Assembly: GCA_021432655.1 (NCBI GenBank) | Contig: MU271204.1 | Location: 111,019-166,347 of the forward strand | DNA: 55,329 nucleotides | Direction: 5' to 3' | Origin: Atractiella rhizophila | Lineage: Eukaryota | Part shown: positions 1 to 55,329 of the stretch, piece after piece | Layout: each line of letters begins with the position of its first letter | How positions within the stretch are numbered: the stretch's first letter is position 1 | Translations under genes and position numbers: made by a program | The notes under the pieces: generated by a model | Databases searched by the model: none | Told to the model about the DNA's origin: nothing | What the model saw: the letters and a program-made list of their open reading frames with translations, nothing else

Positions 1-240
1 GACCACAGCTAGGATTTCGCCCCATCCCCGCTGATCTCTGGGCCGTTGGTCTTATCATTTCTCGTTTCTTTGGCCCATCCCTTCCTCCCGGCCACTATCT
101 TTTTAATCTTGCGGCTCGGTTAATGTCAACTGACCCTCAATCAAGACCGCGACTGGACAAATTTAATTGGGGATCAAGGAAAAGAGCTTTGGACTCAGCC
201 GAGCTTGGACGTAATAATTTGGGTATGCAAAGTGAAGTAG

Positions 241-917
241 TTGAAAGTGAAAGTGCTAAACGCAGGCATCTCATTCGTTGTTAAATTGGTCATGTGCAAG
301 TTGTGTGGTAGCATAGCGCAAGAAGTGGTAGTCCGGACAAATAACATGTATGAATACCAGTCTTCTCAATCCCTCTTATATAAAACAAAAGATGCAGTTT
401 ACATCGCACAGAGCACACAAACCTCCTGCACATGGCTCCCTGCAGCTTTCACGCCTTCGATTTGGCAACTACAGATCAATTGATCACTTACATTTCCTCG
501 TACGCACACTAGGTCGTCTCATCCATCGACGGGTGTGAATTCTCCAGTCGGAGCAGCATACTGGTCCTATTGTTTGAAGAAAGAGGTGCTGGATATACGC
601 GATGATACAATTCTGCCAAAGACAAAGGCGCCGTGATGAGCTGCACTTATACCCGAGCCGCCTTCTGCATTCTGTCGACTGAATGGATTGTTGAGAGCGG
701 AAAACCCTTCTCAATCCTTCAGGACCAAAAACTTCAAGATATCATGCACATGCTTGACAATGGTGTCAACATCCATGGCCGGACGGCCGTCTCTTCAGAT
801 GTTAAGCGATACTATGAGCTTTCAAAACAGATTGTTGTAAAGGAACTGCAGGTCTGTTCTCTGTTCATTTTGCTTCAGGATTGGGTAGGTACTGAAGATT
901 GTATGGGGATGGCATAG
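241..917 (+). pseudogene. hAT-type transposase N-terminal remnant (BED-like finger plus following helical segment)
   Basis: MCKLCG (CxxC) near 292, then EWIVESGKPFSILQDQKLQDIMHML...GRTAVSSDVKRYYELSKQIVVKELQ in 633..917. This matches the hAT 'W.....PF..V.D..F..M......P.R.TV...I...Y' pattern and resembles 24893..25105 in this window. Split across frames and truncated by the Helitron. Confidence 0.6.
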
Positions 918-967
918 ACTCATCGGGATGCACTTCACTCGACGAGGTATGTATGGACTGCTTCTAA

Positions 968-2829
968 TTGAACGAACCTTCTCGCATTGACCGCCAGGTA
1001 TCAATTCCTGGACATGGTTCCTACTCCTTCAAAATTCAGGGAGAGCTGTGCCACCTTATTGGCACTCTTTTACCACAACAAGAAGGGTGTGAAACATTTG
1101 CACAGGTCTACATTACAGATTCAGCTGTAGTGACTGAACGAAGAGTTGGCAACACTTCAATATCACTGAATCGTAGGACGCTTGAAGACCTTCAGGCTAT
1201 GCTCTTCCGTGTCAACCCATATCCCAGGATCTACAAATTTGCAAAGGAAAGAACGGAACAGGATCCCACTACAACACTACATCTTCGCACAGTCGCCCCA
1301 CGAGATAGGGACCCAAGACGCTACAACATTCCTGTAGCCAGTGAAGTTGCTGTAGTGAGGTAGGAGACGGTAACAGAGAAGAATATGGAGTGGCCAGAGA
1401 TATTGTCATCCAGCTCAGGGCAACCAGGACCGGTAGCAACTTACGGCATGTGAATGAGCTCAACTCAAATTATCTTCCACTTCGTTTTCCTCTTCTGTTT
1501 CCATATAGGGACCAAGGATGGCATCCGCAGATTCAGTATCGAGACCACCTGCCTGCAGATCTTCCTCCTCGCGAGCGAGAGCACTTCAATGATGATGGCA
1601 TGCAAGTTGGTAATTCTGGGGTTCGACATCGTGTCAGCCAAATGGAGTTCTATTCTTACATGTTGCATCAACGAAATGATATATTCTCACTCCCTCTCTA
1701 CGGTGGTCGGCTACTGCAAGAATTGGTAGTCGATGCTTATGCTCAAATTGAGGCGAATCGACTCCGCTATCTGCTGTTCAATCAAGTCTATTCTTCGAGC
1801 CGAGGTGTATCAAGGTCTTACGGATGCTCTTGCAGAAGGCTATTCTTTAGAAGATATCGGGAGGCGGACTATATTACCATAGTTTCACTGGCAGTCCACG
1901 TTCAATGAATCAGTTGTTCCAGGATGCAATGACTATAGTTGGTGCCAAAGGACCCCCAAATATCTTTACAACCTTCACTTGCAACCCACACTGGGCAGAG
2001 ATCACAGAAGCTGTCCTACCAGGACAAAAACCAGAGGATCGACCAGATTTGGTTTCAAGGGCTTTTCGACTGAAGGCTCTGGAGTACATCAAGGATTTAG
2101 TGGTACAACAGATCTTTGGAAGGGTTGTCAGATATGTCTGGGTCATTGAATTTCAGAAGAGAGGTCTACCACATGCCCACTCATGTGGATGGCATCAATG
2201 ATCGCTTGATTCAGTGGCTCGAATCCATAGGAGATCGGGTATATTATAGTACAGATCAAATTATAGATGACGAGGGAGATCTCAGAAATCACTTCTCTGT
2301 CGAGTACCTGAATACCCTGGAGATCTCTGGATTCCCTTTGCATTGTTTACACCTCAAGACCGGTGCACCCATCATTCTTCTGCGAAATCTCAATCCATCT
2401 GCTGGCCTGTGCAACGGCACGCGGCTCATTGTCACTCAGCTTCTCCGACGAGTCATCGAAGCAACCATCATTACAGGTACACACAGTGGCGAATCAGTTC
2501 TCATTCCTCGAATTGGCATTGACAGTGCAGTATCAAACCAGCTTCCTTTTCAATTCCGCGCTTTCAATTCCCTGTGCGCTTAGCGTTTGCCTTAACTCTG
2601 AATAAACCCGTTTGCCTTAACTCTGAATAAAAGGCAAGGACAATCTGTTGGACATGTGGGTTTGTACTTAGAGTCTTCTCCTTTCTCTCATGGGCAGCTT
2701 TATGTTGGTCTTTCACGGCTTTCAAACGCAAACAATTTACGAGTATTGGTCAAAACAAAGAAAGGAGAAGAAAACAAGCAAACAGATAATGTAGTTTACG
2801 TGGAAGTGTTACAAGTACTCAATCACTGA
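968..2829 (+). pseudogene. Helitron Rep-Helicase (frameshifted, central part missing)
   Basis: Four consecutive ORF pieces (968-1363, 1390-1908, 1905-2201, 2116-2583) plus an unannotated tail ending at TGA 2827-2829. A 23-bp duplication cgtttgccttaactctgaataaa sits at 2584-2606 and 2609-2631. Confidence 0.9.
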
Positions 2830-2950
2830 TCATCTCTCAGCATGTTCCTAACAGTATAGTCAAAAGCTGAAGTGGTTCTCCTCGTACCTCGGAGACCACT
2901 CAGCTTTCATTGTTTTTGAAGGCAGTAGAGTACATATGGTGAGTCTGTGC

Positions 2951-3056
2951 TCGCCGAAGGCGATGCCCCACGCAGTGGATGCCAGAGGCTGGGGTCCAAG
3001 GGGCGAAGCCCCTGGCGGGAGGGGGTGCCCGAGGGATGAGGGCACTGACACACTTG
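2951..3056 (+). other. Helitron 3' terminal hairpins and CTTG end
   Basis: Stem-loops tcgcc-gaa-ggcga (2951-2963), aggggc-gaa-gcccct (2999-3013) and gtgccc-N9-gggcac (3025-3045). The last is followed 7 nt later by CTTG (3053-3056) and then T, which is the usual hairpin-spacer-CTRR geometry. Confidence 0.65.
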
Positions 3057-3338
3057 TTAGGTATATAACATAGTATTGTATCTTTCCTAGCAGTCAAAAA
3101 GCGCGAAAGCGAAGCAAGCAACGGAAAAGGAGGATACAGTTTGGCAAAGCCTCCAACCAGGCTTTATGTCGCCTGGAGGAGTCAACATGTGTTCGAGGAG
3201 GACCATGGAGGCTGCTGGAGGCTGCTGGGGCATGGAGGCGAAGGAGGACCGCTGAATCCACGTCCCTCCAGGGGGCGAATGGATTCCTAGTGCCCGCTTC
3301 CAGGGGCCTCTAGATTCCTGGCGCGTGCCTCCTATCTG

Positions 3339-5076
3339 TTGGTTTCCCTCAGCTCCTTCGGATGCCTCCTCGCCCCTCCGGGGCGGCGAATTGAGGAGAA
3401 AAGACATTTTACTGATGACTCACCCCTCTACTTCTTTCCCTACACCAACCTCACAGCCACCCGCTTCTCAATAACCCTTCCTTCTTTACCGCGCAACCCC
3501 AACCCTAACGCAGCCACCTACCCCAGCGGAATTCGAGCTAACATACCCCAATCTATTCACAACCACAAAGGAGAACGTCAGGACGACGTGTCAGGTTGGC
3601 GGAACAAGAAGGGTTTGCTGAACTTCTCCAATGAATGGGAGGGGGTCACAGAAGACTCTCCCGAGTTGATCGCAGCTCGCCAGAAGTGGATGGCGAAGGA
3701 GTATAGGCAGTTCGGGATCGAAGCCTTTGGAAGGCGGAAGAAGACTGGTTGTAGCGTTCCTCCATCCTCTGTTCCCATCATCATCGACTGTTCGAAGCCT
3801 CTGCTCAAGAGTCTGCATACCCAACACATGGCTCTGAGTCCCATCGCCTTTCTAACAACGTCAGTGAAGATGGAAGTTGGGAGGAAGATGGTGGTCGCCC
3901 GTGATGGTCTTCTTAGCTATGCGACGAAGGAAGGTATAGGCTGACCTTCCAAGTTGTCCATCTCAAACTTATCCGGAACGGTGACTAGGTCCCGTTCGAG
4001 TGATCGATCCTGAGTTGAGGGCTAGCATGCCGCTCAACTCCCATTCGTTGCCGATCATTGACATGGCAGTCTCGATGATGGAAGGTCGAAGTCTGTTGAG
4101 TGGAGGATTGAGAGCAGATAGTTTGGCTACGTGCGCGGCGGACGGGAAGTTGATCCTGTGGAAAGTACCTAGCAACTTACGTTTTGGCACTGGCCCCACT
4201 GAGTTTGTCATCCCAATACTCTCCTTCGTTTTCGCCCTGATATGATCCTCCCTCAGGTACAGCATATCCACCGAGATTCACAGCGGCAATATGGGCACGC
4301 TCGCTGGGCTACAATGGCATCCCACCAAACCAGACATCCTTGCCGTTAGGACTACCAAAGGAGCTTTAGCCATTTTGGACTTCGAGAAGGACGTTAGCGG
4401 GAAGATTCTTAACGGGAGAGGCCCAGTGATGTGGGAGGAGGCAATTAAAGGGCAAAGACAAGTAGTCCTCCCTACAGTACGCTAAATGTCCTTACCACAT
4501 TGAGACCAATCTGACCGTAATGTAGATGGCTCGTTTGATGACGTTCTCTCCGGATGGATCTCTCCTCGCTGTCTACACAGAGAACGGCTACCTCTCAATA
4601 CGTGATTCTGAGGATCCTGGTTGAGTAGCGTTCCAATCGGAGCACACTCTGGCAGCTCCCGCATCCAGTGTCACTGGTATCGAATTCCTCAATGCTCCCG
4701 GTTGCCACCTGAGATATATCTCCATCAGTAGAAACAATGGTACCAAAGTAGAGGTTTTCGAGCTCCCTAACCTTCTCCAGTCCGTTCTGCAAGTCAACTT
4801 TACTGCTTCTCAGGTTGCTGGCACATCCCTTCCGCCTCTGGACGTGGCCATTCTCTCTTTTGCCATACATCCTTCCGCTCGAACGTCTCCACGCTCTTCA
4901 TCTCTAACTCACTTCGGGCTAGTTTCTTCGCCTTCCATGTTCAATTCCCGAAATCATCAGAAATTAAGAAGGAATCTAACCGAACAGATGCAGACTTTAT
5001 CAAGCAGATTGTACAGCGAAGACCTGAAGCCAGCACTCTCAATCGTGGTATTCTTCTCACCACTTTCGTCGACTAC
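3339..5076 (+). pseudogene. WD40 beta-propeller resembling the N-terminal domain of fungal Edc4/Pdc1 (mRNA decapping scaffold), with lesions
   Basis: Spliced reading gives IIIDCSKP...LLSYATKEG/PVRVID...IIDMAV...LATCAADGKLILWKVP...LQWHPTKPDILAV...FSPDGSLLAVYTENGYLSIRD...SRNNGT...TLFISNSLRASFFAFHV. Short GT-AG introns lie near 3935-3988, 4203-4256 and 4478-4525. There is an in-frame TGA at 4622-4624 and a frameshift near 4880. The WD40 call is from the motifs; the Edc4 resemblance is from memory of the family. Confidence 0.55.
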
Positions 5077-6768
5077 ATGATCGAGATTCCCACTGAGGAG
5101 ACAGTCATCAGCTTCGCGTTGAACGAGGTGCCTAAGAGAGATAGCATCATTTTATTCTTCAGTCCACAAGGGATAAACCAGCTGTCCATCGACCAACAAT
5201 CCTTGGTTGGTCCTCCAGAGTTTCCATCTCGACCTACCCAAATATGTCCAATTAGCTACCTCCCGCCCGAACTACTGTACCAGTTATTTTACCTTTTCTC
5301 ACCTCGTGTCTCTCACATCAAGGATTTGAATCACGAGTTCATCAAACATTTTTGCATCTTTATACAGATTTGTTGGACGTTCCGCAACATTGGACTCTCT
5401 GCTCTACAAAAATACGTCACTCATTTTGAGGACCAGTTTTCCTCACATGCTATCAACATCAGATACCTCAGGAACATGGCTATGGAACATGAGTCTCCTT
5501 GGCGAGCTGGGGCAAGGTTCAGTCTGGGTCTTCCAGTTCCATCCCTCGTGTCTTGGCCCGAATTACTGCAAGCTGTTAGAGTAACTCGAAATTCGAATGT
5601 GCACCTCTACAATCTTCCATGGAACAACTTTAACCAGGTTGATATGTTGAGGTCAATTTTTAAATACCGGCCAGCATCTTTGACACTCTCCTTTAATAAA
5701 CAACAAGCTGAATTATCTCTGCAACAGATACTTTATGTCCAGGAACACCACATTAGCCATGTCACCATAACCAAGCTGGTTCCTTCACAGGGAGCCCGTT
5801 TCCGCAACGATCTACCCAAGACCTTCGGAAGACTTGCTTTACTTCGATGTCGCCTTTCTGATCAAGACATCTATTGGTCGCCAAGCCAGCAGTCAATTGA
5901 GACATTGATGTTCAGCTCCTTTCATCACTTGCTTACTGCCGATGGCTTTTGTCGCTTTTTAAGGAAAATTACGACACGTAACCTCTGCTGCTCTTTTCAG
6001 GAGCTTTCGGACAGTGATGTGAATGTATCTCGCCTAGGAAGACATATCGACCATGAACTGCTCGATGCGGTAGTTGGGAAGCGTGGTGACGACGGTCGTA
6101 GGACACTTTACATTGATGGAGGAAAGGAGGACTCAAATCTTATTTCTGATCAATTTCTGACAGTCGATGCTCCATGGCAGTATCTATCAGAACTAGTTTT
6201 ACTTTATTGTCATTTTCCGGCCAGCACAGTCTGCAAGTTCCTCCTCTCCATCACTCAAAATTGCCTGTTGAATTTTGCTCATCAACCTTTGGTCATGCAG
6301 CTGAAGCCATTCGTTGGAGATTGTGACATTTCAGATTCCTGGTTCTCTGAAATTGGGGAATGGCAAACATCACAAGGACTGTCTGTGGTAAAATTGTTCA
6401 ACGAAAGGTTGGGGCAAGGTTATCGATATCAGCTGCAGTATGATCCCTTGAGGCCAGGGACAGTTTTCTATGTTTTCTATAAGGGAGATTTCGGCTCCAT
6501 TGACCTGTGGATCATTGATCAGGATGATGTGCCTGGGAATGAAGACTCTCTCTTCTTTTGGCAGAGTTTCAATGCAAACAAGTTAGTGGGTAATTGTGCT
6601 ATTGATAAGTGCACGATGAAGAAGGGGGAAGCATCGACTCCAAGCTCGAAGTATTTGCGGGAACTTAAGGTGATGGAAGAGTCTGGCGAGTTGATTGTGG
6701 CTCGCCAGAAGGAGATGGCAAAGGAGTCTTCAGGCAGGGGTGTGCCAGGGCTATCGTGTCGGAACTGA
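5077..6768 (+). CDS. 563-aa intronless protein with an F-box-like motif
   Basis: Longest ORF in the window. ISYLPPELLYQLFYLF...FCIFIQICWTFRNIG fits the F-box consensus LP.ELL..IF...L..VC..W and is followed by Leu-rich, possibly LRR-like segments. The frame stays open upstream to at least 4861. Confidence 0.6.
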   Translation: MIEIPTEETVISFALNEVPKRDSIILFFSPQGINQLSIDQQSLVGPPEFPSRPTQICPISYLPPELLYQLFYLFSPRVSHIKDLNHEFIKHFCIFIQICWTFRNIGLSALQKYVTHFEDQFSSHAINIRYLRNMAMEHESPWRAGARFSLGLPVPSLVSWPELLQAVRVTRNSNVHLYNLPWNNFNQVDMLRSIFKYRPASLTLSFNKQQAELSLQQILYVQEHHISHVTITKLVPSQGARFRNDLPKTFGRLALLRCRLSDQDIYWSPSQQSIETLMFSSFHHLLTADGFCRFLRKITTRNLCCSFQELSDSDVNVSRLGRHIDHELLDAVVGKRGDDGRRTLYIDGGKEDSNLISDQFLTVDAPWQYLSELVLLYCHFPASTVCKFLLSITQNCLLNFAHQPLVMQLKPFVGDCDISDSWFSEIGEWQTSQGLSVVKLFNERLGQGYRYQLQYDPLRPGTVFYVFYKGDFGSIDLWIIDQDDVPGNEDSLFFWQSFNANKLVGNCAIDKCTMKKGEASTPSSKYLRELKVMEESGELIVARQKEMAKESSGRGVPGLSCRN

Positions 6769-7005
6769 GGAGGCGGTTATCCAATCCTATCAGTTCTTGG
6801 TTTCAGTCATAAACATACTTTTGAGCCTTAATACCTCCTCACCAAGCACATGAAAGGAAATGAATTACTACTAATGGTACTTTAGAGTTTAACCCTGCCT
6901 CTGTCAGGAACAAGATTCTATTCCTATGCCTTTGCGACAGAACTGTTCTGTCTGTCAAATTTGGCTACTAACAGCACTTTAGGGTTCAACCCTGCCTCTA
7001 TGGTG

Positions 7006-9074
7006 CAGGTCACCTAGTCACTACCCACTTTTGAAAGGTGGCCAAATTTTTTTTCCCAAAAAAAATTAATATATGGGTTCGCTGCAGGCGAAAAGTTTTT
7101 TTTCCATGGAAAATCATCATTAAATTACTATGTATAAATTGGTGGAATATCTAGATTGACAGGAAATCATTATAAGCTGCTCTAACCTTAGGAACCCGAT
7201 GGTGATAAGCATATTGTCGCACCTGATATCCACAACATTTTTTTACCCAACGATGCATTCTATGCTCAAATCTTCGAATTGTGAGGATAGAAACCGATTT
7301 CAAACCATGTGGAATGGTTTGTCATATTCCCTCAAAAGTATATGAACAGTTTTCTGTGCCATCTTTCTTTCAGCACCTACAACAGAGAAGAAAGCTTTAA
7401 ACTTACCTCGAACATATCGTTTAGCTGTACCCCAGAAAAACTCGATAAAGAAAAGTTTACAATGAAACTTAGGCAAGAAGATGGCAAGGTGTCCTGCTGT
7501 TTCAACAACCTCAGCCACCTCAGGCTTCTGAGATTTAAAGTCAGGCTGTAAAGCCATTAATTTCTCTGAATAAAAGTGAGTGTTGACCATATTTGTGCAG
7601 GTTAAATGATACTTACCAGCACAACATGTTCCATCTTCATTATGATCGGCTTTCTTCTTGCATCTTGCCTTTAAACCACCAACTGGCCATTGGCCCCGCT
7701 CTGACAGTATCACTTTCATGCCCAATGAAGCAGTTAACCTTGATAAAAGAGGTAAAAGCACAGATACCTTTTGCTTGACCAGCCTTGGGATGTCCTTCTT
7801 CAAATACCATCTTCTGTGGAATTTTATCACCCTCTTTCTCAAACCAACCATCTCACAGAAGGCATTGGCTCCCCCCTGGTCCAAGATTCATCCTCATTAC
7901 TACCAAAGCATCTGCAGCGAAAGCTCCATGTCCAGTTGAATTATCAAACATGATAAGTGCCTGATCTCCCGGATGAAGCTTCTCAAAGAGTGGGATGAAC
8001 TTGTCTCGAACCTAATAAAGGGTACTCAAGAGAGAAAAGTAAATTTAAGAGAGTACTAACCTGGGCTATGAGTTTCGCTGCATTCCAATATCCTTCATAA
8101 TTCTTTCCATACTCTATACCAACTCCTGCATCTTCCATCCAGCCAACAGTTAAAGAAACAAAGGCTGATCGATGAATTCCACGTCCCTGCCCCTTCTTCC
8201 GTAGATCTGCCTGACCATGAAGATACCAACCAAATTTCTTTCCATCGTTTGCAGTAAAAGTGGATTCATCATGCGAGCAGAGCATGAGGGGCCGTTCTCC
8301 ATGTCGATCTTTCTTCCACAGAAACATCTTCAACCAGGTATTCCCTAAGTCGAAATCGATATTTCTCGAATTCAGGAATGAAAACATTCTGGCGATAACT
8401 AACAACATCGGGAAGCTCATGGCCACTTGTAAAGTCAATATGTCAGGAGATAATAAATACCATGACAGTAAGTTGAAAACTCACTCCAGACCATCACCAA
8501 CCACTAGAGTCACATCTTCTTCGGAATCCATTATCAGATCTACAACAGCAGAAGGAGGGTTGCAATGAGGAAGATTGGTGGGAGTGGGCTGTGGCCGTGG
8601 CTTGGCTTTTGGGTATGGATTGCGGGAAAGCTGTGCATTGGCTGCATTGCTTTGACAGCTACGCTTGCATCTATTAGCTGGTGGCATAAGTCCCAGTGGA
8701 AGAGGGCTGTGGAAGGGTTGAAAGGTGAAGTGGTGAGGTTGGTAAGGCCACAATGGTGACAGAAAAATTTCTTGTTGAGCGGCTCCAATCACCTAGATAA
8801 GGTTTAGCCGCTTACCGAACTCGGCGATAACCTTGCAGGTGGCCAGTGCAGCTTGCTCACCTCCACCTTTGGATATACCTGGATGCGGTGGCCTGCAGGG
8901 AAATTTTTTATCAACTTTGTCAAAAACAGTTTAAATAAAATTTGGTCTTTACAAATCAAAATACACCTTATTACAAGTATTTTGTAAAGAGGGATAAGGT
9001 GGTATACAAATTTTGAATGAGGAGATCCATCTTCAAAGTTGAGGCTCACATTTGGGTAGGGACTTGGTGACCCA
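7006..9074 (-). mobile_element. Tc1/IS630-like DDE DNA transposon (decayed) with ~21-bp TIRs
   Basis: Transposase motifs on the minus strand: SHDESTFTAND, KKGQGRGIH.S.FV, GKNYEGYWN..KL..Q, FDNSTGH, QPDFKSQK, GHLAIFLPKFHCKL.FIEFFWG.AKRY. TIRs are caggtcacctagtcactaccca (7006-) and tgggtagggacttggtgaccca (-9074). Flanks are TG on the left and TA on the right, consistent with a TA target duplication carrying one substitution. Confidence 0.85.
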
Positions 9075-9438
9075 TATTATATCAGGAACGAGATCCAGGC
9101 TGAAACCCTGCCTCCTCGTCGCCCATGGTATAACCCTGCCTCCAATAAAAACAGCATCATCACGAAACTGTTGGGCTCTTAGTCAACCAGGGTAGAACCC
9201 TGCCACAGATAAGAATAAGAATCCAGTCAAAATGTCATGTATGCATAAACACTGGCAGGCACAGGCAATGTCCTCTCTAAGATACATCTTGAAGCCCTTA
9301 TCCATTGAAATCCTTGCTTCATTGGACTGCTCTGGTTCATATTTAGCATGTATATCCAAGTAAACAGAGTACATTCAAAGTTACAAAAATTAATTTATAA
9401 TGGTTGAGACGTGTGTTGTCTATACGTTGTTAACTCTA

Positions 9439-9590
9439 AGTGCAATTTTGGCGAAACTGGGCCCGTTTGATAGATTATCGACCTTAGGTGAAGAGGGTCT
9501 GAGGAGTGCAAATGTGTTGAAACTGGCCCATGTCAATCGGTTATCGACAGCAGGTGAAGATGGGTCTGAGAATCAAAATTTCGTGAAATG
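9439..9590. repeat. Degenerate ~66-bp tandem repeat (~2.3 copies)
   Basis: agtgcaa...gaaactgg.cc...ttatcgac...aggtgaaga.gggtctgag recurs at 9439 and 9505, with a partial third copy near 9571. Confidence 0.7.
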
Positions 9591-9929
9591 GAGCAATGCA
9601 GCCACTTAAGAGTGGTTACGGGCATGGACAGATTGATACCCTGCTGAAGGTAGTGCATGTATTGGATGTATCCTTCAGGAATCAAGAGGCCGAATTGTGT
9701 AGAATCAATTTGGTATATATACAAACTTGAATGTATGACCAATGATCAAGATGATGGAGACCTTGAAAATAGTAATACAATTAAAATAAAAACGTATTAA
9801 GGACGGTTTAACTAATGTGACGTATTAAAGAGCTTGTTTTGAATCATTATGATCGAAGATGATGATAAATAGACGATTAATAATGATTTTGGCCATGTTT
9901 GTGGCCTCGGACACACAGCATGCCCGACA

Positions 9930-10190
9930 TAGACCAGTTTCCCCACAGCACAAAACTGGTCGACCAGTTTTTGACCAGTTTTAACCCCAACGGTCTCCGA
10001 CCCCTTGGGCGAGGGCGACGGGTCTGCGCATTTTGTTGAACACCCGTGTTCGCCGTCAAACCTGTCCATCTGCACCACTTTCCTACCTTCACCGTCCCGT
10101 CAGCGTCAGAAAGTCCCCGTGTGTGGGTGACGGGACAGGTGACCGTCTCAGGCACACAAAAATCAACAGACGGGATGGTGCAAAGCCCTA
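9930..10190. mobile_element. Orphan terminus of the TAGGGCT hAT family
   Basis: Ends in gacgggatggtgcaaagcccta (reverse complement TAGGGCTTTGCACCATCCCGTC). Carries the same ccgtc/gacgg subterminal motifs as the complete MITE at 28180-28650. Confidence 0.75.
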
Positions 10191-10756
10191 TTGACCACTG
10201 AATTCCTCACAACTCCCCCGTCTCTCTACACCTCTCCTGTTGGCTCCAAGCATGTATGATCAATCGAGAGAAGAGGAAAGATAACGGTATGGTATCTTAG
10301 CTGGAAGGCAAGCCCCGTCGATTCCCTGGTGAGATTCGTTCGCTTCCCTTCAGCTTCCTCTTCACTCCATGCTTCAGATCATTCTATATTTCTATCTACT
10401 CATGTATTACGGAGTTTTCGCGATGTTGTTTGATCTTTTATCAGATTCATTAGTCTATAAAGAGGTCTCACTTGTTAATGTAAATTCATCTTATTCCTCA
10501 TCATCTTATTTTGCGCTCCCAACAGAAAGCGTGGTAAGAGTCGAGGTAAGTTCCCCCGGTCGTAGAAGCGCACCTGGAAGATTCATTCTCTTCGTGCTAG
10601 ACCAGATAGCTTAATAAGCAGCCCTACACTTGAGTGTGGCTAGCATAAGCTGGTTCCTGTCTGTCCTTTCGTTTAAGCTCTCATTTATTGATTGAGCCTC
10701 CTAGTTCTCGCTCGAGTTGAGCTAAAGGAACTTGCTTTCTGCAGTAGAGTCTCACA
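10191..10756. repeat. Dispersed LTR-like repeat, copy 1 (5' part removed at the hAT end)
   Basis: Colinear with 35957-36541 over ~570 bp. Has an internal tataaa box, and both copies stop at the same ...gagtctcaca, after which the flanks diverge. Confidence 0.7.
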
Positions 10757-11067
10757 GCTGACGATGAGGAATCATGATGTGCAGCTGCTGTCAGAATTTC
10801 TATAATGTGCCACATGGGGCTGTGGAGACATTTGGGGTTGCACCAATACATCTGACGCAACTACCAAGTTATTTTACAAGTTCATGTTTTTCAAGTTGTT
10901 CTTCCACGCTGCCTTTGCATTCACCGTTGGAGTGGCTCGTTATCCTGTGAAATGATTTCTCTGTTGCTCTCGTATCTCCATTCTCTCTCTTTTATATTTC
11001 CTCGATCAAACAAGTGTGTCAACCGCCTTTGTCCCTCTGGCCCCTCAACCAACAGTCCAGTATGAAA

Positions 11068-11240
11068 CACATTTTTTTACCCCTTCAGAATAAATTTACT
11101 CGTGGCCTCAGAAAGGTGCAAGCGTATGGAGTAAGATGGTGTAATTCATTTCATTTCAATGTGCCTGGCGAGGGAGGTACGAAGGCTCAAAAGTGCATTT
11201 TATGACTCATGCCAAGAACGGATGGCTTTTAGAGGTAAGG
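11068..11240 (-). mobile_element. Fragment of the hAT element at 23.3-26.8 kb
   Basis: About 170 bp colinear with 24633-24805 (catttttttaccc...ggatggcttttagaggtaagg). Confidence 0.8.
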
Positions 11241-11269
11241 AAGCACAACACTAGAGGAATAATGATTTC

Positions 11270-11555
11270 GATACTCTCAGTGCAGCAACTCTGTCTCGAT
11301 ACTTCAAAGGCAAGGACAAAATTTGGGAAGAAGCAGACAAATCTGAAAACTTAGCCATAAAAAAATGACACGTTGTCACCTATCTAGAGGTCGAGGCAGC
11401 ACTCATCCAATGGGTCAAGCAGCAGCTTCACAGTGACATCATCCTCACTGATGCGGTCCTGTGTGAGAAATGGAGAAGATTTGCAATAGCCATGGTGATT
11501 CCTGAAAGCGAATGGCTCTCATTGTCAAATGGGTAGCTTGATCTGTTTAAACAAC
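11270..11555 (+). pseudogene. pogo/CENP-B-type HTH DNA-binding fragment of a transposase
   Basis: Translation through stops: LSAATLSRYFKGKD...KK*HVVTYLEVEAALIQWVKQQL..DIILTDAVLCEKWRRFA..MVIPESEWLSLSNG*LDLFKQ, which matches the CENP-B/Tc5 HTH. A possible right end ...ttccctg-TA lies at 11904-11906. Confidence 0.75.
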
Positions 11556-12111
11556 CTTAAGTTTTTGCTTTGTGGTTCCAGTTGATTCCAAACACTGTAT
11601 AACATACATACTTGTGATATCTGATGTTTTCCGATGATATTCCAGCCACAAGTCCCCTTTTTTGCTGCCCCTACTCATATGCAAGCACCTTTTATATGCA
11701 AGCTTAGGTGGTCCACCGCGGGCCTACATGTTTAGGGGTCTGACTGTACAACATTTTCCGTCCTGCTGGAATATGCAGGAAACACCGAAAATTATGGCTG
11801 TGTTGCTGATTATTTCCTGGATTTTCATGAAGCAGAAAACATATGAGAATGTATAGTAGAATAAAATCAAAAATGTATAGATCGTGAATAGCTGCATTTC
11901 CCTGTATTATCCTGCACCCCCTCCCCCTCTTTCCTGGTTGTACGCACCTCCTCTGTCATCAGATCCCCTGCAGGTAGAACCTCTGAAACCCATCTTCCCA
12001 TCTCTTCTACGCTTGCCATACAAGTCCGTCTTGCAGCATATTATAACTGTCCCTCCATCATCGAGGGGACAATGGCAGGAGTCATGGTATGATGATGAAG
12101 TGATGTGTCGA

Positions 12112-12200
12112 GGGGAGGATGGTGAGTGGGCTAAGCACCAGTCCTGGCCAGCCAAACAACAGTTTTTATGTGGCTGTGGGTTCGAATCCCACCCTCCTCA
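12112..12200 (+). pseudogene. Degenerate tRNA-like sequence (tRNA pseudogene or SINE head)
   Basis: Perfect T-arm gtggg-ttcgaat-cccac (B box), an A-box-like tggtgagtgggctaag, and ggggagg/cctcctc acceptor-type pairing followed by A. No recognisable anticodon arm. Confidence 0.55.
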
Positions 12201-14299
12201 CCTTGCTTGACCCAACCAACCGCCCTGGCTTGACCTGGGACACTGATACTGATGTCAGTAGCTGAGGGTGAAACCCCTCCGCACACTATTGGTACCACTG
12301 TGGATGCACAGTACAGGGGCGTGGTGCTGTGATGGTGCCAAGCCTCCCCTTGTTTCTTGGTGAACGCGTTTCCAATGTGCATGAGATCTGCAGCCTTCAC
12401 ACAAGTGACAGAATTATGCCTCTCCTCCTTTCGCCATTTGCGCGTTTAGTTTCCTTCGATTTGCCACATGGATCTCTCTGTTATAAAAGCTTGTAAACCT
12501 GCAAGTGCATGACTTATACTCATTGTTATCTCGCACTTCACAGGTAATGTAGTTTCCTTACATACTAAATGCAACTCATACTCATTGTTATCTCGTACTT
12601 CGCAGCGCTCACACATTTATCAACAAGGAGATAGGACATTTAGCCGAAGCTTGCGATCCGAACACGATTGAAATCTTTCTAGAGTTCCACTGTCCATGAC
12701 GTTGCGCACATTGCAAGGCTGGATGCGGAGAGGGTAGTCGGCGTTAAGTTTGATATTGAGAGCCAGGATTTGTAGTTCACTCCGTTAGAATTAGCTGATA
12801 AAGGGAAGTAAGGCACAACCTAGTTTATCCAGCAGCGATAATCGATCGATTCTCAGAATTACGACTTTCCCAGTCCAAACCTTCTGAATGGTTGCTGTGG
12901 CACCGTCACTTCATTTCTTTCTTAGTAGTAGCTTTGGCATCGCCGTGTTTCCTCTTTTATTCAGCCACGTGAAACCTTGACTGTGTAATTATAATGGCAG
13001 TCTGTTCAGAAAGTACGAAACAGAACCGACTGTCAAAGGTTTTGACTTGAGTTTGGATAATTGAACGATACTGAATTTGTTCCTTTGAATAACGATTGAC
13101 ATTGTCAAAAGACGACCAAAATGTTCCTGATTGCCAGTGCTGCTGATGACCAAGTTGGCCAAAAGTGACCACGTGACAAGCGGACTACGGAGAAATGTAC
13201 CAAAGTATTGGATAACTGAGGACAAGTGAAGTTTCAGAGGTATTGTAGCAAGAGGATATTGTGATGAAAGTAGAATGGACAATAACAGTTGTGATGGCAC
13301 CAAACTTCCGTAGGCACAAAAAGCTGAGGAAGAAAGCAACGCAACAGAAATGGTTATGAGACCGAAAGTATTCATAGTGAAAATTTGGGGGCTTGGAACC
13401 GCTGGAATCACAGATTTCACATTGTATCCCACAACAAGCAACACATTTTGATGGGGTCGATGTCGCCGACCAGTTGCACTCTGAGTCTGCAAGAAATGAA
13501 GTGTTTTCTGATGACGGCAGGACGCTTATCTAAACCATTCACCCATCACCCACCACAGCAAAGCCAGAGGCAGAGGATGTAACTCACATTTATTTTGAAT
13601 GTCGAAATTTTGGCAGACACATCTTTTCCCCTCAGCTTCATCAGATTAATTCATGCGATGCCTTGGGAATGGGAAACCAACGCTTGACCTAAAAACGACC
13701 GCAGATATGTTAATCCCGCCTTCAGAACTGGAGCACGCAGAGGAAATCAGTACTGTCCTCGAAGCCACACAAGTCCATCAATCGATGAAGGAAAGTACTC
13801 TACACCATTCATGTCCAAACCCTTTGATACGACGCTGAGAGATCATTGTGTCAGTGGGGGTGCTTTGAGTAACTCACAAACCTGCGGGGAAAACTAAGAG
13901 GACAAAGAGGACCGATTTAAGCTAGCCTGCAAGTGTGGATCTAGTGCGTAACGTATGGATTACTATCACCTCGTCAGCAGAACTAGACCTGTGTAGGACC
14001 GTAAAATCTGCCAGAGAATAAAGCTTGCTTGATGCCTTCCTCCAGATGTAAATTTCCTTTGTTGCATTCATGTCTGGCAAAGACTAATGGTACAGAAAGT
14101 GCCTGGAAAATGAAGATACAGATTGATGACCATGAAATGAGTGAGCCTCTGAAGCGAAACTGAGAATGAGCTCCTTTTAAGCAGGGGAAACAAGCTGGAA
14201 GAGAAGAATCGAAGAATTAAGGCGTTTCAATGATACTGATCAGTGACTTGATTCATTAGCTCAGTCACAAAGTTTGGAGTGCATTCACAGACAATGACA

Positions 14300-14580
14300 G
14301 AACTGGACCCCAAATTCAGACGTGAAGGCTCGATCATGGTATTCAAACATGAGAAAGCGGGTTGTTTTTGCTCTCAAACAAACCAAGATTGTTCAAGGCC
14401 GGCCGGCTGCGAATTACATCATGGTCTGTCGAGAAGCCTCGAGAGTTGCAAGAGAAGAACACGACTGTTGACTACAGGAAATGGGTCACGAAAACCCAAA
14501 CTGATGACAAGGTTGAGGCCCTGAACGGAGCTGGAATGAAGTGAGGCAGTTCATCCATCGGAGAAGGCTCAGCCTGGTCG
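14300..14580 (+). pseudogene. Possible Ty3/gypsy gag remnant
   Basis: An unannotated frame reads KARSWYSN...ALKQTKIVQGRPAANYIMVCREASRVA, resembling the retrotransposon gag 'A..W...' and 'Q....V..Y...F......' motifs. Several stops follow. Confidence 0.3.
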
Positions 14581-17500
14581 CTCTCACAGATAGAGCCAGC
14601 CATCATTTCCGCTGTTCATAACCACTGATCTGAAGCATTGTGGCAAACTGGTCACCCCGAGGGTTTTGTGCAATTTCGGGGAGATTTGCGCCGCATCTGG
14701 CTGCAAACACAAAAGTGGTTGGACCTTGAATATTGTTGGACTTCAGGTTGAGTGACGAATCGATGTTTTGCACCCCATAGTTAGCCGCTCCATTTACCTT
14801 CCCCCTCGATCTTCCTCCGGCTTCCATCCCTATTTCTCTCCTTCGAGCTCCTTCCCCATTTTGTACACCTGACTCCAGCGCGGCACCGACTCTTAGGGGC
14901 ATCTTCTGTCGCCATTCTGTCCACACGCTTGACCTTTCTCTCAAGCAAGTAGCGACAACACAGAGCACTGCATAATTCCCATATGTGGCTAGAGGCCAGA
15001 AGGGGTAAGGAGGCGGCGGAAAAAGTGTCGAAATCTGGAAGAAGACGGCGGAGGATGGGTTTGATGCTGTCAATAAGAATGCGGTCGAACTGCCTCGCTT
15101 GCGGCGGATGTAAAGCTGGATGAAGGCCTTAGAAGGGATGGTGGCTACGATTTTGTGTAGGAGTGCAATGAATAATGGGAACCTGGATCCGGAAAGACTA
15201 CTGTGGTGGCACAGAGACACCAATCAAGGTAAGCCTGCCTCCTTTCTTCTCTACGATGGTATTTATGTTCTACCATTCAGAAGATTAGATTGACAATTGG
15301 CTACAGAGCAGCCACCGCTGCGGACCATCCCTCCTCTGCGATTCTCCCCTTCATCCCTCCAAAGGCATCCAGCATCCCCCCCACTGTTTTGCGTCCCAGT
15401 CCGACAACATACAATCGTTCCTTTCAGGCTTGCAGAAGAGGACATAGAATTCTCCCAGAGCACCGTTCCGTCGAAAAGAAAGTAACAGCACGACATAGCA
15501 GTGTGTTCCGTTACATCCCCTCTGTGGATCATTCAGCCTTAGCAGCGTGGCAGGTGTTAGAAATGGCGGAGAGACCCTCATATATTGAATGCCTCAAAGC
15601 GTGTGCGAAACTTGCCCACCCTTTTACATACAGCAGTAGCAAGAACTATACTTTCACCACGCTTCAACTCAATGTTGCCGAGATATCCCTACGGTCAAAA
15701 GCAACCTCTTCTTTCCAACACGGTCTTCGGTCAAAATCAACTCTCCATGAAGATAAGGATTTGAGCACCTGGTTAGGAAAGTACGGCCAACTACATGTGG
15801 ATATGAAGGACGCAATCTTGGGAAGAACGGTAGCATTGTTCTTCTTAAATCATAGCTGTGGTAGGTCCTTTTGTCTTCAAATTTATGTCCTTCTCCTCAA
15901 GCACGGCTTTGAGCTGATGAATTATTGGATTGGTTGGGCATTCATGGGGGAAGATTCGGTCTCGTCCGTTCAGGCGAATGGAAGAAACCCACATGGAGGA
16001 AGCAGGTTATGTAGCTTGAGGGACTTACAAGAGAGCGTGGCAAATGGTGAGATGGAGGTGGACTCGACAAGCGACATGGATCAAAGAACCTTTGAGCAGA
16101 TCAAAGAACCTTTGAGCAACTCCCTGCCGATGCCGTTCGTATTGGTTACATCAACTACGCAACTGAATTGGCAATCCACCGTCAGATACCGCTCTCTCTC
16201 CAGCCGGCAGATATCAACACGGAGCTCACTACAAAGTCCTTACCATCAAAGCGCAAGACAGCCTCCATTTTTTGTATGAGACTCCGAACGAACTTTTTAA
16301 TTGGCCGAGATCTCGTTGGTGGTTTTTTAATCTCTACGAGAAGCGGCACCACAAGAGAAATGATGCGAAATTTTTGGTCGTCCCACAAGTCGGTTAGATC
16401 GGGAGGGAAGCTGGAGATTTTCTCGCCAGACTCGCGATCAACCACGTTTTCAAGATATGCCAGCGCAAAGTCAACTATCACACCGCGAGCTATCTTGTCC
16501 GGCATAGTGTCGAAACTGTCGTCTCCACCTCCCCTCTAGGCATCCTCCAACATCCCTCTATAAATCCAAAACTGGGGGAGCACAGCCAAGGGCCATGTAT
16601 CCTTATCACAGTTTATTGCTAACAATAGCAGCTGCATGGTCCATATTCCATAGCTGGGATATTCAAGGCCACGGTAGTTATATCGACCACTACCTGATAT
16701 CATCAAGGAAGTGGAAGTCGACCGATCACACCAAGTTTGCTACACCCCATCACTCGAATCAGTTTATCCTCTGAGGAAGAACTTCCGAAAAGATTTGGAG
16801 GAAATAGCTACAAGAAACTCGATGATCTGACTTGCCAATTCTAGTTGGCTAGGAGAGTGAGATTGTGGTTCTGCCATCATCAGACTGAGAATCAATCGAA
16901 TAGCTAGCCAGCCGTAGAGCTCGGATGGGACGAAATCGAAAGCAAGCGTCGTCGTGTCTCGATCGATCGATGGCAATTGCCCCTAGGGTTCGCGCAAGCC
17001 ACCAGGTTGTTAGGTTAATTGGGTTATGTTGAATAAGTTCACAATTATGAACATATAGGGGTAACGATTCTTATCAGATGAAGCTCAACAACTTCGTCAT
17101 GCCTACTTTTGACTTTCTGGTTGCTTGAGCTCAACAGCAAAGAATATGATAACATGGGTCAAAGGGCACACATTCAGGTATGAAGAAAAAAGGCAGGGCT
17201 GGGGCAATAACGTGTATGAATCGGTCCGTTTCGTTCAATCATAGCATATCGTAGCTGTAGGTGTCAGGTGCAGTTAAACGTCGCTTTGACATCAATAATA
17301 TCCAAAGGCGAAGGGTATCAGCCATGAACAGGCATGGACCCTCTGGAACTTGCACTGGGTTGAGTGCTCTGGTAGTATCCCACGCTCCTCCAAAGATCGA
17401 ATCTCTCTTCAGGTTCGAACCTACTCGTCCGGTAACCCATAGAGCCACAAAGCACAGCAGATATTGCGGAACGACCAGAGCATGTTGGGTCTGAAATGAG

Positions 17501-19424
17501 CAAGGGCGGCAAGAAAAAAAAAACAGGAAAAAAAAGTGGGGGAGTGAAAGGGGGATTACAACTTTTCCAATAGCTCCAATACAGGGCTCAGGACCGTTCC
17601 AATTGGCGCAGCCTTTTGGTTGGGATTCGAGTGGTTTTGACGGAAGCATGGCAGTTTCGGAAAGTAGAATGCGTTGTTCCTATTTGGCGTAACCAAATTT
17701 TATGAATCGCTTTAAATCACTTTCCGACTGGCTGTAGCTACGCGTTTGACAAAGCAATTGAAAAGCTAAACAAGTATCACATTCCCTCTCGTTCCTGTAA
17801 GGTCTACATCATTGCTACGGGTACGCACATGCCCCTATCTCTACTTTCATGGAAATAACATACTGTTAGTGTGTCATCCGCTCCATCGTGCTGCTTTCTT
17901 CCATAAGTACGGGTCGGATGTAAAGCGGCGAGCGGTCGACGTTTTCCACCAGAACAAGCATGAAATCATGTCCCAGGATTCAAAACAAGTCTCTTATGGA
18001 TGACTGGACCCATTGGCATCAAGGAATGCGACAGCGACCACGTGGCCTTTCCTCCAATCATGCTAATGACACTCCACCACCATCAAAAGAGCACCGATGG
18101 TCCTTCTAACTGCTCGACGTCCAAAGTGGCATGCTGGTAGAAGTTAGTGTCTCTCCACGAAGAAGGAAGGCTCCGCTGTTAGAAACACATTCACATGGTC
18201 CACTTTCTGCAGAGACCAGTCAATATAAAAATAAGATATAAAGCAACATCCCCTAACTCTCCTTTCACAATCTTGGAGACGGCTTCATAAATTGTCCAAA
18301 CATCTTCTGAGACTTTCGTATTCGACATCTTGACATCCGGCTTGGGCATCTTGAAGATAACTCTTAGGTCGTAATCCTTGACCATCAAGAAAGAATGTTT
18401 CCTTCTTGCACAAAGCAGTGCAACCCAAAAGCGAAGACGTTTGGAAAAATAGGAAAGACTGGAAGGCCATCCTTTGGCATATGCATCCCATAATAATAAT
18501 ATGAGGAAGGATGGATGGGTAATTCTTCAGAGGCTTCTTCTTCCTCTTCTGAATATCCTTGACGGCATCAAAAACGACCACCATCGCCAAAAAACCTATC
18601 GTATAGTTTAAAAAACACTCTTCACTACATATAACTCCTCCACCTCCCACACCTCCTCCACAATTCCGCCTGTAGACCCCTCACCCCACCGACATCCTCA
18701 ATGACTCCTCCTCCAGGCTCTCGGAAGGGCAGGGATGAGCCAGCATCACTCACCCCTGTGAGGGAAGGTGAAGTAGAATCAACTTCAACTTGGGATGCCC
18801 TAGCCAGGCTCCCTGAGTATGCCAGCAATGCTCGCATCGAGCCTACCACCCTGAAAGCCAACAGATTTTTCAAAGAATATCTCCCAAATCCCACCGACCA
18901 AAACGACCCCATCAAAGTCCTACAGCTACTCTGCGACTTCTTGGACGACAACTGCAGGCTTAAAAGGACACACCTTAATGATGTTCAAGAGTACCCATTT
19001 TGATTCTGGTATCTCACATGAGCACAATGCTAAACGTGACAAGCCGAGAGAGAGATTTGCCCCAATTATCGGAGTTGGAAGGATTACTCAGTCAAGAAGG
19101 GGGTTGTAACCCTGAAAGGCCAAATTGCTGATCCCAAAGACGCCGTGGCATCCCACTCTCATGCAGTGAACCCGGCCTCACTAGGAGTGAGAACGGCGGA
19201 AAGCATGGCTTCTCATTTGAGAATGATACATAACGGAACCAACGCTAAGCACCTTTCCTCCATCCTTCCACTCTCCCATTCTATTTCCCACCCAAACCTT
19301 TCCCCCCCTCCCGCTCACAATACCACTAACGAGGCACTCCAGCTCACCCTCACATGGAAGGCTCCAGAACATTCAGAAGCTTCCTCCCCTCTCGACAAGC
19401 TGCTCGAAGAGGGCACTGTACCTG

Positions 19425-19531
19425 TGTTGGAAATCTACGGGCTGAGGAGCGGAGCTAAGTATGACTTGGTTACGTTTGGCTGAGCTCTTGCAAACGCATG
19501 AGCACCAGGAAATGGAATTCTATATGTTTAT
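19425..19531 (-). mobile_element. Inverted 3' half of the copia LTR family below
   Basis: Reverse complement of 19631-19737 with 3 mismatches in 107 nt. Confidence 0.9.
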
Positions 19532-21119
19532 TGTTGGATTTTGCAGTCTAGTTTCGTGCCACTCAGTGGCAAAGTTTTTTAGGTTTCTGGAATGTTCTAC
19601 TATTTTCTAGTTGCCCCTGCTGTAAGATATATAAACACATAGAATTCCATTTCCTGGTGCTCATGCGTTTGCAAGAGCTCAGCCAAACGTAACCAAGTCG
19701 TACTTAGCTCCGCTCCTCAGCCCGTCGATTTCCAACACAAACGCATCCGGTTAGACCACCGTCACCAGTCCAGAAGAGCGGATCTGTACGACCCACGCGC
19801 CAGCCATGTCGACCCACACTGTTGGAATTCATTCATTCATTCGCGAAATTCCAAAGCTCGATGGAACAAACTATGCAGACTGGAAATTTGCTGTCACCCT
19901 CGTCCTGAAGAAATGCAATTGCTGGGATATCCTTACAAGCACGACAGATGGTGTCCAGACAAGGACTGCATCAGATGAAACGAAGAGACAGCTTGAAGAC
20001 TCACTTACAATAATTGGACTCAGCCTCGATCTGTCGCAGTTCATGTATGTTCGAAGCAGCACTACTGGTCCAGAAGCATGGAAAGCCCTGAAGGAGAAGT
20101 ATGAGAAATCCTCAAAAGCGAACAGAATCACCTTGAAACGCGCATTTTACACGACAAAGCATGATTTCAGCGCCCCCATTGAACAATTCATCTCCCACGT
20201 CCTTGAATCAGCATCAAAAATGAAATCAATCGGCCTAACCCTGTCAGACCAAGATATTACGGATGTCCTGACATTCAACCTTGCAGAAACATGGGGAAGC
20301 CTTGCCAGCACGCTCATGGCCACGACAGGGGAGCAGACAATTGATGAAGTCGTTTCAGCACTCAGGGATGAAGAGAAGAGAAGAGGTGGAATACCAGGAG
20401 AGATAGAGATAGCTGCAATGGCTAGAGCAGCGCCTAAATGGGAAAGGAAGGAACAACAGAGGGAGAATAGTCGAAGATTTGAACGATATTCAGAATCCCA
20501 GAATAACGGTACCTCGCAGCCTGTTGGATATGTGGTAATCCCACTCACATTGCTCGAGATTGTGACAGAAAAGCAAAGCCACAGGAGAGTACACACCTAG
20601 CTATTAATGAAGCTTTGATCGATGCAGCTTTTTAGAAGAAGGAAGAAGATTGAGAGTAGGAATAGTTGAATGGTCTTAAGATCCGGTGAAATTTGGCGAA
20701 TGGTGGCCGTGTATCATCTTCAGGCTTAGGAAGAAGATCTTTCATCGTTGGTGAAGCATCATGGGACAGCTATGACCTCGTATTGATGTGCCTTGAAGCG
20801 GCAGAAGCAAGAAATCGGCGGAGTTTTGAGGAGTATTAAAGTTTGAGATCCCCTTGTTGAGAACTGAATTGATCCTTGTTTACCTTTTAATGACCTTATC
20901 GATTAACTTTACTTTCTATTGATTACCTCGTGGCACTCCACAAGCCTGGGCGGAAGTGTTGGATTTTGCAGTCTAGTTTCGTGCCACTCAGTGGCAAAGT
21001 TCTTTAGTTTTCTGGAATGTTCTACTATTTTCTAGTTGCCACTGCTGTAAGATATATAAACATATAGAATTCCATTTCCTGGTGCTCATGCGTTTGCAAG
21101 AGCTCAGCCAAACGTAACC
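19532..21119 (+). mobile_element. Non-autonomous gag-only Ty1/copia-type LTR retrotransposon
   Basis: 5' LTR 19532-19737 (TGTTGGA...TCCAACA, TATA at 19628). 3' LTR 20957-21119 is truncated and shows 4 mismatches over 163 nt. A purine-rich gggcggaag precedes the 3' LTR. The 1.2-kb interior holds gag only, with no pol. Confidence 0.9.
19806..20635 (+). CDS. Copia-type Gag (UBN2/Retrotran_gag_2-like) with a frameshifted CCHC knuckle
   Basis: IPKLDGTNYADWKF.V..VL....CWDI, AWKALKEKYEKSS.ANRITLKR.FY, L.NL...W. The knuckle CWICGNPTHIARDC at 20522-20563 lies in another frame and ends at TAG 20633-20635. Confidence 0.85.
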
Positions 21120-21925
21120 TTTCGGCAATCCCTCTTCCAATGACCTTCGATGCCACTTTTATGGCATTTGCCCTTTTTCTTCTCGCTCTTCGACCTCCCT
21201 CCACCGCTACTTCCACCTCCCGACGTGGTATAGTTCCTTCCTACTCCCCTAGACCTCGTAACTAACGCTTCGCTAGGTTTTGAGTCTGGATTCCTTCGAT
21301 CGGCTTCGAGCAGGAGACGGCAAGCGACGTAGGAGGACGTGAAATCAGAGGAGAAGACGGCGTTGAACGAGGAGACGACTTCGATCCAGGACGGCAGTAG
21401 GGAGATCAACAGTAGCATCGCGACATCCTCATCATCCGTCTTGTCACCCATCGCCTTCAACTCTTGCCCCATGGTGCGAATCCGATTGACATGATCTCGC
21501 ATCAACTCACCCTCGACGTAACGCGCGGTGTAGAGCTTCTGACGGAGGAGAACACGAGCCTGGCGGTCCTGGGTTTGGTAGAGCTCCTTGAGCCTATCCC
21601 AAACCTCCTTCGGCTTCTCGACGTCGATATCCAGGATATCGGTGACTACCTGGTCTTTGCAGGCTTCGATAATGATCGAATAGGCTAGGTTCACCCGTCT
21701 CGTCCAGTCCTTCTGCGACGCCTTGACCTTTGCGACTTCCTCCGGCTTCCCAGCCTCTCCACCAACGGCAACGGGTTTGACATCCGTCCCAGCAATGATC
21801 CCCCAGCAATTCTTGCCGAGCAGCTTCGCCTGGACATGGAAGTACCAGATGTGGTAGTTCTCCCATCCCTCGAGTTTTGGGATAGTCGAAGAAGTAAGTA
21901 TGGTGGTGTCATGATTTTCAGACAT
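21104..21925 (-). CDS. Second, different copia Gag, truncated right after its zinc knuckle
   Basis: IPKLEGWENYHIWYFHVQAKL....CWGII, VWDRLKELYQ, MRDHVNRI..MGQELKAMG....DED.AMLLLISL..SW, and knuckle CHKSGIEGHWKRDC (second Cys changed to Ser). The last codons are read from the other element's 3' LTR. Confidence 0.88.
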   Translation of the reverse strand: MSENHDTTILTSSTIPKLEGWENYHIWYFHVQAKLLGKNCWGIIAGTDVKPVAVGGEAGKPEEVAKVKASQKDWTRRVNLAYSIIIEACKDQVVTDILDIDVEKPKEVWDRLKELYQTQDRQARVLLRQKLYTARYVEGELMRDHVNRIRTMGQELKAMGDKTDDEDVAMLLLISLLPSWIEVVSSFNAVFSSDFTSSYVACRLLLEADRRNPDSKPSEALVTRSRGVGRNYTTSGGGSSGGGRSKSEKKKGKCHKSGIEGHWKRDCRKVTFG

Positions 21926-21970
21926 TTCAGGCTGACTAGGTGGCAGGGAATTCGGCTAGATGAGAACGAT

Positions 21971-21982
21971 CTCTCGCTACCA
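21971..21982 (-). promoter_or_regulatory. tRNA primer-binding site of the second copia element
   Basis: TGGTAGCGAGAG on the minus strand, 2 nt after an LTR-like end ...TTTATCA (21985) and 46 nt before the gag ATG. A TGG start is complementary to tRNA CCA, and TGGTAGCG resembles the Ty1 initiator-Met PBS. Confidence 0.75.
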
Positions 21983-22757
21983 ATTGATAAAGATTACGAG
22001 CGGTGGGGCGAGCGGGACTGCAAGGTGTGAGACCAATCAAAACTCTGGGTCTCACACTTGCAGGGGAAGTTATTTTATAGCATAAAAGCTGAGTAATAAG
22101 AAAAAGGAACCAAGAAAATATGACTTCATACCAGCAAGAGAAAGGAGGGTGCGTTTATGCTCCCGTGGCCCCATCAGAGAATACTGAGATACAAAAAGAA
22201 AAAGTGTGAGAAGGCCCGAACTAATATGGCTCAAGCAGGAGTAGGCTAAATCCCTACCCTGTTCAAGCCAACATAGAAGGAGAATAGTGTTGTTGGAGAT
22301 GGGGAACCTGGGAAGGATATTAAAACTCAAAGTACCAGTGATGGATTTTGGCAAGCTGGAATAGTGACTTCAAGAGCTTGAGCGCACTAATGGCGCAAAG
22401 AAAGCCGAAGTGGACTAGGTGCATCTGAATACTCGCTACTGCATCAAGTAACATGAGGTGTAGTCATATCCCTCATCTCAACCGTCAGCCGCCTGGATCA
22501 CCTCCTCATGCTCCATACGCAACAGCCCCATCTGGATTCTATCTCCTGCCGTGTCGAAGCCAAAGCCCTTGTCTCCCATTTAGAACGCCCGCATGAATCC
22601 CGCAAACCTGGCAGATACACACCCAACAACATCGCTGTGCCGTCTGTCAGGAATAACAGACTATCTTCTGGAGATGACTGGAGAGGGCCTATCCCAGGCA
22701 GCCCACATACGCGAACGGAGCAACACTCAACACTCCTCCCGGCACCTTGGCAAAGAT

Positions 22758-22936
22758 TGTTGTTTTTGTCTGCTACTTTGTTAACCTCAAACAAATGTAC
22801 TACATTTGGCTGAGCTCTTGCAAACACATGAGCAGCAGCAACACAAGAGGTGTTTATATACATGAGAGCTGGGGCAAATAGAAACTTCCAGAATGTTCAT
22901 AAAGAACGTATTACTAACATTTATACATCTCCAACA
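22758..22936 (-). mobile_element. Solo LTR (179 bp) with 5-bp TSD
   Basis: TGTTG...CAACA ends with AAGAT duplicated at 22753-22757 and 22937-22941. Has a TATA box and an R-region block shared with the 19532 LTR. Confidence 0.88.
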
Positions 22937-23254
22937 AAGATTGATACCCTCTTTGCACTCCAACTGTGCTGAGAACCTCTTCTTCTCCTTATTCCCCGCC
23001 TCCTCACTCAGTTACGCTCGCTGGTGACTCTACATCAAAGTGCTTCGGCATTCTCTCAAATGGTAGGCAATGGAAGCTGAGAGGTTGGGGGAGAGTGAGA
23101 AGTGCATTAGAGCGGTCTTGGGTAAGTTGGAAGGAAGTTTACGGGAGAATGAAGAGGGATTAAAGGCAATCCGGAGGCATTGGAAGGGAGGGTGGAGGAT
23201 CTTGGAAGAAGATTGGAACAGAGTAGAAAATGTAGAGAGAGGTAGTGAGCACAG

Positions 23255-26200
23255 CCAGTGAGCCAATTTATCCACTGCTACGTCAAAGATGGCATGGTGC
23301 TTTGAAGGCAGCTCATGTTGACGAGCACAAAGTGTCCTTTCTAGAGTTGTACAAGCGGACAGCACATCACCAAGGCAAGCAGTTCCTCGTTGGAGCTCCA
23401 TTTTTGTGATCTGGAACGGCTGCATACGGATGCAGTCAGTTAGGAGAACAATGCCATAGTAGTGCAGTAGCTTACCTCCAGTAGGCCAATAAGACTCCAA
23501 ATTTCATTCCATTCAGCTTCCGTCAGAAGGAAGGGCCGAAATTCCCTGCACAGACAGAATGCATCAAGAGCCTGCACCACAAAGACACCAGAAACAACTG
23601 TTAATTATGACAATTGCCCAGAAAGAACAGTGACATACTTTCTGAAGTCACTTTGCTCTCACAAAGACCTTATACTCCGAGTTCCAGCGTGTCTTGTTGT
23701 ACTTCAGAGGCAGAAACCCCCAATCAGCCTGTTCGAGCTCAATCATCCCGATCTTTAGAAAATTGATGCGGCATTGAGCTGTCATTCTAATCCTTCTGCA
23801 GAGGTTGAGCAACTGTGTCAACATGGAAGCATATTAGATGGATGGATTTGAACTCGAACAGTGCTCACCTTGGTGCGAGAATCGAGTGTTGGCTTTTTCT
23901 TCAGCTTGTGGCCAGTCTTCTTCCGACCTGTTTCCTTCTCCGCAACTTCAACAGGATCCCCAATCCATTCATCCTCTGTCCACTCCAATTCTGAATTGGA
24001 TAGGAATTCCAAATCCATAAGTTCATCACCATAGTTTGAGATATCGTCAGGCTCTGTAATCTCTTCTTCAGCTCCATCTTTCTTTGTTTCAAGCTCATCC
24101 ATATCGAATAACCACCCATCACCTGGAACACGAGTACCCTGCTTGTCCTTGCAGTAATGGTTTATTATGTCGGAGGAGGGTGCGAGACTGATTCCAGCAA
24201 AGAGATCTTGAGCTGCCCGGTCGATGATGTGGTTGGAACATGGTGCCTTCCAATTGTCAGCAATCCACAGAGATGTGTCCTTCTGCTTGCTGTAGGCTTG
24301 GATGTAGTCGAGTGAAAGGATCGTACTCAAAGCAGAGTCCATGAGTATGGCACCTGCATAATGGATGTCAAAAGACAAGCCACATTGTGGATGCACACAA
24401 TGCTTTTTTGTTAGAGATTCCCCTGTCTCCCATTGCCCTCTGAAGATGGTATCCAGGATTGGCAGCGGTATGGGAGGAACCAAGAATTGATGTGCGAAGG
24501 ACATGCATGCCGTGTTGCCAGTTTGAGGTGACAAGTGTGTCAGAGGCCTTCGTGTCCCTCAGGCCCCCCAACCCACTCGCAAGGGCAAGGGTGTACTGTG
24601 ACTCTTGTGAGGGTTCAAGTCCAGTTGAAATGCATTTTTTTACCCCCTTCAGAATAAAATTTCCTCGCAGCTTCAGAAAGGCGCAAGCATATGCAGTAAG
24701 ATGGTGTAATTCATTTCGTCTCAATGGGCCTGGTGATGGAGGTATAAAGGCTCAAAAGTGCGTTTTATGACTCATTCCAAGAACGGATGGCTTTTAGAGG
24801 TAAGGTTGAAGTGGACGAGTGTTCCTTGGACAGCATGAATGGACGTCCAGCAATCTGATTCCGTCGCCATCGGTCCATCATAAGCCTGTGTATCAAACAT
24901 GAGCACTGAATTGCATGAAAAGAACAAAAATGTGCACCTGTAACTCCTCGACAACTACTGACTTCATCTTCTTGTAAAGTTTGGTCGCATATCTCTTAAT
25001 TGAAAAACGAGACCTAATCTCAACCTTGGAATTGGTACTTAGGAAAGCTTCTTTGAACTCGACATCTTCTATGACACTGAAGGGCTGATCTCGACGAATA
25101 ACCATTTAGCAAGTACACCGTTCAGCTTGTCATTATCCACCGCTTTGTCTTCAGTAATGCGTGGATAGTGAGATCAGATGTCCTCTGGGTTGTCTTTAGG
25201 CTTTGAGAGGAGGAGGAAGCTTGAGACCAAGTTCTTCTGCACGACTTCGCTTTCGACAGGTACGTGTGAGGTTAGACTTGTTGGCACTTCTTAAACCCCG
25301 GACTGCATCTCCGCTCATTCTCTCAGTTTACACGGCAAGTGTTAGGCAATATGTACTCGCAGAGCAAACACAATCATTTGGACAGAGCTGAAGCAGGTGG
25401 TTGGTCCTTCCTGCGACACTTCGTTCCAGAGATGTGCTGATGATACCATACTCAATCAGAAAGATTTTACAGGGAAGAGTTGTCAATGCAGCTTCCAACA
25501 CTGCAGAATATCAAACTTCTTAGTCGTAATTTCTTTTCCTTCGTCTCCACTTTCATTCTCAATCAGAATAGGGACGAGGTTGGCTTGAATCTCAAGAGTA
25601 TTTGTCGATCTTGCTTTTGTCTGTTTCATCTTTACTCGCTTTGGCTTCCTTCGTATGAGCGTTGTGAGGTATGGCAAGTTCATTTACAAAGAAAGGGTTA
25701 CCTGTTGAGCCTCATCTGCTGTAGAACTTGAGCGCCTACGAGCTCATTTGTGTGGAGGAGGAGTGGTCTAATTGGTGTCAACTGCTTGATTAATACCTCT
25801 GGGTACAGTTAACTCGAAAGACTTACCAAACACTCCTCATCAATGTCCAGCCCAGAGTCCATATCCATCTTCTAAGCGCTTTAGTTAAGATTTAATCAAT
25901 CAGTATGCATCAGGAACACACAGAGTTGGAAGTAATCCAGCCGTCTTCATCTGGTTTCTTCTTCCGTGCCTCATTCATAATAGACGCGACATGGAGGCTA
26001 CTGCGTTGTGAACTGGATGGGGGGTGTTTTCGATAAAGGGCTAAGGAGGTTGACAATGTAGGGGCTGCATCGGATTCGCTTTCTGAAAGCTACAATGACA
26101 GAAATGTTAGACAGACAGAGTAGAGCAATGATAGGAGACCATTATGGCACACACAATGGTATTCTTCTTCCTCCTTTTTGGATGTGAAGAAACCTATACA

Positions 26201-26841
26201 AAGAACTCCATCAGATAGAAATTTGGGATTTGGAATTGGAGAGGAAAAAGTAAGCTTACCAATGCAGAAGAATGGGTTTGTTCCTGTTCTCTCAAAGCAT
26301 TTGAATGAGAAACCCGGGAGCGCAAGCTATTGTTGTCGAAGTTGAAGTCATTGGTGAGTTTGGATGGAGTGCGAGGGGTTCGAGAAGAGCGCCTTTCTGC
26401 CTCAACAGGAGAAGAAGGCATCCTCATGCTCTCAACTAATGACACTTGTGAACTGGATGGGAATATATGTTGAAATTCAAGGGCTTTAATGCAATTAGGA
26501 AAGTAGGAATTCTGGAAGTCCATATGATCCAGCAGAAGGTGATTCTTGGAGTAAAGGAGCATGAATTAACCTTGACATGTCCGGTGAGGCTCCGTTGTCA
26601 AGACTACTCAGCCAGAAATAAGAACACATCCGAGCAAAGCAAAGTACCTCAGTGCCCTGCCATGGGATATGCAAGAAATGATTATTATGCATTACAAGGC
26701 ATTAGTCCAGGATTCTGCAAATGGTAATGCCATTACTTTTTATTGGAAAGTATGGGAGAAGAAAGTACATTACATTACATTAAAAAAGCACTACATAATA
26801 TTACATTACCAATACCTGTAATGGAAATGTGCTCAGTGCTG
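23255..26841 (-). mobile_element. Decayed hAT transposon with one surviving terminus
   Basis: Minus-strand motifs in the expected order: VIRRDQPFSVIEDVEFKE..., SDCWTS, PCSNHIIDRAAQD (CxxH), TRWNS (~23680-23695), MQPFQIT..LQ...L.DV. Clustered cattac/cattaca repeats at 26680-26825 end in cagtgctg at 26841, a probable CAG-type terminus. Confidence 0.75.
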
Positions 26842-28179
26842 GTCCATTTTAGTTACTTTATGGCAGTCTCACCTTACAATTGAACACTTTGCAGGCTTTC
26901 ATCCAACACGAGCAATTATGGCCAGTGGTATGTGTACTTCTGGTTTTATATAGTACTACAATTTGACGAATTGTCTCTGCATAGGTTCGCCATTATCATC
27001 ACAAGCATCCCAATGGCATCGCTTCTCCTCATGCTCTTGTTTGGAGCTCACCGAACACAGCAAATCGATAGTACTACCTCCTACCCATTGCAACCTTCAG
27101 TGTACCTACCACAGCCATGAGATCAATGTGCTAAAAGGTTTCTTATTGTTTTCTGCTTCCCACTAATGTTTTAAGGTCAGATTCCCACTGATGCACACTC
27201 TTTGCTCAAGAACCCAATTATACCTTCTATTGTTGCGATGACCGAAAGAGCAGAGGCAAACTTGGCTTGTTTGTTCCTTTCTCACATTGACTGCCTATGC
27301 TATTGATCTGGCTTCTTGCGGGTTATGAATGTGTTCATTCAACACAAGACAAATGATGGTGACAAGAGAACACGAACTCCGCACTTCTTCAACCTTAGGA
27401 TGGATCTTAGCAAATTGAATATAGCCAGCTTTCTGGGAACGATAAGAAGGTCAGTATGCGTTTGATGTCCTTAGTTAACCAGTTCTAATGTGCTGCACGG
27501 ATATGGTTGGTGAAAGCAAAAGCTGCTATGAAGATCGGTCCCACCCAACCTGAACCATTCAAGTGTATCTAGCCCCACGTATGTTTACTTTGGAAACTTT
27601 CAGGGATTTTTGGGATAGTTTGGAACGCAGACGCTGTTTTGGGAATGGAATAACATTCTCTGATCATTTTTGCAAACTCAGCTCCTCCCCGCTTTTCCCA
27701 AACCATCCCAATAAGTCTCATTTTTTGGTATCTTTAGGAAAAATTTGGGTCCACCCACAAAAACTCACAAAAATCCAAAACTCCCAAAACGAAACGAAGT
27801 TGACTCGGGCCCAGAGCCCGAGCCCAATGGCTGGAATGTGGATTTTGGGGTTGAAATATGACTTTTTTGAACTGACCCAGACTTCTAGCCTAACATCTAA
27901 GTTCACTTCTACTTATACATGTGGTACCCAGTACTCAATGAATGAAACAGGCCCGCGCCTCAGACCTTAAACTTCACTTCGTGTCCTGCTGAAGTTGACG
28001 TCTCTCCAATTCTGGATTCACTGGCTTAAGCTTCTCCGGAGAGGATTTAATTCCTCTGCAGGTTGTGGAGAGTGTGACGGCGCTGCGGTAAAACTAATTC
28101 ATGGGAGCTCTGAGCGGAGCAAGAAAAAAGACAAATGTAGGCTCTGGAACATCCCCCTCAGAGGATTCAGGGTCATCTT

Positions 28180-28650
28180 TAGGGCTCTTCACCGTCCCGT
28201 CCGTCGAAGGTTGGCACTGAGACGGCGACGGGACGGTATCGACCCGTCCCGCCTGTCCGTCCGTCCGGAGCTGTCTCTGATGTCTGACGGTAACGGACGG
28301 TTGACGGGTTGGAGGGGCCGTACCCGTCAGACGGGCGGATGAGGCGGCTCTGTGTCAAGACTATTTCGGCTCCATAGCCTTGCAAACACTGTGAAAAGGT
28401 TAGCAAACCAGCAATGATTGCGTGTAAAGCGCGGGATTTCATGTTTCACACAAAACTTCGACACTTTTCGCTATTTTTCACAAGACTTGTCGTAAAAATA
28501 AGACTACCCGCCCGGGAGGCCGCTTGGCCCGTCTATTAACCGTCCGTCTTGTGCTAATGACCTCGTTCGACGGTGACGGGACGGGGGTGCCAGAAAAGCC
28601 GTCCGTCCCGTCCCCGTCAACCGTCTACCCCGTGACGGTGAAGAGCCCTA
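28180..28650. mobile_element. Complete 471-bp hAT MITE
   Basis: Perfect 17-bp TIRs TAGGGCTCTTCACCGTC / GACGGTGAAGAGCCCTA. 8-bp TSD GTCATCTT at 28172-28179 and 28651-28658. Dense ccgtc/gacgg subterminal repeats. Confidence 0.95.
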
Positions 28651-28887
28651 GTCATCTTCAGAGTCATCTTCAGAGTCTCTCCAGCTGATGACTCACCCCC
28701 ACGGGCCAGTGGCTTGTCAGCAAGGTCGCTGCCTGATGATTCCTGGCGCCAAATTGCGACCACGACAGTACTAGAAAAAGTGATGAATGAGAGTGAGGGG
28801 CAGGAATAAGGAAGCAAGACAAACGTAGAACTCATATTTGTAAATATCACGGTGGCCGGCCCTTTAACAATGGTTTTCTGGGGGGGC

Positions 28888-28945
28888 GCGTTAAGGTCAC
28901 GGCGTTAAGGTCACGGCGTTAAGGTCACGGCGTTAAGGTCACGGC
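28888..28945. repeat. Perfect 14-bp tandem repeat x4 (gcgttaaggtcacg)
   Basis: Read directly from the sequence; preceded by a G run. Confidence 0.95.
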
Positions 28946-29240
28946 TCGAACAAGGGACACACCTTAACCCCCAGTAAGCTCGTCTTCTTCATCCACCTCC
29001 ATGTCTCCATCATCTCTCTTCACTGCTCCGTAAATTATCTTATACAGTACTTTTCCACCCTTAGCAGACATCTCCTCCGCTTCATCCACTGCATATTGCT
29101 GTGGTTGTTGGGGAAGGATCTTCAAATAAATCGGGGGGGGGGAGGTCATTATCCTAAGACGTGCAGAGCGCGAGTGCGCCCTTCAGGCGGGAGAAGGTCG
29201 CTTATGAGGTGCCTTCATGGGTGGATGAAATAAGCCTAGA

Positions 29241-29313
29241 GAAGGCCACAGAAGGCCACAGAAGGTCGAAGAAGACAGAGAATCCAGATAAGGCCAGATA
29301 AGGCCAGATAAGG
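29241..29313. repeat. 10-bp minisatellites (gaaggccaca x2.5; ccagataagg x3)
   Basis: Read directly from the sequence. Confidence 0.85.
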
Positions 29314-29699
29314 TAGACAAAGCTAGAAAATCTTCCACGTTCATCGCTGGCGTGCTGCTTGTGGCGTGAATAAGAGAGAGCAGAGCTGAGAGATGCAGTA
29401 TAACAGGAAAAACCGCTCCGCTCTCTTCCTCTCCTTCAATTATTAGCATGCTGCCCACCGCTACACTGTCCTTGCTTGGTGATTGTTAAGAAACAACGCT
29501 ATGGTTGTTAGGATTGCAGTCACCCAACAGCGACTAAGGCAGGACGCCGTCGAGATGAAAGCCCGCATCTCGCAAGACACAGCATTCTGGAATGACGTCC
29601 ACTGTCCACTTTTTTTGCTGGTTCTTCTCTCATTGGTACTTAGGCACGGATTTGCACTTGGTGTTCCCGGTTCGTCGCGTCCTCTACGCAACGCAATTT

Positions 29700-32600
29700 C
29701 CATCTGGAATAACTTTGCAGTGTTTCTCTGGACAGCATTTGTTTCCTCGTTATTCCCACTCCTGGATGTTCGTGTGAGATATGTGAGTCTGTTTCACGCC
29801 ACATCGAGATAGACCTTAATGCATTTAGTCTTAGACCGGAAGCGTTTATTCTGATATTCTGGAAGTCGAACGGACCGAAAAGGCACTTCTGTAACTGACG
29901 AAAAGAAAGTCCGTAAGAAATAGAGAGTGCTGCCGCCGGCTCTAAGAGCCGTATTGTGCATGTGTATTGTGTCTGGGACATCGTGGAGGAGGCAGCGACG
30001 GAGAACAAGCTGTTTTCCTCCTCGGTACAGTTTCTTGCTTCCATCGATCCAATGTTGGTAGCTCAATAGTTCCCTTCCTCGTGGATTCATCCGGCCTCCA
30101 CCGTCGACTTACTCTCAAGCTTATAGTATAGTTATAGTTCGACGCTCATCCCACCATCTCGCTTGATTGGCCATTGTTCTCGAACTATCTTTGTGGGGTT
30201 CACAGTTTCACCTTGGATTCGGCGGATGCGGTCGCTAGATCCAGTTTCAACGGCACGGTTGAAGACAAGACGGGTTAGATGTTGTTTGTGAACCAGCTGA
30301 CCAGGCTGCATTCTGCTTGGCACATAGAAGTCCGCTCAAATGCGAGATGGCCTCCAAGTGACTTTCAGTACATTAGAGACCGCTGAATTCACCTCCATCT
30401 TCTCGCCTGCTCCCTGTTCCAAACTACACGTTTTTCCTGCTCCGTGGTATCACCACCGGCAGCAATTCTCTCCTCCTCAGATATTCCTCAGAACTGATCA
30501 ATATCCTGATCCGAAATCACTCCTTCGTTCATTGCTTCGGAGACATGATCAGACACTTGTCTGCGGAAGGAGATTTGGGGAGGGTAGATGCTCTGTAGAA
30601 CGGCCGAATCCCGAGCAACCCTTTGGAAATTTGGAGGGAGGTACAGCAGTTTGGTACGGCTGTTTCGTCGTCGTATTCATCTGCTGGTCCACTCTTTCCG
30701 AGGGCTGAAAAGAAAGAGCCACCGTTAAAGCTCAATAAGGAGATGTCGAAGGAGAGCTCTGAGTCGCAGCATGCTTGCAATGTGGCTGTCGCATCTTGCA
30801 GTCCAGACATCCAAGCTCTCCGACTCGACCGACAATTGCTGAGGCTCGTACATCACCTCGAACCTGAGCCTTGAGATTGACACCACGGCGAGGGTCCTTC
30901 GGTTGACAATAGCTGTACTTTCCATTTTGGAGGTCTTCGATCTCCATTGCTGCAATTGAACATGATGCTGCTTGAAGCATGTCGAAGACTTTTTGAGTCC
31001 CCTTGAGACACCGAATGATAGAAAAGAGACCTTCTAGCCGATCTGAACCGAGAAAACCCGAGAAACACCTCGCCGTCCGGATTGACCTTTGATTGTCGCA
31101 GAGCCGAAACCCATGCAGAGGAAACAACAGTGAGGAGGGCATGGTAGATTTGCCATGGACAGAAGTGTCTTGCATGTCTTGAGTAACAGACAAAGAGGAT
31201 AGTGGCAGCATGCGTAAGCTGGCGAAGCTGATCTGGCAAGGAATTATCGGGACTGACAAAGCTGAGGAAGATCAACTCGAAGAACTTGGCAGGGAGCCGA
31301 TATGCTCGCCATTCCGAAATGAGGTAAGGATCACTGTCTATGGGAGAAGGCAGGTCCTGAAGCTGAATGAAGTGGTAGATGAAGTGTGTCGCGGCAGGGA
31401 CGTTCTGTGCATCATCCTCAAAGAACAGATCTTGCCATTCATACTCAGAGACATCGGGATGACGCTTTCGAAGCCACTCGAGATGTCGGTCCCACAGTCA
31501 ACAGAGTCGCTCCTAGACGCCCATGGTTCCGCGTCAGCCATGTCCGAATACTCTTCCAGATATGCTTCGGGTTCACACAGTATGCCACTCCGCACTCAGA
31601 GCAAGCATAGTCGAAATAGGGGAGATTGGATGGGAGCAGTTCTTCTGACTCAGGGACAGGCTCCAAGAGTGTAGACTCTCGATAAATAACCTGTGCGTTT
31701 CAACGTCGTCCCCCGTCTCCATCACTACAGCTGGTTGTGTGAACACTCCCCCGTCGATTCTTCTCCAACCATTCCTTCAAGACCCTATCATGAAGTCGCA
31801 TATCCTCCTGGATCATCTCATCTGTCAAGCCGGTGCCGCAGTATCCAGATACAGACATAATCTTGCAACCATATCCTAAGTGCTTCAGCATTAGAGGTTG
31901 GTCCTGAATGCCGAAAAGATGAAACAAACCTGAGCGTGTGTTCTTGTTGTAAACCACAAATGAAGCCTTCGACACGCGATGCCAATCGCCACGTTGGTAG
32001 GCAGCCACATAGTCATCAAGATCTTCTTTTGTGAAACATTTCTTCACCTCCCATGCTCCTTACAGATCCCAAGCCAGCAGTTGGTATGGAAATCCCACTG
32101 GATCTTTCTTTCACAAACTGTCTTGTCTTGAGCCGTCGAATAGCAGGCAGGTTGCTTGTCGCAGTTCAGTTGGAAAGGGCCTATGGTTCGCGAAGGAAGC
32201 GAGCTTTCGGTGGGACCCTGAATCAGGGGCGATCCATTTGGGAGGGAGGATGTGGTGTTGGAGTTGTGGATGGCTTGAAAATTGGTTAGTCATCTTCAGA
32301 CGCAGACGAGTCCGACAAACTGGCCACAGAACTGGCTTCGGAGAAGCAGTCGTGTTTTCAGACACAGCAGCAAGGTCGAGGTTATGACGAATTTCCTCAT
32401 CCTGAACCTTTCCGGGGGAATCCACAGCTGGAGGTGACTGACGAAGCGTTGAACTTGACGAATGGAAGGAAAATTGGCTGCTTTATGAAAAATGTTCACG
32501 AGCCTATTACCTCCAATGCGCAAGAGGAAAAGGGAAAGCTCGTAGTCCTTGAGGGAATACGAATATAGCTGCTCCTTTCCGGTCGCGACGGCATGAATCT

Positions 32601-33250
32601 TTGAAATGATGCGACGGTGCCCCATTTTGGCTTTGAGCCAGTTGCCAATAAGAACTTTGATTCGCGGGATATCGGCATTAGCGATGGCCTGGAGGAGGTC
32701 GTTAAACAGATGGATTCGTAGCTCGAATCGCTTGATCTTCCATCCGCGAGCAACGCCCTAATACTCACTTAGCTTGTAGCCTTGCCGTGTTGAGGGGAAA
32801 TCAAACCGCATTCCTCAGCTGCTGCTTCCTCCTCTCCATCTCCTGCAAATGCCGTTGATGGTGAACATGACCATGCTTCCCTAGTGGCACATTCACGGAA
32901 AGCAAATCCTTCCCAGCCGTCTCTCTCCAACCTCGAATGGTCGCATCCTTTTTCAAACTTGGGCAAGCATCACAGATTAAGGTAGCTCCATTCATTCCGC
33001 CATGGCCAATCGTCCTCCCTCCACAAAGTAGATAATAAAGCCAGATATCGGTACCATCATTTGCATATTTCCCAACATTTGACCGGTAGAGAGAGATGGA
33101 GGCATGAGAGTAGCGAAGTGCAGCTGGTCCGCACTGCTCAGGTAGCGCAAACTTGTAGCCACTGCAAATTTGGCTGCTAGGGGGAGCCAGGCTTAAAGAG
33201 CTCGGCAGAAGCCCCGGCAGAAGCACAGCGAGGAGGAGGGAGACCACCTT
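29700..33250 (-). pseudogene. Large decayed DDE transposase with P-element/THAP9-like motif order
   Basis: Across frames: LRIGGNRL......NFPSIRQVQR; LLFD...ERKIQWD.HTN.WLGICKEHG (D1); SCSDGDGGRR (D2); NPKHIWKSIRTWL (cf. D.PHL.K..RN); DDAQNVPAA (cf. DKM.V..A); SLPDQLRQL.HAA.ILF; GSDRLEGLFSIIR (cf. QD.LENFF..IR, catalytic E). Cys/His-rich N- and C-terminal regions. Confidence 0.65.
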
Positions 33251-35956
33251 GTCGGAACGATGAGGTGTGCATTATCAAAGAATGAGGTCGCTGCGATTGA
33301 GGTTTCGAGAGTGGAGTGAATGTGCTCCTGCTGGCTGACAGGCACGGAGGAGACTCGAGGAGGAGCAGGGATGCTGGATGGTGGCAAATACACGGTTTGG
33401 AAACTGTTGTCACATCAGTTTCCAACTCCGGTAAAACAAAAGGATGCCGACATACCTTTCCTGACCTGCTTGAATAGCCTTGCACATCCCATCCGCTTTC
33501 TGGTGAGAATGGAGATGGTTAGACTTGACACGCTTTCTGTAGAAAGGGTATGGAATCATCCCCTAACACAGTGGAAGCATGAAACAGTCGAAGTTGAGAG
33601 TGCATACCTCCTCTGTAGGTTCTCAATCCTGCTGACGTTGTCTCCGCTTCCTCTCCCTCTCAAAACTCCGACTACGCTTCGACGATTGAGCTCAGGCTTC
33701 ATCCTCCCCCGTCGATTTTCTCTTTCTGCTCAATGCTGGCTCTTCTTCAGCACCACCCTTTCTGCCTCCCACCATCTCTCGTTCGGCATGAGCACTCGAT
33801 ATATGCTTGATCACAGCTCCTTCATTTTCTTCTCGCCAAAATCCACCGCTTACTCGAGAAGGATAACTGCTAAAGGTTGGTCGCGAGGCTCGGAGAGGGC
33901 CGCAGGCTGTAAGGGGAGGAGCCCACTCCGTGCAGGTATGTGTGACAGAGGGGTACGAGAGCGGCAACATTGAGAAGGAGATTTAGAAGAGTAACGGCGA
34001 GGGCTAGGAGGGCTAGGAGACTCCAATGAGCGACGACGGAGTGGTCGTATGGGGCAAGAATCTAAGTGAGGATTTCTATGCAAAATCGGAACATGTACAT
34101 CTAGTAACTGGGCTCCAGTGTTGTTTTGAAGAGCCGGATCCAGAGTAAAGCTGAACGAGGGAGAAGAAGGAAACTCTTGATTATAAACATGGCTATGAAC
34201 AGTTATGGCGGTTTGCGAAGAGGGTTGAATGGTAATAGGTTATGATGTTCCTGTTTGGGACTGGGGGTTGAGAGTGGTTGAGGCGGAGATTAGGCCTAGT
34301 GTGATCAAGAAGCCGGTGCCATAGATGAACGATGAATGTGAAGAAATGCTGCAAGAAAAGTACGAAGGTATGCGGTGGAGTAGGAGAGGTTGAGTGGATG
34401 GAAGGTATGTCGACTCCGATTATTAACTTGGTGTTGTCGTAGTACGATGTAGAATTATGCGTGACCGTGCAAGTAGAACTGGGATCATTAGCGGTCGTGA
34501 ACGTGCAGTGAGAAGAAAGTTGCTTGATGCGACAAACAGGGACGATTCTATTTCACCTAGGATGCAAACCTTGCGCGTTGCAGATAACTGTTTCACATCC
34601 TTTTCACGATGATCAGAAGGTTGTCGGAGTTTGTCGATCTCCTCCCACTGAGAATCAGTCCTTGCCAGGTTTTTAGACCTTACCCAGTCGTTGCACTCAC
34701 CTGATACAGGACAGCTTTTTCACGGATTTGTCACCGGCGTTCCGTCCCGCGAGGGGAACCACCACTCTCTTGTGATTATCTCCTGCGATCACGAAGTCCT
34801 TTGGTGTTCTCAACGTTTACCCGACGACTGTAGCGCATAGGAAAGCAGTCTATAAAGATCAAACTCTCCATTATGGATCGCAAAGAATATGTACTTCATA
34901 TGTTGGAATTGATCAATCCGCTGATGCGACATTGTGACTAGAAAGTTTATTCCACGGACATGGGACAGGAGATGCAGTTGGAAGTAATCGACATTGCTCG
35001 GGAAGTCTTGGAGCAACTCAAAGATCACAGTAACCAAGACGTGAGTTCTTTCAATGGTGGTGGATAGAGCACTTGAGCGATCTGCTGTATTGTTTGATCC
35101 GCGACAGCAAGCAAAGGTGATAAGGGGAAAACTTGAACAGAAATACCCGGGTACCTGGTTCGTCACAGTACACCCTGCAGGCAGCACTTATGGTCATGCT
35201 GTAACTGCCCGTAAGTGTTTGCTCCTGCAGGGTTGTTGTGGTTATTCATCTACAGTTCGCTTGTAGAGCCTGGAAGCTACTTTTCTTTTTTCTTTATTTC
35301 AATGGGGAAAGGCGCTGTAGGATATCCCTGCTCGTTTCCTTTTTGAGCTGACAGTGTGTTCAGTCGGTGTTCCGGCCGGTGCTAATCAAGGAGTAGGAGA
35401 AATGCCGTGTTAGCTCTGGTTATTGGTTATTGTGGTGTATGGGCCTCCATTAGACAGCATTTGTAACCGTACCCCAACACAGCAAAGGAAATGTCAAATC
35501 AGATACTGTAGTAAGGTTACATAGCTAATAGGTTCATTAGTAGATAACCAAGCGCTAACGATCCAATCTCACAGAATGGTCCCTCAGCAATTGCGGACCG
35601 TTACATCCCTATGGCCAACGTTCCAACAATGGAAGGATTGTCGACGGCCCATGAACACTTCGAGAATTCCAGGCCAGTCCTGCTTGCATTGGACATTCCA
35701 GCACCCAGCACCACAGCTGTCGAAACTGCTGCTGTAATTCCTCCTGCTCATATGGTCCCACGGACAACGCCTTCGTAACCCCCTTACGGTTGATCACCCA
35801 CTATCGTACCGCATCAGCTACTGGCCTGCGGACGCTTCCCTCGAAATGTTGCCAGCCCCTTACTTAATTTATTCACGATACAATGGTCAACCCGCTTCAC
35901 ATGCGGGCAATACCTTCCTATTCTGGAAGCGGCTCCTGCCTAACTTGGAAGTCACA

Positions 35957-36541
35957 TTGACCGCTGTATACCTCACAACTCCCCCCGTCTCTCTACACCT
36001 CTCCTGTCGGCTCCAAGCGCGTACAATCGATCGGGAGAAGAAGGGAAGATAACTGCATGGTATCTTAGCCTTATCCAGAAGCTGGAAGGCAAGATCCGTC
36101 GATTCCCTGGTGAGCCTCGTTTGATTCCCTTCAGCTTCCTCTTCGTTCCATGCTTTCCGATTATTCTATATTTCTATCTACTCATGTATTACGGGTTTTC
36201 CCGCGATGTTGTTTGATCTTTTATCCGATTCATTGGCCTATAAAAAAGCCTCACTTGTTAATGTAAATTCATCTTATTCCTCATCATCTTACTTCGCACT
36301 CACAGCTGAAAGCGCGGTAAGAATCGAGGTAAGTTCCCCGGGTCGTAGAAGCGCCCCTGTAAGATCCATTGTCTTTATTCTGAGACCAAATAGCTTGATA
36401 AGCGGCCCTACACTTCAGTGTGGCTAGCATAAGCTGGTTCCTGTCTCTCCTTTTCGTTTAAGCTCTCATTTATTGATTGAGCCTCTTAGTTCTCTCTCTA
36501 GTTGAGCTAAAGGAACTTGCTTTTTGCAGTAGAGTCTCACA
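35957..36541. repeat. Dispersed LTR-like repeat, copy 2
   Basis: Colinear with 10191-10756 and ends in ...gagtctcaca. The true 5' boundary and a TSD could not be identified. Confidence 0.7.
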
Positions 36542-39500
36542 GTTCATGTTGTTCTTGTTGCCTCCCTCTAGGCTTCAGCACCCCCAGAATGATGACAGGA
36601 ACCCTCCTCCCAGATGGGAGTGTGCTCTCATGTATCGGCTCTTGGACTTCACTCCTCAGGCCTGCTCCAGCCACAAGTCTTGGACTCAGGAGCAGTGCTT
36701 CCCCGCTCAGATAGTCGTCTGAACCTCGAACTCCACCACGAACTCACAACCTGCCAACTGGGTCCACCAATCAAGCAAGCGTTCTCTGAAGTGGGAATGG
36801 TTCAGAAATGGACAAGGATCGTGTGTTGCCTTCGATTTGTTAAATGGGCCATCTTCGAGTTTTACCTCCTTCTATTCTCGATTGGACCATGCTGTCCACA
36901 AACACCTATGCCGTTTGCACTTCGTTCTCACTGAATGTCACTGGGTTTGCGGAGGTCATTTAAATATTTACCGATGACCAATATATATCTCTCCATGGAT
37001 TTGTTCTCCCAATTGAAGGTCGCGTATTTTACCATGCTCTCAATGCTCTTTCAAAAAGAAAACGAGTTTTGTGGCCCATAGAGCCTATAGTTTCCTTATA
37101 AGGTCCCATCTCTTTTTCGGCTTTCGACACGTTGTCCTGCCTTTTGTGTCGGGTCTTCGTAAACTATGTCATTTAGAGGGTTTCGTTTTCTGATTCCAGC
37201 CATCATTCTTCTTCCCCTCCTTTGCCTCACAATTATAACCACTACCACAATTACCGCTTCCACTGATGTATCACATCACAGAGGTCGTTCCTTTCTGAGA
37301 CACAAATCGATGCTACCTCTGAATGTTGGAGTGGTACGGTGTGTTGCAGGCTGGAAACAACATGCTCTCACCTCTCTCATCATACACGATCGTAACCTCG
37401 AATAGTGTTAATAGTGTCCTATCACAACAGGTTCTGTGCGCGCAACCCGTCCTCCTCCTCCGCCGGGCTCACAATTTCAAACCGTCAACAAAATCCCCAC
37501 GTCACTGCGACGAGTGGCATGGGACAGAGGCAACGCACCGCTCTCGCATGATGGGTCGATGTCCTCTGGCAAAGATGACCGGCCCCTATCACCACAAATT
37601 GCACAAGTCTGGTCTCTTGCCACACACCCTGATCAACCACGACGCCAATCTCGTCAATCACCCCATCATTACCTCTTATAAAACCTCACCGAGCGAGGGA
37701 GGTTCCCAAGTGGCGCCAACTGTACACTACGAAACAGAGCCTTTGTCTTGATCAGAGTTCATGACACCCCCCTCAATCCCAGACTCACCTCGATCGTAGC
37801 TCCCGACCGCTTCAAGCTTAACACTTGCGCTGTTTATTGTCCCTCTGCGCGCTCCGCCTGTCACTACGGGAAGTTGCACTCACGTTGGGACACCGACTTC
37901 TAGTCATCCGACGCCGAGCGTCGACTGTCCTAAAAGGAACGGTTGCACTGCAGCAGTAACGCCATCTGCACGGGTAGGTGTTCAGGTAGCCAAGGGCAAA
38001 TCAGTAACTCAATTCCGCAGACGCCAAACTACGTCGACGCACTTAACGCCACCTCGACAGTACCAATCTCTGAACCGGATCTAGCAATCCCCCAACTCCT
38101 TCGAAACGCTGTCCCCGGAATGCACTTCTACGTCTATGACTTGCCAGAAACATGGTCCACATCTGCATTCGCGGCCGCTGCCCAAATGAGAAGCAGCATC
38201 GCTCAGTATTGACGCTGCGAGCTGAAGACATCTTCATATCCCCCCACGACACGCGTCTCCCCGCTTATCACCCGACTAAGTTCTTGTAGGCCTTACAAAT
38301 CAGCAGCACCACACGTACCACATTCTCGAAGACATTCACTAACGATATACGGCGGATGGATTAACTACCCCGTACCAGTTGAAGGACAGACACGATATGG
38401 GGAGATTGATCGTTGTGGACGTGGAATGGGCTCACTCTAACCCTAACTAAAACCTCTTGAAATGAAGAAGGTGTATCAATTGGTCAAGACGGTGCTTGCA
38501 CAGAAGAAATTGTCATTGAATCCATGTTCGCAGCGAAGAGATTTTGGATAACCGCACTGCGACTCTCAACGCTAGGGAACGCATCATTGTCGTACTTCAC
38601 AAGGTCGGGGATCGTGCCAATTCCTTGATCTCACATTCTCTCTGCTGGTGGATTCAAGTTTAGGGCAGCGGACACTATCTGGTCCCTCCAAGCTGCGTTG
38701 GCGAGCTAATCCTCCTCAATCTCGAAGCAGGACAAGATGAGTTAGTGACCGATCTGAATGGTTTCCTCGCGCATCAGCTCGACCTTCGACGTTTGAACCT
38801 CCAGTCCCATGAAGGCCTTGCAAAGCTTATGTCTGCCTTACGAAGCCAGAGGGATGGCATTGATCAAGATTGACACAATCAGCCCTTGTTGATCCGTGAC
38901 CACTCGCCACTACACAACATTCCAGCACATCTTCCACTTCCATGGCCCTGAATGTTAGCCAGGTATCCCACCTCACTAGACTGTACGATATCAAGGAAGT
39001 GTTGACTGCCCATTTCCCCCCGCCTATGCACTCAGCGAACTAGCTCTCAGTCCAGGACGATCATTGCCGTCCGACTCAGCGGGTACCGACACTTTTCAAT
39101 CATGCGATACGCACATCGAGTAACACATGGGAAGAGTATTTTTCATTAATATCTCCCAGGGATTGCGACGATCTCGATGCCCTTGATGAGAAATTTGAAT
39201 TCAGGTGAGGAGATGCTAAATCCAGGATGGTTTTGAGGGACCTTAATAACATGGTGTGAAGGATCTGGGATCTGGGTCTGTCAAATTACTGGGCCCGACT
39301 CTGTTGATGTTCATGATTCATCCTGCCATCTCACTTGAGTGGCAATTCGAGAACGTTCCTTTTGCCACCAGTTCTCGCGTTTTTTCTTATCTTACTTTTC
39401 TTGAAGATTCTAGAACATTGTATCCACAAGTATATAAAAGGCTCTGAAAAGCGAAATAATCATTGTGACATTCTACAATAACAACACACTTAGTAATGTT

Positions 39501-40535
39501 GATTTCAAGGTCTGAAAGGAATGCATTACAATGAAACATTAACGGGCCTTTATACCTTAAGGAACTCGGCAAGATGAGTAAAAATGGCCAGGAAGCAAAA
39601 ACTAGTAAAAGACTAAGAGCCACAAATGGATGTGGCACAACGTACGGTGCAAATCCTGACAAGTAAGTGACAAAGGTCAAGGAAACTGGGATGTTATTGA
39701 AAAATGTACAAGCGTTGCGAAGTGCGAGATAACACTGAGTATGAATCTCGCACGTGCAGGTTGACAAGCTTTATAACAGAGAGATCCCTGTGGCAAAAGA
39801 TTGGCCACAGTTCCAGAAAGTACTCGAAGGAAACTAAATGCGCAAGTGCGCAAGTGGCGAAAGGAGGAGGCATACGATTCCGTCAGTTATGTGTTACCCA
39901 GAAACCTAACGAACATGCCCCGAAATTCACATAGATCTTTAACAGCACCATTTTCGTTCCTATTGTGCCTACCAGCCGAGCAATAACACCTGGAAACCTC
40001 AGTGCAAGTCGAGACTGTAGGCATACAAATTTTTAGAAACGGAGGATCTCTCGACTGAGATAAACCACTCTTGATCCGAATTAGCGGTACTCAAGTTTGG
40101 CATTTTAATATAGCTAGCTTTCAGTCAGTCGTAAATGGATGGGGAAGTCAACTCGAGAGACGCTGATTTTGTCATTTCTCTAGAATTTGAGCGAAAAAAC
40201 GCGATTAGCGTAAATATTCCCTTGGGAAAACACTTGAGAAGACAACGCCATATTTTCATTAATATCTAAAAGGGAATGCAGCCAATTATCTTCATGTTGG
40301 GAGACAAGAGTTACCTATCTAAGGGATTGATGAGAATTTAAATGACTTTAATTATATGGTGTTAAAGATCTGGGTGTTAAAGTTCTGGGTAACACCTAGT
40401 AGACACAAGTCGGAAGGAAAGCAGGTTTGCAGTGGGCTGGCGATCCACGTGGGCGATCAAGCGCGATGGCATGGTGCTCGTTCGGGTCCTTGGTAGGTTA
40501 GTGTGAGGCACAAGCGATGATCACCTACCAAGACT

Positions 40536-42824
40536 CTAAGAAAGCTCGGGATTGAAAGGACGGTGATGGTCCAAGTGAGGCCCAGTGATTTGTAACCACG
40601 TCGTATCCTTGTTCAGTTCAACGGAGATGTTGTGGTCTAGCATCCCCGCCAACAACGGATGGTCGTAGAGGGCTTGAGATTGGGAGGACGGTGGGGGCTC
40701 AACCGGGATCCCACTCGCCCACGCATGACCGTCCTCGTTAAGTCGAAGGGAGATGTTGCGGTCTGGCATCCCCAACGATGAATGGTCGAAGAGGGCTTGA
40801 GATTGGGAGGACGGCGGTGGCTCAACCGGGATCCCACTCGCCCACGCATGACCGTCCTCGTTAAGTCGAAGGGAGATGTTGCGGTCTGGCATCCCCAACG
40901 ATGAATGGTCGAAGAGGGCTTGAGATTGGGAGGACGGCGGTGGCTCAACCGGGATCCCACTCGCCCACGCATGACCGTCCTCGTTAAGTCGAAGGGAGAT
41001 GTTGCGGTCTGGCATCCCCAACGATGAATGGTCGAAGAGGGCTTGAGATTGTGAGGACGGCGGTGGCTCAACCGGGATCCCACTCGCCCACGCATGACCG
41101 TCCTCGTTAAGTCGAAGGGAGATGTTGTGGTCTGGCATCCCCAACGATGAATGGTCGAAGAGGGCTTGAGATTGGGAGGACGGCGGTGGCTCAACCGGGA
41201 TCCCACTCGCCCAGGCATGACCGTCCTCGTTAAGTCTAAGGGAGATGTTGCGGTCTGGCATCCCCAACGATGAATGGTCGAAGAGGGCTTGAGATTGGGA
41301 GGACGGCGGTGGCTCAACCGGGATCCCACTCGCCCACGCATGACCGTCCTCGTTAAGTCGAAGGGAGATGTTGCGGTCTGGCATCCCCAACGATGAATGG
41401 TCGAAGAGGGCTTGAGATTGGGAGGACGGCGGTGGCTCAACCGGGATCCCACTCGCCCACGCATGACCGTCCTCGTTAAGTCGAAGGGAGATGTTGTGGT
41501 CTGGCATCCCCAACGACGAATGGTCGAAGAGGGCTCGACATTGGATGGACTGGAATTGGAGTGACTCTTGATGCTCGCGATGAAGTTCACGATTGAAGCC
41601 TGTGAGTGCGAGAGTAGGAAGAGAGCCCAAACGGTCGGATGAAGAATTGGAGATTGATTGGTATTGGGGGTTACCGTCCCGTCTTTGCCCCAACAGCGAC
41701 CCGGCATGTCCACTATGCTTCTCCTCACTCCCCATCTCAGCTGAACCGCCCATCCCATCCCGCCTATCAGTTTGCTTGTTGCTACCTCTTTCTGCTTCTG
41801 AAAGTAGTCCTTGCAATTCCGCCTTCTCCTTCTCCAACCTTAAAACTACACCTTCCAATTCTCTGATCTTGTTCTTCGCGGCATGGAACTCTGCATAGTG
41901 ATCAGACGATTTACTGAAAGGTAGGGCGAATTACCAGAATCCGGCAAAAGCACAAATGTCGCCCGGGATCCAAGCATACCCCTGCATCCCTGTTCAACTC
42001 AAGCAATTTGGGAAAGTCCCGCTCACTAACATGTCGCAGGTGTCTCGCGAAGACGAATTGGGTCTAGAACTGGCGTGCTGAAACTGCTCTTAAAACGGGT
42101 GAAGAGCTTAACTAACACGTACAAACTCTGGGCTCAGGTCGGGACGACTTGAGTCCACATCCCCTCCTCTGCTTCCTTGGACGTCGTGCACCTTCACAGA
42201 GGAGAGGGAACACACATTTGACGTTTGGGATCGCGAAGGAGCACCGGTTCTTCTCTGTTTGTGGGAGGGGTGTTTCTTCAGTGCTAAAACTTCGCTTGAG
42301 CTGCGTTTTATCAACAATTCTAACATACCACAACGGTTACAAATGATTCTGCCAGCCGCATCCTCCCTCCACTTAGTAGTTAGCTGGCGCCCACACATAG
42401 GACAACATTCTGGCTCCTTTTGTCGAAAACATTGTTAATGGAGCTCAACATTGACTTCTACGAAACACGCACCTTGCGCTTTGGACGGCCCGGAGGACGA
42501 TGTTTGGGACGGCACGAAATCCCACTCCTGCACGCCGTTCAGAAGCCGAAAACCTTGAAAGTCAACCCGCTTACTCAAGGCAACGTGAACAAGGCATCAT
42601 CTACGTGAGGAATCAGTCACAGGTCTCACCGCTGCACAACCATACCCTATTACACAAAATCTTTCTACTGTGACACGCCTGATGTTAATTCATCAATTCT
42701 CACATGCACTTGATTACACGAAGTCACATACCTCACAAGCTAGCATGGCGCACGACAATTACTCAGTATTCTCGATAAACATGAAAGCAGACGTACCTGC
42801 CACCATGTTTTCTTGGGTTGCCAT
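40536..42824 (-). CDS. Spliced transcription factor: Zn(II)2Cys6 + AT-hook-like + GATA finger + coiled coil + 41-aa repeats
   Basis: Exons 42824-42797, 42739-42732, 42678-42646, 42600-42575, 42527-42473 and 42416-42329, joined through 45-57 nt GT-AG introns, give MATQENMVAACEACHSRKILCNRMMPCSRCLESGISCRPKHRPPGRPKRKEPECCPMCGRQLTTKWREDAAGRIICNRC. The last exon is the 440-aa ORF. Exons between 42283 and 41895 were not fully resolved. Confidence 0.8.
40674..41534 (-). repeat. Coding tandem repeat, 7 x 123 bp (41 aa), plus a diverged eighth unit
   Basis: ALFDHSSLGMPD(H/R)NISLRLNEDGHAWASGIPVEPPPSSQSQ x7, nearly identical at DNA level, followed by ALYDHPLLAGMLDHNISVELNKD. Confidence 0.97.
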
Positions 42825-45800
42825 TCGATGGAGCTGTTCGAGTGCGAGGAGAGGAGAAAATGCAGCTGAGCTTTAAAGAAGGTGCCTCACAATAACCTTA
42901 ATATTTTGAGTTAGGTCAATATTTGCAATCTAGTAATCAAGGTTTCCCCTCAAAGTTTCCTCCCATTCACCATTTGCAAAACCGTGGGAACGAACTGTCT
43001 TACATCCTTTTCAGGATGATCACAAGGTTGTCGGAGGTGATTTTTAAGGTTTGTCGTCGTTGTGACCTTCGGCTCCGATAACTCCAAAGCCGCCGTACAA
43101 TTGCGTGCTACTTAATAAGCATGGCCAAAGGCGCCAAAGGCGCCAACCTGCGCTATTTTGCGACACCAACATAAAGTTGACGAGGAGCAATAAATGGACA
43201 CTCATTTTGCAAATGACGGTAACGGTACTCCCCCAAAGCATCGCCCTTCTAGAAGAACAGAATAACCTATTACCATCGAGTCATCCAACTATCTTCACAA
43301 GCCGCCAAGACTGGTCATAGCCATGTTGATAATTCACGAGTTTCTTTCTTCTCCCTCGTTCAACTTTACTCTGGATCTGAGTCTTCAAAAAGACACTGAA
43401 GCCCAGTTACATGCCAAATGTGGGACACCAGGATTCCAAGTCTGAAACCTAAAACTAAAAAGTTGATCCATCACAGCTTGCTGATGGCAACAAGAACTTG
43501 CGTGTTCAGGCTGGAATCAGAAAATTGCTGTCTCCTCACCACAGTTTATGCTCAAATTGCCGAATTTCAACGAAGTAGTGAGTCACCAAGAAATCCTGAA
43601 ATAAAAAGCAAGACGTTTGACCATGACTCACGCATACACTTTCGAACCCTTAAATCACCGCCCACACAACAACCCTTTCAGAATTTTGGGTATACCACCA
43701 GAATACGCGTGTGAGCGCCTTTCGAAGCGTATACAGCAAAGACCATTTGCAAACACAAAAAAACGAGGGGGCCACTCAGCTTGTGTCAAAAAGCAGTATC
43801 GAAGAGTCGAAGAGTCGCATTGCAACCTTTGCACGCCTCTCGCAAGTGCAGTATTAGCATGTATTTGATGCCCTGGTTCCTCTGTCGGATTCCAACTCTT
43901 CTTCACCTCCCTCCCTCCAACTCCTCCACTTTGTCCACCTTCCACATCACTTCGACCCTGTTTTTGATTAATGTCACCGCGAACCAGTATTAACGTCTAT
44001 ATTGATGCGGTGAAGATTGAAAATACTCTCAAGATGATCTTGGAGTGTGCAAGTGCGGAAGCTGCAACTGCTGAAGACGTTTTGGAGCATTTGGAGCAAT
44101 AGAAAGCAATTCATGGAGGGGACGAGCTCAAACCTTTGGAGGTGGTGACATGCACTTTAGGTTCTTTCTATTTGAACATGAGACTCAAAGGTGATCAAGG
44201 TACATGCAAAGGCAGCGGTGCTTGTCTTCCACAATGTCCTCGTTATGCTGAACTCTCCGACCTCTTGAAAAGGCAGCAAGCACCTTTAGACTCAAAGGTG
44301 CCTGGAGATAATCTTAGGTCAGCTATTCTACAAGCATTCCATGTTCTTGGTGTTGATCCACGATTTGCAGAGTGAACCCTGCGGAAGCATCGTACGAAGC
44401 ACTTTGAGTTGACGACTTTTGGGAAATCCAACGTTCAGGTGAGGTTCAAAGAAATGAATTCACATTGGCTCATGCTCCTGGGGTATACCATCTCGTCTCA
44501 AGCAACCATTGCGGCATCATTGGCCAATGTGTTGGCAAGACATTGGGATGGTCTCGTTGTCGTCAACAAGGTCAGCTCTTTCCTCATTATCGGGATTTGT
44601 CTCATGAGTGCACCGTTTTTTGACAGCAAGGATACGAGCCGCCAAAATTGATAGCCGAGATGTCATTCGAGAAGTATGATGAATTCTTAGGTTTGGGCCA
44701 ATGGAGAGAAACAGAAAGCGAAAGCTCAGGTGCAGAAGGGGGAGAAGGGGGTAAAAAGGAATGATTGCAATACAGTTTGTTACAATATTCGTGTTCTGAT
44801 CAATTGTGCCAGCTGCAGATTTACTGAGGTAGATGCTGGACTTCATCTGCAGTCCCATTGGCAACAGCTCCCTTAGTCCGTTCAGCAATCATGAGAAGTG
44901 TGCCTTATTTTCACATCAGCCATGGAAACGCCAGGAAAAAAGAGCACACCGCATCTTGACATTGGCACGCGCTTTCCCTCCAAGTTGCCCAATCAAAACA
45001 CGCAGCCCTTCGTCCGATAAGCCGTGGATATTGAAGCCGGGCTGGAAACAAGGCAACGCAAGGAAGGCAACGGATGGACGAGCCAGGGTTTATTTGGCTT
45101 TTGTTTGAAGGGCTTTTGATTCTTGGTGCTTCTTGATACCTTCGCAGATAAGAGCTCTCTGATCGAGCTAAGGGATAGGTGGGCGAAATTGTTGGGGGAG
45201 AGAACTATTTCGAAGACTGTGGGTATTCAGAAGGTAAAGTGCTTGACCATCTCAAACCCGTCATCAATGCAGCCTGCAATTGGACAAGCATGTTGGACAT
45301 TGGCAACAGCTTTCAGGGAATCCTCTCAATGGAATGAATCTAGAGTGCTCTTCCTAAAGAGTTGCAACTTACAGCTGAGCCCAGTTTGGAGAAGTACACA
45401 GAGGGCAATAAGAGAGCTAGCTGAAAGCCCTTGTAGCACGTTCCTGTAAAAGCGAGCTGGCGGCCATATGCATGAAGTTCCTGTGTATTCACCCTAAGAG
45501 ATCTGTCCACCGGTTGGACAAGGAGAATTTGGTTAATCTGGAAGATGTACAGGGAGTGGAAACAGAACCATGAGCAACACACCAATATTGTGAAGAGACA
45601 CACCTGTTCCTTCTCCTCCATCAGAACGAACATATCCGTCCATGCCTCCTAATCGGACGCGGTAGTAACTGAATGCACTCGAAGATGCTTGTATTCCAGG
45701 AAGTTCTGACCATCAGAGGGGAGGTGAAGTGAGGGCCGCAGTTGGTGAAGGATTGTGTCGGCTGCTGATATGTGCAAGTTGCTCCTACTTTCGACCAACT

Positions 45801-46283
45801 TCCTGCTCCAGATCAATAACCTTGTTTACTCGTGGAAAATCGTTTTCTGAAATACGTACCTGGAGGTTTTGCAGTGGCAGACTGTGCGCATGGATCCAGG
45901 AGTGTAAGTCCCCACATTTAGTAATAGGATTCATCACAAATAAGGGCAATAACTTTTGAAGAAGAGCAAACCCATTTACTAGTGACTTGGTCCTTCCAGA
46001 ACCCGCCACTGATGTAATGCATTCGATCATGCCTATCAATGAGGCGGCAATGTCAACTCCAGGAGCTTGATGACTGGAAGACAGAGCGAAGGCGAACGAC
46101 ACCAATACAATTTCAAACTTTTCCGTAGCAGAGTTGATAGGGCCCCAACTGGCGGACATTGTCTACAACGTGGATGAGGAGGTGAAACTTCCGTGTGTTG
46201 AGCCATTGCATTGTCAATGAGGCTGTCGAATATAAGAAGGCGGCGATTGCCGCTTCTAGATTGTCCTATCATGTGAATGTTAC

Positions 46284-47700
46284 TAGGGCTCGACACCATG
46301 CCGACCCGTTGATTTTTTGGGCGAAACGGGGACGGGACGGTTACACCCCGTCCCGTTTGTCCCGTCTGCAGGATTCTTCCCTTGTCGAGGACGGCAACGG
46401 GATCTGTAGCTGCCACAGTTGAGGAAGAGCCGCCATCCTTCACTTTGGGCCATGCGCCAATTGAATTGAGGAGTTCGATGACAGCGAGATGGACAATATG
46501 CGGAAGACATCTTCCTCTGCGTTCGGCTGCTGGGAAGGGTATACCATCCTTGGCAAACAGCAGCTCTAATTCTTCCACCATCGTGTCGTTGGAGCTTGCA
46601 TTGTCCGAATCTAGGCTCCACTTCTTGGAGCAAATACGTACCTTTTCCAAAATCCTCAACCGTGTGAGAACACTGTAAACCAACTTGGCAAGCTTTTTCC
46701 CGCTGTGCTCTCCATGCACCTCAACGAAATCCAACAAATCGGTATTAAGATTCCAGTTGGACTCAGCTGGATGGCCACAGATCACGAGGAAACTCGAATT
46801 AATACTGGCGGTCCAAAGATCAAGGGAAATAGCGAATTTGCATTCCAGGGACTATAAAAGTCATGGGTCAATGCCAGTGTGACAAAATAAAATAAATGTA
46901 CCTCATAGTATTTGATGAGATTATCCCCAAGGTTGTCAAAATAATCCGAAGTTGCACGTCAGATCGTCGTTGAAGAGGGAATCTCCAGTCGAGAACCGTG
47001 GACATAGCTCAGCAGATCCCTCAACTCCTGGCATTCAACCCCCGTAAAAGGCTGCATGCTGACCGAAACCCAACACGTGAGGAGGTATTTGAGCCTTTCA
47101 GGATCTACCTTCTGTAATATAATCTATAAGTCCCATGCTTTGCCAATAGCGAACGAAACAAACCTCATTGCCATTTCTTTCGAAGGAAGACCCCTTTGCA
47201 ATCGAATGATTCCTCATCCATGCTTGAATACTACCCGGAGCTGGCACATCCTCATCCTCAGGCGGCGAATCCCTGCGCAACAACTTGTATTCTGGAGTCG
47301 TCAGTTCCTTTCTTGCATATCTGATGTCGGCGTCATTCAGGTCCTCGCTGGCTGGAGTATTTGCGAGTCGTTGGAGGGCTTTAGTGACATATTGTCCATG
47401 CTTGTTCTGCAGATGATTGATCAAGGCGTCGTAGTTGTATTTACTTTCGCTCGTCTGGCGAAAGTAGAGGCTGCATCGGCGGCATTGAAAGATACGGTTG
47501 CTAGGAACGACAGGGTGAGGTCCGAATACTCCTTTCGGAACGGCAGTATGATCTTCAACATGATGGTAGAAGAACTTGCATGTCGCCTTGCCGCGAGGTT
47601 CGTTATTGCGAGCTCTCTGAGTAACTTGTCAGGGTGAACAAGGAAGTAGCTAAGCATCAGGTACACACCTTTCTCCGGGATTCTGAACCGAACCCCATTT
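46284..47700 (-). mobile_element. Internally deleted hAT transposon of the TAGGGCT family
   Basis: Minus-strand motifs MINHLQNKH (BED end), MQPFTGVECQELRDLL, SLDLWT, LLDFVEVHGEHSG..LA, SDNASSNDTM, RCLPHIVHLAV. Coding sequence stops at ~46375 and runs into a ~90-bp terminus (tagggctcgacacc... at 46284) carrying gacgg/ccgtc motifs. Confidence 0.85.
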
Positions 47701-48379
47701 GCTGCTCGTCATCATCAGTTGTTTCCTATACAGTTGGTCACCTACTTTGGATTGATGAGTTAATCTGTGAATGGGTCCCGCTTTCAGATATTAGGCGCTT
47801 CAGTTTTTACTGACATTTAATTCCAAAGATGGTTAAGTCGAGAGAGTTCCGAGCAGGCGTACTAAAAGATGGATTTACTGTGCCTTGGTCTTATTGTTCT
47901 GCATGGTCAACACAGAACTACCAAGTGGCTCTTTTTAAAATACCAGCCAGTCAAATTTCAGTAGCTTTCTCCTCTTATCACAACGAGGTCACCTGAGTGT
48001 GTTGGATCACAGACGAGAATATCCCGTTGTCGACCCATGACAGGCAATGATGAGGGGCATATAATATTCAGCTGACGGAGCTGAGAGGCTTCAAACACAA
48101 GTTGAAATTTGATATTAATATTGACAAGCACATAGGGGGACACTTACGGTTCTGCCACAGCGACTTTTTTGTTCTGCATTGTTCTGCAAGCAGGCGGCCA
48201 CATCGGTTAGCGGTCATGCCGTTTGGGAGCTTAATTTTGAGCTTAACTTTGAATTTTTTTTGAGGTGCTCTATTTTTATTGTAATTGTTTTGTCTCATGT
48301 TGTTCTTTTCAAATCAACCCCGTTACAAGAATGCCAATACAAGAGTATCCACTCACCACAAAATATTTCCTTCGCGTTG

Positions 48380-50370
48380 GCCAGAATCCCAAGAACAATA
48401 GCTGTGAGTTACCAGCAGAACTTTGGTAATAGATTGGAATGTAACCTTGAGTTTCCTGTAGACCGCGTCAAATGTAAAGCATGCAACAAAGAATTCGAGA
48501 GTCGAACAACCATTGTCAAAGAACACCTTGCCAATAGTTGTTTGAAGATCAGCCCAGAAGATTGAGAATATTGTGCCAACTTCATTACGATGCACAGCGC
48601 TGGAGAAGCGACTTTGGATTTGGATCCCGACATCATCGAAATTACTCCAGCCCCAGTTTCCAAGACTCACAACGAATTTCAGGCGGGAGTTCTACCTCTT
48701 CTATCTTTGCCAGATTCTGCGCAGCAAGTTTCTTCAAAGGGATCTCAATCAAAAGTCATCCCGTTCACTTTCTAAAAAGCAAAAGACACTCCTTCTGTTC
48801 TGGCCAGCCTTTTTGTCATTGACCCCTTTCCAAAATCTGTTACCTGGATGCATGACAAGAGACTGCTCCTTGCAATGATAGACACTTTAGTATCATTTTC
48901 ACTCGTTAATGACCCATTCTTTCACCAATGGGTGAACGGTATTCAACCAAACTATAGCATGCTTGAAGAAACAGCATTCAGAACAGATCTGTTAACAGAG
49001 CTCTATGCTGACATTCAAAAGAAAAACATAGAGATTCTAAAGACAGCTGACAACATCAGTCTTGGCCTTGACGGATGGGAAGATCAGCAGAAGAGATCCA
49101 TTTACCTCTTGCTTGCAACGGTAAAAGGGCACGATCCTATTATCCTCGAGCTCCAAGATCTCAGTGATGTCCGTCATACTGCTTCCTGTCTGCAACAGTT
49201 TGTTAATGAATCAATTGTTAGAGCTGAAGTTAGTTGGGATGCTGTTTCTTCTCTGTTTACGGATTCACCTTCTACAATGGTAAAGTTACATGTAGATCTT
49301 GAGAAAGAACATCCTTCATTGCTTATCAGGCCATGTTCTCTACATCACTTCGCTCTTTTGATCCGTGATATTTGTAGTTTTGTCGAAGCTTCCGCACTTA
49401 TTAAAGAAAATTCTGCTATTATTCGCTTTTATACAACTTCTCATATTTGGAAAGCCAGATTAGGGGACATACGTAAGCTTGAGAATGTTACCTGTGGCTT
49501 GAGAAGTGAAGTCGCAACAAGATGGTACTATATTGGACATCTCCTCCATACTCTTATTGGTCATGAGTATGATGTCTATAATTTTCACTTACTCATAGAT
49601 CCACTAATGTACATGTTTGTAGTAGGTCTGCTTTCGGAGTGATTAGCATGCATTCAGAGGCAACAGATCGCAAGGGAATGGGTATCAATGCTGATGTCCT
49701 CACTTCACTGTGTTGTATCTCATTCTTCCCAGAGCACAAGCTCCTTCTCCGTGTGTCGGTCTTGTAGTTAATACGATTGGAAAGCTGGAGAGGTCCGACT
49801 GCACATTAGCCGACGTTGCGCTTGAGCTGCTTCATCTTGCAAAGCCCTTTCATCAAATGGATTTGGAGCAAGAGGAAGACCCCGATATCGGCTAGGAGAA
49901 CTTATTCGTCGAGTATGCAGTTTCGTGTTTCAAGAACCGGTTCCATGCCATCGATTCCGACCTCCTTTTCGTCCCCCTTTACCTTCATCCAATGTGCCAT
50001 GGAATCGCCATCTCCCGACGTATAGTGAACTCTTGCAACCTCACCGATGTCAAATCCTTCTTACTTCAACTTTGTGGAGTGCTGGAAGCTTTCCAGCAAA
50101 GCCTCCGCCCTTCTTTGCGACATTGTCGACGAGTCTCATAACTTTGAGGGGAAGTTTGCGGAAACCTCCCTTAATGCCCTGAAGTATTGGGAGAAATTGA
50201 CCCTTCCTCCATCGCAATATCCACTCATTTCTGTCGCCATTCGCATCTTCAGCGTGGTTCCACACGCTCGGGTTGTTGAAAGTACCTTTTCTGTTCTCAG
50301 TCACATTCATACTCAAGATCGCAATCCTCTTACAGTCTCCAAGCTCAAGCAATTGGTCGTGATCAAGTGA
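48380..50370 (+). pseudogene. hAT transposase (BED finger, DUF659-type core, C-terminal dimerisation domain), disrupted
   Basis: RVKCKACNKEF...KEHLANSC; ISLGLDGWED; FTDSPSTM; PCSLHHFALLIRDI; VATRWY; KYWEKL...YPLISVAIRIFSVVPHARVVESTFS.LS.IHT.DRNPL. Stops and frameshifts lie between the pieces. Confidence 0.9.
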
Positions 50371-51444
50371 TGGACCACTTACAACAAGAGAGAGAAAGGA
50401 GAAGGGAAAGTATTTCAACAGAGAAAAGGTGGAAGACAAGACGAGTTGGATACGCAAACCGCTGAGGAGATCGAAGGTTTATTTTTTCCAATTTCTTGAC
50501 GATCTTGCAAGCTATTTACATTAATACCGTAGATTACAACGAGCTGGATATCATTGGAGACCTTGAGGGAGCTGTATCTGCCGATGAGGATCTTGTAACC
50601 AACTTACAGCAGGAGTTGAAGAAGGCAAAGGAGGAAATGGCCGAAGCAACACGACTTGGACGAGAGCACCTTCCCCGACCCTCTGACCGCTATGATCTCA
50701 TCGCTTACGACGCGATGCTTCAGAATGGAACAGCATCTAAGACGACGAGACCGTCGTTGTCGGAACATCAAGGCACTGCAGATTTGGCGCCATGGAATGC
50801 AAATGAAAGTCTTCAAGTGAATCTCGCAAAGTCTCAGCAGCGACATGGCAATGAAGAGCACTTCTCAAGGAGTGAAGGAGGGTCATCTTCTGTGGTACGC
50901 ATTCCTGCAGCTTTCTCGATGGTTCGAAGAGCGGAAGATTCAGGATCAGATGTCATGAGCAAGCGTGCCCGTCTCAATTGATCATTTGAGCCGTAGGAAT
51001 CCCTTTATTATATGCTTCTTTGAAATAAATGATATTGCCTGACTGCTAGATATGCCTACAATCCTCTGAAATTGCAATTTAGCGTTCTGCCCTTCTGCCA
51101 TTCGTATTGCCATCTGCCATGGCAATACCTTATGTTCAGCTACACCTAAATATTGTATTGCCCTTAAGGCTAGGCACAGCGCCATCTGCAAAAAGGCATC
51201 AAAATCTGTAACTAGAATACTAAACTAGGCCTGGGAAATATATCTCGTTACTCTGTCGGCATCTAGCTGAAAAGCTGTGTTGTATGAAGAGTTTGTCATT
51301 AGCTGGATTTGCTTTGGGTTGAAGAAAGTCTCTGGGAGCCCACTGCCTGGAAAATATCTCCTGCATCGTCAATTCCCTATTTCCCTCAATCATAAAAGGT
51401 AGCAGACACATTGAGCCAAAACCTTCCTCATACCTACGTGCCTT

Positions 51445-51640
51445 TCATGCTTCAAACTTCCATGACCGTTCCAGCTTCTGAGAGCAAACAATGTCTCCTT
51501 TAGGCAAGGCACAACAACCCCAGTGCTCCCACTTCACCAAAAACTTCTGCAAGTCCAATCCGTCGATATTCTTTCTGCGAGCAAGGCAGTACACTCGAAT
51601 CAATTCGAGTTCGTACATCCATTCCATGCTATATTCGGTT
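51445..51640 (-). pseudogene. Degenerate chromodomain-like exon
   Basis: EWMYELELIRVYCLARRKNIDGLDLQKFLVKWEHWG resembles the chromodomain YEVE.I...R.....YLVKW.GW. The TWEP motif is missing. Confidence 0.4.
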
Positions 51641-53129
51641 TCTTGTAGCTTCACTAGCTTTGTAAGAGGAATTGATGTCCAGTGAGGGGAATAGACAGAG
51701 TTGTGAAACTGAGTGGGAGAGAAACGCTGGTATCGAGAGTGAGCACTCTCATAGATTGTATTTGTGGCTGGGTAGAGAATATCCACAATGTTCATTTGTA
51801 CTGTCGGCTTAAAAACAGTGCACAGTCAGTGCAGCTTTAGCGAGCATCTAGTTGTACTTCAGTCACAGCTCAGTTATATAGGAGAATAATAGAAATGGAT
51901 TGATTGCACCACAGTCTTTACCCCTAATCTACACAGTGATACTCCCATCGCCATCTCCCCTGTTCCCTCCATAATCCCTCTTTCTCCTCAAACAACGAAT
52001 ATGCCATATTATTGTAGTCTTAACAGTCGAAGTTCCTCTGTTTGGCCTGTACGGTTACCTCCACTACTTCCTCTGCCTATTCTACTAGTACTAGCAACAC
52101 CTTCCTGGTCATTCTGGACCGCCTTGAGTGGTCGAAGAAGCTCCAATATCCTTTTATTGATGGAATTAAATTTCATAATCTAACTCCTACGCCCTACCAT
52201 TCTCAGTTGAGAAACTAGCAACAAAATATGGACTACTCACTTGGTTTTGTAACATATTCTTCCAGTGTTCCGCATTCCAATGATTCTCTTTTGCCATTCT
52301 TTTGACCTCAACCAGCTGTGCCATCATATCCTGCTTGTCGAGCAATGGTCTAAGTTCTTCAACATCCTTCCTCAGTTATGCAACTTCCTCTGAAGCAGAG
52401 CATCCGAGTTCTCTTCGTTGTTCTGAGACTTTCCTGTCCTCTTCTTGTTTGCACCAATCCCATTCACCTGTCCCACTGTCAGGGCAGATGCAAAGATGTA
52501 TGAATGTGACATGTCAGGTCGCATACCTGCAAGAACAATGCTAAGTGGAAATCCTGAGAGAACAAACTAGGTCTCTCAGCGGCATTGTTCTTGCCTATAT
52601 ACATAAAAGCCTGCACAGCTACAAACAACAACTCTAACTCTATCTAAGATAGGGCACAAAGATCATGTGATATCTAGGGCAAAAAAGTTGGGGAAACAGG
52701 AACACAAATAAAGCAACACAAACATAGATTGAGCCCACGTTTCCAAATAGGCTAAAATAGGTGATCCGGGGTCGATCCTGACATCCACCTGCCCCTAGCT
52801 TGAGCAGTGTGAGCCAGATGTCAGATGGTGATGCATTTGTCCAGGTGGGGGACCTTTGCTACAGGGGAGAGGTAGGAAGTGAGAGACCTTGCGGCATGGC
52901 AATATAGGAGCGATACCACAGTCTTGCAGGGGTGGACAAGGAAGATGGCTGTTAGTAAAAGGAGGAAGATGGTCGTTGGTAGGAAGAGGAATAGCAACGT
53001 CATGACCCTGTCGTGACGTTAGAATGAAAGTGTCGCCTTTCGCAGAGAAGGTGGAGGGAGGTAATGAAGGGTAGAACGAGTGGGCTCTGTGGAAATCAAT
53101 GTTTTTCGGCTTCAAGGGCTTTCTCCTTC

Positions 53130-53820
53130 AACATGGTGGGCACAGGATCTGTATGCTGTTATAACCTCTCTAAGAATGCTTTCAAGTACTCGCCTCCACC
53201 ATTGTACATCCTAATCCAGCATGTCAATCCTGTTGAAAGGAAGAAACAGGACTCACAAAAATGGCATTGCTACCACCACCATCCTCCAGCCAAGCCTCAA
53301 CCAGACTCTAAGCCAGCCTCCCTACATAGTTAAAGTTGAGAAGTAACGGTGTCAGCATCACATCCATCAAATCCGCATATGCCTCCTTCCATCACTTACA
53401 CAATTGTTGCGTAACCTTCGCACCACTCACTACAGCTTGAAGCAGCTCCCCAATCGCTTCTCATGAAACCACATTCTTCCATTTCTTCAGAACAGTGTCT
53501 CCTCACCAAGGCTGTTATGGCACAGCATATCCCCTCGAGGATTGTTTCGTAAGTCTTCAGAGGTGTAATCGTCCTCATCTACATCGATCGGGAGGTTGAT
53601 ATTACATTTTGCAGATGTTATAGTGACGAGAAGATGTTTTATTAGGGATTGTACGAGTGTTTTGCAGCCAATAGCAGGCATGGCAGAGAGGTAGGACACC
53701 ATCTTCGATAAATGCAGCCAGTGCTTTGAGGCTGATGAAACAATTATTGTCAGCAACCATTCCCTTGAGCTCACCTATTGTCCTCTTAGTTTCAAATAGC
53801 AGAGAGTGTCGTGTCAAACA
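53130..53820 (-). pseudogene. Heavily decayed hAT transposase fragment
   Basis: LKGMVADN, a following LCHACYWL segment in the CxxH position, KL..VVRRLRN, and RYFSTLTM (cf. RWNSTL.M), in hAT order with many stops. Confidence 0.4.
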
Positions 53821-54026
53821 AAGTACAGACTAATTGATTCCTTAATGCTGTCAGGCATGGAGGTGGAGTTGTTCTGCTTCTTGAGCAACTTGTTCTGGCT
53901 GGGCCTGATCCCCTGAAGTGGGTCATTTAGGAGCTTTGCTCATATGCCGAGCAATCCTATCCTATCATTCTTCCATCCTATCCTCTAAGATCCATCAGTT
54001 CTTGGCATGAGTCATAGGACACACTT

Positions 54027-54960
54027 TTGAGCCCTCATACCTCCTGCTATGTGTTTGCCATTCTCTCATTCCTTGGCTTTGACATACACATCAGAGCAAA
54101 GCACCGTCATACCTTTTTTATACTGGGTGTCTCTGGTCCCAACAGTCCAGTCGACATTCAATCATTCTTTCTCCCATTCTATAGTGTGATGGCGAAGTTG
54201 AGTGGAGCATTGTGGATGTGGGAGTACTCTTCTTGGAAGTGGTTTGTTTGGAAGCTTGGCTTATTAACAAGTTGGATAAGTTATCTTACACTTTTTTTTT
54301 GGCACTCTAATGTTGACACAGGTGATATGCTGGGTTCTGTGAAAGCCAACAGCTGCACAAGCCATCAGGGGAAGTGTGGTTGTCAATTTTGCAAGAGATG
54401 ACACTGAACTCATTTTCGACTTGACCATGGGGATCAACAAGCAGGGATTTCGTCCTGAGCCGTGGCACCTGACGCTGCAGGTGCGAGAGGAGTTCGGAAA
54501 CATGGTTGATATTCCCTATGCCTTTTTCCAAGCAGCTCCACGGAACACCCACCGATTCCGAAACACCCAGTATAAAGTGCATGAATAGTGGGATGTTTTC
54601 AGTTGGCTCCTGGGTCCCTGCCTATTCCTTCAAGGATTCCCTTTCAAAGTCATTTACCTTCTTGATTTGTTATATCTGCAGCTGCCGACTGGCTTGGCAA
54701 TGTGAAATTAGCAAGCAGGAGCCGCTGGAGATTCAGCAACTTTTGCGTCTTTCTTTACAGGCTGGAAGGAATCATACGTTCACAGCGTTCCGACCTGTCT
54801 TAGTCGTATGCCTATGTACATCCACCACCTCTTGCACATTGCTCTGATGTTGGCTTAATCGTAGTTTCTGATGGAGGGAATGATTGGATTCCTTAAGAAA
54901 CGAATCAATCAGGACAACTGGTATCAAGAGAACCTGCTTAACCAAGCCCTGCTCTTGGTG
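54027..54960 (+). pseudogene. CACTA/CMC-EnSpm transposase fragment
   Basis: LGVSGPNSPVDIQSFFLPFY.VMAKL...LWMWE.....WF...GDMLGSVK.NSCTSHQGKCGCQFC and a later TGIK. This matches the Tnp2/Transposase_21 pattern GP..P.D..SFL.P...EL..L...GD.PA..K..G..GH.G..GCR.C. Confidence 0.75.
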
Positions 54961-55329
54961 CACTAAAGGCACTGAATATTCTTACACATGAGCACTGACC
55001 GCAACACTAACACGCACCAGAAGCACAAAACTGGCACTGCTGCGGAGCCAAAAATCGGCCCTAAACCACCTACAAGCCACACCGTTTTGAGCGCTAGTGC
55101 CTTGAGTGACTCGCCTGCACTGGACCCGCTCTGCAACGTTCCACGGATATTGAACTTCAACCAAGCCTCAAAAAGTCGGTGGGCATGACTCACACTAAAC
55201 CCCTTGGTTCATTGGGGGCCACTGTTTGATAGATTTTTTTTCATCCATGGTTCGGGCACTCCATATCTTGTTTCTTTCACCTTGCTGGATCCGACAGGTC
55301 TTACAGAGTGTTTGGGGATGGCAAGGTGC

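Follow-up and report, generated by a model that had tools for sequence, protein, structure and literature searches.

The window analysed here is a 55,329-nt stretch of a contig of Atractiella rhizophila (GCA_021432655.1, MU271204.1, positions 111,019 to 166,347). It contains a short LTR retrotransposon, whose features are collected in Table 1. The internal part of this element spans 19738-20956, and its sole ORF encodes a copia-type gag protein with matches to PF14223 and DUF4219. Both the zinc knuckle CWICGNPTHIARDC (CCHC) and the C-terminus of the family are read in another frame (20519-20635 in the window translation), and the gag gene is one base short near 20517 relative to the copies found in four of four public runs. 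These runs were compared as Logan contigs, and their RNA status was guessed. Given the frameshifted gag and the truncated 3' LTR, the copy in the window is broken. The short gag-only layout is the normal form of the family rather than the product of a local deletion, since a contig joining 20956 directly to 19532 is present in all four runs. The LTR end at 19737 is independently supported as well, because contigs from other runs depart right behind it into many different flanks (10 in X1, 3 in X4, and 3 in X6); a few contigs diverge at 19738 or 19739 instead.

Table 1. Features of the gag-only element and of the sequence abutting it, in window positions
Feature	Positions	Strand	Remarks
Partial LTR copy in inverted orientation, adjacent to the 5' LTR and outside the element's mechanism	19423..19531	-	Inverted repeats; 97% complementary to 19631-19739
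5' LTR of the gag-only element	19532..19737	+	206 nt, TGTTGG...CCAACA; 98% direct repeat with 20957-21119
TATA box TATATAAA	19628..19635	+	Read in the sequence
Putative self-primer ATGCGTTTG, predicted start of R	19663..19671	+	Exact complement of 19738-19746; C/A at -1/+1
CAAACGTA, pairing locally with the 5' segment (competing 5' hairpin)	19684..19691	+	MFE and centroid folds
Second helix, U5 strand: GTCGTAC (19697-19703) and TCCGCTC (19709-19715)	19697..19715	+	Complementary to 19776-19792; MFE and centroid folds
Candidate primer binding site CAAACGCAT, self-complementary type	19738..19746	+	Complementarity; covariation; identical in bridging contigs of X2, X4, and X6
Second helix, leader strand, U5-IR-like: GAGCGGA (19776-19782) and GTACGAC (19786-19792)	19776..19792	+	Folds; complementarity
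gag ORF, 264 aa as present	19806..20600	+	PF14223, E = 1.1e-24; frame shifted near 20517
Polypurine tract GGGCGGAAG, adjoining the 3' LTR	20948..20956	+	Read in the sequence
3' LTR, truncated after LTR position 163	20957..21119	+	Direct repeat

At 21119/21120, the truncated 3' LTR meets a second element, which lies on the minus strand and encodes another copia-type gag (21925-21104; PF14223, E = 6.3e-26). An earlier note on this DNA had assigned a tRNA-type primer site to this neighbor, and TGGTAGCGAGAG (the reverse complement of 21971-21982) was indeed found upstream of the second gag. No tRNA gene was found within the window. Also on the minus strand, an LTR of a second family (around 22936-22758) contains ATGTGTTTG without CAAACACAT behind it; as no second copy of this LTR region occurs within the window, it is uninformative for the covariation described below.

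Directly after 19737 there is neither a TGG-type site nor GGTTATG, as the earlier note had reported. What follows the 5' LTR is CAAACGCAT, the exact reverse complement of ATGCGTTTG, and the latter begins 35 nt after the start of the TATA box in the same LTR; direct reading confirmed both of these earlier observations. The duplex comprises 9 bp, with mismatches on both flanks. Among dinucleotide-preserving shuffles of the LTR, 13 of 2000 reached a complement of at least 9 nt to the first post-LTR bases. For the window alone, such a match is uncommon and suggestive, but it is not decisive.

A frequency of this order gives some weight to the view that the match arose by chance or, as the earlier note had considered, that it was copied as a scar from the neighboring inverted LTR fragment, which carries caaacgcat (19491-19499) 240 nt upstream. 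Yet the junction between the LTR end and the site recurs unchanged in three further runs (contigs X2 record 10, X4 record 18, and X6 record 26), and none of the variants listed lies between 19628 and 19835. Close copies carrying a tRNA site would have spoken against the earlier note; the copies in other runs keep CAAACGCAT. As these close copies retain both partners, no covariation signal can come from them. Five diverged relatives from other samples, however, display the same architecture with other sequences. Because they do so without the inverted neighbor, a scar is excluded, and the joint explanation by chance or scar appears barely credible.

These relatives come from a wider survey. At E ≤ 1e-5, 17 proteins related to the window gag were found (175-321 aa, 39-49% identity), of which the three with a named source belong to Agaricomycetes (Ephemerocybe, Agrocybe, and Trametes). 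Most of them have a common C-terminus a few residues past the zinc knuckle, and PF00098 is present in relatives. Scanning JGI metagenome contigs with the gag alignment yielded 17 loci, and no related locus was found among the viral contigs and genome contigs searched. The elements measure 1.1-2.2 kb and code for gag only. Where both LTRs are present (L008/L009, L013, and L015), the elements span 1.4-2.2 kb and their LTRs 133-247 nt, and 5-bp target duplications flank two of them (GATTT in L008 and CTTTT in L013). In the place of the polypurine tract of the window, the relatives have GGGGGAG as its counterpart. The relatives are mobile gag-only elements. Several traits associate the family with Ty1/copia, namely, a PF14223 gag with a CCHC knuckle, LTR ends of the form TG...CA, and the 5-bp duplications of the relatives. 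Neither RT nor RNase H is encoded in the gag-only elements, and a search for longer proteins returned no fused gag-pol relative at E = 1e-5 or better, which by itself is weak evidence.

The sites behind the LTR fall into two types. The self-complementary type is represented by six distinct elements: that of the window, L001, L002, L003, L007, and L008 (the last being identical to L009 in this stretch). In L001, the LTR segment ATCGGTTTGT matches the post-LTR site ACAAACCGAT; the corresponding pairs are ATCGAGTTGT and ACAACTCGAT in L002, ATCGGTTAT and ATAACCGAT in L003, and GCGGGATTGT and ACAATCCCGC in L007. Matches of this quality were reached by none of 2000 shuffles for L001, L002, and L007 and by 4 of 2000 for L003. 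L008 has the poorest match, with 6 nt exact and 8 of 9 pairs when G-U is counted (608 of 2000 shuffles). None of these five relatives has GGTTATGGGCCC or a TGG site after the LTR. The position of the two partners is the same throughout: in all six elements, the complementary segment begins 33-35 nt past the TATA start (35 nt in the window element, 33-34 nt in the other five), and the paired site is located at the first base after U5 or overlaps the last base of the LTR. The step from -1 to +1 of the segment is CA in four elements, TA in one, and CG in one. Such a pyrimidine-purine step, as seen at transcription starts, is a hint that the segment may begin at the start site.

The second type is found in eight loci (L004, L005, L006, L010, L011, L013, L015, and L017), in which GGTTATGGGCCC stands directly after ...CAACA. 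It corresponds to the classical half-tRNA site of copia. The motif can pair with the anticodon arm of initiator tRNA-Met and is contained in the antisense iMet oligonucleotides given in PMC1797187 and PMC5648532. Seven of these loci were searched for a complement in the LTR: four have none of at least 5 nt, two have a 5-nt complement that 307 and 369 of 1000 shuffles also reach, and L017 has an 8-nt local hairpin beside its GGTTATGGGCCC-type site. Typing of the sites covered all loci except L012, where the region is absent, L014, and L016.

The two partners of the self-complementary type change together. Since MAFFT (alignments A2, A3, and A4) split the 9-mers around the differing lengths of U5, we counted pairs with a script anchored on the LTR end. 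With the register of each element set by its best complement at the LTR boundary, a choice that sliding and re-dealing the sites controls for in part, 51 of the 54 cells of this first helix (nine positions in six elements) are Watson-Crick pairs, two are G-U pairs, and one is unpaired; one mismatch and two G-U pairs occur in L008. Two-sided changes are seen at eight of the nine positions. When the 3' partner is slid by 1-3 nt in either direction, 9-19 Watson-Crick cells remain, and when the sites are re-dealt among the elements, none of the 265 derangements reaches 51, the maximum being 37. The compensatory change that the earlier note had proposed to look for in a family alignment was therefore found, in the form of five diverged elements with different sites, each matched by its own LTR. 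We consider it very probable that pairing between the LTR segment and the post-LTR site has been selected for some function.

The same pattern bears on the identity of the primer. The partner of the site might be a small host RNA, for instance an internal tRNA fragment, with the LTR match being secondary. Copia-type elements do use tRNA halves, some relatives described here have a site for the iMet anticodon arm, and, in PMC5445492, FunCo1 elements are described as using an internal region of tRNA-Lys as primer. However, the six sites differ from one another and each matches its own LTR, so a single host tRNA fragment is excluded as the explanation; each family would need a separate host RNA together with a coincident match in its LTR. 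Moreover, an Rfam search of 19400-22400 at a permissive threshold gave only sub-threshold chance matches, with no tRNA-like or other credible family at the site. The best of these matches, MIR841 (41.9 bits, the gathering score being 200), is caused by the inverted LTR pair. A host RNA as the true partner of the site is, in our view, highly improbable.

A second pairing accompanies the first. In all six self-complementary elements, a stretch of U5 pairs with bases just behind the site, forming either one helix of 6-8 bp or two helices of 7 bp. The window element has TCCGCTC/GAGCGGA and GTCGTAC/GTACGAC, L001 and L002 have GTACCA/TGGTAC, L003 has TTGTACCA/TGGTACAA, and L007 has TAAGAGTT/AACTCTTA; in L008, the helix is AAGAGCT/AGCTCTT, a two-sided compensatory change with respect to L007. 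Taken singly, each of these helices is weak (36-585 of 1000 shuffles). The second helix is present in the MFE and centroid folds of the window element and in the MFE fold of L003, and the first helix is present in the MFE folds of L001, L002, and L007. In the MFE fold of the window element, the 5' 9-mer is paired with the nearer CAAACGTA and not with the site. Fold energies are ordinary relative to those of shuffled sequences (z from -1.7 to +0.6).

Overall, we favor, with a probability of roughly 0.7, the interpretation that the window element is a non-autonomous, gag-only, copia-type LTR retrotransposon that primes reverse transcription with its own RNA in the manner of Tf1. Transcription would start at or close to 19663, about 35 nt past the TATA box of the LTR. 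The first 9-10 nt of the RNA, of which AUGCGUUUG would be the first nine, would anneal to CAAACGCAU immediately 3' of U5, and the second helix, between U5 and the leader, would keep this site in a loop. RNase H would then cleave after the duplexed 5' nucleotides, and the released 3'-OH would be extended through U5 and R. Since the post-LTR site would be copied anew from the primer in every cycle, primer and site would stay complementary even though both drift. As the elements have no RNase H of their own, the cut would have to be made in trans; both the cut and the helper enzyme that makes it are presumed here. The priming without tRNA that the earlier note had proposed is thus supported by the compensatory changes in the relatives, the transcript start at 19663 being predicted from the spacing to the TATA box and from the pyrimidine-purine step.

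Among the runs guessed to be RNA, there are contigs that start at 19669, 19675, and 19678; immediately before 19678, one contig carries an Illumina adapter tail. These starts lie 6-15 nt downstream of the predicted one and offer a weak hint. They may represent RNA ends slightly inside the true start, RNAs that have already been cut, or mere branch points of the assembly. A transcript starting at 19678 would contradict self-priming, because the RNA would then begin downstream of the 9-mer. If the contig ends at 19669-19678 are RNA ends, they would agree with a segment located away from the transcript's 5' end, and thereby with a conserved RNA structure of another kind: a panhandle serving packaging, dimerization, translation control, or strand transfer, with some other molecule acting as primer. 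Covariation proves that the pairing is selected and not that it serves priming, and long-range pairings without a primer function occur in other LTR elements, such as the cyclization sequences of Ty1. Nevertheless, in all six elements the site occupies exactly the place where a primer anneals, it takes the place of the half-tRNA-iMet site that sister elements have there, and no other primer site is visible beside the LTR. A panhandle without primer function is for us an unlikely account of the helix, and self-priming remains the preferred one.

To our knowledge, Tf1-type gypsy elements are the only ones in which self-priming has been demonstrated, and the cases elsewhere are predictions from single sequences; in the related families described here, primer and site covary. 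The window element resembles Tf1 and Tf2 of Schizosaccharomyces pombe, as well as the Tf1/sushi group of Ty3/gypsy chromoviruses (including the basidiomycete Tcn1-like elements), in having no tRNA site. As in Tf1, pairing of U5 with the leader forms a helix beside the site; Lin and Levin reportedly found in 1998 that a U5-IR-like structure is required in Tf1, and Atwood-Moore et al. are said to have concluded in 2006 that the Tf1 self-primer is not removed. According to PMC7175516, Tf1 lacks a tRNA site, and 11 nt of its RNA 5' end are complementary to the site after U5; in the window element, the predicted RNA 5' end would contribute 9-10 nt to an equivalent duplex. In contrast to the Tf1/sushi group, the window element has a copia-type gag (PF14223), LTR ends of the form TGTTGG...CAACA, and relatives with 5-bp duplications. 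The gypsy-type gag-pol with a chromodomain integrase that characterizes that group is absent from the window element, which has no pol. It also differs from Tf1 in that it has no RT or RNase H of its own and in that its priming is predicted from sequence. If the prediction is correct, there should exist either a self-priming, autonomous copia partner that has escaped notice or a helper enzyme able to work with a foreign type of primer. This dependence on the enzyme of another element would make the specificity of primer cleavage testable in trans.

Among fungal copia-type elements, GalEa likewise has no tRNA site. PMC5445492 describes for GalEa, from Pezizomycotina, a Conserved Hairpin Site in place of a PBS, in which the palindrome CTGATCAGT or CTAATTAGT is followed by a local hairpin; no sequence complementary to the 5' end of the RNA was detected by its authors. 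Unlike that of GalEa, the site of the window element is non-palindromic and pairs with an LTR segment about 60-75 nt upstream. In the open-access literature searched, we found no report of self-priming in fungal copia elements or in this gag-only family. This family, which is abundant in Agaricomycete genomes as gag-only elements of about 1.4 kb, will be overlooked or wrongly classified by LTR-detection pipelines that require a site complementary to a tRNA.

Self-priming in copia elements nonetheless has a precedent in predictions for the plant Ty1/copia TAR lineage and in an earlier proposal for Houba and Osr-1, as outlined in PMC6317226. By that description, on which our comparison is based, TAR resembles the window lineage in belonging to the copia superfamily and in having a predicted self-primer in place of the tRNA site. 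The two differ in that TAR consists of autonomous plant elements placed by RT/RH/INT trees, whereas the window lineage is fungal and gag-only. The same paper lists Drosophila copia, Ty5, and Osser as copia elements primed by half-tRNA-iMet. The sister loci with GGTTATGGGCCC after ...CAACA agree with that arrangement, and in the clade of the window element this site has been lost, with a self-complementary one in its place. As the window lineage sits beside relatives of the half-tRNA-iMet type, an origin separate from that of TAR is suggested.

Two gag phylogenies were constructed. An IQ-TREE analysis of 15 locus-derived gag rows, including broken ORFs, is unresolved, with one of 12 inner branches starred. 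A FastTree analysis used 23 gag rows, namely, 10 locus or window rows, P0001-P0012, and the second gag of the window as outgroup; L008, L013, L014, L015, and L017, which have short or broken ORFs, and P0013-P0017 were left out. In this tree, rooted by that single distant outgroup, the self-complementary elements form one clade with local support of 0.945, nested among elements of the half-tRNA type. Because other members of the gag-only lineage have the half-tRNA-iMet site, the self-complementary site is a property of a sub-clade. The simplest reading of these sequences would be a single switch from the half-tRNA-iMet site to the self-complementary one within the gag-only lineage. We lean slightly towards the broader view that self-priming arose independently in this non-autonomous fungal copia lineage, where it would have replaced the half-tRNA-iMet primer, with both states persisting in living sister families. 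Since the closest relatives still carry the site for a tRNA half, it is possible to date and dissect the change from one type of primer to the other. Several of the half-tRNA loci, for example, L006, L010, and L013, have LTRs that start with TGTTGGAA.

The 5' LTR of the first, plus-strand gag-only copia-type element and a second LTR family in the window share a near-identical block of 39 nt (19654-19692), which runs from the region of the 9-mer 19663-19671, the putative self-primer, to ...gccaaaYgta; on both flanks of this block the two families differ. Contigs assembled from three public sequencing runs (X1, X2, and X4) switch to the second family at both 19654 and 19692; therefore, several copies of this family exist. 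No matching post-LTR site was found behind the second-family LTR in the window. Within the block, the 9-mer pairs with CAAACGTA as a local hairpin (19664-19691), which may be a 5' hairpin competing with the primer-site duplex. Both strands of this hairpin carry C-to-T changes in the second LTR family, where pairing is kept via G-U only.

Features of the window and of related loci
Feature	Coordinates	Strand	Remarks
Second copia-type gag, 273 aa, with upstream TGGTAGCGAGAG	21104-22000	-	PF14223, E 6.3e-26
Second LTR family	about 22758-22936	-	77% identity over 88 nt to first LTR
Inverted partial LTR	19423-19531	-	head to head with 5' LTR, directly adjoining
L008/L009 gag-only element and repeat-array surroundings	L008:1-1972, L008:4214-5292, L009:3993-4873		

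Over positions 19468-19531, the inverted partial LTR shows 100% identity to the terminal part of the truncated 3' LTR (21056-21119), against just 97% to the 5' LTR. Since this segment resembles the 3' copy more closely, the sequences hint at rearrangement or gene conversion between copies. The second copia-type gag and the 3' LTR of the first element are truncated at exactly the same point (21119/21120), and the ORF of this gag continues into the LTR. In its zinc knuckle the second C is replaced by S, and TGGTAGCGAGAG lies upstream of the gag. In the gag of the first element, one contig each of runs X2 and X6 skips 702 nt (19818-20521), the two sides of the junction having 8 nt in common, and this form is either a deletion derivative of the element or a template-switch product.

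Gag-only copia-type elements that measure 1.1-2.2 kb and have intact ORFs of about 250-280 aa seem to be widespread in Agaricomycetes (relatives: proteins P0001-P0017; metagenome loci L001-L016). Because copia makes a gag subgenomic RNA, we speculate that such elements may have arisen when the spliced gag mRNA of a copia element was reverse-transcribed. The element of L008/L009 is embedded in tandem-repeat arrays with a unit of about 87 nt, and across its two flanks the repeat is found in both orientations. In L017, a distant relative with an initiator tRNA-Met (iMet) anticodon-arm site directly after its LTR, CTCATAACC lies 8 nt before GGTTATGGGCCC (L017:622-650), and the two can pair. The former has the same sequence as the anticodon loop region of iMet; judged by sequence, L017 has a mimic of its own primer adjoining its site.

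Follow-up and report, generated by a model that had tools for sequence, protein, structure and literature searches.

The question raised by this locus is whether two DNA-binding modules, a Zn2Cys6 cluster and a GATA finger, are joined in one protein, and whether both of them can be expected to read DNA. The window, that is the whole stretch of 55,329 nt of Atractiella rhizophila DNA that was analysed, had been read from its letters alone as hiding such a pair in six small exons, with an AT-hook-like linker between the modules, and the product had been taken for a lineage-specific dual-specificity regulator.

In the spliced model the dual-module gene occupies positions 40536-42838 of the minus strand, with 10 exons giving 615 residues and one stop. 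The original prediction was right in that six exons of 28, 8, 33, 26, 55 and 88 nt are joined in phase, the five introns predicted between them being spliced out in sequencing contigs, and the joined exons show the cluster, linker and finger in the proposed order, the finger starting 17 residues past the cluster. It was wrong about the extent of the gene, which it ended at exon 6, since the reading frame continues to a stop codon at 40538-40536. Precisely, the parts are the following:

42797..42838, minus strand: exon 1, with the ATG at 42824 (28 nt from the ATG) and a leader transcribed to at least 42838 (contig of run X2).
42732..42739, minus strand: exon 2, an 8-nt micro-exon that bears Cys1; X2 and X10 show its letters between 42680 and 42797.
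42646..42678, minus strand: exon 3, 33 nt, with Cys2, a basic stretch holding the lysine equivalent to Gal4 Lys18, and Cys3.
42575..42600, minus strand: exon 4, 26 nt, with Pro-Cys4 and Cys5.
42473..42527, minus strand: exon 5, 55 nt, with Cys6 and the basic GRP (AT-hook-like) linker.
42329..42416, minus strand: exon 6, 88 nt, with the GATA-type CX2CX17CX2C finger (residues 55-79).
42123..42283, minus strand: exon 7, with the end of the shortened finger helix followed by a Ser/Arg-rich linker, seen in spliced contigs.
42031..42077, minus strand: exon 8, 47 nt of linker, seen in spliced contigs.
41935..41981, minus strand: exon 9, 47 nt of linker, seen in spliced contigs.
40536..41890, minus strand: exon 10, with a coiled coil, repeats and the stop codon at its end.
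42328-42284, 42122-42078, 42030-41982 and 41934-41891, minus strand: four further introns, spliced in 4/4 runs.

Introns 1-5 are of the GT-AG type and measure 57, 53, 45, 47 and 56 nt, the acceptor of intron 5 being AAG, a rarer type. The evidence for splicing comes from public contigs of 4 of 11 sequencing runs, none of which is recorded as RNA: the RNA label is a tool's guess for X1-X3 and is missing for X10, and the gaps in the contigs nevertheless coincide exactly with GT-AG introns. Introns 1 and 2, with the letters of the micro-exon between them, are removed in two of the four runs, intron 3 also in two, and introns 4 and 5 in three. Exon 1 is joined to exon 10 by a contig of X2 (931 nt) and by one of X10 (846 nt), so both modules lie on one 615-codon ORF of the minus strand. 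Unspliced introns, or domains on separate transcripts, had been named as the outcomes that would speak against the gene; as the introns are spliced and contigs from exon 1 to exon 10 exist, the contigs gave neither, placing both modules on a single transcript. A DNA search of the assembly returned no second full copy able to mimic the spliced form, and the gene structure and its splicing are, in our view, virtually beyond doubt.

For exon 10, the contigs cover 41560-41890 and continue past 41560, the remainder of the exon being taken from the open frame. Intron 6 is open in frame, and its reading as coding was rejected because it is spliced out in all four runs; a donor-like site at 42215 in exon 7, which matches an intron of the paralogs, is read through in all four. 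Run X10 equals the reference at all four of the variant sites listed, X2 deviates at three, and X10 may be the source strain. Our spliced-motif finder, which tolerates up to four introns, gave one match when both strands of the window were read, namely the present gene, and 0 in 40 shuffled strands of 55 kb. Two protein searches came back empty and missed even the gene's own product: the finger frame, looked for in longer proteins, had 0 matches among 132 candidates, and exon 10 had 0 among 8000 scored.

The cluster, CX2CX6CX5CX2CX6C at residues 11-37, falls within the Zn2Cys6 spacing CX2CX6CX5-12CX2CX6-8C, and it has Lys18 of the model, four residues after Cys2, and Pro26, just before Cys4. 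Lys18 of Gal4 also stands four residues after Cys2, and we take the two lysines to match in position. A profile made from 16 intronless clusters of the same genome gave the window cluster 10.8 bits, the training rows 54-76 and the best of 200 shuffled sequences 5.8; by this measure the cluster is divergent. Lys18 of Gal4 is described as the sole side-chain base contact to CGG, and the coil downstream as the dimerising part (PMC6265462). By analogy, the window cluster is on balance likely to bind CGG-type DNA.

The core of an AT-hook is RGRP. Here the linker (residues 43-50) is basic and has GRP, and a proline precedes the GRP, so that the RGRP core is lacking; the paralog on contig C77 has RGRP and that on C381 has neither. 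Two further features lie in exon 10:

41799..41867, minus strand: leucine-zipper-like coil, residues 173-195.
40623..41544, minus strand: 41-residue repeats, 7.5 in-frame copies of 123 nt, 97% alike.

The coil is likely a dimer helix. As the aligned stretch stopped at 41560, the evidence for the repeats is the open frame, and a DNA search found the 123-nt unit nowhere else in the genome. No Pfam middle-homology domain was found in exon 10; Pfam matches of CobS_N and Ish1 on the repeats were rejected, as no stretch passes alone.

The finger has the loop Trp-Arg and the Cys-Asn of the CX2CX17-20CX2C type. In a comparison with 279 reference fingers, all four Cys are in place, as are Trp12, Arg13, Gly18, Asn23 and Leu27 (the first Leu of the helix), and the finger deviates at Glu14, Arg24, Lys28 and position 11 (loop position 7). 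The last is Leu in 96% of the references, Lys here and Arg in the three paralogs, so that all four family fingers have a basic residue instead of the loop leucine; neither Lys nor Arg is among the two commonest residues there in the references. With respect to the paralogs, about 11 codons and one intron are absent right after Leu27 and the last cysteine, near 42279 in the DNA alignment, with breakpoints that are not exact. The loop leucine of GATA factors contacts the major groove and tunes the specificity of AreA, and the recognition helix runs through GLY[FY]KLH, according to a recent preprint (bioRxiv 10.1101/2022.05.20.492891). Since the deleted residues fall in this GLY[FY]KLH stretch, most of the recognition helix, which the paralogs keep, has been lost, and the weak basic tail pointed out for the finger is real and due to the same deletion. 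The PF00320 scores on the unspliced frame were 22.1 and 23.5 bits, under the cut-off of 26.8, against 33.2-42.6 for the paralogs. Judged by these residues, the window finger is very probably not a canonical GATA binder. Dual specificity, as proposed at the outset, is doubtful for this copy, given the Lys in place of the loop Leu, the missing codons and the helix mostly gone.

What had been overlooked is that the gene is a member of a family. A search of the genome with the window finger gave 8 matches and one with PF00320 gave 19, with related divergent fingers at three other loci: C77, C381 and C250, the last also present as an identical copy on C523. In total the genome has three dual Zn2Cys6-GATA genes (window, C77, C381) and one paralog without cluster (C250/C523). 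The DNA alignments to the paralogs make the introns recognisable, and even intron sequence is common to the family; we consider the window gene and the C77, C381 and C250 genes almost certainly paralogous. The C77 protein (P0163) exceeds both Pfam cut-offs (PF00172, 26.4 vs 21; PF00320, 39.1 vs 26.8) and aligns in BLASTP with residues 7-102 of the window model at 31% identity (E 6e-13). A single-sequence AlphaFold2 model of P0163 had a mean pLDDT of 52.7, with the cluster unresolved, the finger at 56-69 and the coil at 75-94. The C381 protein (P0164) is annotated from an inner methionine and without cluster, and predicted cluster exons upstream read in frame into it. Read by eye, C250/C523 keeps exon 1 and the finger and is missing the cluster exons. 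The intron after the C250 finger (L005, 1580-1624) starts with GC, and the NCBI model P0066 splices it. On C1245 (L045) a C77-type 3′ fragment has coil exons and one stop; in the 1.5 kb before it neither a finger nor a cluster was seen.

The annotated proteins of the paralogs carry in NCBI the name Atractiella rhizophila, a root endophyte of the Pucciniomycotina (PMC6450171). In a protein search 3 of 91 candidates passed, and all three were the paralogs of this species. A profile of the four fingers, run against 1.84 billion representatives, gave no Zn2Cys6 pattern among the best 150; an SreA-type cysteine box was present in 95 of these 150, and one of them was the C250 paralog. The ESM Atlas (clusters with at least 50 members) returned GATA clusters alone, all under 0.9 and none with PF00172. 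The one hit of a metagenome scan, out of 488 candidates, was rejected as a chance match of 12 residues in an unrelated small ORF. As far as these searches reach, the family is restricted to this species, a limit that may be one of the species or of its class; this agrees with the proposed lineage specificity.

As to the origin of the hybrid, two splice-aware cluster patterns occurred at 9 and 6 places in the genome, with 4 and 2 in the controls. On C51, C119 and C162 stand three genes whose full clusters are likewise made from a 33-nt and a 26-nt exon, and none of them is among the 19 PF00320 matches; exons 3 and 4 have these identical lengths also in C77 and C381. C128, C337 and C262 were rejected as full clusters because a full cluster is not built there. 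In C51 (L095) the cluster exons seem to be repeated about 350 nt beyond the first set, and C128 and C337 (L098, L100, L101) have tandem copies of partial cluster exons. In C162 and C119 a coil follows shortly after the cluster, and the intron leading into it is of phase 1, as it is in the hybrid family. The comparison of coils is based on about 40 residues: the window coil matched that of C162 best (z 7.4, against 1.7 for the coil of a Cir1-like gene of the same genome) and the C77 coil behaved likewise (5.0 against 0.0), so we rejected a Cir1 origin for the coil; the coils of C250 and C381 gave z 1.7 and 1.6 to C162, which does not discriminate. From these likenesses, cluster and coil would, somewhat more probably than otherwise, derive from a single Zn2Cys6 gene.

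The finger has another likely source. The Cir1-like gene, on C237, C222 and C352, has a single finger with a cysteine box upstream, the layout given for Cir1 of Cryptococcus (PMC1637126). In its exon structure it agrees with C77, C250 and C381: the last Cys-Gly is followed by a phase-1 intron and a micro-exon of 14 nt, and the intron after that and a third donor position are also common to them. Among 7 other finger loci (the second finger of L017 excluded), the first intron was present in one clear finger (L011) and the micro-exon in none. In likeness to the Cir1-like gene, the first intron was equalled by 0, 0, 1 and 3 of 74 background introns; the second, by 0, 18 and 36 of 74, so it was above the background in one of three paralogs. 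The protein sequences of the fingers give the Cir1-like gene no preference: by identity to the family fingers the Cir1-like gene ranks 71-184 of 280, class profiles score the family fingers nearer to "other" second fingers than to SreA second fingers, and a tree of 27 finger columns (65 rows, including a sample of 60 of the 279 references) did not resolve, leaving the four family fingers unjoined and the window finger on the longest branch (3.48). Taken together, and mainly from the introns, the finger probably came from a gene of the Cir1/SreA type. Finger exons of this type, without the cysteine-rich iron box, would have been inserted between the cluster and the coil of a basidiomycete Zn2Cys6 gene; the hybrid would then have been duplicated, and its copies would have shed one or the other module, C250/C523 the cluster and the window copy most of the finger helix. 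The three copies of the Cir1/SreA-like gene (L088-L090), 97-99% alike over 4-4.8 kb, are either true duplicates or haplotypes of the assembly. C623 has two GATA fingers split by introns, at 12061-12114 and 13910-13963, which are nearly identical and separated by about 1.85 kb.

The surroundings are rich in transposons, as had been stated. The window holds Helitron fragments (1345-2583), two facing copia-type gag ORFs (19755-21955) and a hAT-type element (48776-50370) with DUF659 and a dimerisation domain. Upstream of the gene is a MITE-like stretch (43134-43221, 43282-43410 and 42993-43036) that matches both inverted ends of elements of about 360 nt on C1820, C10 and C317, with an inverted copy at 34104-34231 of the window and a direct one of 44 nt at 34586-34629. 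Open frames of 665 and 348 codons at 4771-6768 and 15233-16279, both on the plus strand, have no Pfam match.

Our best reading, to which we give a probability of roughly 0.55, is that the gene encodes a dimeric Gal4-like CGG binder with a degenerate finger, in a family that would have arisen by insertion of finger exons. The protein would dimerise through the coil and the cluster would read CGG-type half-sites, both by analogy with Gal4-type factors. The basic GRP linker may contribute contacts to the minor groove or the backbone, and the repeats may serve as an activation region; the finger would still hold zinc, yet no longer read GATA sites in the canonical way.

We consider it unlikely that the protein is instead a dual-specificity factor with a re-wired finger, in which the basic residue gives the finger a new target sequence, the two modules together bind a composite site, and the basic stretch past the shortened helix of the window copy replaces the tail. 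The presence of Lys or Arg for the loop Leu in all four fingers of the family suggests a change that has been kept, and substitutions at this leucine alter the specificity of AreA (bioRxiv 10.1101/2022.05.20.492891). The window finger retains its four Cys, Trp12, Arg13, Asn23 and Leu27, with an Arg landing at position 36 when aligned without gaps; cluster and finger are just 17 residues apart, and C77 and C381 have the whole helix. In the window finger, however, nothing is left of the aromatic pair or of the remaining helix, a proline follows four residues after the leucine, the score is below the Pfam cut-off and the branch in the tree is the longest. For the family as a whole it is possible, if doubtful, that we see a new expanded group in which a re-wired iron-regulator finger (Leu to Arg or Lys) and the cluster read a novel composite site; its living copies could then, just as tentatively, be seen to show every stage, with both modules, with in effect the cluster, and with the finger only.

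The same internal deletion and long branch could mark a decaying duplicate, still transcribed and spliced, in which selection is relaxed and neither module matters. The recent 7.5-fold expansion of the repeats, the transposon-rich region and the truncated relatives on C250/C523 and C1245 would fit, as would the strain differences listed among the four runs, all four of which change a residue, one of them in the coil; four differences, however, are too few to demonstrate relaxed selection. Against decay, a frame of 615 codons is open over 10 exons with all ten zinc-binding cysteines intact, deletion and repeats preserve the frame, and spliced contigs occur in all four runs; we hold this reading to be improbable. 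Very improbable, finally, is a Zn2Cys6 factor whose finger now serves to bind proteins, in the way that GATA-1 binds FOG with its N-terminal finger: GATA fingers can bind proteins (PMC7614390) and the zinc core is retained here while DNA-facing residues are lost, but one paralog has lost its cluster and retains a finger with the complete helix.

The value of the finding is lowered by the damage to the finger of the window copy, and the binding role is one that we infer. Its worth rests on the expansion to three members, an exon origin that can be traced and a family-wide change at the specificity position. With three dual genes in one genome, introns that record the probable making of the hybrid and paralogs that lack one or the other module, the family offers a small system in which to learn whether DNA-binding modules that have been fused cooperate or one of the two decays, and what effect a basic residue has at the position that sets GATA specificity. 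Genes of this class are undercounted: the annotation of C381 leaves out the cluster, and the searches of the protein collection did not bring up the window gene. A literature search, mainly of open papers, gave nothing on the expansion or origin of the family, or on the function of any protein with GATA finger and Zn cluster.

Three known systems are to be compared. For the finger these are Cir1 of Cryptococcus neoformans and the iron-responsive GATA factors SreA, Fep1, Urbs1 and Sfu1. Like them, the window gene has a single CX2CX17CX2C finger of the C-terminal type, and the Cir1-like gene of the same genome has the intron positions and the micro-exon of the family. Unlike them, the spliced model of the window has no cysteine-rich box, and a zinc cluster stands upstream instead; because that box is absent, there is no sign of iron sensing. 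The loop leucine is also replaced and the helix of the window copy shortened.

With Gal4, Ppr1 and Put3, and with C162, C119 and C51, the protein shares the six-Cys spacing, the lysine after Cys2, the proline before Cys4 and the coil, and with the last three also the 33- and 26-nt exons. It differs from the Gal4 type in that about 135 residues, including the GATA finger, separate cluster and coil, not a short linker.

The third system is the class of dual factors in the survey of Shelest 2017 (PMC5415576), where, according to its Table 3 and Table S4, GATA with Zn cluster occurs in 5 of 191 fungal genomes (columns Clafu, Dotse, Calvi, Dacsp and Rhiso), with at most one gene each, and is the rarest dual class; this agrees with the rarity claimed for the combination. 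None of these five proteins surfaced in our searches of the representatives, the protein candidates and the ESM Atlas. By the two domains that define dual-specificity factors, the window protein has both by pattern and P0163 has both by Pfam, the window finger being without two GATA features. The likeness to the class lies in the domain pair, modules of PF00172 and PF00320 type in one protein, and in paralogs that lose one module, as the C2H2 plus Zn-cluster paralogs of Aspergillus nidulans have done (PMC5415576). The dual class and its pattern of decay were thus already known, as the survey describes both. Here, unlike in that class with its single gene per genome at most, three dual genes and a derived one stand in the same genome.
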